This document shows positions 1-56,173 of a DNA stretch of 56,173 bases, piece after piece. The DNA is taken from the NCBI GenBank assembly GCA_009929055.1, contig SABI01000001.1, positions 1 to 56,173 of the forward strand. The letters run 5' to 3'. The translations under genes and the position numbers were made by a program. Each line of letters opens with the position of its first letter. Within the stretch, counting starts at the first letter, position 1. The stretch comes from Spirochaetia bacterium. GTDB taxonomy: Bacteria; Spirochaetota; Spirochaetia; Sphaerochaetales; Sphaerochaetaceae. The notes under the pieces were generated by a model. That model was not told where the DNA came from. It saw only the letters and a list, made by a program, of their open reading frames with translations, and ran no database searches.

Positions 1-138
1 AATGAAGCAGTCCCAATAAGTTCAAGAAATGAAGGAATGATGGTAAAAGCAAGTGCTATGATGGACAGTTCTCCACAGGTGCCTTTCTCAGATATTACCA
101 TTCGCTCTTCTGTTCAAGTTACTTTTGTCCTTGAATAA
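1..138 (+). CDS. C-terminal 45 codons of an unidentified CDS cut by the window edge
   Basis: Frame 1 is open from nt 1 to TAA at 136-138 (...SDITIRSSVQVTFVLE*). There is no start in the window and the product is not recognisable. Confidence 0.3.
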   Translation, partial: NEAVPISSRNEGMMVKASAMMDSSPQVPFSDITIRSSVQVTFVLE

Positions 139-178
139 TGGGTGATATAAGGATTTTCTACTCCTTTATGTCACTTGG

Positions 179-643
179 TTAGAGGGGGGGAGAATAGACC
201 ATGGTAACATGGTTAATTCCCCCTTCTACTGTTTTCTCTTCTGTGAAAACAAAGGAGAGAGTGGTGTAAAACTGAGTTGCACTTTCTTGAGCATGAAGAT
301 AGATTTTTGCTTGATGCTCTTCTTCTCTTAAATGATTGATTGCATTGTTGACAAGTATCTTTCCAACACCAAGTCCCCTAAAGCTTTTAAGGACAGCAAT
401 CCTCTCTAATTTAATCCCTTCATCAGTTCTTCTCATTCTCATGGTTGCAATAGGAACACCCTCTTTTTCAATAAGAAGGTGGCTACTCATAGTATCTAGT
501 CCATCTTGTTCAATTTCAAAAGGAACCGATTGTTCTTCTATAAAGACCTCTCTTCGGATGGCGATACATTTAACTAACAATTCTTTTTGATTTTGAGATT
601 TTGTCCCATAAGAACCAATATATAAACATTCCATACACATCAC
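179..643 (-). CDS. GNAT-family N-acetyltransferase
   Basis: 154-aa ORF with acetyl-CoA motif A (LKSFRGLGVGKILV) and typical GNAT size. It overlaps the stop of the upstream alpha-galactosidase gene by 4 nt, so the two are co-transcribed. Which Met (1, 2 or 4) is the start is uncertain. Confidence 0.75.
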   Translation of the reverse strand: MMCMECLYIGSYGTKSQNQKELLVKCIAIRREVFIEEQSVPFEIEQDGLDTMSSHLLIEKEGVPIATMRMRRTDEGIKLERIAVLKSFRGLGVGKILVNNAINHLREEEHQAKIYLHAQESATQFYTTLSFVFTEEKTVEGGINHVTMVYSPPL

Positions 644-2991
644 TTCATTGCTTGGATATAGTAGAGTCTTGAACCAAAATCTCCTAGTACCCTAGTCTCT
701 TTATCATAGCCAGTGCCGCCAAATTGTTGATTAAGACTTATTCCTCTATAGGCTAAGATATCACCTTCGACAATATAATATTCAATTTCACTATCGAGTT
801 GGATTTGACTCTGTACTACTTTTTCAAGATTTCCTCCACTTTTGATGTGAACAGGAGAGACCATGTTGATAAGAGAGCCAAACATAGAGAGTTCTATATG
901 TTGGCTTCTTGGACTTACTCTATAGGTGAGAGATGTATCCGCTATGGGGATTCTTAAGATATCACTCTCTCCATTTGCATCTTGAAGTACTTGGAAATAG
1001 AGTACTAACATTTCAGTTCTGTCGTAATTAGAAACAGCCCAAAGAACTCTATTCGTTTGATCATATATTGATTCAAGTTTAAAGAATTCCCCAAATTGAA
1101 AGAGAGTTCTATATTGCTTATAGAATGTAATGTGTTCAATAATTTCTTCTTTTTCTTTTTTTGAGAGACTTAGAAGGTCTAATTCGTATCCTAATACCCC
1201 AAAAGAGGCAACATTAAAGCGAGTATCGAGGGAGGTCTTTCGTAAAGTTTGATGGTTAGGAATTGTGCTCACATGGTTTGATATCGCACTTAGAGGATAC
1301 CCACAGGCTGTCCCTTCTTGAATAAAGATTCTTGTGTAAGCATCTGTATTATCACTTGTCCACGTTTGACTCATGTAAGAGAGCATTCCCAGGTCAAATC
1401 TATTTCCACCACTAGCACATGACTCGAATAAGATATGGGGGAAGGCTTTTACACATCGCTCAAGGAGTTCATAGAGGCCAAGAACATAGCGATGGCTAAA
1501 TTCTCCTTGATAAAATCTCTCTTGGTTACTATAAAGGTCACTAAAGGTTCTATTCATATCCCACTTTACATAATCTACTTCAGCAATCTTCCATGTTTTA
1601 CTCAACATATCAAAAAGGTAATCTCTCACATCTTTACGAGTAAGGTCTAAAAGGTATTGATTTCTTGCAATTGAGGGGTTTCTTCCAGGAATCTGTACAA
1701 GATAGTCGGGATGTGTTTCATATAGGGTACTTTTTTTACTAATCATCTCTGGTTCAACCCAGAGGCCAAACATAAGTCCAAGGCTATGAAGTTTTTTTGA
1801 TAAAGAGGTGAGTCCATTTGGGAATTTTTTTGTATTTACCATCCAGTCTCCAAGACTTGTGGTATCATCTTCTCTCACCCCAAACCAGCCATCATCTACA
1901 ACAAATAGTTCTATTCCTAAAGAAGAAGCCTCTTTTGCTAGAGAAACAAGGGTTGTTTCATCATAATTGAAATAGGTTGCTTCCCAGTTGTTAAAAGCAA
2001 TAGGCCGTTGATGGTATTGCCACTTACCTCGAACAATATGGTTGTTTATAAATCGGTGGAAATGATTACTTATCCCATTTGTCCCTTCATGAGAGAAAGT
2101 CATAATTGCTTCAGGGGTGTGAAACTTTTCCCCTGCTTTTAACTTCCATCTGAATGTTGATGGATTGATTCCACTTAAAATTCTTATCTTATTAAATTGA
2201 TTAAGTTCTACAATTTCACTATGGTCTCCACTATAGATGAGGTTAAAACCATAGCACTCTCCTTGCATTTCATCACTTTTAGAGTCACTTATCATAATAA
2301 AAGGGTTATGTTTAGAAGAACTTACTCCACTTTTACTATCATTGATATGAACCCCTGGTGTTATCCTTCTTTTGTGTTGGAATCTCTCCCTCGCCCAAGC
2401 GCCATCAAATGTGGTGAGATCTTGATTCTTTTTATTAAGATCGAGGTGAAGAGACATGAACCTTTCTATTGTAACATTCTTAGTAGAATTATTTATTAAA
2501 GCAGCTTTCCTCACTATAACATCTGTTGCATCAAACGTGGTGTAAGAATGTTCCACTTTAAGGAGAGTTGTTGGATCAACTGTTACTACGATGAGGGTCA
2601 TTGCAGTACCTTCATCTGAGTAAGACTCAGGTAATCCACTAAAAGAGCGAGGTTTTCCTTTAATTATTCGATGTTCAGCATAGAGAAAATCACCACAGAT
2701 AGAACCTTCTTCGTCTCTCACTATAATAGATGGTTCTCTATAATCCCCTTTACCACTACTCGAATACTCTAGGGCTATATTGTCGAGAGTGTAGGTAGGA
2801 TGCTCTTCACTATAGGAGACCATGTTCCCTTTTGCTATTGAGTGTTTGTCGTACATGACGGAAAGGTTTTCGCTTAGCCCAATATTCCTTCCATAATAGA
2901 GATGTTCAAGGTGATTTGTCTCATCTACACGAAAAATATATGTGGTGTTTGCTGTGTTAAGGGTAAAAGTGAGTTTATTTTCATAAATCAT
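640..2991 (-). CDS. alpha-galactosidase, glycoside hydrolase family 36 (melibiase/raffinose hydrolase type)
   Basis: 783-aa ORF with GH36 catalytic-region motifs VDYVKWDMNR and FESCASGGNRFD. Length is typical of AgaA/RafA enzymes. Confidence 0.9.
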   Translation of the reverse strand: MIYENKLTFTLNTANTTYIFRVDETNHLEHLYYGRNIGLSENLSVMYDKHSIAKGNMVSYSEEHPTYTLDNIALEYSSSGKGDYREPSIIVRDEEGSICGDFLYAEHRIIKGKPRSFSGLPESYSDEGTAMTLIVVTVDPTTLLKVEHSYTTFDATDVIVRKAALINNSTKNVTIERFMSLHLDLNKKNQDLTTFDGAWARERFQHKRRITPGVHINDSKSGVSSSKHNPFIMISDSKSDEMQGECYGFNLIYSGDHSEIVELNQFNKIRILSGINPSTFRWKLKAGEKFHTPEAIMTFSHEGTNGISNHFHRFINNHIVRGKWQYHQRPIAFNNWEATYFNYDETTLVSLAKEASSLGIELFVVDDGWFGVREDDTTSLGDWMVNTKKFPNGLTSLSKKLHSLGLMFGLWVEPEMISKKSTLYETHPDYLVQIPGRNPSIARNQYLLDLTRKDVRDYLFDMLSKTWKIAEVDYVKWDMNRTFSDLYSNQERFYQGEFSHRYVLGLYELLERCVKAFPHILFESCASGGNRFDLGMLSYMSQTWTSDNTDAYTRIFIQEGTACGYPLSAISNHVSTIPNHQTLRKTSLDTRFNVASFGVLGYELDLLSLSKKEKEEIIEHITFYKQYRTLFQFGEFFKLESIYDQTNRVLWAVSNYDRTEMLVLYFQVLQDANGESDILRIPIADTSLTYRVSPRSQHIELSMFGSLINMVSPVHIKSGGNLEKVVQSQIQLDSEIEYYIVEGDILAYRGISLNQQFGGTGYDKETRVLGDFGSRLYYIQAMK

Positions 2992-3137
2992 GAGCCTCTC
3001 CTTGCATTCTCTTCATTGTTGTAACGTAACTATCATGGTACAATAATGGTTACATACAGTATAGCCTGCTTAATAGTATTTTTCATCTACCTAGTTGTAA
3101 AAAGCAGAGTGGTCGTAAATTTGGGAGAATTACTTAA

Positions 3138-4379
3138 ATGGATGTAAAACGGTTGCAACTGTGGAAAGATCGACATGCTACGATGCTTTCTAATGATCTT
3201 ATCAAAACAATTATTGAAGATGGTGGAGGGATGGTAAGAGAGTTGAGCAATACGAATAAGTATGGAGGAAGGGTAAATGCACACCCTCTTTTCTACTTTC
3301 TAGGAAAGGGGTCCTCTGTTGCTGAAGATGCAAACCATGACCTATACAATAATGCAAACCTCCTTTACACATTAGGAGGAAATTTCTTTTGTTTTCCAAA
3401 TTTTGGGCCTCCTCACTCCTATAATAATACTAACCTACCTCCCCATGGCTTTACTGCTAATGGGCTGTGGAATGTCGTTAAATATGGTACCGATGGAGAA
3501 ACTGGTGCTACTTGGCTCCTTAGTACCCTTATCGGTGTTGGAGACTACCCTTATATTGCCAATAAAATTGAGATGCTTCTTCCTAATCATCCAGTCTTAT
3601 ATAGTAGCGTGACAATTGAGAACCCTTCAGATAACCCAATTATTGCAAATGCTGCATGGCACAATACTACCGGCTCTCCATTTTTAGAGTCAGGATGTAT
3701 TATTAACTTAGCGGCTAAAGAGTTTGTTACAGTCGAGAAAGGGTCTGAGTTTGACTCTACTGGCCGCCTAGCAATGGGGGCAACATTTGATGATCTCACC
3801 AAAGCTCCCCTAAGAAGTGGAGGTACTTGTGATATAGAACAAGTTCCTGGAATGATTGGCTTTACCGATTTAATAAGTGGCAAAATTCCATCTGAAAATA
3901 AACTTGGATGGGCAAGTGTAATTAACCCTGCCCAGCAAATGGTCTATTTCACATTCTTTCCAGGGCCTAGTGCTGTTGAAGAAGATGAAATTCCTCTTAC
4001 CTTTAATAATCTATGGATGCAGTATGGTGGGAGGAAATTTACCCCTTGGGCACTATATGAAGGGGGGACAGACCACACCTTCTGTTTAGGAGTTGAAAAC
4101 TCAATTGGGTATTATGCCTCTGGATTAGCTGAGTCTGTAAAACAAGGAAATTTATTAGGTTCACCCACAACTGTTACTATAAAACCCCATTCACGTAGAG
4201 TGCAACGGTATGCCACAGCTTTTACCGATTATGAGCAAGTTAAAATGGGCTCTGGTATTCAATCAGTAGAACAGGTAGTTGAAGGAATTGTCCTTAAAAG
4301 GGGAAAGTATTGGGCCTTTATTGAAAGCGATTCGACGTTCCATTTCTTGAAGGAACTAGAGAAGAAGGTATTAAATTAA
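3138..4379 (+). CDS. uncharacterised 413-aa cytoplasmic protein, possibly with a galactose-mutarotase-like (DUF4432/aldose-epimerase-like) fold
   Basis: Long uninterrupted ORF with no signal peptide, divergently placed from the GH36 gene. The stretch GGNFFCFPNFGPP...LPPHGFTANGLW resembles mutarotase-like sugar-binding proteins, from memory only. The CDS is confident; the function is weak. Confidence 0.45.
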   Translation: MDVKRLQLWKDRHATMLSNDLIKTIIEDGGGMVRELSNTNKYGGRVNAHPLFYFLGKGSSVAEDANHDLYNNANLLYTLGGNFFCFPNFGPPHSYNNTNLPPHGFTANGLWNVVKYGTDGETGATWLLSTLIGVGDYPYIANKIEMLLPNHPVLYSSVTIENPSDNPIIANAAWHNTTGSPFLESGCIINLAAKEFVTVEKGSEFDSTGRLAMGATFDDLTKAPLRSGGTCDIEQVPGMIGFTDLISGKIPSENKLGWASVINPAQQMVYFTFFPGPSAVEEDEIPLTFNNLWMQYGGRKFTPWALYEGGTDHTFCLGVENSIGYYASGLAESVKQGNLLGSPTTVTIKPHSRRVQRYATAFTDYEQVKMGSGIQSVEQVVEGIVLKRGKYWAFIESDSTFHFLKELEKKVLN

Positions 4380-4388
4380 TAGATAGAG

Positions 4389-5702
4389 TTAAAGTGGGGA
4401 AGTAGCTTCTATGAGGTTAGTTCCCTTATTTTTTACAGAGAAGTTTGGGATAGTCTGAGTAAAGAGAACTTTTCCTCCTTGGTCCTTAAAAAAGATAGTA
4501 GCTTTATATTCTCCAGCAGTGAGGTTTATTCCCCCTACCCATGCAAGTGACGGGAGGAAGTGAGAGGATCTTACATCAGCTTGTTCAGAGACAAAATTAG
4601 TAAGTTTTAAAAGAGCACTTAAGATCATCTCACCAACTGACGCTTCATTGTCTTCATAGATAACATTATCGTAGATTTCTACCCCAATAGCCTTAAAAGT
4701 TGCCCTCATCACAGCTTTGAATTTGGTGAGCTCTTCTGTTGCTTTGAACGTTTCCATTGCAATATTACTTATACTCTCTATTTTTTCTAATGGAATTTCT
4801 TTCCCTCCATCAATAGAGACGCTCACATATTTTACAGGGGAGGGTCTTGCTATCATTACTGGATAGGCAATTTTTGCATAATATCCACTATAGATATATA
4901 AGAGTTCAATTTCTTCCACCTTTTGGGGAGCTAATCCATTAAACGCAACTATGTTGAGACGTGCTTTCCCACTAGGGATTGGTTTTGCCTCTTCTTGTAA
5001 TGAAGATGGGGGGGCAAATGGATAAAGGGATTGTTGAGTAGCAAATGAGCGATTTACTTGATCGAGTGCATAAGTAAAGAGGTTATCTTCTTCTAAACCT
5101 CGAGCAACAACCATTGTGAGATATGAAGCTAAAGCAGATGAAGAGAAAGAGGAGGAGTATGTAGCCGTTCTAATATTACTGACTCCTTTAGAAGTTGCCC
5201 CTTTTATAATCTTTTCTATCTGTTTTTCATATTTCTGTTTAAGGAGAGATTGTTTTTCAATTGAACGGTTTAATTCTACGAGGGCAGAATCTTCCTCTCC
5301 TAATTGAAGATAGTTGAGGGCTTTAAATACGTTAATGTAGATATCTTCAAAATCTTCTCCCTTATAGGCTACAGTGTTGTCATTTACTATATAGGAGGCA
5401 ATATTTGCACTTATGCTTGATGTATAAGCCTCTTTGATTGCCCTTTCTGAAGATGATAGGAGGGTGTTAGAGAGGGTATATTCATTATCGAGTCGAAGAA
5501 GAAGCCCTGCGTCTAAGTTTAATATAATAGGGCCTTGTTTTTTTAGAATTGCCTCTTTTTTATCGAGTAGCTTAAGATAGGCTTTTTCGTAATTTCCCTG
5601 TTGGTAGCTATACTGACTCTCTGAGATATCAACGAGGGAGGAACATCCCAAAATGAGGGTTAATAATAGTACAATGGGTAATAGTAGCAATTTTCTCATC
5701 AT
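4389..5702 (-). CDS. 437-aa lipoprotein of unknown function with a TPR-like N-terminal region
   Basis: Signal peptide plus lipobox MMRKLLLLPIVLLLTLILG-C-SS. The helical repeat-like N-terminus contains YQQGNYEKAYLKLL. It is divergent from the lipoprotein operon at 5909-9508. Confidence 0.8.
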   Translation of the reverse strand: MMRKLLLLPIVLLLTLILGCSSLVDISESQYSYQQGNYEKAYLKLLDKKEAILKKQGPIILNLDAGLLLRLDNEYTLSNTLLSSSERAIKEAYTSSISANIASYIVNDNTVAYKGEDFEDIYINVFKALNYLQLGEEDSALVELNRSIEKQSLLKQKYEKQIEKIIKGATSKGVSNIRTATYSSSFSSSALASYLTMVVARGLEEDNLFTYALDQVNRSFATQQSLYPFAPPSSLQEEAKPIPSGKARLNIVAFNGLAPQKVEEIELLYIYSGYYAKIAYPVMIARPSPVKYVSVSIDGGKEIPLEKIESISNIAMETFKATEELTKFKAVMRATFKAIGVEIYDNVIYEDNEASVGEMILSALLKLTNFVSEQADVRSSHFLPSLAWVGGINLTAGEYKATIFFKDQGGKVLFTQTIPNFSVKNKGTNLIEATSPL

Positions 5703-5908
5703 GGTGTTTGACTCTTATTTATAAACTTATGCAATGACTGATTACACAAGGAGATTGTACCATTGTTAAAAAGCCCATGCAACAGAGAATGTAAGGAACT
5801 GTTTATGAATAAAGTGTAAAAATGTTACATTCTGGCAATTTTGGTGTTTAATATGCAATGCATCTAGAGTAGAATATATACTATAATTCTCATTAACGGA
5901 GTATTCAT

Positions 5909-6517
5909 ATGAAAAAAAAATTATTGTCCTCATTTCTTTTATTTGCACTTCTCATCCTTTTGGTCTCTTGTCAGTCGAGTATCTCTGTAGATAGACTCGC
6001 TTCTGATAAAGATATCGACCTAAGTGGTGATTGGAATGATACAGATATTAGAATAGCTGCATCTTCATTAGTGGAAGATAGTCTCCGTTCTCCTTGGATT
6101 GATCAGTTTAGAATGCGAAAGATGAAAAACCCTGTTGTTATAGTGGGTACTTTCTTAAATAGAAGTAGTGAACATATTGATACCTCGATCATCGCAAAGC
6201 GCTATGAAATAGAGCTCATTAATTCTGGAAAGGTTGATATGGTTGCAGATGTCGCTTTTAGAGCTACTGTTCGTGATGAAAGAGAAGGACAGCAGTACTT
6301 CGCTAGTGAATCAACTGCAAAAGCGTTAGGTAAAGAAATAGGGGCAGACTTCCTTCTACAAGGATCGGTGAGGACGAATTTAGACCAAGTGAGTGGGAAG
6401 TCGGTTCGCACTTACTATATTACTGCTGAACTAATTGATATCGAAACAAACAAAAAAGTATGGGTTGGAGAAGAAACCATTAAAAAAATGGTTAAGCAAA
6501 GTAAATATAAGTTTTAA
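5909..6517 (+). CDS. LpoB/FlgO-like (TolB-N-like fold) lipoprotein
   Basis: GGAG RBS lies 8 nt upstream. Lipobox is LLILLVS-C-QS. At 202 aa, the pattern NPVVIVGTFLNRSSEHIDTSII...FLLQGSV matches my recollection of the YcfM/LpoB-type lipoprotein family. Confidence 0.6.
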   Translation: MKKKLLSSFLLFALLILLVSCQSSISVDRLASDKDIDLSGDWNDTDIRIAASSLVEDSLRSPWIDQFRMRKMKNPVVIVGTFLNRSSEHIDTSIIAKRYEIELINSGKVDMVADVAFRATVRDEREGQQYFASESTAKALGKEIGADFLLQGSVRTNLDQVSGKSVRTYYITAELIDIETNKKVWVGEETIKKMVKQSKYKF

Positions 6518-6534
6518 ATGAAGGGCTTTTACCG

Positions 6535-7566
6535 ATGAAGAATACATATAAGTTTTTACTATTTCCCTTGATCTTTATAATGCTCCTCTTTTTCATCTCT
6601 TGTTCATCTCTTTCAACACCTTCTTCTCCTCCTTGGCTAAATACCCTCTACGATAAGCAATATAATGAAGATACGTATCTCAATGCCATAGGAAGTGGCT
6701 CTTCTAGAGAGAAGGCAGTAGATGCAGCTCTTAGCTCTCTCTCCCAGGTATTTAATTCTCAAGTAAGATCAATTACTACCGTTCTTTCTACCTCTACTGC
6801 AGCTGATGATGGTGTTAGTGATGTTAAGTTTACTGAAAGCTCTGAGTTAATAGATCAATCCTCTGTTACAAGTACTACTGAAAGAATTGTTGGAGCAGAG
6901 GTGGTAAACACCTACATCGATTCAAACCAAAGAGTATATGTCAGAGTTGCACTACATAGAAAAAGAAGTGCTGAGTTGTATCAAAAAGAGGTATTCAATC
7001 TCGACACTTCTATTATGAATGTGCGAAGAGAGATGCTCTCTATAAAAGATCCTCTTCGTGCCTACTTCACCCTCTCTAAAGCTGTTGGGTATGCAAAGAG
7101 GCAACAGCTTCTCTATGACCAAATAGAGGTGCTTCTTAAGAAAAGTCAGAATTCAAAACTTTTTGTAGTACAAAATGAATTAAATGCAATAGCTTCTTCT
7201 GTAAAGATAGCTATTAAGGTAGAGGCTCTTGAAGGGAAAGAAGTGCTTCTGGCATCCTTTAGTCAAAACTTAATTGATTTAGGGTTTTCGATTGTAGAAC
7301 AAGAAGAAGAGTCGAGTGCTCAACTAGTTGTCAGTTATGAATCGAGTCCATTGAATATGGCAAATAGTCCTTATATGTATCAGCGCTATACAATTTCAGC
7401 GACTCTCCTTAGTGGCTCTACTACTTTATACTCGTATCAAAAGAGTGAAAGAGAAGCTGCGCTGAGTGAAGAAGAAGCACAGAAAAAAGCCTTAATTCAG
7501 GCTTCAACTGTTGCTGTAGATGAATTTTTTACCCTCTTGGAACAAACTCTTGGGGATATTAAGTAA
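6535..7566 (+). CDS. lipoprotein with an N-terminal LPP20/FlgP-like domain
   Basis: Lipobox LLFFIS-C-SS. LPP20-type signature PPWLNTLY...YLNAIGSGSSREKAVDAALSSLSQVFNSQV...VYVRVAL. It starts 17 nt after the preceding gene. Confidence 0.65.
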   Translation: MKNTYKFLLFPLIFIMLLFFISCSSLSTPSSPPWLNTLYDKQYNEDTYLNAIGSGSSREKAVDAALSSLSQVFNSQVRSITTVLSTSTAADDGVSDVKFTESSELIDQSSVTSTTERIVGAEVVNTYIDSNQRVYVRVALHRKRSAELYQKEVFNLDTSIMNVRREMLSIKDPLRAYFTLSKAVGYAKRQQLLYDQIEVLLKKSQNSKLFVVQNELNAIASSVKIAIKVEALEGKEVLLASFSQNLIDLGFSIVEQEEESSAQLVVSYESSPLNMANSPYMYQRYTISATLLSGSTTLYSYQKSEREAALSEEEAQKKALIQASTVAVDEFFTLLEQTLGDIK

Positions 7567-7593
7567 TAATTATTTTATGTTGGAGGTCTTTTC

Positions 7594-8181
7594 ATGAAAA
7601 AGATGTTGATTATCCTTGTTTCCGCCCTTCTCTTGTTCTCTATTGTTGGTTGTGCAACTACAAAGAAAGTAGAAGCCCCTAAACCTGCCAAAGTGGTAAT
7701 TCTTGGTGCTGATGGAATACCTCAACCAGATTGGGTATACAAAACAGTAAGTGCCCAAGATGCCCACTATGAATCTGGATATGGGAAAATGAGTGATAAA
7801 CAGAACTCAATTAAACGAGCTACTGTAGAAGCTAAGAACAAGATTGCTGCTTGGGTAAGTACCTCTGTGAAAGAAGTAGTAGTTACCTATGTAAACGATG
7901 CTGGCACTGGTGAGAACAGACAAGCAATGGATGCAATGGAATCAATTAGTCAACAAGTTGCTGAGGCAACCCTTTCTGGAGTTTCAACTGAAGAGATGTG
8001 GGTTGATGCTGAAGGTGGAGTGTGGGTTCTTTGTTCAATTCCACTTGCTAACATTGAGAAAAGTTTTGAACCTGCAGCTGAAGCTGTAGCCGAAGCGTTT
8101 GTTGAAAGTGACGCAGCAGCAGCTGCGAATGCGAAGATGAAAGATGCGTTTGCTAACTTACTAAAAGGTAGTAATCTTTAA
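7594..8181 (+). CDS. LPP20/FlgP-like lipoprotein (paralogue A)
   Basis: GGAGG RBS lies 7 nt upstream. Lipobox LLFSIVG-C-AT. Signature PDWVYK...YESGYGKMSDKQNSIKRATVEAKNKIAAWVSTSV...GGVWVLCSIP, followed by an Ala-rich C-terminal tail. Confidence 0.7.
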   Translation: MKKMLIILVSALLLFSIVGCATTKKVEAPKPAKVVILGADGIPQPDWVYKTVSAQDAHYESGYGKMSDKQNSIKRATVEAKNKIAAWVSTSVKEVVVTYVNDAGTGENRQAMDAMESISQQVAEATLSGVSTEEMWVDAEGGVWVLCSIPLANIEKSFEPAAEAVAEAFVESDAAAAANAKMKDAFANLLKGSNL

Positions 8182-8951
8182 TGACTAAATGGTGGCCTAT
8201 CCTCATACTCATCCTCTCTCTTATTGGGTGTTCTACTTCTGTTGGAGTCCTTGAGAGAAATGAATATGAGGGGCCTCTGTCGTTACTAGATATCACTCAG
8301 TATCCATCAAATGTGTATGTAGGCCTCTCTGGCCCCTATTCAACAAAAGAGAAAATGGTAGAGGTGGCTCTTATGAGCTGTGCTAAAGGAATCCTTTTAG
8401 AGGAGGCCTTAGCCTTAGATAGTCGCTTTGTTATGAGAGAGGATTCTGATAAAGGGCTCACTTCATTTGCTTTAAAAGAACACGCCTATTATGATGATAC
8501 CTCACTCGCTAAAGTAATAGAGGAACTCACTATCATCTCTATTACCTTTGAAAAAGATGCAGGCGCTATAGTATGTGCTGAGTATGGAAAAAAAGAGAAG
8601 AATAGTAGAGCTTTGAAAGTTACACTCGATTCATTTGGAAAACCTACTTGGTTAAAGAACTATCCTACTAAAGAGGGATATCTGTTTGGTGTGGGCAATA
8701 GTAGATCGTATTACTACCTTAATGATTCATTAGAGGCTTCTGACTTTGCTGCAGCTCAAAATATCTTAGACCTTTACAGTGAACATTTGTTTTCTACCTC
8801 TATAGAGACAAACCGTGTGGGAAGTGAGAATAGTATGGATCGTGCCGTTTATCAAGCACAACGGGGATTATTACAAGGTTTTAGGATAGTAGACCGATAT
8901 TATGATAAAGAAGAAGATACCTATTGGTCTCTTGCTTCTATAAGAGAATAA
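8181..8951 (+). CDS. lipoprotein with a C-terminal LPP20/FlgP-like domain
   Basis: The start overlaps the previous stop (TAATG at 8179-8183). Lipobox ILSLIG-C-ST. C-terminal signature PTWLKNYPTKEGYLFGVGNSRS...AAAQNILDL...YWSLASI. Confidence 0.65.
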   Translation: MTKWWPILILILSLIGCSTSVGVLERNEYEGPLSLLDITQYPSNVYVGLSGPYSTKEKMVEVALMSCAKGILLEEALALDSRFVMREDSDKGLTSFALKEHAYYDDTSLAKVIEELTIISITFEKDAGAIVCAEYGKKEKNSRALKVTLDSFGKPTWLKNYPTKEGYLFGVGNSRSYYYLNDSLEASDFAAAQNILDLYSEHLFSTSIETNRVGSENSMDRAVYQAQRGLLQGFRIVDRYYDKEEDTYWSLASIRE

Positions 8952-8962
8952 GAAGGAATGAT

Positions 8963-9508
8963 ATGAAGAAGTTATCAATTATTACAGTTATTATACTTGT
9001 GTTAGTCTCACTGATGAGCTGTGCGACTACTAAGCCAAATGCTGATGGGTCTCCATATTGGACCACATCTACCCCTAAGAGTACCCGAACTCTCCACTAT
9101 GAAGTTGGCTCTGCTAAACAATCTACTGCTCAGTTAAGCCTTTTAAGGGCTGAGTCTGCTGCAAAAGATGCTATTGGAAGATGGGCTTCTACGAATGTGG
9201 AGAGCGCTATTGTTACCTTTATTGAAGAAGCAGGAGAGACTCTAAGAAACCAGCAGAGCCTTGAAGTTTTACAGAATCTAAGTGTTCAAACAGTAAATAT
9301 TGCCCTTAAAGGGGTGAGTGTTGTAGAGCGCTATACTGCACCAGATGGAACCGTGTGGGTCCTCTCTTCATATCCTGTAAAGAACCTTAAAGATGCCTAT
9401 AAACAACAGACTCTTGCCTTAAAACAGAAGTTAGAGATGGCTGAAGAGAAGATAGAATTGATGAGTAACTTTTTAGAAAGCCAATTAGAAAAAGAAATAT
9501 CTGAATAA
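8963..9508 (+). CDS. LPP20/FlgP-like lipoprotein (paralogue B)
   Basis: I prefer ATG 8963 (GAAGGAA RBS, MKKLSIITVIILVLVSLMS-C-AT) over the ORF-track start at 8924. The protein is clearly paralogous to 7594-8181 (PYW...YEVGSAKQS...AAKDAIGRWASTNVES...DGTVWVLSSYP) and has a coiled-coil-like C-terminus. Confidence 0.7.
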   Translation: MKKLSIITVIILVLVSLMSCATTKPNADGSPYWTTSTPKSTRTLHYEVGSAKQSTAQLSLLRAESAAKDAIGRWASTNVESAIVTFIEEAGETLRNQQSLEVLQNLSVQTVNIALKGVSVVERYTAPDGTVWVLSSYPVKNLKDAYKQQTLALKQKLEMAEEKIELMSNFLESQLEKEISE

Positions 9509-9524
9509 AAAAGGGTATAAAAAA

Positions 9525-9549
9525 GGTAGTTCTTGCTATTAGAACTACC
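9525..9549. terminator. hairpin terminator shared by the lipoprotein operon (+) and tRNA-Cys (-)
   Basis: Perfect 9-bp stem GGTAGTTCT/AGAACTACC with a 7-nt loop. On the minus strand it is followed by TTTTTTATA (complement of 9516-9524); on the plus strand it is preceded by an A-run. Confidence 0.65.
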
Positions 9550-9551
9550 TA

Positions 9552-9623
9552 AGGTGCCGATCGGATTCGAACCGATGCATAGAGGTTTTGCAGACCTGTC
9601 CCTTACCACTTGGGTACGGCACC
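9552..9623 (-). tRNA. tRNA-Cys (anticodon GCA)
   Basis: The reverse complement folds by eye as a cloverleaf: acceptor GGTGCCG/CGGCACC, anticodon loop CTGCAAA, T-arm ATCGG-TTCGAAT-CCGAT. It is 72 nt and CCA is not encoded. Confidence 0.9.
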
Positions 9624-9751
9624 ATTTCAATAGGGAAGATACCACAAAAACACATCACAGTGCAACCCCATTATTATATATCATCATATTAAAGATAAGT
9701 TCAGTCTCTTAATATATGATTGTTTATCTATTAAACAATAGCGAAAGTTCA

Positions 9752-9780
9752 TTGACAATTGAAAAAACATTCATTATGAT
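9752..9780 (+). promoter_or_regulatory. sigma-70-type promoter of the DeoR operon
   Basis: TTGACA (9752-9757), 17-nt spacer, TATGAT (9775-9780), about 35 nt upstream of the deoR-like ATG. Confidence 0.55.
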
Positions 9781-9814
9781 TCAAAAAGATTCATATTAAG
9801 GTGGTGAGAATAGG

Positions 9815-10588
9815 ATGAGTGTCATACCAGCTGATCGACAAAGACAGATTATTGATATCATTAATCGAGATCAGGTTGTACAAGTACACGAACTTAGCAC
9901 CCTTTTTGAAGTAAGTGAATTAACTATTAGAAGAGACTTAGATCATTTAGCAAAAAGTGGATTAGTTGAAAGAACTCACGGAGGGGCAACTGTAAGGAGA
10001 ACTCTTCCAATAGAGCCTGCTTTCGCAGAAAAATCATTAGAACAGAGAGAAGAAAAAATACTTATCGCTCATAAAGCTGCTTCCTATATCAATGATGGAG
10101 ATACGGTCTTTATTAATAGTGGTTCTACTACCTATGAGGTGATAAAAGCATTAAAAGATAAACAAATAACTATAGTCACCAATAACATAGATGCAACACG
10201 GGTGTTACATGAAGGGGCTCTGTTCTCCCTTATTCTCCTTGGTGGAGTCTATAGGATGCGAAGTCATTCTGTTTCAGGGGCCTTTTCAAGTTCAGTAGTT
10301 AATCAAGTCTATGCTAATAAAGCAATCATTGGAGTTGATGGGTGTAGTGTCGCCTCTGGTCTAACGACCCCTGTTATTGAAGAGGCACAAACAACTAGAC
10401 AGATGATTGAACGTACTGTAGGACCGGTAATAGTAGTTGCAACAGGTAATAAAATTGGGGTTGTCTCGAACTATGTAACAGTTGGTATCGATGAAATCGA
10501 TATACTTATCACCGACGTAGGTGGAAAAAAGATGCTTTCGATGAAAGAATTTAATGAGAAAGAGATAGAATTAGTAATTGCTACTTAA
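9815..10588 (+). CDS. DeoR-family transcriptional regulator
   Basis: 257 aa. N-terminal HTH ELSTLFEVSELTIRRDLDHLAKSGLVERTHGGA, followed by a DeoR C-terminal sugar-phosphate-sensor-like domain. Confidence 0.85.
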   Translation: MSVIPADRQRQIIDIINRDQVVQVHELSTLFEVSELTIRRDLDHLAKSGLVERTHGGATVRRTLPIEPAFAEKSLEQREEKILIAHKAASYINDGDTVFINSGSTTYEVIKALKDKQITIVTNNIDATRVLHEGALFSLILLGGVYRMRSHSVSGAFSSSVVNQVYANKAIIGVDGCSVASGLTTPVIEEAQTTRQMIERTVGPVIVVATGNKIGVVSNYVTVGIDEIDILITDVGGKKMLSMKEFNEKEIELVIAT

Positions 10589-10611
10589 GCAAAACAAAAT
10601 GGAGGACTTAC

Positions 10612-11742
10612 ATGTCATACGCTGATGCTTACAAAGATTGTGCTTGGATGGATTTTGAAACATTAGAAAAATTCATGATAGATTCATTAATGGCCGTTGG
10701 CATTAATGAAACGGATGCAAAGATTATTGGGGATGTCTTAATAGAGAGTGATAAGAGGGGCATTGATTCTCATGGAATAGGTCGATTAAAACCAATTTAT
10801 ATTGATCGAATTAATATCGGAATAATGGATCCTGTCACCAACATTGAAGTTCTTAAAGATGATATGAGTACTGCAGTTCTTGATGGGCATAATGGAATGG
10901 GCCACGTTGTTGGTAAAAAAGCAATGGAAATGGCTATTGAAAAGGCTAAGAAGTATGGTACTGGAATGGTTGCTGTAAGAAATAGTAACCACTATGGAAT
11001 TGCTGGTTACTTTGCAACTATGGCGACCGATGCTGGTATGATTGGTATCACAGGAACTAATGCAAGGCCTTCTATAGCACCAACTTTTGGTGTTGAAAAC
11101 ATGATGGGTACAAACCCCCTCACCTTCGGTATTCCTACTGATGATCCATTTCCATTTGTATTAGACTGTGCAACAAGTGTTACCCAACGTGGTAAGATTG
11201 AAGTCTATGGAAGGGCTGGGAAGGAACTTCCTCCAGGGTGGGTAATTGGACATGATGGGTCAACTCGTACCGATACACAACAAGTCTTAAAAGATCTTAC
11301 CACAGGACAAGCAGCCCTTACTCCTTTAGGGGGAATTGGCGATCAAACTGGTGGGTATAAAGGGTTTGGGTATGCAATGGTAGTAGAAATTCTTTCGGCT
11401 GCATTACAAGATGGAGCTTTTATGAAGGAACTCAATGGGTTTGATGAAAACCACAAACCAATACCATATCCATTAGGGCATTTCTTTATTGCAATCGACC
11501 CTGCCCGTTTTATGGGTCTTGAAGTCTTTAAACGAGTTGCTGGAACTATTTGTCGACAAATTAGAGAATCAGAAAAAGCTCCTGGTGAAGATAGAATCTA
11601 TACTGCTGGAGAAAAAGAGTATGAAGCATTCCAATACAGATCTAAACATGGATGTCCTGTCCCTCCTAGTTTACAAAAAATGATGATTGAGCTTCGCGAT
11701 ACATATAAATTAAATTATTCATTCAATTTCGAGAAGAAATAA
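10612..11742 (+). CDS. Ldh2-family (malate/L-lactate/sulfolactate-type) NAD(P)-dependent dehydrogenase
   Basis: 376 aa. Contains [14 protein letters not shown] and [12 protein letters not shown] stretches typical of the Ldh_2 family. GGAGGA RBS. Confidence 0.7.
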
Positions 11743-11755
11743 GGAGTTTATTACC

Positions 11756-13042
11756 ATGGATGTGTTAAAAGAAAAAGCATTACGCTACCATTGTCTTGAT
11801 GGAAAGCCTGGAAAAGTATCTGTTGTACCAACTAAACCGTGTGCAACAGCCGATGATTTATCTCTTGCTTATACCCCGGGTGTAGCAAAACCTGTACTCG
11901 AAATTGCTGAAAATCCAGAAGCAGCCTATACATATACCTCAAAGGGAAACTTGGTTGCAGTCATTTCTAATGGAACTGCGATTCTTGGGTTAGGAGATAA
12001 AGGACCTCTTGCTTCAAAACCAGTTATGGAAGGCAAAGGAGTCTTATTTAAAAGATTTGCTGATATCGACGTATTCGATATAGAATTAAATGAGAGAGAT
12101 CCTAAAAAGATAATTGAAATGGTTAAAGCTATGGAGCCTACCTTTGGGGGAGTAAACCTTGAAGATATAAAAGGGCCTGAATGTTTTGAAATAGAACAAG
12201 AGTTGATTAAGATATGCAACATCCCTATCTTCCATGATGATCAACATGGTACTGCAATTATTAGCACCGCAGGACTTATGAATGCTGCTGAAATTGTTGG
12301 AAAGAAGTTAAGTGAACTTAAGGTAGTTGTTAATGGGGCAGGAGCGGCAGGAATATCTTGTGCAAAAATGTTTGTTGCAGCAGGTGTCGATATTAATAAT
12401 ATTATAATGCTCGATAGCAAAGGGGTTATCTACAAGGGACGAAAAGAGACAATGACTAAAGAAAAGTTAGAGTTCGCCCGTGAAACCACGATGCGCACTT
12501 TAGAAGAAGCAATGGTAGGAGCTGATGTCTTTATGGGTCTTAGCGTTGCTGACTGTGTTACTCCTGATATGCTTAAATCAATGGCTAAAGACCCTGTTGT
12601 GTTTGCAATGAGTAATCCAAACCCTGAAATTTCTTATGAATTAGCTGTTGCTTCTCGTAGTGACTTAATTATGGCAACAGGACGAAGTGATTATCCTAAC
12701 CAAATTAACAACGTACTAGGTTTCCCATTCATCTTTAGAGGTGCCCTTGATGTAAGAGCTTCTACGATTACAGAAGGGATGAAAATGGCAGCAGCAAAAG
12801 CACTTGCTGAGCTTGCAAAAAAAGAAGTTCCTGAAATAGTAAGTAAAGCATATGGTGGAAGAAAATTCTCCTTTGGAAGAGACTATATTGTCCCTAAACC
12901 ATTTGATCCAAGGGTAATTAGTTATGAAGCTGTTGCTGTAGCAAAAGCTGCCTGTGAAGAGGGTGTTGCTAAAACTCCAATCACTGATTGGGTTGCTTAT
13001 GAGAAATCTTTAGTAGAAAGAATGGCCCCTTACTGGGTATAA
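11756..13042 (+). CDS. NAD(P)-dependent malic enzyme (short form, no PTA-like domain)
   Basis: 428 aa. Contains [31 protein letters not shown] (Rossmann) and ALDVRA motifs characteristic of bacterial malic enzymes. Confidence 0.9.
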
Positions 13043-13050
13043 AAGAAATG

Positions 13051-13072
13051 AGCCACTCCAAACGGGGTGGCT
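13051..13072. terminator. bidirectional hairpin between convergent genes
   Basis: AGCCACTCC-AAAC-GGGGTGGCT forms a 9-bp stem (one G:U) lying between the stops at 13042 (+) and 13079 (-). Confidence 0.55.
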
Positions 13073-13078
13073 TAATTA

Positions 13079-13681
13079 TTACTTCTCTATATTCCAATTC
13101 TCTTTTAATTGCTCTTTTGCATTATTTAACGTTTGCTGAAATTGAGTAGATAACTGATTGTAGTTTTTTTGGAGAAACCCAATAAATTCTGGGTCTTGCT
13201 CCATTGATGAGTACGTTGCTCTTCCATATTGAGCTTCCATTTGTTGCTTCTTTTGATCAAATAAAGGTTTATATTGAGCTCTTGCCCTTTCGAGAAGATT
13301 ATCCCTTGAATCGAGATATTTTCCCATGAAGGTTCCTATTTGACTCAATAGTTCAACAGATTCACCCTCTTCTTTATCTATTAAAGCAGCAATATGTTGC
13401 ATTTTCACAACTCTCTCTTGGTAATCATCTCCTTGAGGGAGGGCAATATTTGCAAGAACCGTAAGGGCTAATCCCTTTTTTATGAGAGGTTTTTCAATTT
13501 CACTCTTCTTCTCAAAATTAGATTCGAGTGTTGAAAGAAGGGCATCAAGCTCTCCTAAATAGGCTCCAGCCATTCTCCTTCCTTCATCAATCAAATTATC
13601 TCTTCTAATCTTATCTGTATCTATTTCAATGTTTTCTGTTTTCTCTAACGCTATTTCCCAGGCAGATTTTAACAATGACAT
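13079..13681 (-). CDS. hypothetical 200-aa all-helical cytoplasmic protein
   Basis: Clean ORF with no signal peptide or TM segment, charged and helical composition, and no motif I recognise. Confidence 0.7.
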   Translation of the reverse strand: MSLLKSAWEIALEKTENIEIDTDKIRRDNLIDEGRRMAGAYLGELDALLSTLESNFEKKSEIEKPLIKKGLALTVLANIALPQGDDYQERVVKMQHIAALIDKEEGESVELLSQIGTFMGKYLDSRDNLLERARAQYKPLFDQKKQQMEAQYGRATYSSMEQDPEFIGFLQKNYNQLSTQFQQTLNNAKEQLKENWNIEK

Positions 13682-13769
13682 CTTTAATTCTCCTTAACAA
13701 CATACTTCACTCATTAAGATAACAGCCAATAGGTAAACAGACAAGGGAGAGTGGACGTAAAAGGGTATT

Positions 13770-14996
13770 TTGAGTAGTCTATATCATATGAAATTAACTA
13801 AGACTTTATTCCTAAGTGAACCCTATAGAAAAGAATTAGATGTGACTATCATTGATATAAAAGAGCACAAGAAGCACAAAGCTCTTATACTAGATTCTAC
13901 TATCTTTTATCCTGAAGGGGGTGGCCCTGAGGGAGATAGGGGCTTTATTGACGAAACATATATTGTTAATACAATCCATGGTGATGAAGGAGAGATTCTT
14001 CATGTAGTGGATCCTTCTTGTTCGTTAGAAATAGGAACTACGCATCACCTTAGATTAGATTGGGCCCATCGTTATCACTACATGGTGCAACATACTGCTC
14101 AGCACCTTATTAGTGGAATCCTTTTTACCTCTTTTGGCATTGATACCCTCTCTGTTCACTTAAGTGATACCTACATCGCAATAGAAACAGGAGAACCAGT
14201 CATAGATCAAGAGACTCTTTATCATATAGAAGATGAAGTAAACAGGGCAATAATTACAGGGGGGGCTACTCATACTAAGATAGTGAGTCAAGAAGATGTT
14301 CCCATTCTCAACCTGAGACGAAGTGTGAAAGTTGAAACGGATGTAAGAATTGTTTCTATAGAAGGGTATGATGAAATAGCCTGTGGTGGAGTCCATGTAG
14401 ACAATATTAGTGAACTTAATCGAGTGATGTATCTGATGAGTGAATCTATTAGAGGGCATGTTCGCCTCTTTTTCCTCGTCTCTGATATTGCGAAAGAAGA
14501 GATGCGGGGATACAAAGAAGTCGTTGATGAAATGAAAAATACTCTTTCTGTTCCTAGAGAGAGAATTATAGAACGAGTCAAAGAGAATCAACTTGAAATC
14601 GTCTCATTAAGAAGAGAAGTTCATCTGTATCAACAATCGATTATTGAACAAACACTTTCATCTTACATGAAAGGAAAAGAGACTCCTATTGTTATGATGG
14701 ATGTAAGTGAATATTCATTTGATGCCCTCAAAGTTCTCTCACACATCCTACTCGATGTCCCAAAGATTGTGCTATGTGCGATTAAAGAGCGGGATAAAGA
14801 GAATATGAATTACCTTATTTGCATTAAAGGGATAGAACATGAACAAGAGCTCTATGGTGAAATAAAACTGAAAGTATTACAATCTATTAAAGCAAAGGGG
14901 GGAGGAAAAGCTCCTCTCTGGCAAGGCATAGCACATAATAATAAAGAGATATTACGTGAAGTAGAAAAGGTGTGTAATCGAGTAATATATGGATAA
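13770..14996 (+). CDS. alaX: free-standing alanyl-tRNA editing protein (AlaX-L type, with DHHA1-like C-terminal domain)
   Basis: Zn-binding editing motifs HTAQHL and CGGVH. Length about 400 aa. The ORF-track start is TTG 13770; ATG 13788 (MKLTKTLF...) is an equally plausible start. Confidence 0.8.
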   Translation: MSSLYHMKLTKTLFLSEPYRKELDVTIIDIKEHKKHKALILDSTIFYPEGGGPEGDRGFIDETYIVNTIHGDEGEILHVVDPSCSLEIGTTHHLRLDWAHRYHYMVQHTAQHLISGILFTSFGIDTLSVHLSDTYIAIETGEPVIDQETLYHIEDEVNRAIITGGATHTKIVSQEDVPILNLRRSVKVETDVRIVSIEGYDEIACGGVHVDNISELNRVMYLMSESIRGHVRLFFLVSDIAKEEMRGYKEVVDEMKNTLSVPRERIIERVKENQLEIVSLRREVHLYQQSIIEQTLSSYMKGKETPIVMMDVSEYSFDALKVLSHILLDVPKIVLCAIKERDKENMNYLICIKGIEHEQELYGEIKLKVLQSIKAKGGGKAPLWQGIAHNNKEILREVEKVCNRVIYG

Positions 14997-15600
14997 AAAC
15001 TCTTTAAAGAAGTTTACTACTTCTTCTTATTTTAAGCTTGATGGAAGTATTGATTGGAAGAATATCGTTAAAAAGGCGATTGTCCTTATCTCTGTATTTC
15101 TCTTATTCTTTATATTGCTGTTTTTTTTCTTGAAGCCTCAAATGCAATTTCTTGCAATGTGGATTACTGAGACCCTAGGGTATCAGGGGGTGTTTTTATA
15201 CACCCTTATTGTCGATATGTTCATCCTACCACTTACCGTAGATTTAATATTTCCTTTTGTTACTCACTACAATACAGTTGAAGTCTTATTTGTAATTTCG
15301 ATTGCTTCGGCCATTGGTGGTATGGGGGGGTATTTAATAGGAAGATTATTAGGGCATTTAAAAATTATAAGGATATTTACTTCAGGATTTACCCACGATG
15401 GCGAGCATCTTATTAGAAAATATGGGGTATGGGCGGTAGTTATTGCAGCTATTACTCCAATCCCCTTTTCAACAATATGTTGGATGAGTGGAATGGTTAA
15501 AGTCCCTTTTTGGTATGTAGCACTTGCAACTCTCGCCCGCTTTCCCAGGATGATTCTTTACTACGCAGCGGTACAAGCTGGTCTTATGATAATTCTTTAA
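14989..15600 (+). CDS. integral membrane protein, VTT/DedA-YqaA-like
   Basis: 203 aa with about 5 hydrophobic helices. Its ATG overlaps the alaX stop by 8 nt. The family call is tentative. Confidence 0.55.
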   Translation: MDKNSLKKFTTSSYFKLDGSIDWKNIVKKAIVLISVFLLFFILLFFFLKPQMQFLAMWITETLGYQGVFLYTLIVDMFILPLTVDLIFPFVTHYNTVEVLFVISIASAIGGMGGYLIGRLLGHLKIIRIFTSGFTHDGEHLIRKYGVWAVVIAAITPIPFSTICWMSGMVKVPFWYVALATLARFPRMILYYAAVQAGLMIIL

Positions 15601-16999
15601 TTTTATCGTTAATCTTATTAGAAAGAGCTTTTGCCCTTAGGGGAGCATCTCCTACATAGTCTTTTGCATCAAGGAGAGAGATAATAGTTTTTGCATCAAG
15701 AAAGGAAAGAATTTCTTTATCAGTAGTCATTAATTCTAAAAGGGGATTAGCTTTCCCACTTTGAACCTCACTCCAAGCTGTAAGAGAGTGTTCTCTAATT
15801 CTTTCATGCATTACTTGTCTATCTGCCCCTTTTTTTCCTAGTGCCATAAGAACTTTCTCTGTTGCAGCGAAAGGACCATAGGTATCGAGGTTTCGTTTGA
15901 TAGTGGAGTAGTGAAAATTAAGTCCACTTATAAGTTTTATTGAGGTTTGTAATACTTCATCACACGTAAGAAATAGTTCTGGAATTACTATCCTTCTATT
16001 AGCTGAGTCATCAAGAGTCCTCTCTAACATCATAGAGGCACTATTGTTCCAAAGAACCTCTACTTGAGAAGAGGCATAGCGGCAAAGAGAATCTATTTTT
16101 TCACTATTAATAGGATTTCTTTTAAAAGGCATTGCAGAAGAGCCTACTTGCTTAGAGGCAAATGGTTCACTCCACTCTCCAATAGGAGGGCTCATGAGGA
16201 GTCTGATATCGAGGGCTGCTTTGGAAAGTGTTGCACATAATGAAGAGAGAACTGTTCCTATACGGTAATCTTGCTTTCGTGTATACACTTGGGTAGCTAC
16301 ATCAAAAGATTCAAGGCCAATTTCGTTCATTACATATGTTTCAAATTCAAGAGAACTCATCGAAGAGCCTTCTAACAGTGCCATATAGGAAGCACTTGTT
16401 CCGACAGCCCCTTTAATCCCTTTTCCTTTTAATCGTAATGAAAGAGCCCTTATATCTTCTAGGTCATCAAGTAAATCTTGTCCAATTTGGCTTAATCGAT
16501 ACCCTATGGTAGTGGGCTCAGCGGGTTGTATATGGGTGAATGCCATACAAGAAGTCTCACTTTCTTCCATTATTCTCTTACTAAGAATTGATAGGAGAGA
16601 AAGAAGAGACTTTTCTATAAGAGAGAGAGCTTGTTTTTGCCGTATCACATCCATGTTATCTAACACATCCATACTCGTAGCACCTAGGTGGATTATCTTT
16701 CCACCAATGGTGCATTGCTCTGCATATGTTTTGATTTCAGCCATGAGGTCGTGATGTATCTCTTTCTCTATTTCACTAGCACGGTCTATGTCAATATCAT
16801 CTTTATGGGCAATAAGGTCTTCTACTTGAGAGAGTGATACTAAGTTTGCCTTCATCTGTCCCTTAGCGATTGCTATCCAGATAGTTCGTAAGAGTTTCCT
16901 TTTATGAACTTCACTATAGATACTTCGCATCTCTAGAGTTCCATAGCGCCAGGTGAAGGGGGAGATGAAAGAGGTATGATCAAAATTAGCACTCATCAT
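15584..16999 (-). CDS. purB: adenylosuccinate lyase
   Basis: Fumarate-lyase signature GSSAMPFKRNP. I place the start at ATG 16999 (AAGGA RBS 6 nt upstream, 7 nt after the purA stop) rather than the ORF-track 17029. Confidence 0.9.
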   Translation of the reverse strand: MMSANFDHTSFISPFTWRYGTLEMRSIYSEVHKRKLLRTIWIAIAKGQMKANLVSLSQVEDLIAHKDDIDIDRASEIEKEIHHDLMAEIKTYAEQCTIGGKIIHLGATSMDVLDNMDVIRQKQALSLIEKSLLSLLSILSKRIMEESETSCMAFTHIQPAEPTTIGYRLSQIGQDLLDDLEDIRALSLRLKGKGIKGAVGTSASYMALLEGSSMSSLEFETYVMNEIGLESFDVATQVYTRKQDYRIGTVLSSLCATLSKAALDIRLLMSPPIGEWSEPFASKQVGSSAMPFKRNPINSEKIDSLCRYASSQVEVLWNNSASMMLERTLDDSANRRIVIPELFLTCDEVLQTSIKLISGLNFHYSTIKRNLDTYGPFAATEKVLMALGKKGADRQVMHERIREHSLTAWSEVQSGKANPLLELMTTDKEILSFLDAKTIISLLDAKDYVGDAPLRAKALSNKINDKIKELS

Positions 17000-17006
17000 A
17001 TAATCC

Positions 17007-18275
17007 TTAACGTATAATAATTTGGTCACGCTCTGGCCCTACTGAAATAAATTTCACAGGGGCACCGGTGAGCTCACCAAGACGATTAATATAAGCTTGG
17101 GCTTTTGGTGGGAGTTCTTCCCAAGTTCGTGCGTTTTCGGTACTTGTGAGCCACCCTTCCCACTCTTCATATACTGGGATGGCCCTTTCTTGACCAGCTG
17201 TATCAGGAAGATCTGTTACCAATTCTCCATCTACCATATAGCCAGTACATACTTTCAATGTTTCAAAAGAGTCGAGGATGTCGAGTTTTGTTACAGCAAG
17301 GGAGGTAAATCCATTCACCCAGCAACTAAAAGAAGCTGCTACTGCATCAAACCAACCACATCTTCTAGGTCGCCCTGTTGTTGCTCCAAATTCTGATCCA
17401 ACTGTTCGTAGTTTCTCTCCATCAGCGTCGAGTAATTCTGTTGGAAATGGGCCACCACCAACTGAAGTTGAATAGACTTTGAGTACCCCTAAGATTTCAT
17501 CAATACGTCTTGGAGAAATTCCAGCACCATTTGAAGCGCCACCAGCTGTTGGGTTACTGCTTGTAGTATATGGGTAAATCCCCCAATCGAGGTCTCTCAT
17601 AATACCAAGTTGTCCTTCGAGGACGACATTTTTTTTAGAAAGAATTGCTTTTTTTACAAGAGGGAGAGTGTCGATAATTTTCTCACCATAACGATCTCTC
17701 CACTTACTGCAAAGATTCATCAAATCTTCAATAGTTACTTCTTCAATACCGTAGTAGCTTAGTTGCCTATTTTTTTGGGGGAGCATCATTTCTAAGCGAA
17801 CCCTTAATCTTTCTGGGTCTAAAATGTCTGCTGCTCTAATACCAACCCTGTTTGCTTTGTCGCTATAACAAGGGCCAATACCTCTTTTAGTAGTACCAAC
17901 TGCCCAACCACTTTTCTTACTTGCCTCTTCAGCTCCATCTAATAAACAGTGAAAGGGGAGGATAAGGTGAGCTCTGCGATCAATAAAAAGATTATCGACA
18001 GATACACCAGCCGCTTTAACTGTGTCGAGTTCTACACTCATCGTGTCAAAATTTACTACAGTTCCAGCTCCAACTATGCATACAGTTTTTGGATTAAAGA
18101 TTCCAGAAGGAACTATATGGAGGGCAAATTTACCTTTGTCATTAATAACAGTATGTCCTGCATTGTCGCCACCTTGAAAGCGAATAACCATTTCAGCTTT
18201 TTGTGCTAAATAGTCAACAACACGACCTTTTCCTTCATCACCCCACTGGGCTCCTACAATTGCTGTTACACTCAT
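17007..18275 (-). CDS. purA: adenylosuccinate synthetase
   Basis: N-terminal P-loop GAQWGDEGKGRVVD plus the GTTKRGIGP and GATTGRPRRCGW motifs. Confidence 0.95.
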   Translation of the reverse strand: MSVTAIVGAQWGDEGKGRVVDYLAQKAEMVIRFQGGDNAGHTVINDKGKFALHIVPSGIFNPKTVCIVGAGTVVNFDTMSVELDTVKAAGVSVDNLFIDRRAHLILPFHCLLDGAEEASKKSGWAVGTTKRGIGPCYSDKANRVGIRAADILDPERLRVRLEMMLPQKNRQLSYYGIEEVTIEDLMNLCSKWRDRYGEKIIDTLPLVKKAILSKKNVVLEGQLGIMRDLDWGIYPYTTSSNPTAGGASNGAGISPRRIDEILGVLKVYSTSVGGGPFPTELLDADGEKLRTVGSEFGATTGRPRRCGWFDAVAASFSCWVNGFTSLAVTKLDILDSFETLKVCTGYMVDGELVTDLPDTAGQERAIPVYEEWEGWLTSTENARTWEELPPKAQAYINRLGELTGAPVKFISVGPERDQIIIR

Positions 18276-18278
18276 TCT

Positions 18279-18827
18279 TTACTCCTTCCCCGCTTTGGCA
18301 TATTCTGTGAGCATTAATTGCTCATTTCTATCATGATCGGTAATGTCATCGGCATCCCATGGGTATTTAATCCAAAGGTCATCAATTTCAATCCCTGCAA
18401 AATACCGAGTTATCTCTTTTGGAAATTCTGCATCCTTTGCTTTCTTTTTATTATGTAACACTAAAACCGCTATCTCTTTTGGGTCATTAGTAAGTAACTC
18501 TCTTACACAATAGCTTAAGGTAGCCCGAGTGTCATCAACTTCATCAATTAATAAGACCTTCTTTCCTTTAAGTTGTTTTTCTGTTTGATCAATCCATTGA
18601 ATTTTCTGGGGATGTGTTGTGTGTTTTTGATCTAAATTGTAATACGAAATTCCAACTGCCAAAATTGGGCGGTTAATAAAGGTTTTCATTATTCGTGCAG
18701 GAATAAAACCACCAGAACCAATTGCAACAATTACATCTGGATCAAACCCAGAGGCCATAAGGCGGTGAGCAAGTGATTTCACGAGCTTGTGGATAGAATT
18801 ATATCCAACGTAATACTTGTCGTCCAT
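18279..18827 (-). CDS. purine phosphoribosyltransferase, Gpt/yeast-Hpt1-like
   Basis: 182 aa. PRPP motif VLLIDEVDDTRATL. The N-terminus (YYVGYNSIHKLVKSLAHRLM) and WIKYPWD resemble E. coli Gpt, from memory. Confidence 0.7.
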   Translation of the reverse strand: MDDKYYVGYNSIHKLVKSLAHRLMASGFDPDVIVAIGSGGFIPARIMKTFINRPILAVGISYYNLDQKHTTHPQKIQWIDQTEKQLKGKKVLLIDEVDDTRATLSYCVRELLTNDPKEIAVLVLHNKKKAKDAEFPKEITRYFAGIEIDDLWIKYPWDADDITDHDRNEQLMLTEYAKAGKE

Positions 18828-18848
18828 TTTGTTTCCTTTTGAAATTAA

Positions 18849-19412
18849 TCAATCAATGACAGGAATCATCTCGGCAATGTATGGAAGGGTCCGATATTTC
18901 CCTGCATAATCGAGTCCATATCCTACAACCCATACATCAGGGATTTGAAAGCCAATGTAGTCAAGTTCAACATCAACTTTTCTTCTGTCTGGTTTGTCTA
19001 GAAGTACTGCTGTTTTTAAGGAAGCAACATTTCGGCTAATAAAGTTTCGGCATAAATAATCGAGGGTAAAACCACTATCGAGGATATCTTCAATTATCAT
19101 GACATGCTTTCCTGCTAAATTCTCTCTCGTGTCCATAATCATACGAACGTTTCCATTAGAATTTGAAGTATTTCCATAACTCGATAAAGAGATGAAATCA
19201 ACTTGATGTGGAATATCTAATTTACGGCAGAGGTCGGCAAGAAAAATGAATGAACCCTTTAGAACACCAACAAGAATAAGTTTCCCATTAATATTGGCAT
19301 AATCAGTATTAATTTGCCTTGCTAGTTCGTTGACCCTTCTGGCTATTGTATCAGCATCGATAAGAACACGCACCAATTCGCTGGTGAGAGGCGGAATTGC
19401 AATTGATGGCAT
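18849..19412 (-). CDS. hpt: hypoxanthine(-guanine) phosphoribosyltransferase
   Basis: PRPP motif VMIIEDILDSGFTL and the C-terminal YRTLPYI motif. The start is moved to ATG 19412, which has an AAGGAG RBS; the 23-codon ORF-track extension has none. Confidence 0.9.
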   Translation of the reverse strand: MPSIAIPPLTSELVRVLIDADTIARRVNELARQINTDYANINGKLILVGVLKGSFIFLADLCRKLDIPHQVDFISLSSYGNTSNSNGNVRMIMDTRENLAGKHVMIIEDILDSGFTLDYLCRNFISRNVASLKTAVLLDKPDRRKVDVELDYIGFQIPDVWVVGYGLDYAGKYRTLPYIAEMIPVID

Positions 19413-19590
19413 AGCATCTCCTTGATAAAAAGTAGAACCTTTTATGGTAATTGGATAACAGAAAAGGGAGGCCCCTGTCAAGCCAAACGGGCATTTGTTA
19501 TTACATTTACCCCTTTTATAGAGCCTAAGTCTTATTCGTTAAACAATTTCTTTATATAAAAAAGAGAGATTATGTTTACACATATTCTTC

Positions 19591-21240
19591 TCATTTACTC
19601 TTAGATGAAAGGCTCATATTCTGAAGAGCGTCAATAGCTTCAATTACGTTCGTATATACTTTTTTTGTAGTAAGAGTTTCGATAAGATTAAATCGTTCGC
19701 AGAGTTCTAATACATCTGGCTGCAAGGCACAGAGGAATACTTTCACCTTTTTTTTCTTAAAAGAGGTAATTGCAGTCTGTAAAGCTATAATTGTCGAATA
19801 ATCAATTAATGGCACTCCCCTTAGTGAGATGATAAGGGGGCCTTTTGTATCAAACTCAGCTAAAGCATCTTCAAAAGCTACTCTTGTTCCAAAGAAGAGA
19901 GGGCCAGATATGTACATAACTTGAGCATTAGAGTGTTCTTTATCAATAATGTGTCCTTCAACACCTTTTGTATCAATTGGGGTATATGAGTAAGTAATTT
20001 TGCTACTTTTAAGGAAAAACATCAGTATTGAAAAACTCACTCCTAAAAGGATTGCTATAGTGAGGTCAAAGACTACTGTTGTACTTAATGTAATAACAAA
20101 TTGAGCAATAGAGGTTTTGCTTTTATGGGAAAACATCTCTTTAATACTAGTCCAGTCATTCATCCTAATTGCAGTAACGACGAGGATACTAGAAAGGGCA
20201 ACTAAGGGAACTTTAGACATGAGGGGGGCTAAGAATAAAACAATAAAGAGTAAAACTACACCATGAATAATGCTAGTTAAGCGCGTAATTCCACCATTGG
20301 AAATAGCTACACTTGTTCGAGCAATAGCAGCAGTAGACGGAATTCCCCCTAAAAAGGGGAGGAGGGTATTCACAATACCTTGTGCATAGAGTTCTTGCCC
20401 TACATTACTTTTTTCATTCTTCATCACCTCTCCACTAACTAGGCATAGGAGTGTCTCAACCATACCAAGGGCTGCAATACTTAAGGCACTTGGAAGGATT
20501 TTTGAGATGAGAGTGAGGTCAATAGAAGAGATTTTTAGTCTAAAAGGGAGGAGGAGAGATTGAGGAATTTCTCCAACAAGGGTAAGGGGAATTTTGAATA
20601 CAGAAGATGCTAATAAAGCAAGGATGAGAACTATCATACTTCCAGGAATTTTCTTTCCCCATTTCTTAGGCCAAATAAACATAATTAAAATGAGGATAAT
20701 AGTAGTAAGAAAAGAGGTGTAGTTAATAGGAAATCCGAGTCTCCCATAGGAAATAAATCGTTCAAGTAATGTAAGGCCTTCACTATGAACACCAAAAATA
20801 GTATCAATTTGGCCACCAATGATAACAACAGCTATTCCACTCGTAAAACCAGTAACAACCGCACTAGGAATTATTGTTACAATTTTTCCCATTTTAAAAA
20901 TAGCAGCAATAGTGAGGAATATTCCTGAAAGGAATCCTGCGACAAAGACTCCCTCTAATCCATATACATAACTAATTGGCAATAATATTGCCGCCATCGC
21001 CCCAGTTGGACCGCTTATTTGGAATGAAGACCCTCCTAAGAATCCAATAAAAATACCAGCAAATATTGCAGTAATCATTCCACTTGAGGGGGGAACTCCA
21101 GAGGCAATTGAAAAGGCTAGGGCTAAGGGAAGGGCAACAAGAGCAACAATTAATCCACTAACTGTATCACTTCTTAAAGTGGAAAGGTTGTAGCCTTTAA
21201 ACTCTTGTCTGAGGATTGGAATTAAAGGGATGTGTATCAT
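19591..21240 (-). CDS. SulP-family anion transporter with C-terminal STAS domain
   Basis: 549 aa with more than 10 hydrophobic segments, followed by a soluble STAS-like tail of about 130 aa. Confidence 0.85.
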   Translation of the reverse strand: MIHIPLIPILRQEFKGYNLSTLRSDTVSGLIVALVALPLALAFSIASGVPPSSGMITAIFAGIFIGFLGGSSFQISGPTGAMAAILLPISYVYGLEGVFVAGFLSGIFLTIAAIFKMGKIVTIIPSAVVTGFTSGIAVVIIGGQIDTIFGVHSEGLTLLERFISYGRLGFPINYTSFLTTIILILIMFIWPKKWGKKIPGSMIVLILALLASSVFKIPLTLVGEIPQSLLLPFRLKISSIDLTLISKILPSALSIAALGMVETLLCLVSGEVMKNEKSNVGQELYAQGIVNTLLPFLGGIPSTAAIARTSVAISNGGITRLTSIIHGVVLLFIVLFLAPLMSKVPLVALSSILVVTAIRMNDWTSIKEMFSHKSKTSIAQFVITLSTTVVFDLTIAILLGVSFSILMFFLKSSKITYSYTPIDTKGVEGHIIDKEHSNAQVMYISGPLFFGTRVAFEDALAEFDTKGPLIISLRGVPLIDYSTIIALQTAITSFKKKKVKVFLCALQPDVLELCERFNLIETLTTKKVYTNVIEAIDALQNMSLSSKSK

Positions 21241-21337
21241 ATAAACTCCGAAAAAGGATGATATGAGAGGTATATCACCTTACATGGAACTCAACAAGAG
21301 ATATAGCGGGTGAAAAGGGTAAAAAACTATCCTCTAA

Positions 21338-21367
21338 TTGACTTTACTGTGAGGCTAATTATATAAT
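21338..21367 (+). promoter_or_regulatory. strong sigma-70-type promoter for the flavoprotein/E1 operon
   Basis: TTGACT (21338-21343), 18-nt spacer, TATAAT (21362-21367). This leaves a leader of about 90 nt before the GTG at 21463. Confidence 0.55.
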
Positions 21368-21462
21368 TGAAATAACGGTTAGTCACGACTTCCTTCCATA
21401 TTGCTATTGCGATAGAGTCTGACAGTTAGCTCACTAGAAAAATGAGTTAAGGGGGGAAGATT

Positions 21463-21990
21463 GTGTTTATAGAGAAATCTCTTTCATCATACAAAGAAAA
21501 TATATTCCACGCTATGAAAGATGACTGGTTTTTAATAACTGTAACCTCTCCATCTGAAGTGAATATGATGACAGCTGCTTGGGGAAGTATAGGAGTGATG
21601 TGGAATAAACCCATATTCAATATTGTGGTGAGAAATACACGCTATACATATCAATTATTAGAAAAAGCAGATTCATTTACCTGTTCGTTCTTTTCATCTG
21701 ATTATAGTGAGCAACTCACCTATTGTGGGCGCCATAGTGGAAGAGATGTTAATAAAGCAAAAGAGACGGGACTTACTCCTATAGAGATTGACGGTAACAC
21801 TTCTTCAAAGGTCTTCACATTCGAGCAAGCACATACTGCTTTTTGTTGCAATATTGCCAGCATTACCCCTATTCAACCAGAGCACTTTGTTGACAGCTCT
21901 ATTGAAAAACACTACTTGAGTAAAGATTACCACACGATGTTTACAGGATATATTACACGCCTATTAATTAATGAAGAAAAAGAGGTCTAA
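21463..21990 (+). CDS. flavin-reductase-like (FMN-binding split-barrel) domain protein
   Basis: 175 aa with a GTG start and a GGGGGG RBS. The pattern NMMTAAWGSIG...FNIVVR...FTCSF...SGRDVNKAKETGL...AHTAFCC is typical of the Flavin_Reduct domain. Confidence 0.7.
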   Translation: MFIEKSLSSYKENIFHAMKDDWFLITVTSPSEVNMMTAAWGSIGVMWNKPIFNIVVRNTRYTYQLLEKADSFTCSFFSSDYSEQLTYCGRHSGRDVNKAKETGLTPIEIDGNTSSKVFTFEQAHTAFCCNIASITPIQPEHFVDSSIEKHYLSKDYHTMFTGYITRLLINEEKEV

Positions 21991-21992
21991 CA

Positions 21993-22979
21993 TTGGCTTT
22001 TATATTTGATAAAGAAAAAGGAATTGAAGTCCTTACCCTTATGATACGTTCTCGTGTATTTGAACAAAAGATTGAAGAGTTGTTTACCCTCCATAAAATG
22101 CATGGGACAACTCATCTTGCGATAGGGCAAGAAGCAGTACACGCTGGAGTTGCTTTAGGAATTGAACAAAAAGATTGGATAGTAACGACCCATCGATGTC
22201 ACGGGCATACCCTAGCAAAAGGCTCTTCTCTTGATAAGATGATTGCGGAATTCTTTGGTGATAAAAGAGGTCTTTCAAAAGGTCTTGGAGGCTCGATGCA
22301 CCTTATCGATATGGAACACCATAATGCAGGCTCTAGCGCAGTTGTTGCTAGTGGTGTAGCAATTGCTACAGGGATGGCCCTTCAACTTAAAAGAATGAAG
22401 AGTGATAACATCGTTGTCGCTTTCTTTGGTGATGGAGCGAGTAATAGGGGGGTCATTCATGAAGCAATGAACATGGCTTCAATTTGGAATCTTCCTGTTC
22501 TTTTTTTATGTGAACACAATATGTATGGAATGAGTAGTAGTGCTGATAAAATGATCTCAGTTCCTTCTATTGCCCTTCGAGGAGATTCCTATTCCATAAA
22601 GAGTGAAAGTATCGACGGTAACGATGTTGAACTTGTCTATGACAGAGTGAAATCAATTACTGAAAATATTAAAAAAGAGGGACGCCCATATCTCCTAGAG
22701 ACCCTTACTTATCGTTTTAGTGGACACTCAAAAAATGATAAATTTTTATATAGAACTCGAGAAGAAGAGAATGTGTGGAAATTAAAAGATCCAATTGATG
22801 TCTTTAGTGACCGTCTCATTTCAAGAGGGATAATTAGTGGCTCTGAAATTGAAGCAATTATAACATCAGAAAAAGAAACGATAGAGAAGATTGCAAACAT
22901 TTACCTTAATGATCATCAAGAACTAACATTAGAAGAGGCAATGGAGTTTGTCTATTATAAAGAAGAGGCTACACTTTGA
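21993..22979 (+). CDS. thiamine-diphosphate-dependent 2-oxoacid (pyruvate/acetoin-type) dehydrogenase E1 alpha subunit
   Basis: TPP motif GDGASNRGVIHEAMNMASIWNLPVLFLCEHNMYG. TTG start 2 nt after the previous stop, with an AGAGG RBS. Confidence 0.85.
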   Translation: MAFIFDKEKGIEVLTLMIRSRVFEQKIEELFTLHKMHGTTHLAIGQEAVHAGVALGIEQKDWIVTTHRCHGHTLAKGSSLDKMIAEFFGDKRGLSKGLGGSMHLIDMEHHNAGSSAVVASGVAIATGMALQLKRMKSDNIVVAFFGDGASNRGVIHEAMNMASIWNLPVLFLCEHNMYGMSSSADKMISVPSIALRGDSYSIKSESIDGNDVELVYDRVKSITENIKKEGRPYLLETLTYRFSGHSKNDKFLYRTREEENVWKLKDPIDVFSDRLISRGIISGSEIEAIITSEKETIEKIANIYLNDHQELTLEEAMEFVYYKEEATL

Positions 22980-23962
22980 AAAGAATCACATATCGAGAAG
23001 CAATACGAGAAGCGATGACTGAAGAGATGGCTCGAGATGAGAATGTTGTCCTCATCGGTGAAGATGTTGGCTGTTATGGGGGATGCTTTACCGTCACAAG
23101 TGGACTAATTGAACGCTTTGGAGAGAGACAAGTCATTGAAACCCCCGTCTCTGAAGAGGGCTTAGTAGGCCTCTCAGTAGGGGCAGCTATTATGGGAATG
23201 CGACCAATTGTTGAAATTATGTATGGGGATTTCTCAACACTCGCAAGTGACCCCCTTATTAATCACGCAGCAAAGACCCGATTTATGTCGGGAGGGACAC
23301 AAAGTGTTCCATTAGTCTATAGAACCCCGATGGGTAGTGGCACAGGTGCTGCAGCTCAACACACCCAAAATCTTGAGTCCCTTTTTACTAATATTCCAGG
23401 ATTAACAGTTGTGTATCCAGCGACACCTTCTGATGCAAAAGGGTTAATGAAAAGTGCCATACGAAGTAATGACCCTATCATATTTTTAGAACATAAAAAT
23501 TATGGAGAGCAAGGATTAGTCCCAGAAGGGGAACACTTAATAGAAATAGGAAAAGCTGATATAAAAAGAAAAGGGGAAGATGTTACCATTATTACCTATG
23601 GCAAAGCCCTCTTTAGTGCCCTTATTGCAGCTCAAACATTAGAAGATGATGAAATTTCTGCCGAAGTGATAGACCTTAGAACCCTGCGTCCTCTTGATAC
23701 TCAAACTATATTCACTTCGGTTCAAAAGACAGGAAAAGTAGTAATTCTTCATGAAGCACCATTGTTTGGAGGTTTTAGTGGTGAAATAGTAGCATCTATT
23801 GTAGAAGATCCTACAACATTTGCTTCTCTTAGGTCTCCTGTTATTAGAATCGGAGGTAAAGAGATGCCCTCTCCCTTTAATAAGAACCTTGAAGCTAAGT
23901 TAGTTCCTCAAGGCTCAGATATTGTAGAGAGTGTCCTTTCTCTCTTTTCTTTAGGCGTGTAA
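22976..23962 (+). CDS. 2-oxoacid dehydrogenase E1 beta subunit
   Basis: The N-terminus ITYREAIREAMTEEMARDENVVLIGEDVG is typical of E1-beta. The TTG start overlaps the alpha stop (TTGA). The first in-frame ATG would remove conserved residues. Confidence 0.85.
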   Translation: MKRITYREAIREAMTEEMARDENVVLIGEDVGCYGGCFTVTSGLIERFGERQVIETPVSEEGLVGLSVGAAIMGMRPIVEIMYGDFSTLASDPLINHAAKTRFMSGGTQSVPLVYRTPMGSGTGAAAQHTQNLESLFTNIPGLTVVYPATPSDAKGLMKSAIRSNDPIIFLEHKNYGEQGLVPEGEHLIEIGKADIKRKGEDVTIITYGKALFSALIAAQTLEDDEISAEVIDLRTLRPLDTQTIFTSVQKTGKVVILHEAPLFGGFSGEIVASIVEDPTTFASLRSPVIRIGGKEMPSPFNKNLEAKLVPQGSDIVESVLSLFSLGV

Positions 23963-25519
23963 GAAAGAGCGAGTGTGAGTAAAGACCATTGCAATTCCTA
24001 AAGTATCGCATGCATCAATTACTTCATTATCTCGTATTGACCCACCTGGTTGGATAATAGCTTTGATGTTTTTTCCTTCAAGGATTTCAATACTGTCTTT
24101 AAATGGGAAAAATGCATCTGAAGCGAGTACTAAAGCCTCTTTTTGACCACTTTTTCTTAAAGCAATATCGGTTGCATCAACTCGAGAAACTTGGCCTCCT
24201 CCAATACCACATGTGGTGTGGTTATAAGAGATAACTATTGCATTCGATTTTACATGTTTGACAACATTCCAAGCAAAGAGAAGCTCTTCCATCTCTTTTG
24301 TACTTACTTTCGTTTTTGTTACACACTCTACATCTTTTTCTGTTATCTCTTTAGCATCTTTAGTTTGTAGAAGTAAGTCACTACCAATAAAGCGTCCACT
24401 AAGAATTTCTTTTGGTTTTGTGATTTTTGAGAGTTGTAACACCCTGAGATTTTTCTTTTTCTTAAGAATTTCTAATGCCTGTGGGCTAAAAGATGGAGCT
24501 ACGAGAACTTCTATAAATAGCTTAGATATATAAGAGGCCATTTCCTCATCAAATAGGGCGTTTATAGCAATGATTGAACCAAAGGCACTTAATGAATCGG
24601 CTTCATATGCTTGCTTAAGGGCAACAAGAGGTGAAGGGTTTGAACTTACTCCACAAGGAGTGCCGTGTTTTACTACAACACAGGTAGGTTCATTAAACTC
24701 TCTTAGCGTTTCAATTGCCCCCTGAGTGTCACTCAGGTTGTTAAAAGAAAGATGTTTTCCTTGTAGCTGTGGTGCATCTAATAGACTCATCTCATCTTTC
24801 TTATGAGGAGCTAAAGAGGCTCTATAGACAGCAGCTTTTTGGTGAGGATTCTCTCCATAGCGTAGAGAGCCATCTTCGTTATCACTATTAAATAAGGAAA
24901 ACCCCAATGAGAGTTCTTTCGGGAAAGGAGAATCTTCTAGATAACTTTGAATAAGGGCATCATAGCGGGCAGTATGACTAAAAGCAACAGAAGCCGCTTC
25001 TCTTCTCGTGTTGTATGAAATAAGAGAATTTATAGAAAATTCATCCATAATAGGGCTATATTGGTCTACACTCGTGACAACAAGGACATCATTAAAGTTT
25101 TTGGCAGCAGAGCGAATCATCGTAGGGCCCCCTATGTCGATGTTCTCAATTGCCTCTTCTAAAGTTACGCCCTCTTTTTGGATTGTTTTTTCGAATGGGT
25201 ATAAGTTACATACTACAAGGTCAATCCAATTAATACCGAGCTCATCTGCAACAGATGAATCAACATCTCTTCTGCCAAGGATTCCCCCCATAATGAATGG
25301 GTGCATTGTTTTTACCCTTCCATTCATTATTTCTGGAAAGGAGGTGATATCACTCACACTTTTTACAGGGATGTGGGAGCTTTTTAAGAGGGAATAGGTT
25401 CCCCCTGTTGAATAGATTTCCACCTTGTGAAGGGTGAGAAATTGAGCGAATTCAACGATGCCAGTTTTATCTGAAACAGATATAAGGGCCCTTTTAATTG
25501 AGATGCTTTTTTTATTCAT
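23951..25519 (-). CDS. purH: bifunctional AICAR transformylase / IMP cyclohydrolase
   Basis: 522 aa. N-terminal MGS-like domain (RALISVSDKTGIVEFA) and a C-terminal AICARFT region ending in FTHTRSFLH. Confidence 0.95.
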   Translation of the reverse strand: MNKKSISIKRALISVSDKTGIVEFAQFLTLHKVEIYSTGGTYSLLKSSHIPVKSVSDITSFPEIMNGRVKTMHPFIMGGILGRRDVDSSVADELGINWIDLVVCNLYPFEKTIQKEGVTLEEAIENIDIGGPTMIRSAAKNFNDVLVVTSVDQYSPIMDEFSINSLISYNTRREAASVAFSHTARYDALIQSYLEDSPFPKELSLGFSLFNSDNEDGSLRYGENPHQKAAVYRASLAPHKKDEMSLLDAPQLQGKHLSFNNLSDTQGAIETLREFNEPTCVVVKHGTPCGVSSNPSPLVALKQAYEADSLSAFGSIIAINALFDEEMASYISKLFIEVLVAPSFSPQALEILKKKKNLRVLQLSKITKPKEILSGRFIGSDLLLQTKDAKEITEKDVECVTKTKVSTKEMEELLFAWNVVKHVKSNAIVISYNHTTCGIGGGQVSRVDATDIALRKSGQKEALVLASDAFFPFKDSIEILEGKNIKAIIQPGGSIRDNEVIDACDTLGIAMVFTHTRSFLHA

Positions 25520-25647
25520 ACTCTTTGTGTATCATGTTTTGCCCCTATTGCGCTAGATATCCCCCTTTTATATTTTTTGACTTATCGTTACAATAGGGTC
25601 ACCTTACGCAAGTAGGGTGATTTTGATTCATAGAGAGGCATCTACAT

Positions 25648-27186
25648 ATGGAACTTGATGTTCACAGCCTGCATCCACTAGAGATTAGGTTGCTAAGACA
25701 CGTGTCCCCTGGAGAGATAATTACATCAGGGAGATTGATAGAAGAGCTTAACTACCAAGTAGGGCATTGTAATCAAGCTTTTAGTTGGTTACTGGCAAAA
25801 GGGTGTCTTCAAGAGAAAGAAAGGGTAACAACTTTATGGTATGAGATTACCGATTTAGGGAAATCTTTCCATGAGATAGGAACTCCTGAAGTGAGAATCC
25901 TGAACCTGTTAAACGAGCAAGGGCCACTATCTCTACCTGAGATAGCCACATCCCTCTCCCTTGAGAAAAGTGATATTGGTTCTGCCTTTGGTCAACTTAG
26001 TAAAGCAAAAATAGTGAAAATGGGAGAAGGTAACAAAGCTATTGTTATTGGCCAAGACCTTCCTGTAGAACTCACTATTGCTTCAACAGTTCTCTCTAAA
26101 GGGATAGAGAATCTTTTAAAAGAAGATGATCTAAGTGATGTAGAAAAACAATACCTAAAGAAAAATAGTAAAAAAAGAGTTGCAAGCGGGGTCCCTTTCA
26201 AGATCATTGAAAGAGAAGATATTTCATATACCCTCACAAAAGAGGGTGGTGAAGTAAAAGAAGCTCTCCTTAAAGCTCATATTACAGGGGAAGAACTTGG
26301 TTCTCTCACTTCATCTTTGTTACAAAGTGGAGAGTGGAAAAATCAAAGTTTTAGACCATATTCTCTTAATACACCACCAGCTCGTCTCATCATTGGAAGA
26401 AGAAATCCCTATGCTGCATACCTTCAATGGGTAAAAGATAAATTAGCTTCTCTTGGATTTGAAGAATTCGATGGCCCCCTTGTAGAGAATGAATTCTGGA
26501 ATGGGGATGCTTTGTTTATGCCCCAATTCCATAGTGCAAGAGATATTCATGATGTTTATTATGTGAAAAATCCTTCTCACGCAAAGAAAATAGAAGAGCC
26601 TTATTTATCTCAAGTAGCAGCTACCCATGAAAATGGGTGGAATACAGGAAGTAGGGGATGGCGTTACTCTTTTGACCATGAATTCACTCGGCGTCAAGTA
26701 ATGAGGTCTCAAGGGACAGTTCTTTCTGCTAAGACACTCCCTCACGCTTCAATTCCAGGCAAGTACTTTGGAGTAGCGAGGTGTTTTAGATACGACCAAG
26801 TAGATGCAACTCATGGAGCAGACTTTTATCAAACAGAAGGGATTGTTCTTGGTGAAGATGTAAACTTGAAGACTCTTTTAGGTCTCCTTAAGATGTTTGC
26901 TGAAGAAGTTGCTGGTGCTGAAGAAGTAAAATATGTTCCAGGATATTTCCCCTTTACTGAACCTAGTATCGAAGTGCATATCAAGCATCCAGTTCTTGGA
27001 TGGTTTGAACTTGGTGGTAGTGGAATTTTTAGACCAGAGGTTACAAAGGCTCTTGGAATTGATGTTCCTGTTCTCGCTTGGGGACTCGGAATTGATAGAA
27101 TGGCTCTTATGCACCTAGGGTTAAATGATTTAAGAGAACTCTTTACTCCAGAAATTGAGAACGTTCGCTTAAGGAGAGGTAGATAA
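25648..27186 (+). CDS. pheS: phenylalanyl-tRNA synthetase alpha subunit, archaeal/eukaryotic type
   Basis: 512 aa, long for a bacterial PheS. Class II motif 2 (FRYDQVDATHGADFYQTEG) and motif 3 (GLGIDRMAL). Confidence 0.9.
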   Translation: MELDVHSLHPLEIRLLRHVSPGEIITSGRLIEELNYQVGHCNQAFSWLLAKGCLQEKERVTTLWYEITDLGKSFHEIGTPEVRILNLLNEQGPLSLPEIATSLSLEKSDIGSAFGQLSKAKIVKMGEGNKAIVIGQDLPVELTIASTVLSKGIENLLKEDDLSDVEKQYLKKNSKKRVASGVPFKIIEREDISYTLTKEGGEVKEALLKAHITGEELGSLTSSLLQSGEWKNQSFRPYSLNTPPARLIIGRRNPYAAYLQWVKDKLASLGFEEFDGPLVENEFWNGDALFMPQFHSARDIHDVYYVKNPSHAKKIEEPYLSQVAATHENGWNTGSRGWRYSFDHEFTRRQVMRSQGTVLSAKTLPHASIPGKYFGVARCFRYDQVDATHGADFYQTEGIVLGEDVNLKTLLGLLKMFAEEVAGAEEVKYVPGYFPFTEPSIEVHIKHPVLGWFELGGSGIFRPEVTKALGIDVPVLAWGLGIDRMALMHLGLNDLRELFTPEIENVRLRRGR

Positions 27187-28881
27187 ATGCCAAAAATTGA
27201 AGTACATGAAGATTTGTTTAACTCATTAGTACACCATCCCTATAGTGATGAAGAACTTGAAGTAATTTTCCCTATAGCAAAAGCAGAATTAGATGGACAC
27301 GATACACAAGAACACCTCTATAAAATAGAACTTAATGATACCAACCGACCAGATTTATGGTCTGCTAGTGGTGTAGCAAGGGCCCTTAATACCTATGAAA
27401 GTAAAAAAGTACCTAGCTATACCTTCTTTTCAACAAAGGATGAGACGAAAGACCACGAAGGAAGAGAATTAATTATTGACTCTTCAGTAAAAGTTGTTCG
27501 TCCCTTCTCTGTAGGATTCTCTGCAACAGGAAAGGTTATTGATAAAAACATCTTAGAGAACCTTATTCAAACTCAAGAAAAACTTTGTAATAACTTTGGA
27601 CGAAAGAGAAAAAGTATTGCAATGGGAGTCTATAGAAGTGATCTTATTGCATTCCCTGTTCATTACAAAGGAGTTGACCCTGATACCAACTCATTTGTCC
27701 CTTTGCAAATGGATGAAAAACTCACCCTTAGAGAAATTACTGTTAAGCATCCTAAAGGATTAGAGTTTGGTCCAATTGTCCAAGATGCTCCTCTTTATCC
27801 CCTCTTAACTGATAATAATGGAGATGTGTTATCATTTCCCCCTGTTATTAATAGTGATCGTATCGGTGCTGTTGAAGAGGGAGATGAACATATCTTTTTT
27901 GAATTTAGTGGTACAGGATTAGATGATTTACTTCTTGCTGCTAGTATTGTTGCTTGTGATTGTGCTGACCTTGGTTTTACCATCTTACCAGTAAAGTGTA
28001 TTCTTGGAGAAGAAAGTGAATATGGTAGTAGTATTACAGTTCCTTACTACTTCCAAAAAGAGGCAATCTGCCCCCTCTCTTTCTTACATAAAACTCTTGG
28101 AGAAACTTTAAGTGATGAAGCAATCACTATTGCATTAAAGAAAATGGGGATCTCATCAATTCTTAGTGATGGTAATGTTGTTATTAGAGTTCCTGAATAC
28201 AGAAACGATTTCCTTCATCCTGTAGATATTGTAGAAGATGTGATGATTGGTCACTCATTAGCCCTTTTTAGCCCTGAATTACCAAAAGACTCAACTGTTG
28301 GTAGGCTCAGTCCTGCTGAAATTCTTAGCCGAAAAGTGAAAGATATTTGTATTGGCATGGGCTTTCAGGAGATGATGTATAATTATTTAGGTTCGAGAAA
28401 AGAGTATATTGATAACATGCATGTCAGTGGTGATGATTATATTCAAATAGCGAATCCAATGAGTGAAAACTATGAATATGTGAGGCCTTCAATTATTCCC
28501 TCTTTATTAGAGAGCGAAAGTATGAGTGCCCATGCAATTTATCCTCATCATATCTTTGAAGTGGGAAAAGTTGCCTATTTATGTGATAGTGATAACTCAG
28601 GGACAGTTACAAAGAACCATCTTGGGTTCCTTAGTGCTGCTGGAGAGATGGGGTTTAACCATTTAAATAGTTTTATAGCGACACTTTTCTACTATCTAAG
28701 AACTGAATATGTGATGAGTGAATTAATCGATAATCGCTTTATTCCAGGGAGATGTGGAAAATTGATAGTCGATGGAAAAGAAGTTGGTATCTTTGGTGAA
28801 ATCCATCCTAGCGTGTTAGATTCTTGGAACATCACTATGCCTACAATTGCTTGTGAGATTGATTTAGATAGTTTTCTATAA
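27187..28881 (+). CDS. pheT: phenylalanyl-tRNA synthetase beta subunit, archaeal/eukaryotic type
   Basis: 564 aa, versus about 800 for the bacterial type. It starts 1 nt after the pheS stop. B3/4-B5-like organisation without an N-terminal tRNA-binding domain. Confidence 0.85.
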   Translation: MPKIEVHEDLFNSLVHHPYSDEELEVIFPIAKAELDGHDTQEHLYKIELNDTNRPDLWSASGVARALNTYESKKVPSYTFFSTKDETKDHEGRELIIDSSVKVVRPFSVGFSATGKVIDKNILENLIQTQEKLCNNFGRKRKSIAMGVYRSDLIAFPVHYKGVDPDTNSFVPLQMDEKLTLREITVKHPKGLEFGPIVQDAPLYPLLTDNNGDVLSFPPVINSDRIGAVEEGDEHIFFEFSGTGLDDLLLAASIVACDCADLGFTILPVKCILGEESEYGSSITVPYYFQKEAICPLSFLHKTLGETLSDEAITIALKKMGISSILSDGNVVIRVPEYRNDFLHPVDIVEDVMIGHSLALFSPELPKDSTVGRLSPAEILSRKVKDICIGMGFQEMMYNYLGSRKEYIDNMHVSGDDYIQIANPMSENYEYVRPSIIPSLLESESMSAHAIYPHHIFEVGKVAYLCDSDNSGTVTKNHLGFLSAAGEMGFNHLNSFIATLFYYLRTEYVMSELIDNRFIPGRCGKLIVDGKEVGIFGEIHPSVLDSWNITMPTIACEIDLDSFL

Positions 28882-28894
28882 AATAATAAACATT

Positions 28895-29755
28895 TTATTG
28901 TACAATGAAGGTTCCACTGATTGCACTACGCACTTCAGAAGGGACCTTTCTTGTTTGTACAATAGTAATAGGGATATGCTCTACGTTTAGTGGAATAAGA
29001 TTCTTAGAAAAAATATAATCACTTCTAAGGGAGAGCCCTTGAATACGAAGAGTAGATTCTTTCTCTAATTGGTTTATATAGTGAGAAGTCATAAACGGAT
29101 CAATAAAAGAATAATCAAAGAGGATGTCACTATCAAAAGGGTGGTAGAGCGAGGCAAAAACAAGAGTTGGAGTATCTGTTAAAGAGGTAAGGTATTCATT
29201 AAGTTGTTCACTCATATCTTCTTTTAAGGTCCAAGAATCAATTCTTTGTCCACTTAGTGCTTCATAATAATAAGAATTATCTCTTATATCGATGAGAGAA
29301 ATAGCTATTGATTTATCTTCTGGTAAGGAGAATATGAGGTAAGGGTATTGAGTCTTTTTAAATGGAAGATTGGTTGCAAGAAGACTATTATGTGTGAGTT
29401 CAATATATTCAAAAGAGAGGGAGTCTTTTAGTTTCTCAAGGATAATATTTTCTCCCGTAAATGCAACGATATCTAAGTTCTCTTCGTTAATTCGTTTGGC
29501 AATGAGGGTGATATCACCCTCTATGACAAAGGAGGGAAGGGGGAGGAATGAGGCTGTTAAGAAACTCTTTTTTGTCTCCTCTTTTATTTCAATATTGGCT
29601 TCAGGCTCTTTTACATTTCCTACTGCTTTTCTCACTTTTGAAGGAATCGGTTTTATCTCTATTTTTGCATCTTCATATGTGTACGTTTGACATGATAGGA
29701 AGGAGAAGATTATCAGCGTGATGGCTAAGAGAAGAGAGGTTCTTTTTATTCTCAT
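28895..29755 (-). CDS. 286-aa lipoprotein of unknown function, possibly a degenerate endonuclease/exonuclease/phosphatase-like fold
   Basis: Lipobox LIIFSFLS-C-QT. The DIVAFTGEN and RSDYIFSKN stretches recall EEP-family motifs, but the terminal SDH motif is absent. It overlaps the bcp stop by 4 nt. Confidence 0.6.
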   Translation of the reverse strand: MRIKRTSLLLAITLIIFSFLSCQTYTYEDAKIEIKPIPSKVRKAVGNVKEPEANIEIKEETKKSFLTASFLPLPSFVIEGDITLIAKRINEENLDIVAFTGENIILEKLKDSLSFEYIELTHNSLLATNLPFKKTQYPYLIFSLPEDKSIAISLIDIRDNSYYYEALSGQRIDSWTLKEDMSEQLNEYLTSLTDTPTLVFASLYHPFDSDILFDYSFIDPFMTSHYINQLEKESTLRIQGLSLRSDYIFSKNLIPLNVEHIPITIVQTRKVPSEVRSAISGTFIVQ

Positions 29756-30216
29756 GCAAGGGTCTCTAGAAAATCACTTATTTCTTGTCCATGTGTTGCA
29801 ACTGTAACTTTTGGATAGACTTTTATTAATTCTCCTTTAGTATCAAAAATAAAGGTGCTTCTTAATACTCCAAAATAGGTTTTTCCATACATAGACTTTT
29901 CTCCCCAAGCTCCAAGGTATTCTAATACTGAATGGTCCGGGTCACTTAGGAGTGAGAACGTGAGTTCATATTTGTCGATAAACTTCTGATGCGAAGAAGG
30001 GGAGTCGGGACTAATGCCCAACACAACACCATTTTTTGCTTTAATTTGTGGATGGGTATCTCGAAGAGAACACGCTTCGGTAGTACATCCTGGGGTGTTA
30101 TCTTTTGGATAGGCATATAAGACAATATATGTCCCTTTGTAGGAAGAGAGATCTACTTTTTCTCCCTTTTCGTTTTCTAATATGATGTTTGGAATTTTTG
30201 AACCGATTTCTAACAT
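29752..30216 (-). CDS. bcp: peroxiredoxin, Bcp/PrxQ type
   Basis: Peroxidatic motif TPGCTTEAC. 154 aa. AGGAG RBS. Confidence 0.9.
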   Translation of the reverse strand: MLEIGSKIPNIILENEKGEKVDLSSYKGTYIVLYAYPKDNTPGCTTEACSLRDTHPQIKAKNGVVLGISPDSPSSHQKFIDKYELTFSLLSDPDHSVLEYLGAWGEKSMYGKTYFGVLRSTFIFDTKGELIKVYPKVTVATHGQEISDFLETLA

Positions 30217-30230
30217 AACTATTTCTCCTG

Positions 30231-30524
30231 CTATTCTTCGTTGAATAATGCTTTTAATCGCTTAATTGCTTCTTCTTTATTGCTATTAGCTTTACTTGCT
30301 TGGCCATCGTTTTGATTAATCATAAAACTTGGACAGAAGTTAGCCCTTTTTTTATCAAGAATATGTTCTTCAACCGCCTCTCGACATTCATGATAGGCAC
30401 TTTCATCATAAAAACGGCAGTTTACACATACCTTAAGATGCTCTCCACAATGAGAACACACCGTTTGATACCCGATGGTCATATTTTCAGATATTTCACC
30501 TTTGCAAAAATAACAACTACTCAT
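30231..30524 (-). CDS. small Cys-rich zinc-ribbon protein
   Basis: Contains CYFC, CSHC, CVNC, HEC and a further Cys within 80 residues, then a Lys/Glu-rich tail. The start is uncertain: ATG 30524 (preferred) or TTG 30560. Neither has a good RBS. Confidence 0.55.
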   Translation of the reverse strand: MSSCYFCKGEISENMTIGYQTVCSHCGEHLKVCVNCRFYDESAYHECREAVEEHILDKKRANFCPSFMINQNDGQASKANSNKEEAIKRLKALFNEE

Positions 30525-30651
30525 ACAAGAGATTCTACCAATGAGAATTGGAAACGGCAAGTAAACTTTTTAGGTATTTGTATAATATAAGTCTGATATA
30601 GATAGATATTGAGAAATTTGGTAGTATTTAGGGCATAAAGGAGATGATTGT

Positions 30652-31053
30652 ATGCCAACACTTTTTACAAAAATAATAAATAGAGAGATTCCATCTTCCA
30701 TCCTCTATGAAGATTCTCTCTGCATTGCAATTTTAGATATTAATCCAGTAAATAAAGGACATGCTTTAGTAATCTCAAAAGAAGAGTATCCAACAACCCT
30801 GCAGTGCCCTGATGAAGTGTTGTCCCATCTTATTGGTATTTCGAAAAGATTTGACAAATTGATGAGAGAAAACCTTAAAGCAGAAGCAACTAATATCATT
30901 ATTAATAATGGACCAGCGGCAGGGCAAGAGATAGCACATCTCCATATTCACATTATTCCTCGCTATGAGGGAGACCGTAAGAAGATGATCCTCAATAAAG
31001 AGAGATATAACAATAATGAAATGGATGAGTTTACTCGATTGCTTAGCCTGTAG
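30652..31053 (+). CDS. HIT-family nucleotide hydrolase/transferase
   Basis: Histidine triad HLHIHIIP. AAGGAG RBS. 133 aa. Confidence 0.9.
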   Translation: MPTLFTKIINREIPSSILYEDSLCIAILDINPVNKGHALVISKEEYPTTLQCPDEVLSHLIGISKRFDKLMRENLKAEATNIIINNGPAAGQEIAHLHIHIIPRYEGDRKKMILNKERYNNNEMDEFTRLLSL

Positions 31054-31446
31054 TTATTCGTTTCTATTATATAGGGGCCTTAATTGTGGGTTTTATTAAA
31101 ATATATTTTTTAGGTTAACGAGAGTTGTGATTAAATAGTTGTAAGCAAATATGTCGATAGTAGTGGCAAAGAATAGAACACCTGCGAAAAATGGGTAAAA
31201 GTTATAAGGGCTTTGTCTATTTTATCCTCTCCAAAATCTCACAATTATTTATTAGGGAAAGGATTGAACAAATATTAATAATATATTAAAATCCGTCCGG
31301 TACGCATAAAAAATGCGTTCTCCTCCATTTGTATAGGAAAATATTTGTTTTTTTTATCCCTCCTATAATAAAATGGCACACTAGAAAATTGACCCGTGAC
31401 GTTTTTTTGTGAGATTTCACTGGCTATAAAAGAAGAGGAAATTTGT

Positions 31447-33546
31447 ATGTCTGAACTTAGTAAAATGAGAAACATCGGAATCAGTGCCCACATTGACTCT
31501 GGAAAAACTACCCTTTCCGAGCGTATTCTCTTTTATTCAAATAGAATTCATGCTATCCACGAAGTTCGTGGAAAAGATGGCGTTGGTGCCACTATGGATT
31601 CTATGGAACTTGAAAGAGAACGAGGAATAACTATCGCATCTGCTGCGACAAACGTCACTTGGAAAGGACATCCAATCAATGTTATTGATACTCCTGGACA
31701 CGTTGACTTTACTATAGAGGTTGAAAGGTCTCTTCGAGTTCTTGATGGAGCTGTATTAGTATTATGTTCTGTAGCAGGTGTACAAAGTCAATCAATTACT
31801 GTTGACCGCCAAATGAAACGCTATAAAGTCCCAAGAATTGCATTTATTAATAAGTGTGACCGTACTGGAGCTAATCCTTTTAGAGTAAAACAACAACTTG
31901 TTGATAAGTTGGGATTAAATGCAGTACTTATGCAAATTCCAATTGGTCTTGAAGATCGCTTAGAGGGTGTTGTTGACCTTGTAACTATGAAGGCTATCTA
32001 TTTTGATGGTGATGATGGTGTTTCACTACGCTATGCAGAAATTCCAGCTGAACTACTTGATGTAGCTACAGAGAAAAGAGAAGAAATGCTCGATAGTATC
32101 TCTTTATTTTCAGATGAGCTCATGGAAGCTATGCTTGAAGAGAATGTTACTGAAGAACTTATCTATGCAGCTGTTAGAAAAGGAACTATTGCTTTAGAGT
32201 TAGTCCCTGTCCTTATGGGTTCAGCATATAAGAATAAAGGTATCCAACCTCTTCTTGATGCTGTTATTGGGTATCTACCTAACCCTACAGAAGTCACTAA
32301 TACTGCCCTCGACTTAGATAATAACGAAGAAGTTGTTACATTAAAATCTGATGAATCCTTCCCTCCAGTTCTCTTAGGATTTAAGCTTGAAGATGGTCAA
32401 TATGGGCAACTTACCTATATTAGAATTTATCAAGGAAAGATTAAAAAAGGTGATGAGTTAATAAATACTCGTAGCCGTAAAAAGTTTAAAGTTGGACGAC
32501 TTGTAAGAATGCACGCTGCAAGCATGGAAGATATTGTTGAAGCTGGTTGTGGTGATATAGCGGCCCTCTTTGGTATTGAATGTGCTTCAGGAGATACCTT
32601 CTGCCATCCTTCACTCAACTATTCTCTCACTTCAATGTTTGTTCCAAAACCAGTTATCTCTTTGTCTATTAACCCTGTTGATAAAAAGTCAGCAGATAAT
32701 ATGGCAAAAGCTCTTAATAGATTTTCAAAAGAAGACCCAACATTCAACACCTATGTTGACCAAGAATCAAATCAAACGATTATTCAGGGAATGGGAGAAC
32801 TTCATCTAGAAGTATATGTAGAGAGAATGCGACGAGAATATAAGGCAGATGTTGTTACCGATAAACCAGAAGTTGCCTACCGTGAAGCTATTAGTCAACG
32901 TGCTGAATTTAACTACACACATAAAAAGCAAACAGGTGGATCTGGTCAGTATGCCCGTGTTGCAGGATACATTGAACCAATTGAAGATTCTGAAGATGCT
33001 AAAGAGTATGAATTTATTGACAATATTAAAGGAGGGGTTATTCCTACAGAATATATTCCTTCTTGTGATAAAGGATTTAACCTTGCTATCAAAAAGGGTG
33101 CTCAATTAGGATTCCCAATTGTTGGGGTAAGAGCTGTTATCAATGATGGTGCTTATCACCCAGTTGACTCATCAGACCAAGCATTCCAAACAGCAGCATT
33201 AAGTGCTTTTAGAGATGTATATGACCGAGCAAAACCAATTATCCTTGAACCTATCATGAAAGTAAGCGTTGAAGGGCCAACTGAATTCCAGGGTAATATC
33301 TTTGGAAGTATAAACCAACGTCGAGGTATTATTGTAAGTAGTACTGAAGATGGTGCTAGTTGTACTGTTGATGCTGATGTCCCATTATCAGAAATGTTTG
33401 GGTATTCAACTGTTCTTAGATCCCTCACTCAAGGAAAAGCAGAGTTTACTATGGAACTCTCTAAATATTCTAAAGTTCCAAATAGTGTAAGTGAAGAATT
33501 AAAAAAGAATTATGAAGAGAAAAAGAGAAAAGAACAAGCAAAATAG
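31447..33546 (+). CDS. fusA: elongation factor G, mitochondrial-EF-G1-like ('spd') type
   Basis: G1 motif AHIDSGKTT. The stretch [27 protein letters not shown] closely matches the mtEF-G1-type sequence as I recall it. The start is moved to ATG 31447 (AGAGGAAA RBS). Confidence 0.9.
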
Positions 33547-33566
33547 TGTTCTATGTATAGAAGGAG

Positions 33567-33589
33567 CCGGTCTTTATGACCGGTTTTTT
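33567..33589 (+). terminator. rho-independent terminator of fusA
   Basis: CCGGTC-TTTAT-GACCGG followed by TTTTTT. Confidence 0.75.
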
Positions 33590-33637
33590 CTCACTTAATA
33601 AAGATTATACAAGAGAGTGTTACTGTGAAGAAAACCG

Positions 33638-33646
33638 TGGTATACT
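33638..33646 (+). promoter_or_regulatory. extended -10 element (TGgTATACT) upstream of the KaiC/RecA-like gene
   Basis: TGG-TATACT lies about 35 nt upstream of ATG 33680. The -35 is poor. GGAGGA RBS at 33665-33670. Confidence 0.4.
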
Positions 33647-33679
33647 TTACAAAGACAAAATCTTGGAGGATGCGTACAT

Positions 33680-34387
33680 ATGGAAATTCAAGAGTTAAAT
33701 GAGTTAAGCCCTTTAAGGGCGTTTGATAAATCACTAAACGGTGGTTTAGGAAAAGGGAATTTAGGAGTGCTTGTTTCTCGCCATGGAGTGGGAAAAACAG
33801 CGTGCTTAGTTCACCTTGCTACAGATAAATTGTTTAGAAATGAACACATTATCCATGTTTCTTTTTCAGGCAATGTTGAACACGTCATTAGTTGGTATAA
33901 AGAAGTCTTCAGACAAATTTCTGAAAACAAAGATTTAGAAGATGCTTCAGACATTTATAATGAAATACTTGCTAATCGTGTTGTTATGAATTTTAGTCAA
34001 GAAAATGTATCAGTTGAGAAAGTTTTATCAAGTTTAGAAACTCTCATTCGTCAAGGATCTTTTAATGCAGATGCAGTTATGTTTGATGGGTATCACCTTA
34101 CTTTAGCAAGTGAAGAAGATGTCAGAAAAATTAAACAATTTGCTTTAGATATGCGCCTTGAAGTATGGTTCTCGGTATCTCCTGTCAAGATGAACATTAA
34201 CTATGATGCCTATGGTGTTCCTGAAACGATGTTGAAATATGAAGAGCTTATTGATGTTCTTATTGGGCTAAAATACAACGAAGATATGGATAAAGTAATT
34301 ATGACTCTCGTAAAGGATGGAGAATCTCTTGATCCTAAACCAATGCAAGTAAAGCTTGATCCTAAAACAATGCTTATTGTTGATTAA
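33680..34387 (+). CDS. stand-alone KaiC/RadA/DnaB-C-like RecA-superfamily P-loop domain protein with degenerate catalytic motifs
   Basis: FDKSLNGGLGKGNLGVLVSRHGVGKTACLVHLA matches the family N-terminus and Walker A. Walker B-like AVMFDG is present. The gene is monocistronic, lying between two terminators. Confidence 0.65.
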   Translation: MEIQELNELSPLRAFDKSLNGGLGKGNLGVLVSRHGVGKTACLVHLATDKLFRNEHIIHVSFSGNVEHVISWYKEVFRQISENKDLEDASDIYNEILANRVVMNFSQENVSVEKVLSSLETLIRQGSFNADAVMFDGYHLTLASEEDVRKIKQFALDMRLEVWFSVSPVKMNINYDAYGVPETMLKYEELIDVLIGLKYNEDMDKVIMTLVKDGESLDPKPMQVKLDPKTMLIVD

Positions 34388-34408
34388 GTAATTATATTTA
34401 CCTCATAC

Positions 34409-34438
34409 AGACCTGCATATTCTACGTGCAGGTCTTTT
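34409..34438. terminator. bidirectional hairpin between 33680-34387 (+) and ispF (-)
   Basis: AGACCTGCA-(9 nt)-TGCAGGTCT followed by TTT. It abuts the ispF stop codon. Confidence 0.6.
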
Positions 34439-34945
34439 CTATACCCAGTAGAGGTTGTCTGTTTCTTCTGAAGATTGTTTTTCTTCTAATAAAACTACTA
34501 CTTGAGCAATGATTGCATCAGTAGTTCCCACTTCTCCCAACAGATGTTCAGCAGTTTTTGCTTTTATTGAGATTCTAGAAATTTCTATCTCCAATAGAGA
34601 AGCAAGAGCATTTCGCATTTTATTTATATAAGGCCCTAACATAATATCTTGAAGAATAATGGTGCTATCAATATTTACAATAGAATAATCTTTTATTAAA
34701 TGGAGTGTCTCTTTAAGCAAGATACTACTTGGAATATCTTTGTACTTGTTATTGCTTGGAGGAAAATGCTTTCCTATGTCACCAAGGGCTAAAGCTCCTA
34801 AGAGGGCATCAATAAGGGCATGAATAAGGACATCTCCATCAGAATGTGCTAGGGAGCCTTTAAGACTCTCTATCTCGAGTGCCCCTATGAACAGCTTTCT
34901 CCCTTCAACGAGTCGATGAATATCCCATCCAGTACCTATTCTCAT
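34439..34945 (-). CDS. ispF: 2-C-methyl-D-erythritol 2,4-cyclodiphosphate synthase
   Basis: N-terminus RIGTGWDIHRL plus the SDGDVLIHALIDALLGA motif. Confidence 0.9.
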   Translation of the reverse strand: MRIGTGWDIHRLVEGRKLFIGALEIESLKGSLAHSDGDVLIHALIDALLGALALGDIGKHFPPSNNKYKDIPSSILLKETLHLIKDYSIVNIDSTIILQDIMLGPYINKMRNALASLLEIEISRISIKAKTAEHLLGEVGTTDAIIAQVVVLLEEKQSSEETDNLYWV

Positions 34946-35655
34946 AATGTATCCTTGTATTTGATAATATCTTCGTAGGTAGTTATTTTCCTATTATCAA
35001 TACTACCTTTAGAGACAGCAACTTCATGCCCTGTATCATTATAGATTTCACTATCATCTACATATACTTTTTTACTCTCTTCTATTTGCCTATGGCTATA
35101 TAGGATTTCTGGGAAGCGAAAGATTTGAGGAGTTTGAATCTGAACAAGGTTAGTTCTATCTATATGCTTATCAATTAGCCCCTCTTTATTAATATGTTTG
35201 ACAGCATCATGTATAGGAATTGCAGGAACTGCTGAGCCGAAGATCGATGCAGTAGCAAGCGTTTCAATAATGAGGGATTCACTGACAAAGGGGCGGGCTC
35301 CATCATGAATTGCAACAAAAGAGATGTCGAGAGCAAGTTCTTCAATGAAGCTAAGGGCTTCTAGTACAGATTTTTGTCTTGTAGAGCCCCCTTCAACGAG
35401 GTATATGGGGATGATGGGGGCAAATAAGAGATTGTCGAGGGCACTCTCACACTCATCCTTATAGAGAGGGGGGTAGGTGACGATAATAGTTTGTACGTTG
35501 GGGATTACTGTGAAAGGGAGAACTGAATGGTAAAGAATAGTTCTGTCATCTAAAAACATATATTCTTTTTTTCCAACAGCACTTTCATGAGATGATTGAA
35601 AACGTTCACTTAAACCTGCAGCAGTAATAATCACAGCATGATGAGGGAAGGCCAC
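34942..35655 (-). CDS. ispD: 2-C-methyl-D-erythritol 4-phosphate cytidylyltransferase
   Basis: N-terminus VIITAAGLSERF and VAIHDGARPF. It overlaps ispF by 4 nt. Confidence 0.85.
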   Translation of the reverse strand: MAFPHHAVIITAAGLSERFQSSHESAVGKKEYMFLDDRTILYHSVLPFTVIPNVQTIIVTYPPLYKDECESALDNLLFAPIIPIYLVEGGSTRQKSVLEALSFIEELALDISFVAIHDGARPFVSESLIIETLATASIFGSAVPAIPIHDAVKHINKEGLIDKHIDRTNLVQIQTPQIFRFPEILYSHRQIEESKKVYVDDSEIYNDTGHEVAVSKGSIDNRKITTYEDIIKYKDTL

Positions 35656-36191
35656 TATACTTCCTTTTTGTTTTGTCCACCAGACTCAAGTTTGCCAAAA
35701 ATCATTGCTTCAAGTTCTTCACGAGGACGGTCTAACGATAAAGAAGTTTCATCAATGAGAATCCGAAGAGCATTATCGTAAAGTTTCCTTTCTTGTACAG
35801 GAAGTTCTTTTATTTTAGACCTATGGTATAAAATTTGAACAACTCTAGCAATTGAGGCAATAGACCCTTCAGTTAATAAATCAACATTCATTTGATAACG
35901 AGCCTTCCAATCTATAGGAACTTGTTCAAGTTTGTGGGTGATTGAAGAAAGGGCTTCCATAGCCTCTGAAGGAGGTACGATTGGTCGTATTCCAAGTTCA
36001 ACTATTTTGGCTACAGGAACCATAACAGTCATATCAGAGATGTCTAGATAGATTTCATAATACATACTTGTTGTACCACGAAGTGTCTTTTCTTCAATTT
36101 TTTTGATTACACCAACTCCTTGAAGTGGGTAAACTACATGGTCGCCAAGAACGTAAGATGGGTTTTTTTCAGAGGATGTCATGCTGGCCAT
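35655..36191 (-). CDS. carD: CarD/CdnL-family RNA-polymerase-binding transcription factor
   Basis: The N-terminal Tudor-like domain LGDHVVYPLQGVGVIKKIEEK is typical of CarD_CdnL_TRCF. 178 aa. Confidence 0.85.
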   Translation of the reverse strand: MASMTSSEKNPSYVLGDHVVYPLQGVGVIKKIEEKTLRGTTSMYYEIYLDISDMTVMVPVAKIVELGIRPIVPPSEAMEALSSITHKLEQVPIDWKARYQMNVDLLTEGSIASIARVVQILYHRSKIKELPVQERKLYDNALRILIDETSLSLDRPREELEAMIFGKLESGGQNKKEV

Positions 36192-36257
36192 TATACCCTA
36201 AATTTAGGTAAACAACAAGTATAGTAAAATTCTTCTCTATACGCTATATTATCGTAA

Positions 36258-37811
36258 ATGAAAAAGAAATTACGTTTTAGTGGAATCCTCTTACACCCAA
36301 CAAGTTTATATGGATCTTATGGGATTGGGGACCTTGGGCAAGTAGCCAAAGATTTTATTTTAATGCTTGAACAAAGTGGAGTTGGCTTGTGGCAAATTCT
36401 CCCATTAACACCGGTTGGGTATGGGGCTTCACCTTATGCAGCTCAGTCTGCTTTTGCTGGAAATGAACTTCTTATTAGTATCGATGAACTCATAAACGAT
36501 CTGCTTCTTAGACATGAGGATATCTCAACTATTCCACATTTCTCTGACTCTATCGTTGAGTTTGATAAAGTTGCTTCTTTTAAGAAACCGCTCCTCTCTT
36601 TAGCTGTTTCTCGATTTATTGCAATTGGTGATAAAAAAATACAAAAAGAGTATCATGAATTTCTTACTACACACTCCTATTGGATAGAAGACTATGCCCT
36701 CTATAAGGCTTTAAGTGATTATTACAACGATACAAGATGGTATAGTAAATGGGAAGAAGGGCTTAAACACAGAGATGAAAAGACACTCCTTCTTTGGAAG
36801 AAGAAGTTAGCAAAAGAGATTGAAGAGCAAAAAATATTGCAATTCTTTTTCTTTAGGCAATGGCAACGTATTCACAATTTTGCTAAAGAACATCAAGTAG
36901 CTATTGTTGGAGATATTCCTATCTTTGTTGCTCATGATAGTGCAGATGCGTGGTCTCATCGCTCTTATTTAAAAATGGATGATGAAGGAAAACTTGAGAA
37001 GATTGCTGGGGTTCCACCAGATGCTTTTAGTCCAACTGGGCAATTATGGGGAAATCCTGTGTATAACTGGGAAGCCTTAAAAAAAGATAATTATTCATGG
37101 TGGATTAAACGAGTATCTCATCAACTGTTGTTAACTGATATGGTTAGAATGGATCATTTTCGAGGTTTTGAGGCAGCATGGGAAGTTCCTTTTGGCGATA
37201 CCACAGCTGAGAATGGAAAGTGGGTAAAAGCCCCTGGGATCGATTTTTTTAACGTACTAAGAAAAGAAATTGGCTACCTTCCAATAATAGCAGAAGACCT
37301 TGGAGTAATTACCAAAGAGGTAGAAGAATTAAGAGATTCTAATAACTTCCCTGGAATGAATATCCTTCAGTTTGCTTTTAATGTAGATGAACAAGGGAAC
37401 TTAGATGCCCATCATTCTTACCTTCCCCATAATTGGGATGCTCTTTGTGCCTCCTATACAGGAACACATGATAATAATACTACTAAGGGGTGGTATGATG
37501 CCCTTCAGGAGAGAGAAAGAGATGCTGTAAGGCGTTATTTGAGTTGTGGTGATGAATCTGTCATCTGGTATTTTATAAGGGCTGTGATGGCTAGTAGTGC
37601 AATGTATGCTATTGTCCCATTTCAAGACATTCTTGAGTTAGACGGGAGTGCGAGGATGAATTTTCCGGGCACCTGTGGTGGAACAAACTGGGCCTACAAA
37701 GTAGCTCCTGGTTCCTTTAATAAATCAATTAAAGATAAGATTAAAGCGATGGTCGCCCCCTTTGGTCGTGATGGAAGATATAAAGATCTTATTAAAGCTG
37801 TTGCCGATTGA
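36258..37811 (+). CDS. malQ: 4-alpha-glucanotransferase (amylomaltase, GH77)
   Basis: 517 aa. N-terminus SGILLHPTSLYGSYGIGDLG plus the VRMDHFRGF and IIAEDLGVI motifs. Confidence 0.9.
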   Translation: MKKKLRFSGILLHPTSLYGSYGIGDLGQVAKDFILMLEQSGVGLWQILPLTPVGYGASPYAAQSAFAGNELLISIDELINDLLLRHEDISTIPHFSDSIVEFDKVASFKKPLLSLAVSRFIAIGDKKIQKEYHEFLTTHSYWIEDYALYKALSDYYNDTRWYSKWEEGLKHRDEKTLLLWKKKLAKEIEEQKILQFFFFRQWQRIHNFAKEHQVAIVGDIPIFVAHDSADAWSHRSYLKMDDEGKLEKIAGVPPDAFSPTGQLWGNPVYNWEALKKDNYSWWIKRVSHQLLLTDMVRMDHFRGFEAAWEVPFGDTTAENGKWVKAPGIDFFNVLRKEIGYLPIIAEDLGVITKEVEELRDSNNFPGMNILQFAFNVDEQGNLDAHHSYLPHNWDALCASYTGTHDNNTTKGWYDALQERERDAVRRYLSCGDESVIWYFIRAVMASSAMYAIVPFQDILELDGSARMNFPGTCGGTNWAYKVAPGSFNKSIKDKIKAMVAPFGRDGRYKDLIKAVAD

Positions 37812-39396
37812 TTCGTTCTAAAGATCGTAAGGGATGGATGTTGATACTATTATCATACCAACCCCTTACTTGTGAAGAGTCTATTATATGCAAAGAGAAC
37901 CCCGAATGAATTGGAAAGATAATAGCATCTTCTAATAGGATATTTTGTGCTTGTTCGATATACAACTTACGTTCTACTTCATCGCTACTTTTTAAAGCCT
38001 CTTCTAAAAGATAGTCGTACTCTTTGTTTGAATAGTTAGCAATATTATAAGAACTTGAGCTACTAAACAATGGTAAAAAGGCAAATGGATCATTAAAATC
38101 AGCAACCCAAGTAATATACGAGACATCGTATGGATTTTCTCTAGGGTAACGAGTGTATAAAGACAATGGGACGGTATCAACAATAACAGGGATTAAAAGA
38201 GTATTAGCCCAGAAAGTAGCTAAGTGAGAGGCTGTTTCTTGAATAGGAGCTCCTCTATGAATTGCCATGCTAAGGGGAGGAAGAGATGAAAAGGATGAAT
38301 AGCCTGCCTCTTTAAGGAATGAGAGAGCTTGTATGGTGGTATCATTAGAGTTTTTTTTGTCTGCCCAAGTTGTCATAGGGATAAGTGTGTTAGATGGAAA
38401 AAGCTGACCACTATTGGCCCTAATTTCATCCCAAGGTGTAATGAGTGAGATTGCTTTTCTTACTCGTGAATCACTATAGGGACCACTTTTTGCACTGAAA
38501 TAGAAAAACCCTGTTGCATAGGTTTGGCTTATGTGGAGGTCTTTCTTTTCTCTAAGCAATTGAGGAGGGACATAGCTAAGGAGCCACTGCGCCTCTTTAT
38601 TTAGATATGATTCGATGGCTCCAAGTTCATCTTTAATTAAAATTTGAATATAGTCGCTCTTAACAGAAGAGGAATCATGATAATATCTATTTTTTGCTAA
38701 AAGAATTTTATTTTGGCTACTTTCTTGGAGTGTATAGGCACCAGAAGTTGTTAAGCTTTGCTTTCCATTTTTGAAGGAATCAGGGTGGATTGCAGCAAAG
38801 ACTACATTGGTGAGTAAAGAGGGGAGATAAGGTGCCCTATTATTAAGTTGAACTTCTACTACATATTCTGATTTCTCATATATACCGACATCTTCCTTTT
38901 TCCCATTTCCAAGGCGATAATCCTTGGCCCCTTTTACCACATCGAATAAACTTACAAGATAACTTTTTTGAGCTATAGGGGAGGCACTTTCTAGTAAGTG
39001 TAACCAAGAAATCAGAAAGTGCTTTGCTTTTATAGAGTCTCCATTTGAAAATTTAGCTGATTTTTTGATATAGAACGTCCAAATTAAGCCATCACTGCTC
39101 ATATCGACTTTTTCTGCTATTGCTTTTACAGCTTCTCCTGTTTCATTATCAACTCGAAATAATCCCTCATAGATTCCTTCAAGAATCAAAAGAGAGAGTT
39201 CATCATTAGCAACAAATGGATCTAACAGGGGAGAGTCATCTCCTTGGGGATAAACTATGGTAAAGATATTTTCCTTATCCAATACGGACAAGGGTTCTTC
39301 AAGATTCCCTTTACTAATAAGAGGACTTAGTGAAAAAGGGAGAATTAATACACAAAGTATGAAGCAATATCTTTGTACTCTTTTGTTCACACACAC
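37792..39396 (-). CDS. orphan family-5 (peptide/nickel-type) ABC substrate-binding lipoprotein
   Basis: 534 aa with a signal peptide and possible lipobox CFIL-C. The overall OppA/DppA-like pattern is a weaker, memory-based call. It requires a GTG start, either 39396 or (better spaced from the GAGGA) 39390. No permease or ATPase genes are nearby. Confidence 0.7.
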   Translation of the reverse strand: MCVNKRVQRYCFILCVLILPFSLSPLISKGNLEEPLSVLDKENIFTIVYPQGDDSPLLDPFVANDELSLLILEGIYEGLFRVDNETGEAVKAIAEKVDMSSDGLIWTFYIKKSAKFSNGDSIKAKHFLISWLHLLESASPIAQKSYLVSLFDVVKGAKDYRLGNGKKEDVGIYEKSEYVVEVQLNNRAPYLPSLLTNVVFAAIHPDSFKNGKQSLTTSGAYTLQESSQNKILLAKNRYYHDSSSVKSDYIQILIKDELGAIESYLNKEAQWLLSYVPPQLLREKKDLHISQTYATGFFYFSAKSGPYSDSRVRKAISLITPWDEIRANSGQLFPSNTLIPMTTWADKKNSNDTTIQALSFLKEAGYSSFSSLPPLSMAIHRGAPIQETASHLATFWANTLLIPVIVDTVPLSLYTRYPRENPYDVSYITWVADFNDPFAFLPLFSSSSSYNIANYSNKEYDYLLEEALKSSDEVERKLYIEQAQNILLEDAIIFPIHSGFSLHIIDSSQVRGWYDNSINIHPLRSLERINRQQL

Positions 39397-40397
39397 TCCT
39401 CATATAACAAAGTAGCTACATCTAGGGCCATAGATTGAAGTGATTCTCCTAACTCTATGCTAGCGAGGTTAATTATTTTTGAATAGATGTCTTGCTTTGT
39501 GTAAGGGGTTTGGGGGAGTATGTTTTGAAGAAATTCAATGAACTCAACTGCAAGGGCGTCACTTGATAAAGCTACTTCTTTAATTAGCCCTTTTTGGACT
39601 GTAAAATCGAAGGTAATTCTTCCCCATTCAAAACGCTTTGATATTGGGTGAGTAAAGTGGGGAGATGAACCATACAACCATTGCCAGCTACTATATTGAG
39701 TATATGTTTCATTGAGGGTTGGCTCTAAAGAGAGGTTTGATAAAGTTAATGCCTCTACTTCAACTCTACTTTCATAGGTGTTAAAAAATTCTTCAATAAT
39801 AGCTTCACATAATTTTTCATGGGTAATTGAGGGTTCAATAGTTGCTAGATTTGTCACCCTCGAAGAAACTGAGCGGATTCCTTTTGAGACTAATTTTTCT
39901 TTATCAGGGGTGAGGTAGAGGGGAAGAGCCCCCATATTAGCATTTATAAGGAGGGTTCCATGATGGAATGCTTTTTTGCTGTTTTTCTTAAAAGCGCTTC
40001 CTGAAAACTTTTTATCTTCTACTAATAAGTCATTTCTCCCACTAGTCATTCCCTCAATTCCAAAATGTGTAATAGCTTTAAGAATGATAGAGAAGTTTCT
40101 TTGTATATCATAATCATCTATAGGGGACATGAATGTAAAATTAGTATTGCCTAAATCATGGTAGACAGCACCACCGCCACTTTGACGACGCGAAAGGATG
40201 ATATTATCTCTCTCCATTGCTCCAAGATCACACTCAATCCATGGATTTTGAAAGCGTCCAATTACAATACAAGGCGAATTGCGCCAAAGGAACAATATAT
40301 GTTCATCATCTGGAAAGTTCTTGAACAACCAATCCTCTGTTGCAAGGTTGAACCAAGGGTCATTATGTTCTGCTGTAAAAACTCTTACTTTATTCAT
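39387..40397 (-). CDS. lplA: lipoate-protein ligase A
   Basis: DPWFNLATEDWLF, RRQSGGGAVYHDLGN and KFSGSAFK motifs. The start is moved to ATG 40397 (GGGGAAG RBS). Confidence 0.9.
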   Translation of the reverse strand: MNKVRVFTAEHNDPWFNLATEDWLFKNFPDDEHILFLWRNSPCIVIGRFQNPWIECDLGAMERDNIILSRRQSGGGAVYHDLGNTNFTFMSPIDDYDIQRNFSIILKAITHFGIEGMTSGRNDLLVEDKKFSGSAFKKNSKKAFHHGTLLINANMGALPLYLTPDKEKLVSKGIRSVSSRVTNLATIEPSITHEKLCEAIIEEFFNTYESRVEVEALTLSNLSLEPTLNETYTQYSSWQWLYGSSPHFTHPISKRFEWGRITFDFTVQKGLIKEVALSSDALAVEFIEFLQNILPQTPYTKQDIYSKIINLASIELGESLQSMALDVATLLYEECV

Positions 40398-40474
40398 ATG
40401 CTTCCCCATTTTTAGCGTAGGATGTATTTTACCTTGTTTACACACCTAAGGCAACAACATATACTTACCCTGCT

Positions 40475-41179
40475 ATGAATATCATACTTTTTGAACAACA
40501 TGAACCTCTTGGTCTCCTCTCTGTAGACGATTACCGCTCCATTCATATCATGAGCGTCTTGAAATTGAAGATAGGTGAGTCTTTTATTATGGGGGTAATC
40601 AATTTACACCAAGGAATTGGAACGATTGTTGATATAAATAAAGAGTCTATTCACTATACATACCAGCAAACAAGTTTAGGAGTCCCTCTTTATCCCCTTA
40701 CACTCCTTGTGGGGCAAGTGCGTCCTATAAGTATGAAAAGAATTTTAAGAGAAGCTGTGATGCTAGGGGTAAAGAAAGTAATTATTTCAGGATGTGACCT
40801 TACTGAAAAGTCGTATGAGAATGCTAAAATTTGGAGTGACCAAGAATACAAGAAGTACCTACTCGATGGTGCTATGCAAGCAGGAAGCCCTCATATTAGT
40901 GATGTAGAGCTTATTAAAAGCGTTTATAAAGTTCCACTTACGTTTGATAACCTCATACTCCTTGATAATATTCTTCCTTCCACTAGATTCTCATCCACCC
41001 CCCTAAAAGGTAGTACATTGCTTGCAATAGGACCAGAAAGAGGCTTCTCTGATAAAGAGAGGTCTTTCTTCATACATAGTGGATTTACTGTTCATTCACT
41101 AGGGAGGAGGATTTTACGTACTGAAACAGCTTGTTCTGTGGGAGTAGGTCTAGCCCTCTCTTGCATGAATTATTTGTAA
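40475..41179 (+). CDS. rsmE: 16S rRNA (uracil1498-N3)-methyltransferase
   Basis: 234 aa. C-terminal SPOUT-knot motif IGPERGFSDKE...LGRRILRTETA. Confidence 0.85.
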   Translation: MNIILFEQHEPLGLLSVDDYRSIHIMSVLKLKIGESFIMGVINLHQGIGTIVDINKESIHYTYQQTSLGVPLYPLTLLVGQVRPISMKRILREAVMLGVKKVIISGCDLTEKSYENAKIWSDQEYKKYLLDGAMQAGSPHISDVELIKSVYKVPLTFDNLILLDNILPSTRFSSTPLKGSTLLAIGPERGFSDKERSFFIHSGFTVHSLGRRILRTETACSVGVGLALSCMNYL

Positions 41180-41212
41180 TAGGTAGTATGTAACAATTAG
41201 AGGAGAAGTCGT

Positions 41213-42043
41213 ATGGCCCACTGTGTTGTTGAAGAAGCAGAGAAGATTTTAGATAAAGAGTTTAAGGTTCTTGATAAAGGATTTGTTCGTCTCGTTGATT
41301 ATCTAGGGAGTGATGAACGCATTGTTCAAGCCGCAAGAGTCAGCTACGGTGATGGGACAAAGACGTATCGTGAGGATAAGGGACTTATTAATTATCTCCT
41401 GAGAAATGACCATACATCCCCTTTTGAACAAGTTAATTTTACTTTTCATATTAAAATGCCTATTTTTGTTGCTCGCCAATGGATTCGCCACCGCACCGCT
41501 CGAGTGAATGAGATTAGTGGCCGCTATAGCATTATGAGCGATGAAGCCTATATTCCAGATCTTGAACATCTTAACTACCAGAGTTCTGATAACAAGCAAG
41601 GGCGTAGTGTTGAAGCAATGCCAGCTGAAGAATCTTTGAGAATTCAGCGTTTGATTGAGGAAGACCAAAAAAGGGCATTTGAAACATATCATACCCTATT
41701 AGAGGGTGATTTAGCTCGAGAAATTGCCCGAATTAACCTTCCTCTCAGTATGTATACTCAGTGGTATTGGCAGATGGATTTGCATAATCTCTTCCACTTT
41801 CTTGCTCTTCGTCTTGATGAACATGCTCAGTGGGAAATTAGAGTATATGCACAAGAAATTTTCGAAATTATAAAAAAAGTAGTTCCTGTCGCTGCCTCTG
41901 CTTTTGAAGAGTATAAGCTTAATGGAAAGATATTCTCATCTAATGAGATAGAGGCGATTAAAGAGATGTTAGATGGTAAAGAAAATCCCTTAACAGGGAG
42001 AGCTAAGACTCTATTTATGGAGAAGTTAAATAAAAGAAGTTAG
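41213..42043 (+). CDS. thyX: flavin-dependent thymidylate synthase
   Basis: ThyX signature RHRTARVNEISGRY (RHRxxSxxxxSxR type). 276 aa. Confidence 0.95.
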   Translation: MAHCVVEEAEKILDKEFKVLDKGFVRLVDYLGSDERIVQAARVSYGDGTKTYREDKGLINYLLRNDHTSPFEQVNFTFHIKMPIFVARQWIRHRTARVNEISGRYSIMSDEAYIPDLEHLNYQSSDNKQGRSVEAMPAEESLRIQRLIEEDQKRAFETYHTLLEGDLAREIARINLPLSMYTQWYWQMDLHNLFHFLALRLDEHAQWEIRVYAQEIFEIIKKVVPVAASAFEEYKLNGKIFSSNEIEAIKEMLDGKENPLTGRAKTLFMEKLNKRS

Positions 42044-42984
42044 GCTATCTTTTTATTCGATCTTTTCTTCTTGTTTAATTTTTTTTGTCTTTTTTTTTCT
42101 GCTTTTAACTCTTTAAGGGTGAGAAAACCTCTCTCGGGAGTAACTCGTTCCATCAGAGTCTCTGGGTTGCTAAGAATATGCTGTAGTGTTTGTATACTCT
42201 TAATAAAGTAAAAACCATCAGCAATTCTTTCATCCAGTGTTACCCCAATTTCCATTTTATCAACAAAAGAACGTATTCCCTCTTCATTTACCACTCTCTT
42301 ACGTTGCAACATACCCATGGTGATAAACATACTCGTGGTTCCCCATTCATAGAGGTGGTGATGGGGACTTCCCAATAAATTAATAGAGCCAAGGTTCGCA
42401 ACAAAAGCGGTCGCATGAAGTCCATCAGCATCTCTTAATGCCTTTGGAGCAATCCCTTTTACATCGATATATTTCATGATACTCATAAGGAATCTTAATA
42501 CTATTTTAGGGAAGTGAAGGAAAAATGAAATTGCGGCATCTGAGTCGTTATCGAGTCCCCCTTTCCTTGAGTCTTCAATAGTATTGTTTATAATTGTAGC
42601 CATCTCAGGAAAGGTCATAGTTGGTTCAAAATAGAGGATTGCGGAGTGCTCTGGAGCTTCATCAGTATAATCTTCTTTTACTACAAAGTTGAGACTTAAC
42701 TCATTTCTTTGCCAAGCATCATAGTTCATAATGAAACGATTTAGTTGAGGTCTTAGGACTACAGTCCTCATAACAGCTGCTAAAAAGAATTCAAATACAC
42801 GATATTGGTGATCTTTATTTACATCTTCTTTATTAAGCTGTTTTATGAAACGAACGGTATTTGTAAGGTCTATACTAAATTGATGATAAACAAGTGAATC
42901 AACTCTTTTTGGCATGAGATATGGGAGAATCCTTTTATAAGGAATTAAATTTGTTACGAAAGTTGCATCATTGCGTCTTTTCAT
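42040..42984 (-). CDS. 2-oxoacid dehydrogenase acyltransferase (E2) catalytic-domain-only homologue with a polybasic tail
   Basis: 314 aa. The C-terminal region GVTLDERIADGFYFIKSIQTLQHILSNPETL aligns to the E2/CAT motif DHRxxDG..F...L...L..P, with Glu in place of His. There is no lipoyl or subunit-binding domain. The tail is KAEKKRQKKLNKKKRSNKK. Confidence 0.65.
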   Translation of the reverse strand: MKRRNDATFVTNLIPYKRILPYLMPKRVDSLVYHQFSIDLTNTVRFIKQLNKEDVNKDHQYRVFEFFLAAVMRTVVLRPQLNRFIMNYDAWQRNELSLNFVVKEDYTDEAPEHSAILYFEPTMTFPEMATIINNTIEDSRKGGLDNDSDAAISFFLHFPKIVLRFLMSIMKYIDVKGIAPKALRDADGLHATAFVANLGSINLLGSPHHHLYEWGTTSMFITMGMLQRKRVVNEEGIRSFVDKMEIGVTLDERIADGFYFIKSIQTLQHILSNPETLMERVTPERGFLTLKELKAEKKRQKKLNKKKRSNKKIA

Positions 42985-43289
42985 CTACGAGTACCTACCT
43001 TTTTATTTTTTTCATTCACTCTTTTATTATTACGTTACTATTGTAAAGTGTCAACTGTCGATATTTAGAGGTACGGTTCACCTTGGAATATCTATATGTA
43101 ATTACACAATATTGAAATATATGTATCTATAAACAAATGAAAAGGAGTCATTAAATTCCTTGTTTAATAGATATAGAGCCTTTCTCATCTTTATTAAGGG
43201 TACTAGGTTTTCCCGATTAACCGCATCCTTATGGAAGTGGTCAAGAGATTCTTGCAATTATTAGAGGCTAATTGTAATGTAGGTGGTAT

Positions 43290-45068
43290 ATGGAAATTTC
43301 GTTAAAAGATCAGGCAAAGTCTCTTCCTCATCATAGTGGTGTCTATATCATGAAAGATGCAACTAATAAGGTTATCTATGTTGGCAAGGCAAAAGACTTA
43401 AGAAATAGAGTGACTTCTTATTTTTTAACAGGGAAAGATATAAAAACCACATTTCTTGTAAGCAAAATAGCTTCTCTAGATTACATTATCACAGGGAATG
43501 AGTATGAAGCTCTTGTGTTAGAGAATAACCTTATTAAGAAATATCGTCCTCACTATAATATTTCCTTAAAAGATGGAAAAAGTTATCCCCTTATTAGAAT
43601 TACTAACGAAGATTTTCCAAAAGTCTTTAGGACACGTCGAGTGATACATGATGGGTCTACCTATTTTGGTCCTTACCCAGACTTGAAAAGTCTTAATGAA
43701 TATTTACTTCTCATTGATAAAATGTTCCCACTAAGAAAGTGTGGCATTCCTCTTCGTAAGAGACTTACCCCTTGTCTTTATTACCATATTGGACGCTGCT
43801 GTGGCCCTTGTGCAAATCTTGTCACAAAAGAAGAATATGGAAAACATATTGAGAAAGTTAAAAAGTTTCTCTCAGGTGAAGACGATGAGTTAGTGAGAAT
43901 AACTCGTAATGAGATGAATGATGCGGCAAAGCAATTACAATTTGAAATAGCAGCCCAAAAAAGAGATCTTCTTAATTCATTAGAGTCTGTTTCAAGGGCT
44001 CAGCAGGTTGAAGACTTCTCTGTTGAAAGTAGAGATTATGCAGCGTGTGAGATGAGGATGCACCTTGCGACAGTAAGCATGCTTCAAATTAGAGATGGAA
44101 AGTTAATGGGTAAGGCTTTATATAGAGCTGAAACTTTTGGTGATGAAACAGATACCCTCGTTCACTTTCTCACTCAGTACTATAGTGATGGGGGAAATGT
44201 TCCCCAAGAATTATATGTCTCTCATGATGTCGATAGTGATCTTATTAGAACCTATCTAAATAAAGAGATGAATTATGATATTAATGTTTCAATACCGAAA
44301 GAGGGAAAGCATTATCGTGTACTGAGAATGTCAGCCGAAAATGCTTCTAGAGATGTTGAAAAGCGGTTAAGAAGTAATGGAAATCCCGAAGCATTAGAAG
44401 AGCTCATGGAAGTGCTTCAACTTGAAGAGCCTCCTATGTACATAGAAGGATTTGATATAGCACAACTAAGTGGTAAATATACTGTTGCCTCTCTTATTAC
44501 ATTTGTTGATGGAAACCCAGATAAATCTAATTATCGAAGATTTAATATAAAAAGTCTTGATGGAAGAATTGATGATTATGGAGCGATTAGAGAAGCTGTC
44601 ACCCGGCGCTATACAAGGCAGATAAGAGAGAAAAAAAGACTTCCTGATTTAATTATGATTGATGGGGGAAAGGGGCAAGTTAATAGTGCAAAAGAGGCTC
44701 TTTTAGCCCTTGGTCTTGATACTCTTCCTGTTATAGGACTTGCTGAGAAGTTTGAAGAGATTTACTTCCCTGATGATAGGGAAGTGCTTGTGTTAAAAGA
44801 AGATTCCCTCGCTTTAAAAGTACTTATTGCTGTAAGAGATGAAACACACCGTTTTGCAACGAGTCTTAACCAATCACAGCGTTCTAAAGAGGCCACTTTT
44901 GCTTTGCTTGAATCTATTAGCGGAGTGGGGCCAGCTCGCTCGAAACGTCTTATGCTTAATTATGGCACTGTTGAAGATCTTTTATCTAAAGATCCAAAGG
45001 AAATTGCTAAGAAAACAAAAATTCCATTAGATGTAATACTGAGAGTTATTAAAACTTTGCATCTGTAG
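43290..45068 (+). CDS. uvrC: excinuclease ABC subunit C
   Basis: GIY-YIG N-terminus (GVYIMKD...VIYVGKAKDLRNRV), a UVR domain, and a C-terminal (HhH)2 (ISGVGPARSKRLM). Confidence 0.95.
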   Translation: MEISLKDQAKSLPHHSGVYIMKDATNKVIYVGKAKDLRNRVTSYFLTGKDIKTTFLVSKIASLDYIITGNEYEALVLENNLIKKYRPHYNISLKDGKSYPLIRITNEDFPKVFRTRRVIHDGSTYFGPYPDLKSLNEYLLLIDKMFPLRKCGIPLRKRLTPCLYYHIGRCCGPCANLVTKEEYGKHIEKVKKFLSGEDDELVRITRNEMNDAAKQLQFEIAAQKRDLLNSLESVSRAQQVEDFSVESRDYAACEMRMHLATVSMLQIRDGKLMGKALYRAETFGDETDTLVHFLTQYYSDGGNVPQELYVSHDVDSDLIRTYLNKEMNYDINVSIPKEGKHYRVLRMSAENASRDVEKRLRSNGNPEALEELMEVLQLEEPPMYIEGFDIAQLSGKYTVASLITFVDGNPDKSNYRRFNIKSLDGRIDDYGAIREAVTRRYTRQIREKKRLPDLIMIDGGKGQVNSAKEALLALGLDTLPVIGLAEKFEEIYFPDDREVLVLKEDSLALKVLIAVRDETHRFATSLNQSQRSKEATFALLESISGVGPARSKRLMLNYGTVEDLLSKDPKEIAKKTKIPLDVILRVIKTLHL

Positions 45069-46107
45069 TGATAGATAAAAATTCAGGTCTATGTATCTCT
45101 TTTCCACGGTGAATCATTATAGTTGTAATGATTTCTTCTAGAATAAAAAGCTCTAAGTCATTACTAAATTCTCTGAGTTTAATATCGTAAGAACCAAGGG
45201 TTCCAATAATATTGCGGGTATCTGTTATCGTAAAAAGGGCAACAGCTCCGCGATATATTTCGTGATCACTTTTTCGTTTAATTGAGGTTCTTTTCCCTAA
45301 TACAGAAGCTTCAAGTGTACTTTCTTCCCAGCTTTTACCTTTTGATAAATTTTCTTGTACAGATAATAAGCGCCTAAAAGACCATAAAAGTCCATTTATA
45401 AGAAGTATTCCTTGATTGTCTTGGTCACGCATAAGGGCGTGAAGAATTTCTAGTGCTGCTTGGTATCCTTTTGTAGCGATTGCTTCAAATAAGGTAAACA
45501 CAGATTCAACTCTAGTGTGTTGCACATAGCGTTCAACATCTTCTTCTCTTACCCTTTCTACTTTATCTATACTCAAGTATTGCATAAGCTGTACTACTGC
45601 CTGGCGTAGTTGTGCTGTGTCATTTTCAACAAGCTCTAATAAAAGAGAAATTGCACTTTCTTCAACATCTACCCGATATGGCTTAAATAAGTTCCTTACC
45701 CATGCAGGTTTTTTATACTCATACATTTCATAAAAGATTTTCTTCCCATCTTTTGGGACAGCAGCATCAAGTTTTCCTTTTAATTTATAATCTTCACTAA
45801 TAAGGACGAGTGTTGCACTCTCTATTGGGTTTGAAACATAGGAGACTAACGGGGCAATAAGTTGTTGGTTCATACTCTCCATTTGTGAGAGAATGACGAG
45901 TCTATGGTCGCTAAATAAAGAGTTGTTTTGGAGAACTTCGAAGATTTCTCCGTTGGTTGTTTCAAAAGGGTAGAAGCGATGTAATTCAGGGTCACTTTGA
46001 AATTCATTTTTCAAATTTGCCCTTATCTCTCTAAGGAATACACTTTTATCACCACTATCTGGCCCAAGGAGGGCATAGACCCTCATTCTATTAGTTTTCA
46101 TAATCAC
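45049..46107 (-). CDS. holA: DNA polymerase III delta subunit (clamp-loader), tentative
   Basis: About 345 aa. N-terminus VYALLGPDSGDKSVF and overall helical C-terminal organisation resemble HolA. The start is ambiguous (46107, 46101 or 46086). Confidence 0.6.
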   Translation of the reverse strand: MIMKTNRMRVYALLGPDSGDKSVFLREIRANLKNEFQSDPELHRFYPFETTNGEIFEVLQNNSLFSDHRLVILSQMESMNQQLIAPLVSYVSNPIESATLVLISEDYKLKGKLDAAVPKDGKKIFYEMYEYKKPAWVRNLFKPYRVDVEESAISLLLELVENDTAQLRQAVVQLMQYLSIDKVERVREEDVERYVQHTRVESVFTLFEAIATKGYQAALEILHALMRDQDNQGILLINGLLWSFRRLLSVQENLSKGKSWEESTLEASVLGKRTSIKRKSDHEIYRGAVALFTITDTRNIIGTLGSYDIKLREFSNDLELFILEEIITTIMIHRGKEIHRPEFLSITTDAKF

Positions 46108-46708
46108 GTATAATTAACTGAAGCTTTCCGATAATAGTGACATCTTTTGAAAAAATAGAACCATATTTTGAATTTTCAGGCCTTAGCTCAATTGCATTAG
46201 AAGTGAGATAGTATCGCTTTAATGTAACTCGGTTCTCTTCTCCAAGACGAGCAACTACAATGTCTCCATTACGAGCGTTGTTTACTTGCTTTATGATAGC
46301 TAAATCTCCATCTAAAATTCCAGCGTCTATCATGCTATCTCCTTCGACATGGAGAGCGAAGAAATTTCCATTCTTTGCAAGCATTGCTGAAGGGACATGG
46401 AGGTCATACTCTTTATTCTCTTCAGCAAGAATTGGAACCCCTGCTGCCGTAGAACCTAATACTGGAACACTTATTGTTTCTACTGAAGGGGAGGTGCTAA
46501 ATCCTACAACTCCTGTTGACCGAGAAATTCCACTTTGAGAGTGAATCTGTCCTTTTTTCTCTAGAGCCTTTAAGTGGTCATGAGCAGCCTTTGCTGTAAT
46601 TTTGAAATGGGTTGCTATATCCCTCACAGCAGGGGCATAGGAGTTGATTGTAATATAATCTTTAATAAAATTTAGAACCTCTGTCTGTCGCTGTGTTAAT
46701 TCTTTCAC
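46091..46708 (-). CDS. lexA: LexA SOS repressor
   Basis: N-terminal winged HTH, an Ala-Gly cleavage site (TAAGVP), and catalytic GDSM and TLKR motifs. Confidence 0.9.
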   Translation of the reverse strand: MKELTQRQTEVLNFIKDYITINSYAPAVRDIATHFKITAKAAHDHLKALEKKGQIHSQSGISRSTGVVGFSTSPSVETISVPVLGSTAAGVPILAEENKEYDLHVPSAMLAKNGNFFALHVEGDSMIDAGILDGDLAIIKQVNNARNGDIVVARLGEENRVTLKRYYLTSNAIELRPENSKYGSIFSKDVTIIGKLQLIIRDYEN

Positions 46709-46710
46709 TT

Positions 46711-46974
46711 TTACTCCTCGAAGCGATTAAGAAACAGTTGTTCGATTGCATCAATGGCTTCTGTTTCATCACTTCCATCTGTAGTAATTGTTATTTTTGA
46801 TTTATATGCAGCACCAAGGGTAATTATTCCCATTATTGATTTTCCGTTAATTTTCATTCTATCTTTTTCCATGTAGAGCTGGGATGAAAATTTGTTGGCA
46901 ACTTTCACAATTAAGGCAGCTGGTCTTGCATGAATTCCTGCTCGGTTTAATACTTCAACGACTCTTATGACCAT
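46711..46974 (-). CDS. ptsH: phosphocarrier protein HPr
   Basis: 87 aa. His-15 region AGIHARPA and Ser-46 region INGKSIMG. Confidence 0.9.
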   Translation of the reverse strand: MVIRVVEVLNRAGIHARPAALIVKVANKFSSQLYMEKDRMKINGKSIMGIITLGAAYKSKITITTDGSDETEAIDAIEQLFLNRFEE

Positions 46975-46976
46975 GA

Positions 46977-47957
46977 TTAGAAAGTCTCCTCATTATTATA
47001 ATACAAGTTTCTAGCTGATTCACTTTCCAGCCACTTTAAGACACTTTGATCAAATTCTTTTGCTGAATAATAGCCTAATTTCTTGAGGCGTTCATTTCTT
47101 GCAGCAGTTTCTATAATTATTGGCACATTTCGTCCCGGTTTTACTGGAATAATAAGTTTAGGAATTTCTATTCCCAATAAATTTTCTTTCATTTCTTCGC
47201 CAATTCTATCATAATTTTTATTTGAATCCCACTCTTCAAGATGAACCATCAATTGCACTTGTTTTTTATCTCTGATAGCACCTACACCAAACAAGTTTGC
47301 AAGGTTAAGAATTCCTAATCCCCTTATTTCCATATGGTGTGCAAGTGAGGGGTTTTCCCCACTTCCTATAAGGAATGTATCACTAATATTGCGTAATTTT
47401 ACTGTATCATCACTAATAAGTCGATGGCCCCGGTCAATAAGTTCTAATGCTGTTTCGCTCTTTCCCACACCACTATCTCCTAGAATGAGGACTCCTATTC
47501 CATAGACCTCAACAAGAACCCCATGGATAGTAATGGTGTCGGCAAATATTTCATCGAGCATTTGGATTAAACCTCGATTAAAACCAGCAGAGTCAAGATC
47601 TGTTTGTAGGATAGAACATCCTGAGCGTTCCGCGATTTCTATAAAGCGTTTGCTTGGATTTCCTCCATCACAGAAAATACAGGTGGGAATTGGATAGCTA
47701 AAGAGTTTTTCAAGTGATTCGAGAGTATTCTTAGATTCTAATTTTTTAAGATATTGTTGCTCTCCTCGTCCAAATACTTGAATACTATCAAAGCTAAACT
47801 CATCAAAGAATCCACTTAGAGGAAGTCCAGGTCTACTTATTTTACTTGTAGTAAGTTCTCTCGATAATCCAGAACGACCAGCTATGCAAGTGAGCTGCAG
47901 ATGGTTGTGCTCTTTTAGATCTAAGTCTAATAAATCAAGAATTGAAAATGACGGCAT
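46977..47957 (-). CDS. hprK: HPr kinase/phosphorylase
   Basis: P-loop GDSGVGKSETALELI and HHMEIRGLGILN motifs. AGGAGG RBS. Confidence 0.9.
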   Translation of the reverse strand: MPSFSILDLLDLDLKEHNHLQLTCIAGRSGLSRELTTSKISRPGLPLSGFFDEFSFDSIQVFGRGEQQYLKKLESKNTLESLEKLFSYPIPTCIFCDGGNPSKRFIEIAERSGCSILQTDLDSAGFNRGLIQMLDEIFADTITIHGVLVEVYGIGVLILGDSGVGKSETALELIDRGHRLISDDTVKLRNISDTFLIGSGENPSLAHHMEIRGLGILNLANLFGVGAIRDKKQVQLMVHLEEWDSNKNYDRIGEEMKENLLGIEIPKLIIPVKPGRNVPIIIETAARNERLKKLGYYSAKEFDQSVLKWLESESARNLYYNNEETF

Positions 47958-47976
47958 ACAATCCTCCTAGCTGTTG

Positions 47977-48005
47977 AGTATAGCATAAGCAACAAAGTTT
48001 GACAT
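47977..48005 (-). promoter_or_regulatory. candidate promoter of the hprK-ptsH-lexA-holA unit
   Basis: On the minus strand: ATGTCA (48005-48000), 17 nt, TATACT (47982-47977), directly followed by the AGGAGG RBS. Confidence 0.4.
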
Positions 48006-48126
48006 AACTCAATCAATTAAAGTTCGTTGGAATATATCTTTTTATTTCATTTCTTTATAATACTTCATTACTATACATGCGTCTACTTCTCCATCAATGT
48101 ACGAAAGATAATAGTTTTAAGTTGGT

Positions 48127-48155
48127 ATAAAAAAGCCTCAGAAAATCTGAGGCTT
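48127..48155 (-). terminator. rho-independent terminator after hpf
   Basis: 10-bp stem AAGCCTCAGA/TCTGAGGCTT. On the minus strand it is followed by TTTTTTAT. Confidence 0.8.
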
Positions 48156-48188
48156 ACACTAAATTTCGATGAAATATTCATTTAGAGG

Positions 48189-48485
48189 TCAATGATCTTG
48201 TATTTTCCCCTTCTCTTTTCGTGCAATAGAATCAATCTTATCTATTAGTAGTTCAATTCCTTCGTACAATTCATAGCATTCTGTACTCACCATTTTTACT
48301 AACCCCCAAGAGAAATGAATCTTTGCTTCGAGGTTATACCCTTGTCCTACATGATCTTTTTTAACAGTAATCGTTAGGTCGTGGATAAATTTTTCTGCAA
48401 AGGCTAGTTTCTCTAACTTTTTGTCAAAAAACTCTCTTGTCGTGTCGCTCACATTGTAATGGATTCCTTTGATTTCTAAATTCAT
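48189..48485 (-). CDS. hpf: ribosome hibernation promoting factor (short HPF/RaiA type)
   Basis: 98 aa. The N-terminus MNLEIKGIHYNVSDTTREFFDKKLEKL is typical of sigma-54 modulation protein / S30EA. GGAGGA RBS. Confidence 0.85.
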   Translation of the reverse strand: MNLEIKGIHYNVSDTTREFFDKKLEKLAFAEKFIHDLTITVKKDHVGQGYNLEAKIHFSWGLVKMVSTECYELYEGIELLIDKIDSIARKEKGKIQDH

Positions 48486-48722
48486 AGGTCCTCCTTAAAA
48501 CAGATCCTATAATAAAGATAAGAGAGCTGATATGAAAAGTCAAATCAATTACAGCATCATTTCATGTCATTATGATAATCTGTTACTAAAATAATAGAGA
48601 GAATATAACAGAGAATATGTGAAATATAGAATTTATTAACTGTTATAATATAATAAATTATAGCTAATATTTAGAATATTTGCTTCTAAACAATTTTAAC
48701 ATATATTTCTCTAATTTCCTTG

Positions 48723-50126
48723 TTATCTTAAGTATGAGGAGTCTAGATTTAGTTCCTTTCGATATTTATTAACTGTCCTACGGGCTATTTTGATTCCTTC
48801 GTTTTGAAGTATATCAGATATCTTTTGATCACTTAGAGGTTTATCTCCTGTGTGGTTTTTAATGATTTCTTCGACTTTTTCTTTAACTGCAGTTTTTGAT
48901 ATCTCACCACTAGCACTAGCTGATGTTGAGAGGGCTGAGCTAAAAAGTTCTTTAATTGGAATAATCCCCCAGTCGGTGTCGATGTACTTACTTATAACAG
49001 CCCGTGATATTGTTGTTTCATGAAGGTTTAAGCGAGTAGCAAGATCTTTGTAAGTGAGAGGTTTTAAAGCTTTTGGCCCTTCTAAAAAGAATTGGTACTG
49101 CTCTTCTAATAAGAGTAGACCTATTTTTTTGATAGTCTCATTTCTCATATCGATACTAGAAATTAATTGGTTAGCTGATTTTATTGCTTCTTTAATATAA
49201 CTCAGCGTCTCTTTATAGTGAGGGTCATCTTTGTTACCAGTAAGAGAAGAGAAGTTTTCATCTATGATTAATTCTGGAATCATCCCTTTATTAAGGATAA
49301 GTTGAAGTCTCCCTTCGACGTTTTTTACCCTCAACTCTGGTATAATATATTGAGTCTCTCTGCTATCAAACTGACTAGCAGGATAGGGGTTAAGTGTTTT
49401 CAGATATTCGTAGAGGAGCTCAACTTGTTCTTCATCTTCATTGATGATTTTACTTACTTCTTTGAATTTACCCATTCTAAGTTTTTCGAGATGGTCATTA
49501 ATTAATTGCTCTAATATGAATAGTTCTGTAGAGTTGAGGCCCTCAATTTTGGCTTGAAGGAGAAGAGATTCTCTAAAATCTTTTACTGCAATCCCTGGAG
49601 GATCAAGAGACTGAACAATTAATAGGGCTTTATTGAGTTCTTTTTTTTTGCTAATAGGGGCAAGGGAAGAGAGTTCATTATTATGAAACCCGTTATGATT
49701 TAAATTGCTTATGATAAGATGAGAGAGGGTATAGAGCTCTTCATCGAGTTTCATACATCCTAGTTGTCTTAATAGATATTCTTGAAGAGACTCCTCACTA
49801 CTCAAGGCTCCTTCTAAAAATTGTTGGTTGTTATCGCTTGCTTCTTGGTTATACGATGAAGAGAGACGTGTATAATCACTTCCAAATTTACTTTTGTCAC
49901 TATAATCATCTACTATTGAACCTTTTTCTGACCTTTGTGCAAGCCGTTCAATAGAGATGTTTTTTTCGTTAGGGATTTCAAGGGCTGGATTTTGTTCAAT
50001 TTCAGCTCTAATTTTTTGTTGTAGTTCAAGGTTACTCATCGCTAGTACTTCAAATGTTTGGATGAGTTGAGGAGATAGAGAAAGTTGTTGTTTAAGAGAT
50101 TGTTGAAGATTAAGAGAGGTGTTCAT
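48723..50126 (-). CDS. rpoN: RNA polymerase sigma-54 factor
   Basis: 467 aa. Region I (LSLSPQLIQTFEVL), C-terminal HTH and RpoN box (ARRTVNKYR). The start overlaps the lptB stop (TAATG). Confidence 0.95.
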   Translation of the reverse strand: MNTSLNLQQSLKQQLSLSPQLIQTFEVLAMSNLELQQKIRAEIEQNPALEIPNEKNISIERLAQRSEKGSIVDDYSDKSKFGSDYTRLSSSYNQEASDNNQQFLEGALSSEESLQEYLLRQLGCMKLDEELYTLSHLIISNLNHNGFHNNELSSLAPISKKKELNKALLIVQSLDPPGIAVKDFRESLLLQAKIEGLNSTELFILEQLINDHLEKLRMGKFKEVSKIINEDEEQVELLYEYLKTLNPYPASQFDSRETQYIIPELRVKNVEGRLQLILNKGMIPELIIDENFSSLTGNKDDPHYKETLSYIKEAIKSANQLISSIDMRNETIKKIGLLLLEEQYQFFLEGPKALKPLTYKDLATRLNLHETTISRAVISKYIDTDWGIIPIKELFSSALSTSASASGEISKTAVKEKVEEIIKNHTGDKPLSDQKISDILQNEGIKIARRTVNKYRKELNLDSSYLR

Positions 50127-50878
50127 TATACCTCCCCGTGAGTAAAATCTTCACCAAAATAGAGTCTTATTGCTTCACTATTAGCGAGAAGATCTTGTCG
50201 AGTTCCGCTAGCGAGTAATTTCCCTTCATGGATGATATAGCCCTTGTGAGTAATGCTGAGAGTATCTCGAACATTGTGGTCAGTAAGGAGAATTCCTATC
50301 CCCTTTGCTGAGAGGGCAGAGATAATCATCTTTATTTCATACACAGCTTTTGGATCGATTCCTGCAAATGGTTCATCTAATAGGAGAAATTTGGGGTTGC
50401 TCGCAAGAGAACGAGCTATTTCAGTTCTTCTTCTCTCTCCTCCACTTAAGGTGTAGCCGTACTGATCTTTTACACTTGAAATACCAAATTCATCGAGTAA
50501 TTGTTTCACAAGCTCTTTTTTTTCTTTTCTCGTTAAATCATCACGAGTATCAGCAACAAGGGCAATGTTTTTTTCAACAGATAATTTCCTGAATATTGAA
50601 GGCTCTTGGGGCAAGTAGGATAATCCTCTTGTACTTCTTCGATACATTGGAAGATGGGTAACATCTTCACCTTCGATGAAGATATTTCCTCCATTGGCTT
50701 TTATGAATCCAACTATCATGTAGAAGATGGTTGTTTTTCCAGCACCGTTTGGTCCTAACAACCCAATTATCTCCCCCTTATTCATTGAAAACGAAACATC
50801 ATTTACTACTTGTTTCTTTCCATACCGTTTTTTGAGGTGTTGTATTGATAACCCTGGGATAAGTTCTTTATTGCTCAT
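50126..50878 (-). CDS. lptB: LPS export ABC transporter ATP-binding protein
   Basis: Walker A GPNGAGKTT, signature LSGGERRR, Walker B LLLDEP. ATG 50878 is preferred over GTG 50902. Confidence 0.85.
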   Translation of the reverse strand: MSNKELIPGLSIQHLKKRYGKKQVVNDVSFSMNKGEIIGLLGPNGAGKTTIFYMIVGFIKANGGNIFIEGEDVTHLPMYRRSTRGLSYLPQEPSIFRKLSVEKNIALVADTRDDLTRKEKKELVKQLLDEFGISSVKDQYGYTLSGGERRRTEIARSLASNPKFLLLDEPFAGIDPKAVYEIKMIISALSAKGIGILLTDHNVRDTLSITHKGYIIHEGKLLASGTRQDLLANSEAIRLYFGEDFTHGEV

Positions 50879-51509
50879 TGATAGACCCGCTAATCTCACC
50901 ACTCATTGAAATCTCATTAGTCGATAAATTCACTATAGTAATTGAAGAAGAGTAGGAGTCCCCATTATAGGAAGTGAATGCATCTCCTATAACGCTTACC
51001 ATCTCTTTTTCTCTCTCATATTCAATACTGTTACCTTTAAGAGTCATGATACCATTTTCAGTATTGCGATGAATTGACGCACTCACCTGTAGCTTCATGT
51101 TTCCTGTGTTGCTGTCATAATTTAGATATGCACCACTAGCGATAAGTTCATTATTTAGGTCTTCTATCTCTACCCAGCCATCTACTAGCAGAGTATTTTT
51201 TTCTCTATCAAAACTAATTTTATTACTTTTTATGATGATGTTCTTTTCACTATCTGTAATTATTACTTTGTCAGTTCCTGTGAGAAACCGAGCATTTGGT
51301 CCTATAAGTTCAATTGCTTGAGCACTAAGGGTGATAGAACCAGAAACAACAGTAGCCCCTTGCGTTAATGAAATAGCCTCTTTACCTTCAACCATCACCG
51401 CTTTTGTATAGCCACCCTTAAAACTAATGGGCTCTGTTGCCCCTACTATTGTTAAAAGAGGTATAAAAAGAGAGATGATAAGAGATCGAGAAATTCTTTT
51501 TTTATTCAT
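50868..51509 (-). CDS. lptA: LptA/OstA-N-like periplasmic LPS-transport protein
   Basis: 213 aa with a signal peptide and repetitive beta-jellyroll-like sequence, in the lptC-lptA-lptB position. Confidence 0.6.
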   Translation of the reverse strand: MNKKRISRSLIISLFIPLLTIVGATEPISFKGGYTKAVMVEGKEAISLTQGATVVSGSITLSAQAIELIGPNARFLTGTDKVIITDSEKNIIIKSNKISFDREKNTLLVDGWVEIEDLNNELIASGAYLNYDSNTGNMKLQVSASIHRNTENGIMTLKGNSIEYEREKEMVSVIGDAFTSYNGDSYSSSITIVNLSTNEISMSGEISGSINEQ

Positions 51510-52047
51510 AGGTCAGGACTCCCTCTTCTAATTGGGAAAATTCAAAGGTTACTTTTTCTATATTTCCTTCAAATCCCTTTCCTTTCAGTATATCACCTTT
51601 TTTATTTGTTAAGGTGATAACCTCATTTTCTTTTCCTTTTACTATTTTATTTTCACTAAAATAGGTGAGTGATATCCCTTGTATGAGTAGTTCATCGGGG
51701 TATATGGTAAGAGAAACTGAGTTTTCTAATTCAATGTCATTTGTGAGGGTGTCTATTTCCCCTCTTCCAAAATTTCCTTTTAATAGAATTTCTTTTTCAT
51801 TATTATATTGAATGAAAGAAGCCTCAGTTATGTAAGTTTTATTGATTTCCTTATAAATCTCGATAGTTTTACCTTTTACAAATATTGGATTGTTATCTCC
51901 TCGTGATATTTGGTAATTGGCTTCTTGGAGTTGAATATCGGGATAGGCAATTCCTTTCATTCCTAATTGAGCTTCTGCTTCATCAATAGAGCAGGAGTAA
52001 GAGAATAATGAGATAATTAGTATAATCAATACTAAAAATGGTTTCAC
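51502..52047 (-). CDS. lptC: LptC-like protein (possibly lipid-anchored)
   Basis: 181 aa. The N-terminal hydrophobic segment ends in SLFSYS-C-S. Assignment is mainly by position upstream of lptA and lptB. Confidence 0.5.
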   Translation of the reverse strand: MKPFLVLIILIISLFSYSCSIDEAEAQLGMKGIAYPDIQLQEANYQISRGDNNPIFVKGKTIEIYKEINKTYITEASFIQYNNEKEILLKGNFGRGEIDTLTNDIELENSVSLTIYPDELLIQGISLTYFSENKIVKGKENEVITLTNKKGDILKGKGFEGNIEKVTFEFSQLEEGVLTYE

Positions 52048-52056
52048 TTATACTCC

Positions 52057-52464
52057 TTATTCAATTATTCGAGTGATTTCAGGAGTATATTGGGAAGATT
52101 GTATTTTAGAGAACATTCCACTAAGAAAGAATCCAACCGCAATTCCTCCCACGCCTATAAGAATGTGGATTAATTCAGAAGAAGTAGGAAGAAAAGCCAT
52201 TGCTAGGTAGTATCCTATAGGAAATAAGATAAGGGGAACCATAAGGGTAATGAATCCTGCAAAGATTGTTTTTCCTGGTGGAAGATAGAGTTCTACCATA
52301 TCCCCTTTCTTGAGTGGTTTTTCACTACTATTTTTTGCAGTAAAAGTTTTTCCTTTTGTTGAGCAAAGAGCTCCCGCATGGCAACTTTCACAGGCAGAAG
52401 TATTACAGGCAACTGTAATATGTGAATTATTTTTTATATTTACGACTTGCGCAACTTCATACAT
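52057..52464 (-). CDS. RseC/MucC-family membrane protein
   Basis: 135 aa. The N-terminal Cys cluster (CNTSACESCHAGALC) followed by two TM helices is the RseC_MucC layout. Confidence 0.65.
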   Translation of the reverse strand: MYEVAQVVNIKNNSHITVACNTSACESCHAGALCSTKGKTFTAKNSSEKPLKKGDMVELYLPPGKTIFAGFITLMVPLILFPIGYYLAMAFLPTSSELIHILIGVGGIAVGFFLSGMFSKIQSSQYTPEITRIIE

Positions 52465-52477
52465 ACGATATTTCTCC

Positions 52478-53284
52478 TCATCCCTGTTTTTCGGGACTCT
52501 CTACATGGTATTTGATGGTCTCAATTGAGACAGCTTTAGCTGAATCATCTAGTTCTACTATTACCCCTTGAGCTTCTAATGTTCCCCACGTTTCAATGCT
52601 GCGAGATGGTACTTGTGTAATAAATCTCGTAATTTCAGTTTTGGCTTCAAATCCACCAACACCACTTATACTACCACACATTCCATTATCAGTAATCATT
52701 GCAGTATTGAGGGCTAATAATCTCGCATCACTTGTTAGAACTTTTGTGTGAGTTCCAATCATTGCAGCAATTCGCCCATCAACATGGAAGGCCATCGTAT
52801 TCTTTTCGGCAGTAGTTGATGCATGGAATTGTAAAAAGATTGCATCTGTATCCTCTTTTAGTCTATCAATAAGGGTGTTTATGATGATAAAGGGGTTAGA
52901 AACACTAATTCTTGAGAATTCAGATGTTCCTAATAAGGTAATAAAAGCACATTTCTTTCCATTTATTTCAACAATTTTATATCCTTTGCCAGGACTCGAT
53001 GAAGGAAAGTTTGCGGGTCTAATGATTTTACTAGTAGTGGAAATTGAATCAACCATATCTTTTTTAAAATATGTTTTCTCTCCAGTTGTAATGAGATCAA
53101 GTCCGCTTTTAAAGAGTTGGATGGCATGAATGTGCCCAATTCCAAATCCATTTGTGGCCCCTTCTCCATTAGCAACGCAAAAATCAATGTGGTGTTCTTC
53201 TTTAAGAGCTTTTAGCCCTTTCTTTATTACGTGCAATCCTGGCTTTCCAACTATTTCACCAAGAAACAATATTCTAGTTTTCAT
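52478..53284 (-). CDS. YmdB-like (TIGR00282-type) metallophosphoesterase homologue with substituted metal ligands
   Basis: 268 aa, colinear with YmdB (RILFLGEIVGKPG, ANGEGATNGFG, RPANFP..PGKG, FHASTTAEK, GTHTKVLTSD). Confidence 0.75.
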   Translation of the reverse strand: MKTRILFLGEIVGKPGLHVIKKGLKALKEEHHIDFCVANGEGATNGFGIGHIHAIQLFKSGLDLITTGEKTYFKKDMVDSISTTSKIIRPANFPSSSPGKGYKIVEINGKKCAFITLLGTSEFSRISVSNPFIIINTLIDRLKEDTDAIFLQFHASTTAEKNTMAFHVDGRIAAMIGTHTKVLTSDARLLALNTAMITDNGMCGSISGVGGFEAKTEITRFITQVPSRSIETWGTLEAQGVIVELDDSAKAVSIETIKYHVESPEKQG

Positions 53285-53383
53285 ACGTCATACTGTAATG
53301 TTCTTTTCAACCTTTTTCAAGTTTGCTTGCTTCCTTTATGTTCATGACTTAGAATCATAGTATAGCCGTTAAGGGGGATATAC

Positions 53384-55489
53384 GTGAAACACTATCTTCG
53401 TGCTCAATTATTTCAATATTTAATGAGTACTTATTATATGGGACTAAGAGAAGTTCCAGAACAAAGGGTTCTTCCTTTCAATTTTCGTTACCAAAAACCA
53501 AAAGAACTTCTTAGCAAAATGAGCGATAGTGAAAAACTTACCCTTATTGCAGGAATAAAAAACTTCTGCATTCCTGGAGTCGATTCTTTAAATCTCCCTC
53601 CTGTTTGGATGAGCGATGCCTCTAGTGGAGTGAGGGGTGTTGATGCCAATGTTACCTCTTTTCCATCTGTTATTGCGATGGGCTCTACTTTTAACAAAGA
53701 CCTTATAAAAAAAGGGGGCGAAATAATTGCCAAAGAGTGTCGTGCTCTTGGTATTTCAATTCTTCTTGCCCCTGGGGTGAATATTGCCCGAGTTCCAATT
53801 AATGGAAGAAACTTTGAATATTTCGGAGAAGACCCATATCTCGCTAAGATGATGGCCCTTTCCTATGTAAAAGGGGTTCAAAGTAAAGGGGTAGGGGTAA
53901 GTGTAAAACATTTTGCGTGTAATAATAGTGAATATGATCGGCATAAGAGTAATTCAATAGTTGATGAGAGAACTTTGAGAGAGATATACCTCCCCCCATT
54001 TAAAACATGTGTGGAGGGTGGTGCTGTTGGGATTATGACAAGTTATAATCAAATAAATGGGGAATATGGGAGTGAACATTCCTATTTACTCACTCAGATT
54101 TTACGAAAAGAGTGGAACTATAAGTATATGGTCATTAGTGACTGGAATAGCCTGTATTCAAAAGATGCTTCTCTAGCTCATGGTGTCGATATTGAGATGC
54201 CAAAAAGAAAATACTTTCCTAAACCTGATACTATTCTTACTGAGGAACAACGAGAACAGGTAGATGAAAAAGTATTACATATATTGAACTCTATTGATGC
54301 TATTGGTGCCTATAAGAGAGACCTCCTTGATAAAAGAGATCAGTTAAAAACAAAAGAGCATGAAAATATTGCCCTTAGTATTGCCAAAGAGTCTCTTGTT
54401 TTATTAAAGAATGAAAATGTGCTCCCTTTAATCTCTAGAAAAGTGAAGAGGATAGCTGTTGTGGGAAGGTTTGCAACAAAAGAGCCAACAGGGGGAGGAG
54501 GCTCTAGTTTTATAAAACAATCTTACCCCGGTCGTTCTATTGAAAAGGAGATAAAAGAGGCCTTTCCTAATTGTTCAGTAACAAGCTTTAAAAAGAGATG
54601 GTATAAGAGTCGAGAGATTTCTCAGTATGTCAGTTCATGTGATGCTGTTATTGTGAGTGTTGGATTTAATCATGTTGATGAAAGTGAAGCATATGATAGA
54701 AGATGGACTCTACACAATTCTGATATTGAAGATATTACTCATGCAAGTAAGATGAATGATCATACTATTGTTGTCGTTCACTCGGGGGGTGCATTAGAGA
54801 TGCCTTCTTGGTACCATCTTCCTCATGCAATTATCTATAGTGGGTATTTGGGCTCTTATTCTGCAAAAGCTATTAAGGGTCTTTTATTTGGTGAATTTAG
54901 TCCTAGTGGGCGTCTTCCTTTTACTATTGCACACAAATTAGAAGACTATGTTAGTATGGAAAACTATCCAAAAGATTTTGATAAAATTTCTTTAAGAAGA
55001 ATCGTTGTAGGACAAGGAAAACCTCATGTAAGAAATATTATTGATATCCCTTATGATGAGAAGCTGATGGTAGGATACCGTCAGTTTGATACGATTGGAC
55101 CTGATCCTCTCTATCCATTTGGGTCTGGGTTAAGTTATGCTTCTTTCAAGTACGAGGGGCTTATTGTAGAACAGAATGAGAATAAGCTCTCTATTTCATT
55201 TACTCTTACTAATACAAGTTCAATAGTAGCAAGTGAAGTTCCTCAGTTGTATATACGACCAAAAGTGAGTAATCGTGAAAAACCTTTTCAACAGTTGAAA
55301 GGATTTACGAAGGAGTCTCTTAAAGCTAAAGAAAAGAGAGTGGTCTCTTTTTCCCTAAGTGAAGAAGATTTCTCCTATTGGGATGATGATAAGAAGAAGT
55401 GGGTAGTAGATAAAGAGCCCTATACTGTTTGTATTGGTAGCTCTTCAAAAGATCTTAGGTTGGTAAGTGAAGAAATAATAATGCCCTGA
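53384..55489 (+). CDS. glycoside hydrolase family 3 beta-glucosidase/beta-hexosidase-like enzyme
   Basis: 701 aa with a GTG start and AAGGGGGA RBS. GH3 motifs KHFACNN and VISDWNS (nucleophile Asp), plus a C-terminal Fn3-like domain. Confidence 0.85.
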   Translation: MKHYLRAQLFQYLMSTYYMGLREVPEQRVLPFNFRYQKPKELLSKMSDSEKLTLIAGIKNFCIPGVDSLNLPPVWMSDASSGVRGVDANVTSFPSVIAMGSTFNKDLIKKGGEIIAKECRALGISILLAPGVNIARVPINGRNFEYFGEDPYLAKMMALSYVKGVQSKGVGVSVKHFACNNSEYDRHKSNSIVDERTLREIYLPPFKTCVEGGAVGIMTSYNQINGEYGSEHSYLLTQILRKEWNYKYMVISDWNSLYSKDASLAHGVDIEMPKRKYFPKPDTILTEEQREQVDEKVLHILNSIDAIGAYKRDLLDKRDQLKTKEHENIALSIAKESLVLLKNENVLPLISRKVKRIAVVGRFATKEPTGGGGSSFIKQSYPGRSIEKEIKEAFPNCSVTSFKKRWYKSREISQYVSSCDAVIVSVGFNHVDESEAYDRRWTLHNSDIEDITHASKMNDHTIVVVHSGGALEMPSWYHLPHAIIYSGYLGSYSAKAIKGLLFGEFSPSGRLPFTIAHKLEDYVSMENYPKDFDKISLRRIVVGQGKPHVRNIIDIPYDEKLMVGYRQFDTIGPDPLYPFGSGLSYASFKYEGLIVEQNENKLSISFTLTNTSSIVASEVPQLYIRPKVSNREKPFQQLKGFTKESLKAKEKRVVSFSLSEEDFSYWDDDKKKWVVDKEPYTVCIGSSSKDLRLVSEEIIMP

Positions 55490-55507
55490 AGCTAAATACC
55501 TCAGGGC
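55483..55507. terminator. weak hairpin between the convergent GH3 and tpx genes
   Basis: GCCCTGA-(11 nt)-TCAGGGC includes the GH3 stop codon. There is no U-run on either strand. Confidence 0.3.
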
Positions 55508-55532
55508 ACCAATAGTAGAGAAAAGGGGCTCT

Positions 55533-56021
55533 TTATTTCTTAAGAGCTTCTAATGCTGCTTCATAATTTGGGTGATTTGTTACTTCACTTACATATTCTA
55601 CATATGTGACTCTGTTTGATTCATCGAGCAAAAATATACTTCGAGCGATGAGTCCTACATTCGGTAAGTATGTTCCAAATGCATGGGCAAAGCTTCTGTC
55701 TTTGTGGTCACTTACTGTAATTACGTTCTTCACTCCATGAGCTCCGCACCAACGAGCTTGAGCAAATGGGAGATCCATTGAAACAGTTAATACTGTCACA
55801 TTAGGGAATTTTGTTGCTTCCTCATTGAATCTTCTTACTTCAGCATCACATACTGATGTGTCTAGAGATGGAACTGCTACAATGAGCTTTTTCCCTTTTA
55901 TATCACTAAGTTTAAATGGGCTTAAATCATTATTAACAGCTGTAAAATCAGCAATTGTATCACCAACACGAACTTCTTGACCAACTAGTTCAACTACGTT
56001 TCCGGCAAATGTTACTTTCAT
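55533..56021 (-). CDS. tpx: thiol peroxidase
   Basis: PSLDTSVCDAE (peroxidatic Cys) and ARWCGA (resolving Cys). The start is moved to ATG 56021 (GAAGGAAGG RBS). Confidence 0.9.
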   Translation of the reverse strand: MKVTFAGNVVELVGQEVRVGDTIADFTAVNNDLSPFKLSDIKGKKLIVAVPSLDTSVCDAEVRRFNEEATKFPNVTVLTVSMDLPFAQARWCGAHGVKNVITVSDHKDRSFAHAFGTYLPNVGLIARSIFLLDESNRVTYVEYVSEVTNHPNYEAALEALKK

Positions 56022-56088
56022 ATAGTACCTTCCTTCATTTATTACTTTCAAGATAATAAAGAAATATTTAATAGGCAATCTGTTTTAG

Positions 56089-56116
56089 TTGACACTACTC
56101 AATTCTTCACTATATC
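56089..56116 (+). promoter_or_regulatory. promoter of tRNA-Leu
   Basis: TTGACA (56089-56094), 16 nt, TATATC (56111-56116), 12 nt before the mature tRNA 5' end. Confidence 0.5.
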
Positions 56117-56128
56117 ATTTCCACCAAC

Positions 56129-56173
56129 GCCCAGATGGCGGAATTGGTAGACGCGCTAGGTTCAGGTCCTAGT
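56129..56173 (+). tRNA. tRNA-Leu (anticodon CAG), 5' part, truncated by the window end
   Basis: GCCCAGATGGCGGAATTGGTAGACGCGCTAGGTTCAGGTCCTAG: a type-II tRNA D-arm with anticodon stem CTAGG/CCTAG and loop TTCAGGT. Confidence 0.85.

Follow-up and report, generated by a model that had tools for sequence, protein, structure and literature searches.

The stretch of DNA analyzed here (the window, 56,173 nucleotides of a Sphaerochaetaceae bacterium) carries six neighboring lipoprotein genes, whose core consists of an LpoB-fold protein, a COG3014 TPR/beta-sandwich protein, and an HP1454/FlgT-like LPP20 protein. Judged by its relatives in other bacteria, the locus may be a self-contained one whose six lipid-anchored products face the periplasm and build a non-flagellar cell-envelope scaffold, a reading on which our confidence is evenly divided. 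The gene structure, protein families, co-conservation, gene spacing and overlaps, and taxonomic setting of the locus are established.

Layout of the lipoprotein locus

All six open reading frames were present in the window. The divergent 437-aa gene was named A, and genes two to six were named B, C, D, E, and F. The features of the region are as follows.

4389-5702, minus strand: A, COG3014-family lipoprotein, 437 aa, lipobox LILG-C
5703-5908: A-B intergenic region, 206 nt, AT-rich, divergent
5909-6517, plus strand: B, LpoB-family lipoprotein, 202 aa, lipobox LLVS-C
6535-7566, plus strand: C, HP1454/FlgT-like three-domain lipoprotein, 343 aa, lipobox FFIS-C
7594-8181, plus strand: D, short Lpp20-like lipoprotein, 195 aa, lipobox SIVG-C
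8181-8951, plus strand: E, lipoprotein with an LPP20 domain in its C-terminal half, 256 aa, lipobox SLIG-C
8963-9508, plus strand: F, short Lpp20-like lipoprotein, 181 aa, lipobox SLMS-C
9524-9550: hairpin at the operon end, 10-bp stem, T-run on the minus strand
9552-9623: tRNA-Cys, convergent to the operon

In each of the six proteins (6/6), a basic n-region and a hydrophobic core led up to a lipobox Cys, and the lipoboxes were those read in the initial annotation. In the whole window, 7 of the 50 open reading frames of at least 150 aa carried a lipoprotein signal; because six of these seven fall in the block, the clustering is not due to chance. The lipobox was also retained in the orthologs of A to F (67/81, 73/75, 65/69, 25/26, 16/18, and 24/24, in this order).

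The junctions measured 17 nt (B-C), 27 nt (C-D), -1 nt (D-E), and 11 nt (E-F), with the D stop and E start overlapping as TAATG, in agreement with the values first reported. The close spacing and overlaps suggest coupled expression of the genes. The A-B intergenic region presumably holds promoters of both directions; it contained one weak sigma-70-like match (5848-5875, plus strand), short repeats of which none was significant, and no match in Rfam. The hairpin had been taken for the operon's own terminator. Its T-run lies on the minus strand, which identifies the hairpin as the terminator of the tRNA-Cys gene that converges on the operon; at best it is bidirectional and terminates the operon too.

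Protein families

B matched Pfam LpoB at E=1.5e-35, with a linker of approximately 25 residues ahead of the LpoB domain, and was 29% identical to LpoB of Aeromonas (E=2e-18). Aeromonas LpoB matches solved LpoB structures. B scored 90.7 bits against the LpoB equivalog TIGR02722, under the cut-off of 110.55. B had been described as being of LpoB/FlgO type. The LpoB part of this description holds, whereas the FlgO part was dropped, as LpoB and DUF3280 were the only Pfam families found and the search at E<=1 brought up none for FlgO.

The family of A comprised 4966 representatives at E<=1e-3, and two homologs carry the name "COG3014 family protein" in NCBI/UniRef; the family profile found no PDB sequence at E<=1. 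The AF2 model of A (pLDDT 83.4, pTM 0.82) predicts a helical, TPR-like domain in the N-terminal part (residues ~27-222), and in the C-terminal part a beta-sandwich into which a long helical hairpin is inserted (residues ~246-435). Foldseek returned generic TPR matches only, none at E<=1e-3. The invariant charged residues were D64, D108, E116, E119, E143, K150, E309, R333, E373, D376, and R378, and given their number, A could bind a ligand or act as an enzyme instead of being a passive scaffold. The earlier statement that the block encodes no enzyme is thus correct by annotation but less secure for A, with its uncharacterized C-terminal domain and these residues. In one COG3014 homolog, an OMP beta-barrel is joined on behind a lipobox; such a fusion speaks for a location close to the outer membrane.

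C scored over the Pfam LPP20 gathering score (E=1.7e-7) and comprises an LPP20/SHS2 domain (48-141), a helical middle (142-222), and an LptE/CsgG-like alpha/beta domain (224-340). With its AF2 model (pLDDT 81.2), the best Foldseek PDB match was 4kzs (HP1454; E=4.2e-8, 312 columns, 13% identity in the structural alignment); LptE (E ~1e-6) and FlgT (3w1e; E=1.4e-4, 349 columns) were also matched. The C-terminal domain matched LptE, GNA1162, TraT, and CsgG, and the family profile of C matched 4kzs at E=1.3e-4. In structure, C is thus HP1454-like and FlgT-like. Its LPP20/SHS2 domain contains a gap-free insert of 33 residues (88-120), as conserved as the folded domains and placed where the flagellar disk protein FlgP has its ring-forming hairpin. 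The LPP20/SHS2 family tends to form rings when an insert separates the SHS2 helix from strand 2 (PMC12222027). A hairpin or oligomerization role for the insert of C is a conjecture, because the insert was modeled at pLDDT below 50.

D was also over the Pfam LPP20 gathering score (E=5.6e-6), and F was just under it (E=3.6e-5; 24.5 bits, cut-off 25.9). In D the linker is rich in Pro/Lys and the C-terminal tail in Ala, and F has a coiled-coil-like C-terminal tail. The two are paralogs (hhalign 100%); F aligned with the N-domain of C at 96.9% (hhalign), and the D/F profile matched H. pylori Lpp20 (5ok8) at E=0.006. E had no match in Pfam or NCBIfam. In profile-profile comparison, its C-terminal half (~143-256) proved to be an LPP20 domain (96.3% against D, 96.6% against F), and its N-terminal half reached <=14% against anything compared, leaving a FlgQ-like tandem repeat in E unsupported. 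The alignment of E displays the P-x-W and G-Y-x-F-G-x-G motifs. The count of four LPP20-type proteins in the initial annotation therefore stands, with F marginal by Pfam and E included through its C-terminal half.

Conservation and counterparts in other bacteria

We compared 80 spirochaete loci. B-A-C or a superset was found in most of them, and the conserved unit in spirochaetes is LpoB-like plus COG3014 plus HP1454-like; the synteny check proposed earlier thus showed that the genes form one co-conserved unit. The overlap of A and C had a length of exactly 13 nt at 35 of the 45 co-directional loci, and the B-A gaps were largely 0-30 nt. The core spans free-living/environmental Sphaerochaeta through termite-gut Treponema; flagellated Treponema, T. 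brennaborense among them, have it as well. The gene arrangement of the window recurred in at least 13 Sphaerochaeta loci, and S. pleomorpha Grapes has the identical six-gene layout with unrelated flanks. The six-gene form is an expansion of the Sphaerochaeta lineage, in which D, F, and E were added to the core. No non-lipoprotein neighbor was conserved among related loci. The commonest flanking families of the 80 loci included no flagellar gene and no peptidoglycan enzyme, and no barrel, transporter, or ATPase co-conserved with the locus was found among the flanking families.

In Aeromonas, a COG3014 gene is inserted in the genuine hinT-ycfL-lpoB-thiK locus, directly upstream of ycfL (DUF1425) and lpoB, which links COG3014 and LpoB independently in another phylum. 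A was homologous over its full length to this Aeromonas lipoprotein (98.8%, E=1.4e-16, 400 columns). A is no mere add-on: it represents COG3014, the core companion of the LpoB-like gene in spirochaetes and likewise in Aeromonas. Aeromonas LpoB presumably acts on PBP1B. LPP20 proteins are missing from the Aeromonas locus, and YcfL from the spirochaete one.

The same four protein types occur in H. pylori as the lpp20 operon (HP1454, HP1456/Lpp20, and HP1457) and HP0018, and in both cases all are lipoproteins or secreted envelope proteins. We take A to belong to the family of HP0018 (~450 aa) and C. jejuni Cj0089 on account of the COG3014 source names, common size and TPR content, common synteny with LpoB-type genes, and COG membership, both proteins being, as we take it, members of COG3014. 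C resembles HP1454, and D and F resemble HP1456/Lpp20. HP1457 is likened to B through its published description as an LpoB homolog, and its gene adjoins hp0018 in enterohepatic Helicobacter (PMC11394524). HP1454 and HP1456 share one operon and bind FlgP and FapH (PMC11756786). The spirochaete set differs in that all members lie in one locus, the LPP20 genes are duplicated, and E is extra; sequence identity is very low, as for C and HP1454, and the host lineage is without flagella, while HP1454 and HP1456 are tied to these motor parts.

In C. jejuni, Cj0089-Cj0091 form a lipoprotein operon, with Cj0091 located in the outer membrane and Cj0089 inner-membrane-associated (PMC3100323). Here a ~450-aa TPR lipoprotein (Cj0089, the HP0018 homolog) is co-transcribed, under CmeR regulation, with the ~205-aa Cj0091, which is 33.5% identical to HP1457 and has been studied as an adhesin. 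Nothing in our locus corresponds to cj0090 (122 aa), the middle gene, and the C. jejuni operon lacks LPP20 genes. We propose that the locus is the single-locus spirochaete counterpart of the scattered hp0018, hp1457, hp1454, and hp1456 and of cj0089-cj0091. The assembly had been presented as undescribed; because this Campylobacterota counterpart (HP0018, HP1454-HP1457, Cj0089-Cj0091) is partly characterized, the system is not wholly so. The locus is a variant of a known, poorly understood type of lipoprotein system.

Proposed envelope scaffold and alternative functions

We infer complex formation, localization, and function of A-F; function is carried over from distant Campylobacterota homologs. 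In the proposed scaffold, all six proteins would be exported and acylated on the lipobox Cys. A would serve as a TPR docking platform, B would bring a TolB-N/LpoB-type interaction domain, and C, D, E, and F would oligomerize via their SHS2/LPP20 domains, C possibly through its conserved insert at the position of the ring-forming hairpin of FlgP. Ring formation by these proteins is a conjecture. The joint sub-membrane assembly would keep outer-membrane/peptidoglycan organization and may dock or restrain peptidoglycan-remodeling enzymes; neither PBP1B nor a flagellar motor would be its route of action in this lineage. The published effects of deleting hp0018, chained outer-membrane vesicles and an altered cell shape, and the recovery of AmiA and MltD with HP0018 speak for such a scaffold (PMC11394524). 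The fallback first offered, a peptidoglycan/outer-membrane tethering assembly, comes near to this scaffold.

A dedicated regulator of peptidoglycan enzymes, in which B acts LpoB-like on a synthase, A acts HP0018-like on hydrolases (amidase, lytic transglycosylase), and the LPP20 proteins are accessory, is unlikely but merits serious attention. The E. coli TPR protein CpoB, which modulates LpoB, is a precedent, and both the LpoB family of B and the COG3014 gene within a true lpoB operon of Aeromonas fit such a role. The change of cell shape on loss of HP0018 and its co-immunoprecipitation with AmiA and MltD (PMC11394524) fit it as well. However, Sphaerochaeta has been reported to lack flagellar genes and PBPs (PMC3372971), and the canonical LpoB target is therefore absent. 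B is under the equivalog cut-off, peptidoglycan enzymes are missing from the conserved neighbors, and the HP0018 partners are known from co-immunoprecipitation and modeling only.

Spirochaete lipoproteins are often surface-exposed, so the periplasmic orientation of A-F is not guaranteed, and an improbable alternative is that they are surface adhesins or antigens. Cj0091 aids adherence and chick colonization (PMC3100323), and Lpp20 has been described as a released antigen present in H. pylori vesicles. Against this, the core is kept across spirochaetes of very different habitats, COG3014 has thousands of representatives, the lpoB linkage in Aeromonas is of housekeeping type, and TPR, LpoB, and LptE-like folds are typical of periplasmic-face proteins.

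It is very improbable that the six lipoproteins are accessories to a channel or export route of the outer membrane, in which C, through its LptE/CsgG/GNA1162-like domain, and B, through its LpoB/TolB-N fold, would plug or gate a beta-barrel encoded elsewhere. The LptE-type matches of C and the barrel fusion in one COG3014 homolog point that way, but no barrel, transporter, or ATPase travels with the locus, the fold is a generic two-layer sandwich common to many outer-membrane lipoproteins, and the best whole-chain match of C is HP1454, not LptE.

The genome of S. pleomorpha contains no gene for motility or chemotaxis and no PBP (PMC3372971), and by analogy with such cultured relatives the window organism is probably non-motile and of Sphaerochaeta type. 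Because S. pleomorpha shares the six-gene layout, the flagellar and the canonical LpoB-PBP1B readings fail here. An expanded FlgO/FlgP-type scaffold on a (periplasmic) flagellar motor, which the initial annotation emphasized, is thus largely refuted for this lineage and has only the slightest chance of being correct, despite the LPP20 family of the disk protein FlgP, the SHS2 fold shared with FlgT (PMC12222027), the LPP20/SHS2 fold in common with the disk/H-ring proteins FlgP, FlgQ, FlgT, and FlgO of Campylobacter and Vibrio, the likeness of C to FlgT and to HP1454, the binding of HP1454 and HP1456 to FlgP and FapH, and the core in flagellated Treponema, since the host is a Sphaerochaetaceae bacterium, the commonest flanking families are non-flagellar, and B is of the LpoB, not the FlgO, family. 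A general envelope scaffold is likelier than a motor part, because cultured members of the group lack both flagella and the usual partner of LpoB.

Organization of the lipoprotein gene block

Six ORFs for putative lipoproteins were present at the positions given by the initial annotation, and a tRNA gene lies downstream of them in convergent orientation:

4389-5702, minus strand: gene A, COG3014-family lipoprotein (437 aa), divergent from B-F
5909-6517, plus strand: gene B, LpoB-family lipoprotein
6535-7566, plus strand: gene C, HP1454/FlgT-like lipoprotein with an LPP20 domain
7594-8181, plus strand: gene D, short Lpp20-like lipoprotein
8181-8951, plus strand: gene E, lipoprotein with an LPP20-type C-terminal half
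8963-9508, plus strand: gene F, short Lpp20-like lipoprotein
9552-9623, minus strand: tRNA-Cys (GCA)

A lipoprotein signal peptide with a lipobox cysteine, claimed earlier for all six products, was found in each. When a simple lipobox test was applied to the window ORFs of at least 150 aa (n = 50), seven passed; since six of these seven form the contiguous block A-F, the clustering of lipoproteins is not a chance arrangement. The seventh lipobox ORF (28895-29755, minus strand; 286 aa, FLS-C) has no Pfam match and overlaps by 4 nt the upstream AhpC/TSA peroxiredoxin gene (29752-30216). The rest of the window was ordinary core chromosome, with genes for EF-G, PheRS, UvrC, IspD/F and purine metabolism. 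Two further plus-strand ORFs gave no Pfam match at E<=1e-5: one of 235 aa (33680-34387) downstream of the EF-G gene, and one of 413 aa (3138-4379) between a GH36 alpha-galactosidase gene and A. The latter stops 9 nt from the stop of A in convergent orientation and is not among the commonest flanking families in relatives.

The junctions between B and F measured 17, 27, -1 (TAATG) and 11 nt, in agreement with the first description. A hairpin at 9524-9550 had been read as the operon terminator; the hairpin exists, but with its T-run on the minus strand it is the terminator of the convergent tRNA-Cys gene. At best, it serves the operon too, acting in both directions. The divergent gap between A and B is 206 nt; nothing convincing in the way of regulatory elements and no Rfam match were found in this region. 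The 9-mer TATGCAATG occurs twice in it (5728-5736 and 5852-5860, 124 nt apart), each copy some tens of nt upstream of either A or B. The repeat may be a chance product of AT-rich sequence, or it may be a shared operator.

Protein families of the six genes

The first plus-strand gene had been described as of the LpoB/FlgO type, and the LpoB half of this description held. In a Pfam scan, B matched PF13036 (LpoB) with E=1.5e-35 and 122.6 bits (cut-off 22.3), which clearly places it in the Pfam LpoB family at the level of sequence; with the NCBIfam LpoB equivalog TIGR02722 it scored 90.7 bits, under the cut-off of 110.55. The FlgO half was dropped: at E<=1 the scan gave LpoB and DUF3280 only, with no FlgO family, and the locus is not flagellar. 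A single-sequence PDB search with B returned LRRK2 matches alone, which were spurious, and the link to solved LpoB structures was made through Aeromonas LpoB, which matches them and is 29% identical to B. In B, only about 25 residues link the lipobox Cys21 to the domain, which starts at residue 46, and the linker of Aeromonas LpoB is similarly short. E. coli LpoB has a flexible, periplasm-spanning linker of about 50 residues.

An AlphaFold2 model of C, whose alignment was built from database hits, had a pLDDT of 81 and comprised three domains: SHS2/LPP20 at the N-terminus, helical in the middle and alpha/beta at the C-terminus. Foldseek ranked HP1454 (4kzs), a secreted protein of H. pylori, first in the PDB (E=4.2e-8, 312 columns; target-normalised TM-score 0.49), and the C family profile matched 4kzs with E=1.3e-4. 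The last domain resembles LptE-type lipoproteins, and C also matched Vibrio FlgT in Foldseek. The model thus depicts C as a three-domain protein of the HP1454-like "LPP20 lipofamily" kind, its first domain being Lpp20-like. In FlgP-family proteins, the formation of rings goes together with an insert that separates the SHS2 helix from strand 2 (PMC12222027). At this position C carries an insert of 33 residues with pLDDT <50 as a monomer, which has no gaps across Sphaerochaeta and Treponema and is conserved as strongly as the folded domains. This pattern would fit a segment that becomes ordered solely in an oligomer.

The Pfam LPP20 family (PF02169, IPR024952; cut-off 25.9 bits) was matched by C (32.0 bits) and D (27.1 bits); F scored 24.5 bits, just under the cut-off, and E had no Pfam match. 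With signal peptides removed, hhalign related the N-terminal domain of C, D, F and the C-terminal half of E to one another at 96-100%, except for the pair of E and C (76.4%). D and F matched each other at 100% and the N-terminal domain of C at about 96-97%; by sequence, D and F are paralogues. Because the C-terminal half of E matched D (96.3%) and F (96.6%), the count of four LPP20-type proteins in the initial annotation, with E as one of them, was right. The N-terminal half of E gave no significant match in the profile-profile comparison (<=14%). A FlgQ-like tandem LPP20 repeat in E, hinted at by the untrimmed comparison with signal peptides left on, was unsupported in the N-terminal half after their removal and was rejected.

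In the AlphaFold2 model of A (pLDDT 83, pTM 0.82), a TPR-like domain at the N-terminus is followed by a C-terminal beta-sandwich that bears a long helical hairpin. A sequence-profile search of the PDB with A gave no match at E<=1, and Foldseek returned generic TPR proteins only, with no clue for the C-terminal domain. Some homologues of A carry the source name "COG3014 family protein", and A belongs to this family by its size, in keeping with a lipoprotein of about 440-480 aa, its TPR-like domain and its homology to recognised members, including a full-length profile match to the Aeromonas one. The family comprised 4966 representatives at 50% clustering (E<=1e-3). Many charged residues of A are invariant and kept even in the Aeromonas member; A may have a binding or catalytic role.

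Conservation of the locus and its counterparts

A COG3014 profile scan of one genome per species gave 519 relatives; the best 80 loci were kept, and their ORFs were searched with iterated profiles of the six proteins. These best 80 of 519 belonged to Sphaerochaeta, Sphaerochaetaceae, Treponema and Treponemataceae, with one exception labelled Bacteroides uniformis. This locus (L035) holds a spirochaete-like B+A pair whose A is 37% identical to A of the window, as in Treponema, and is probably a mis-binned contig rather than a Bacteroides gene.

The co-conservation of genes that the first reading called for was borne out for B, A and C, which form the invariant unit, co-directional in the order B-A-C in most of the best 80 of 519 loci and present in the cultured, flagellated T. 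brennaborense. Gaps between B and A were mostly 0-30 nt, and in 35 of 45 co-directional loci the end of A and the start of C shared exactly 13 nt. This overlap is unusually fixed across Treponema and Sphaerochaetaceae (L002-L081). Loci of the Sphaerochaeta lineage have A inverted and D-E-F after C, exactly as in the window, and in a few termite-gut Treponema D and E lie upstream of B. E is absent in several Sphaerochaeta relatives (L003, L016, L022 and L030) and for this reason looks dispensable. In Sphaerochaeta halotolerans (L020, 6820-7523) the E orthologue is split into ORFs of 70 and 151 aa, which suggests a frameshift or pseudogene. No conserved non-lipoprotein neighbours (enzymes, barrels or flagellar genes) were found near the core in the related loci; the flanking genes (ABC ATPase, histidine kinase, M20 peptidase, glyoxalase, TrpA, rhodanese, helicase) vary, and the unit is therefore self-contained and consists of lipoproteins only.

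Outside the spirochaetes, tblastn of a plasmid collection gave a match in a 4.9-Mb Aeromonas caviae record. The Aeromonas caviae lipoprotein of 480 aa matched the A profile over 400 columns (98.8%, E=1.4e-16), and its gene lies between hinT and ycfL(DUF1425)-lpoB-thiK, a genuine lpoB locus. This record (L083, NZ_AP026896.1, "plasmid pKAM479_3") holds chromosomal housekeeping loci, has no more than 18 annotated features and looks like a chromosome filed as a plasmid. In Campylobacter, cj0089-cj0090-cj0091 form a co-transcribed lipoprotein operon, of which Cj0091 localises to the outer membrane and Cj0089 is found in association with the inner one (PMC3100323). A PDB search by sequence with Aeromonas YcfL returned no Campylobacter chain, hence the equation of Cj0090 with YcfL is unproven. 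The Cj0089 homologue HP0018 is a TPR lipoprotein that co-precipitates AmiA and MltD; cells from which it is deleted are less helical and have outer-membrane vesicles in chains, and in enterohepatic Helicobacter hp0018 adjoins hp1457, whose product is described as an LpoB homologue and Cj0091 orthologue (PMC11394524). A can be likened to HP0018/Cj0089 through its COG name, its size, its TPR content and the synteny with LpoB-type genes that they share. HP1454 and HP1456 (Lpp20) come from one operon, and both bind FlgP and the FapH ring protein (PMC11756786).

Thus the locus unites in one co-conserved unit the HP0018, HP1457/LpoB, HP1454 and Lpp20 types, which lie scattered in Helicobacter and were each investigated on their own, some being interpreted in terms of the flagellar motor and others in terms of peptidoglycan hydrolases; the HP0018 link is by name and context. 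Their occurrence in one such unit argues that the four families act together. The component families are known and widespread, with a partly characterised counterpart in Campylobacterota; literature searches on COG3014 and on LPP20/LpoB in spirochaetes gave no description of this locus, whose function we infer.

Function in a lineage reported to lack flagella and penicillin-binding proteins

Named homologues of A, C and the UvrC of the window were all from Sphaerochaeta or Sphaerochaetaceae. S. pleomorpha strain Grapes has an identical six-gene layout (441, 202, 356, 194, 253 and 195 aa) with entirely different genes around it. The genomes of S. pleomorpha and S. globosa are reported to contain no motility or chemotaxis gene and no penicillin-binding protein (PBP) (PMC3372971). 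That the unit is kept and expanded in such a background argues against motor support and against PBP1B activation as its main task.

We propose that A-F would form a lipid-anchored periplasmic scaffold, in which A may serve as a TPR platform, C-F as SHS2-domain oligomerisers and B as an interaction module of the TolB-N/LpoB type. The assembly would keep up the interface between outer membrane and peptidoglycan, perhaps with wall-remodelling enzymes docked on it. The locus is of value for bringing together four families that were studied apart, and also for its natural background with no flagella and no PBPs, which separates the core role of the module from motor support and PBP1B activation. 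The role of LpoB-family proteins outside gammaproteobacteria and the origin of flagellar disk proteins thereby become approachable in culturable Sphaerochaeta. A bolder version, which we regard as doubtful, is that the locus is a living non-flagellar ancestral module from which components of the flagellar disk, H-ring and cage (FlgP, FlgT, perhaps FlgO and TPR scaffolds) were recruited later, with a ring or lattice replacing the missing wall rigidity. If true, a free-standing lipoprotein ring or lattice would lie under the outer membrane of an aflagellate, PBP-less spirochaete.

Among other accounts, a specific regulator of peptidoglycan enzymes is possible, if on the unlikely side. It overlaps with the scaffold reading; the lack of PBPs reported for S. 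pleomorpha and S. globosa would take away its canonical target, PBP1B with its UB2H domain, and speaks against the textbook LpoB-PBP1B mechanism in this lineage. Surface adhesins or antigens are improbable, being a poor fit with the broad, housekeeping-like conservation. Slightly more improbable still is an accessory to an outer-membrane channel, for which no co-conserved barrel was found. The flagellar association suggested at the outset is the least credible and is essentially excluded for the Sphaerochaeta lineage, because the same six-gene locus sits in aflagellate S. pleomorpha; no flagellar families were among the commonest flanking families of the best 80 of 519 loci.

Long COG3014 representatives had no fusions to LpoB or LPP20 proteins; their fusion partners were OMP beta-barrel, Big_2 and GYF_2 only. 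In one homologue (P0232) a Pro/Ala/Thr linker leads into an OMP beta-barrel, a fusion that points to an outer-membrane-proximal location. Extensions without a Pfam match occur in other long members, of up to 982 aa. A C-terminal Big_2/Ig domain was present in P0244, and a C-terminal GYF_2 domain in P0189 and P0225.
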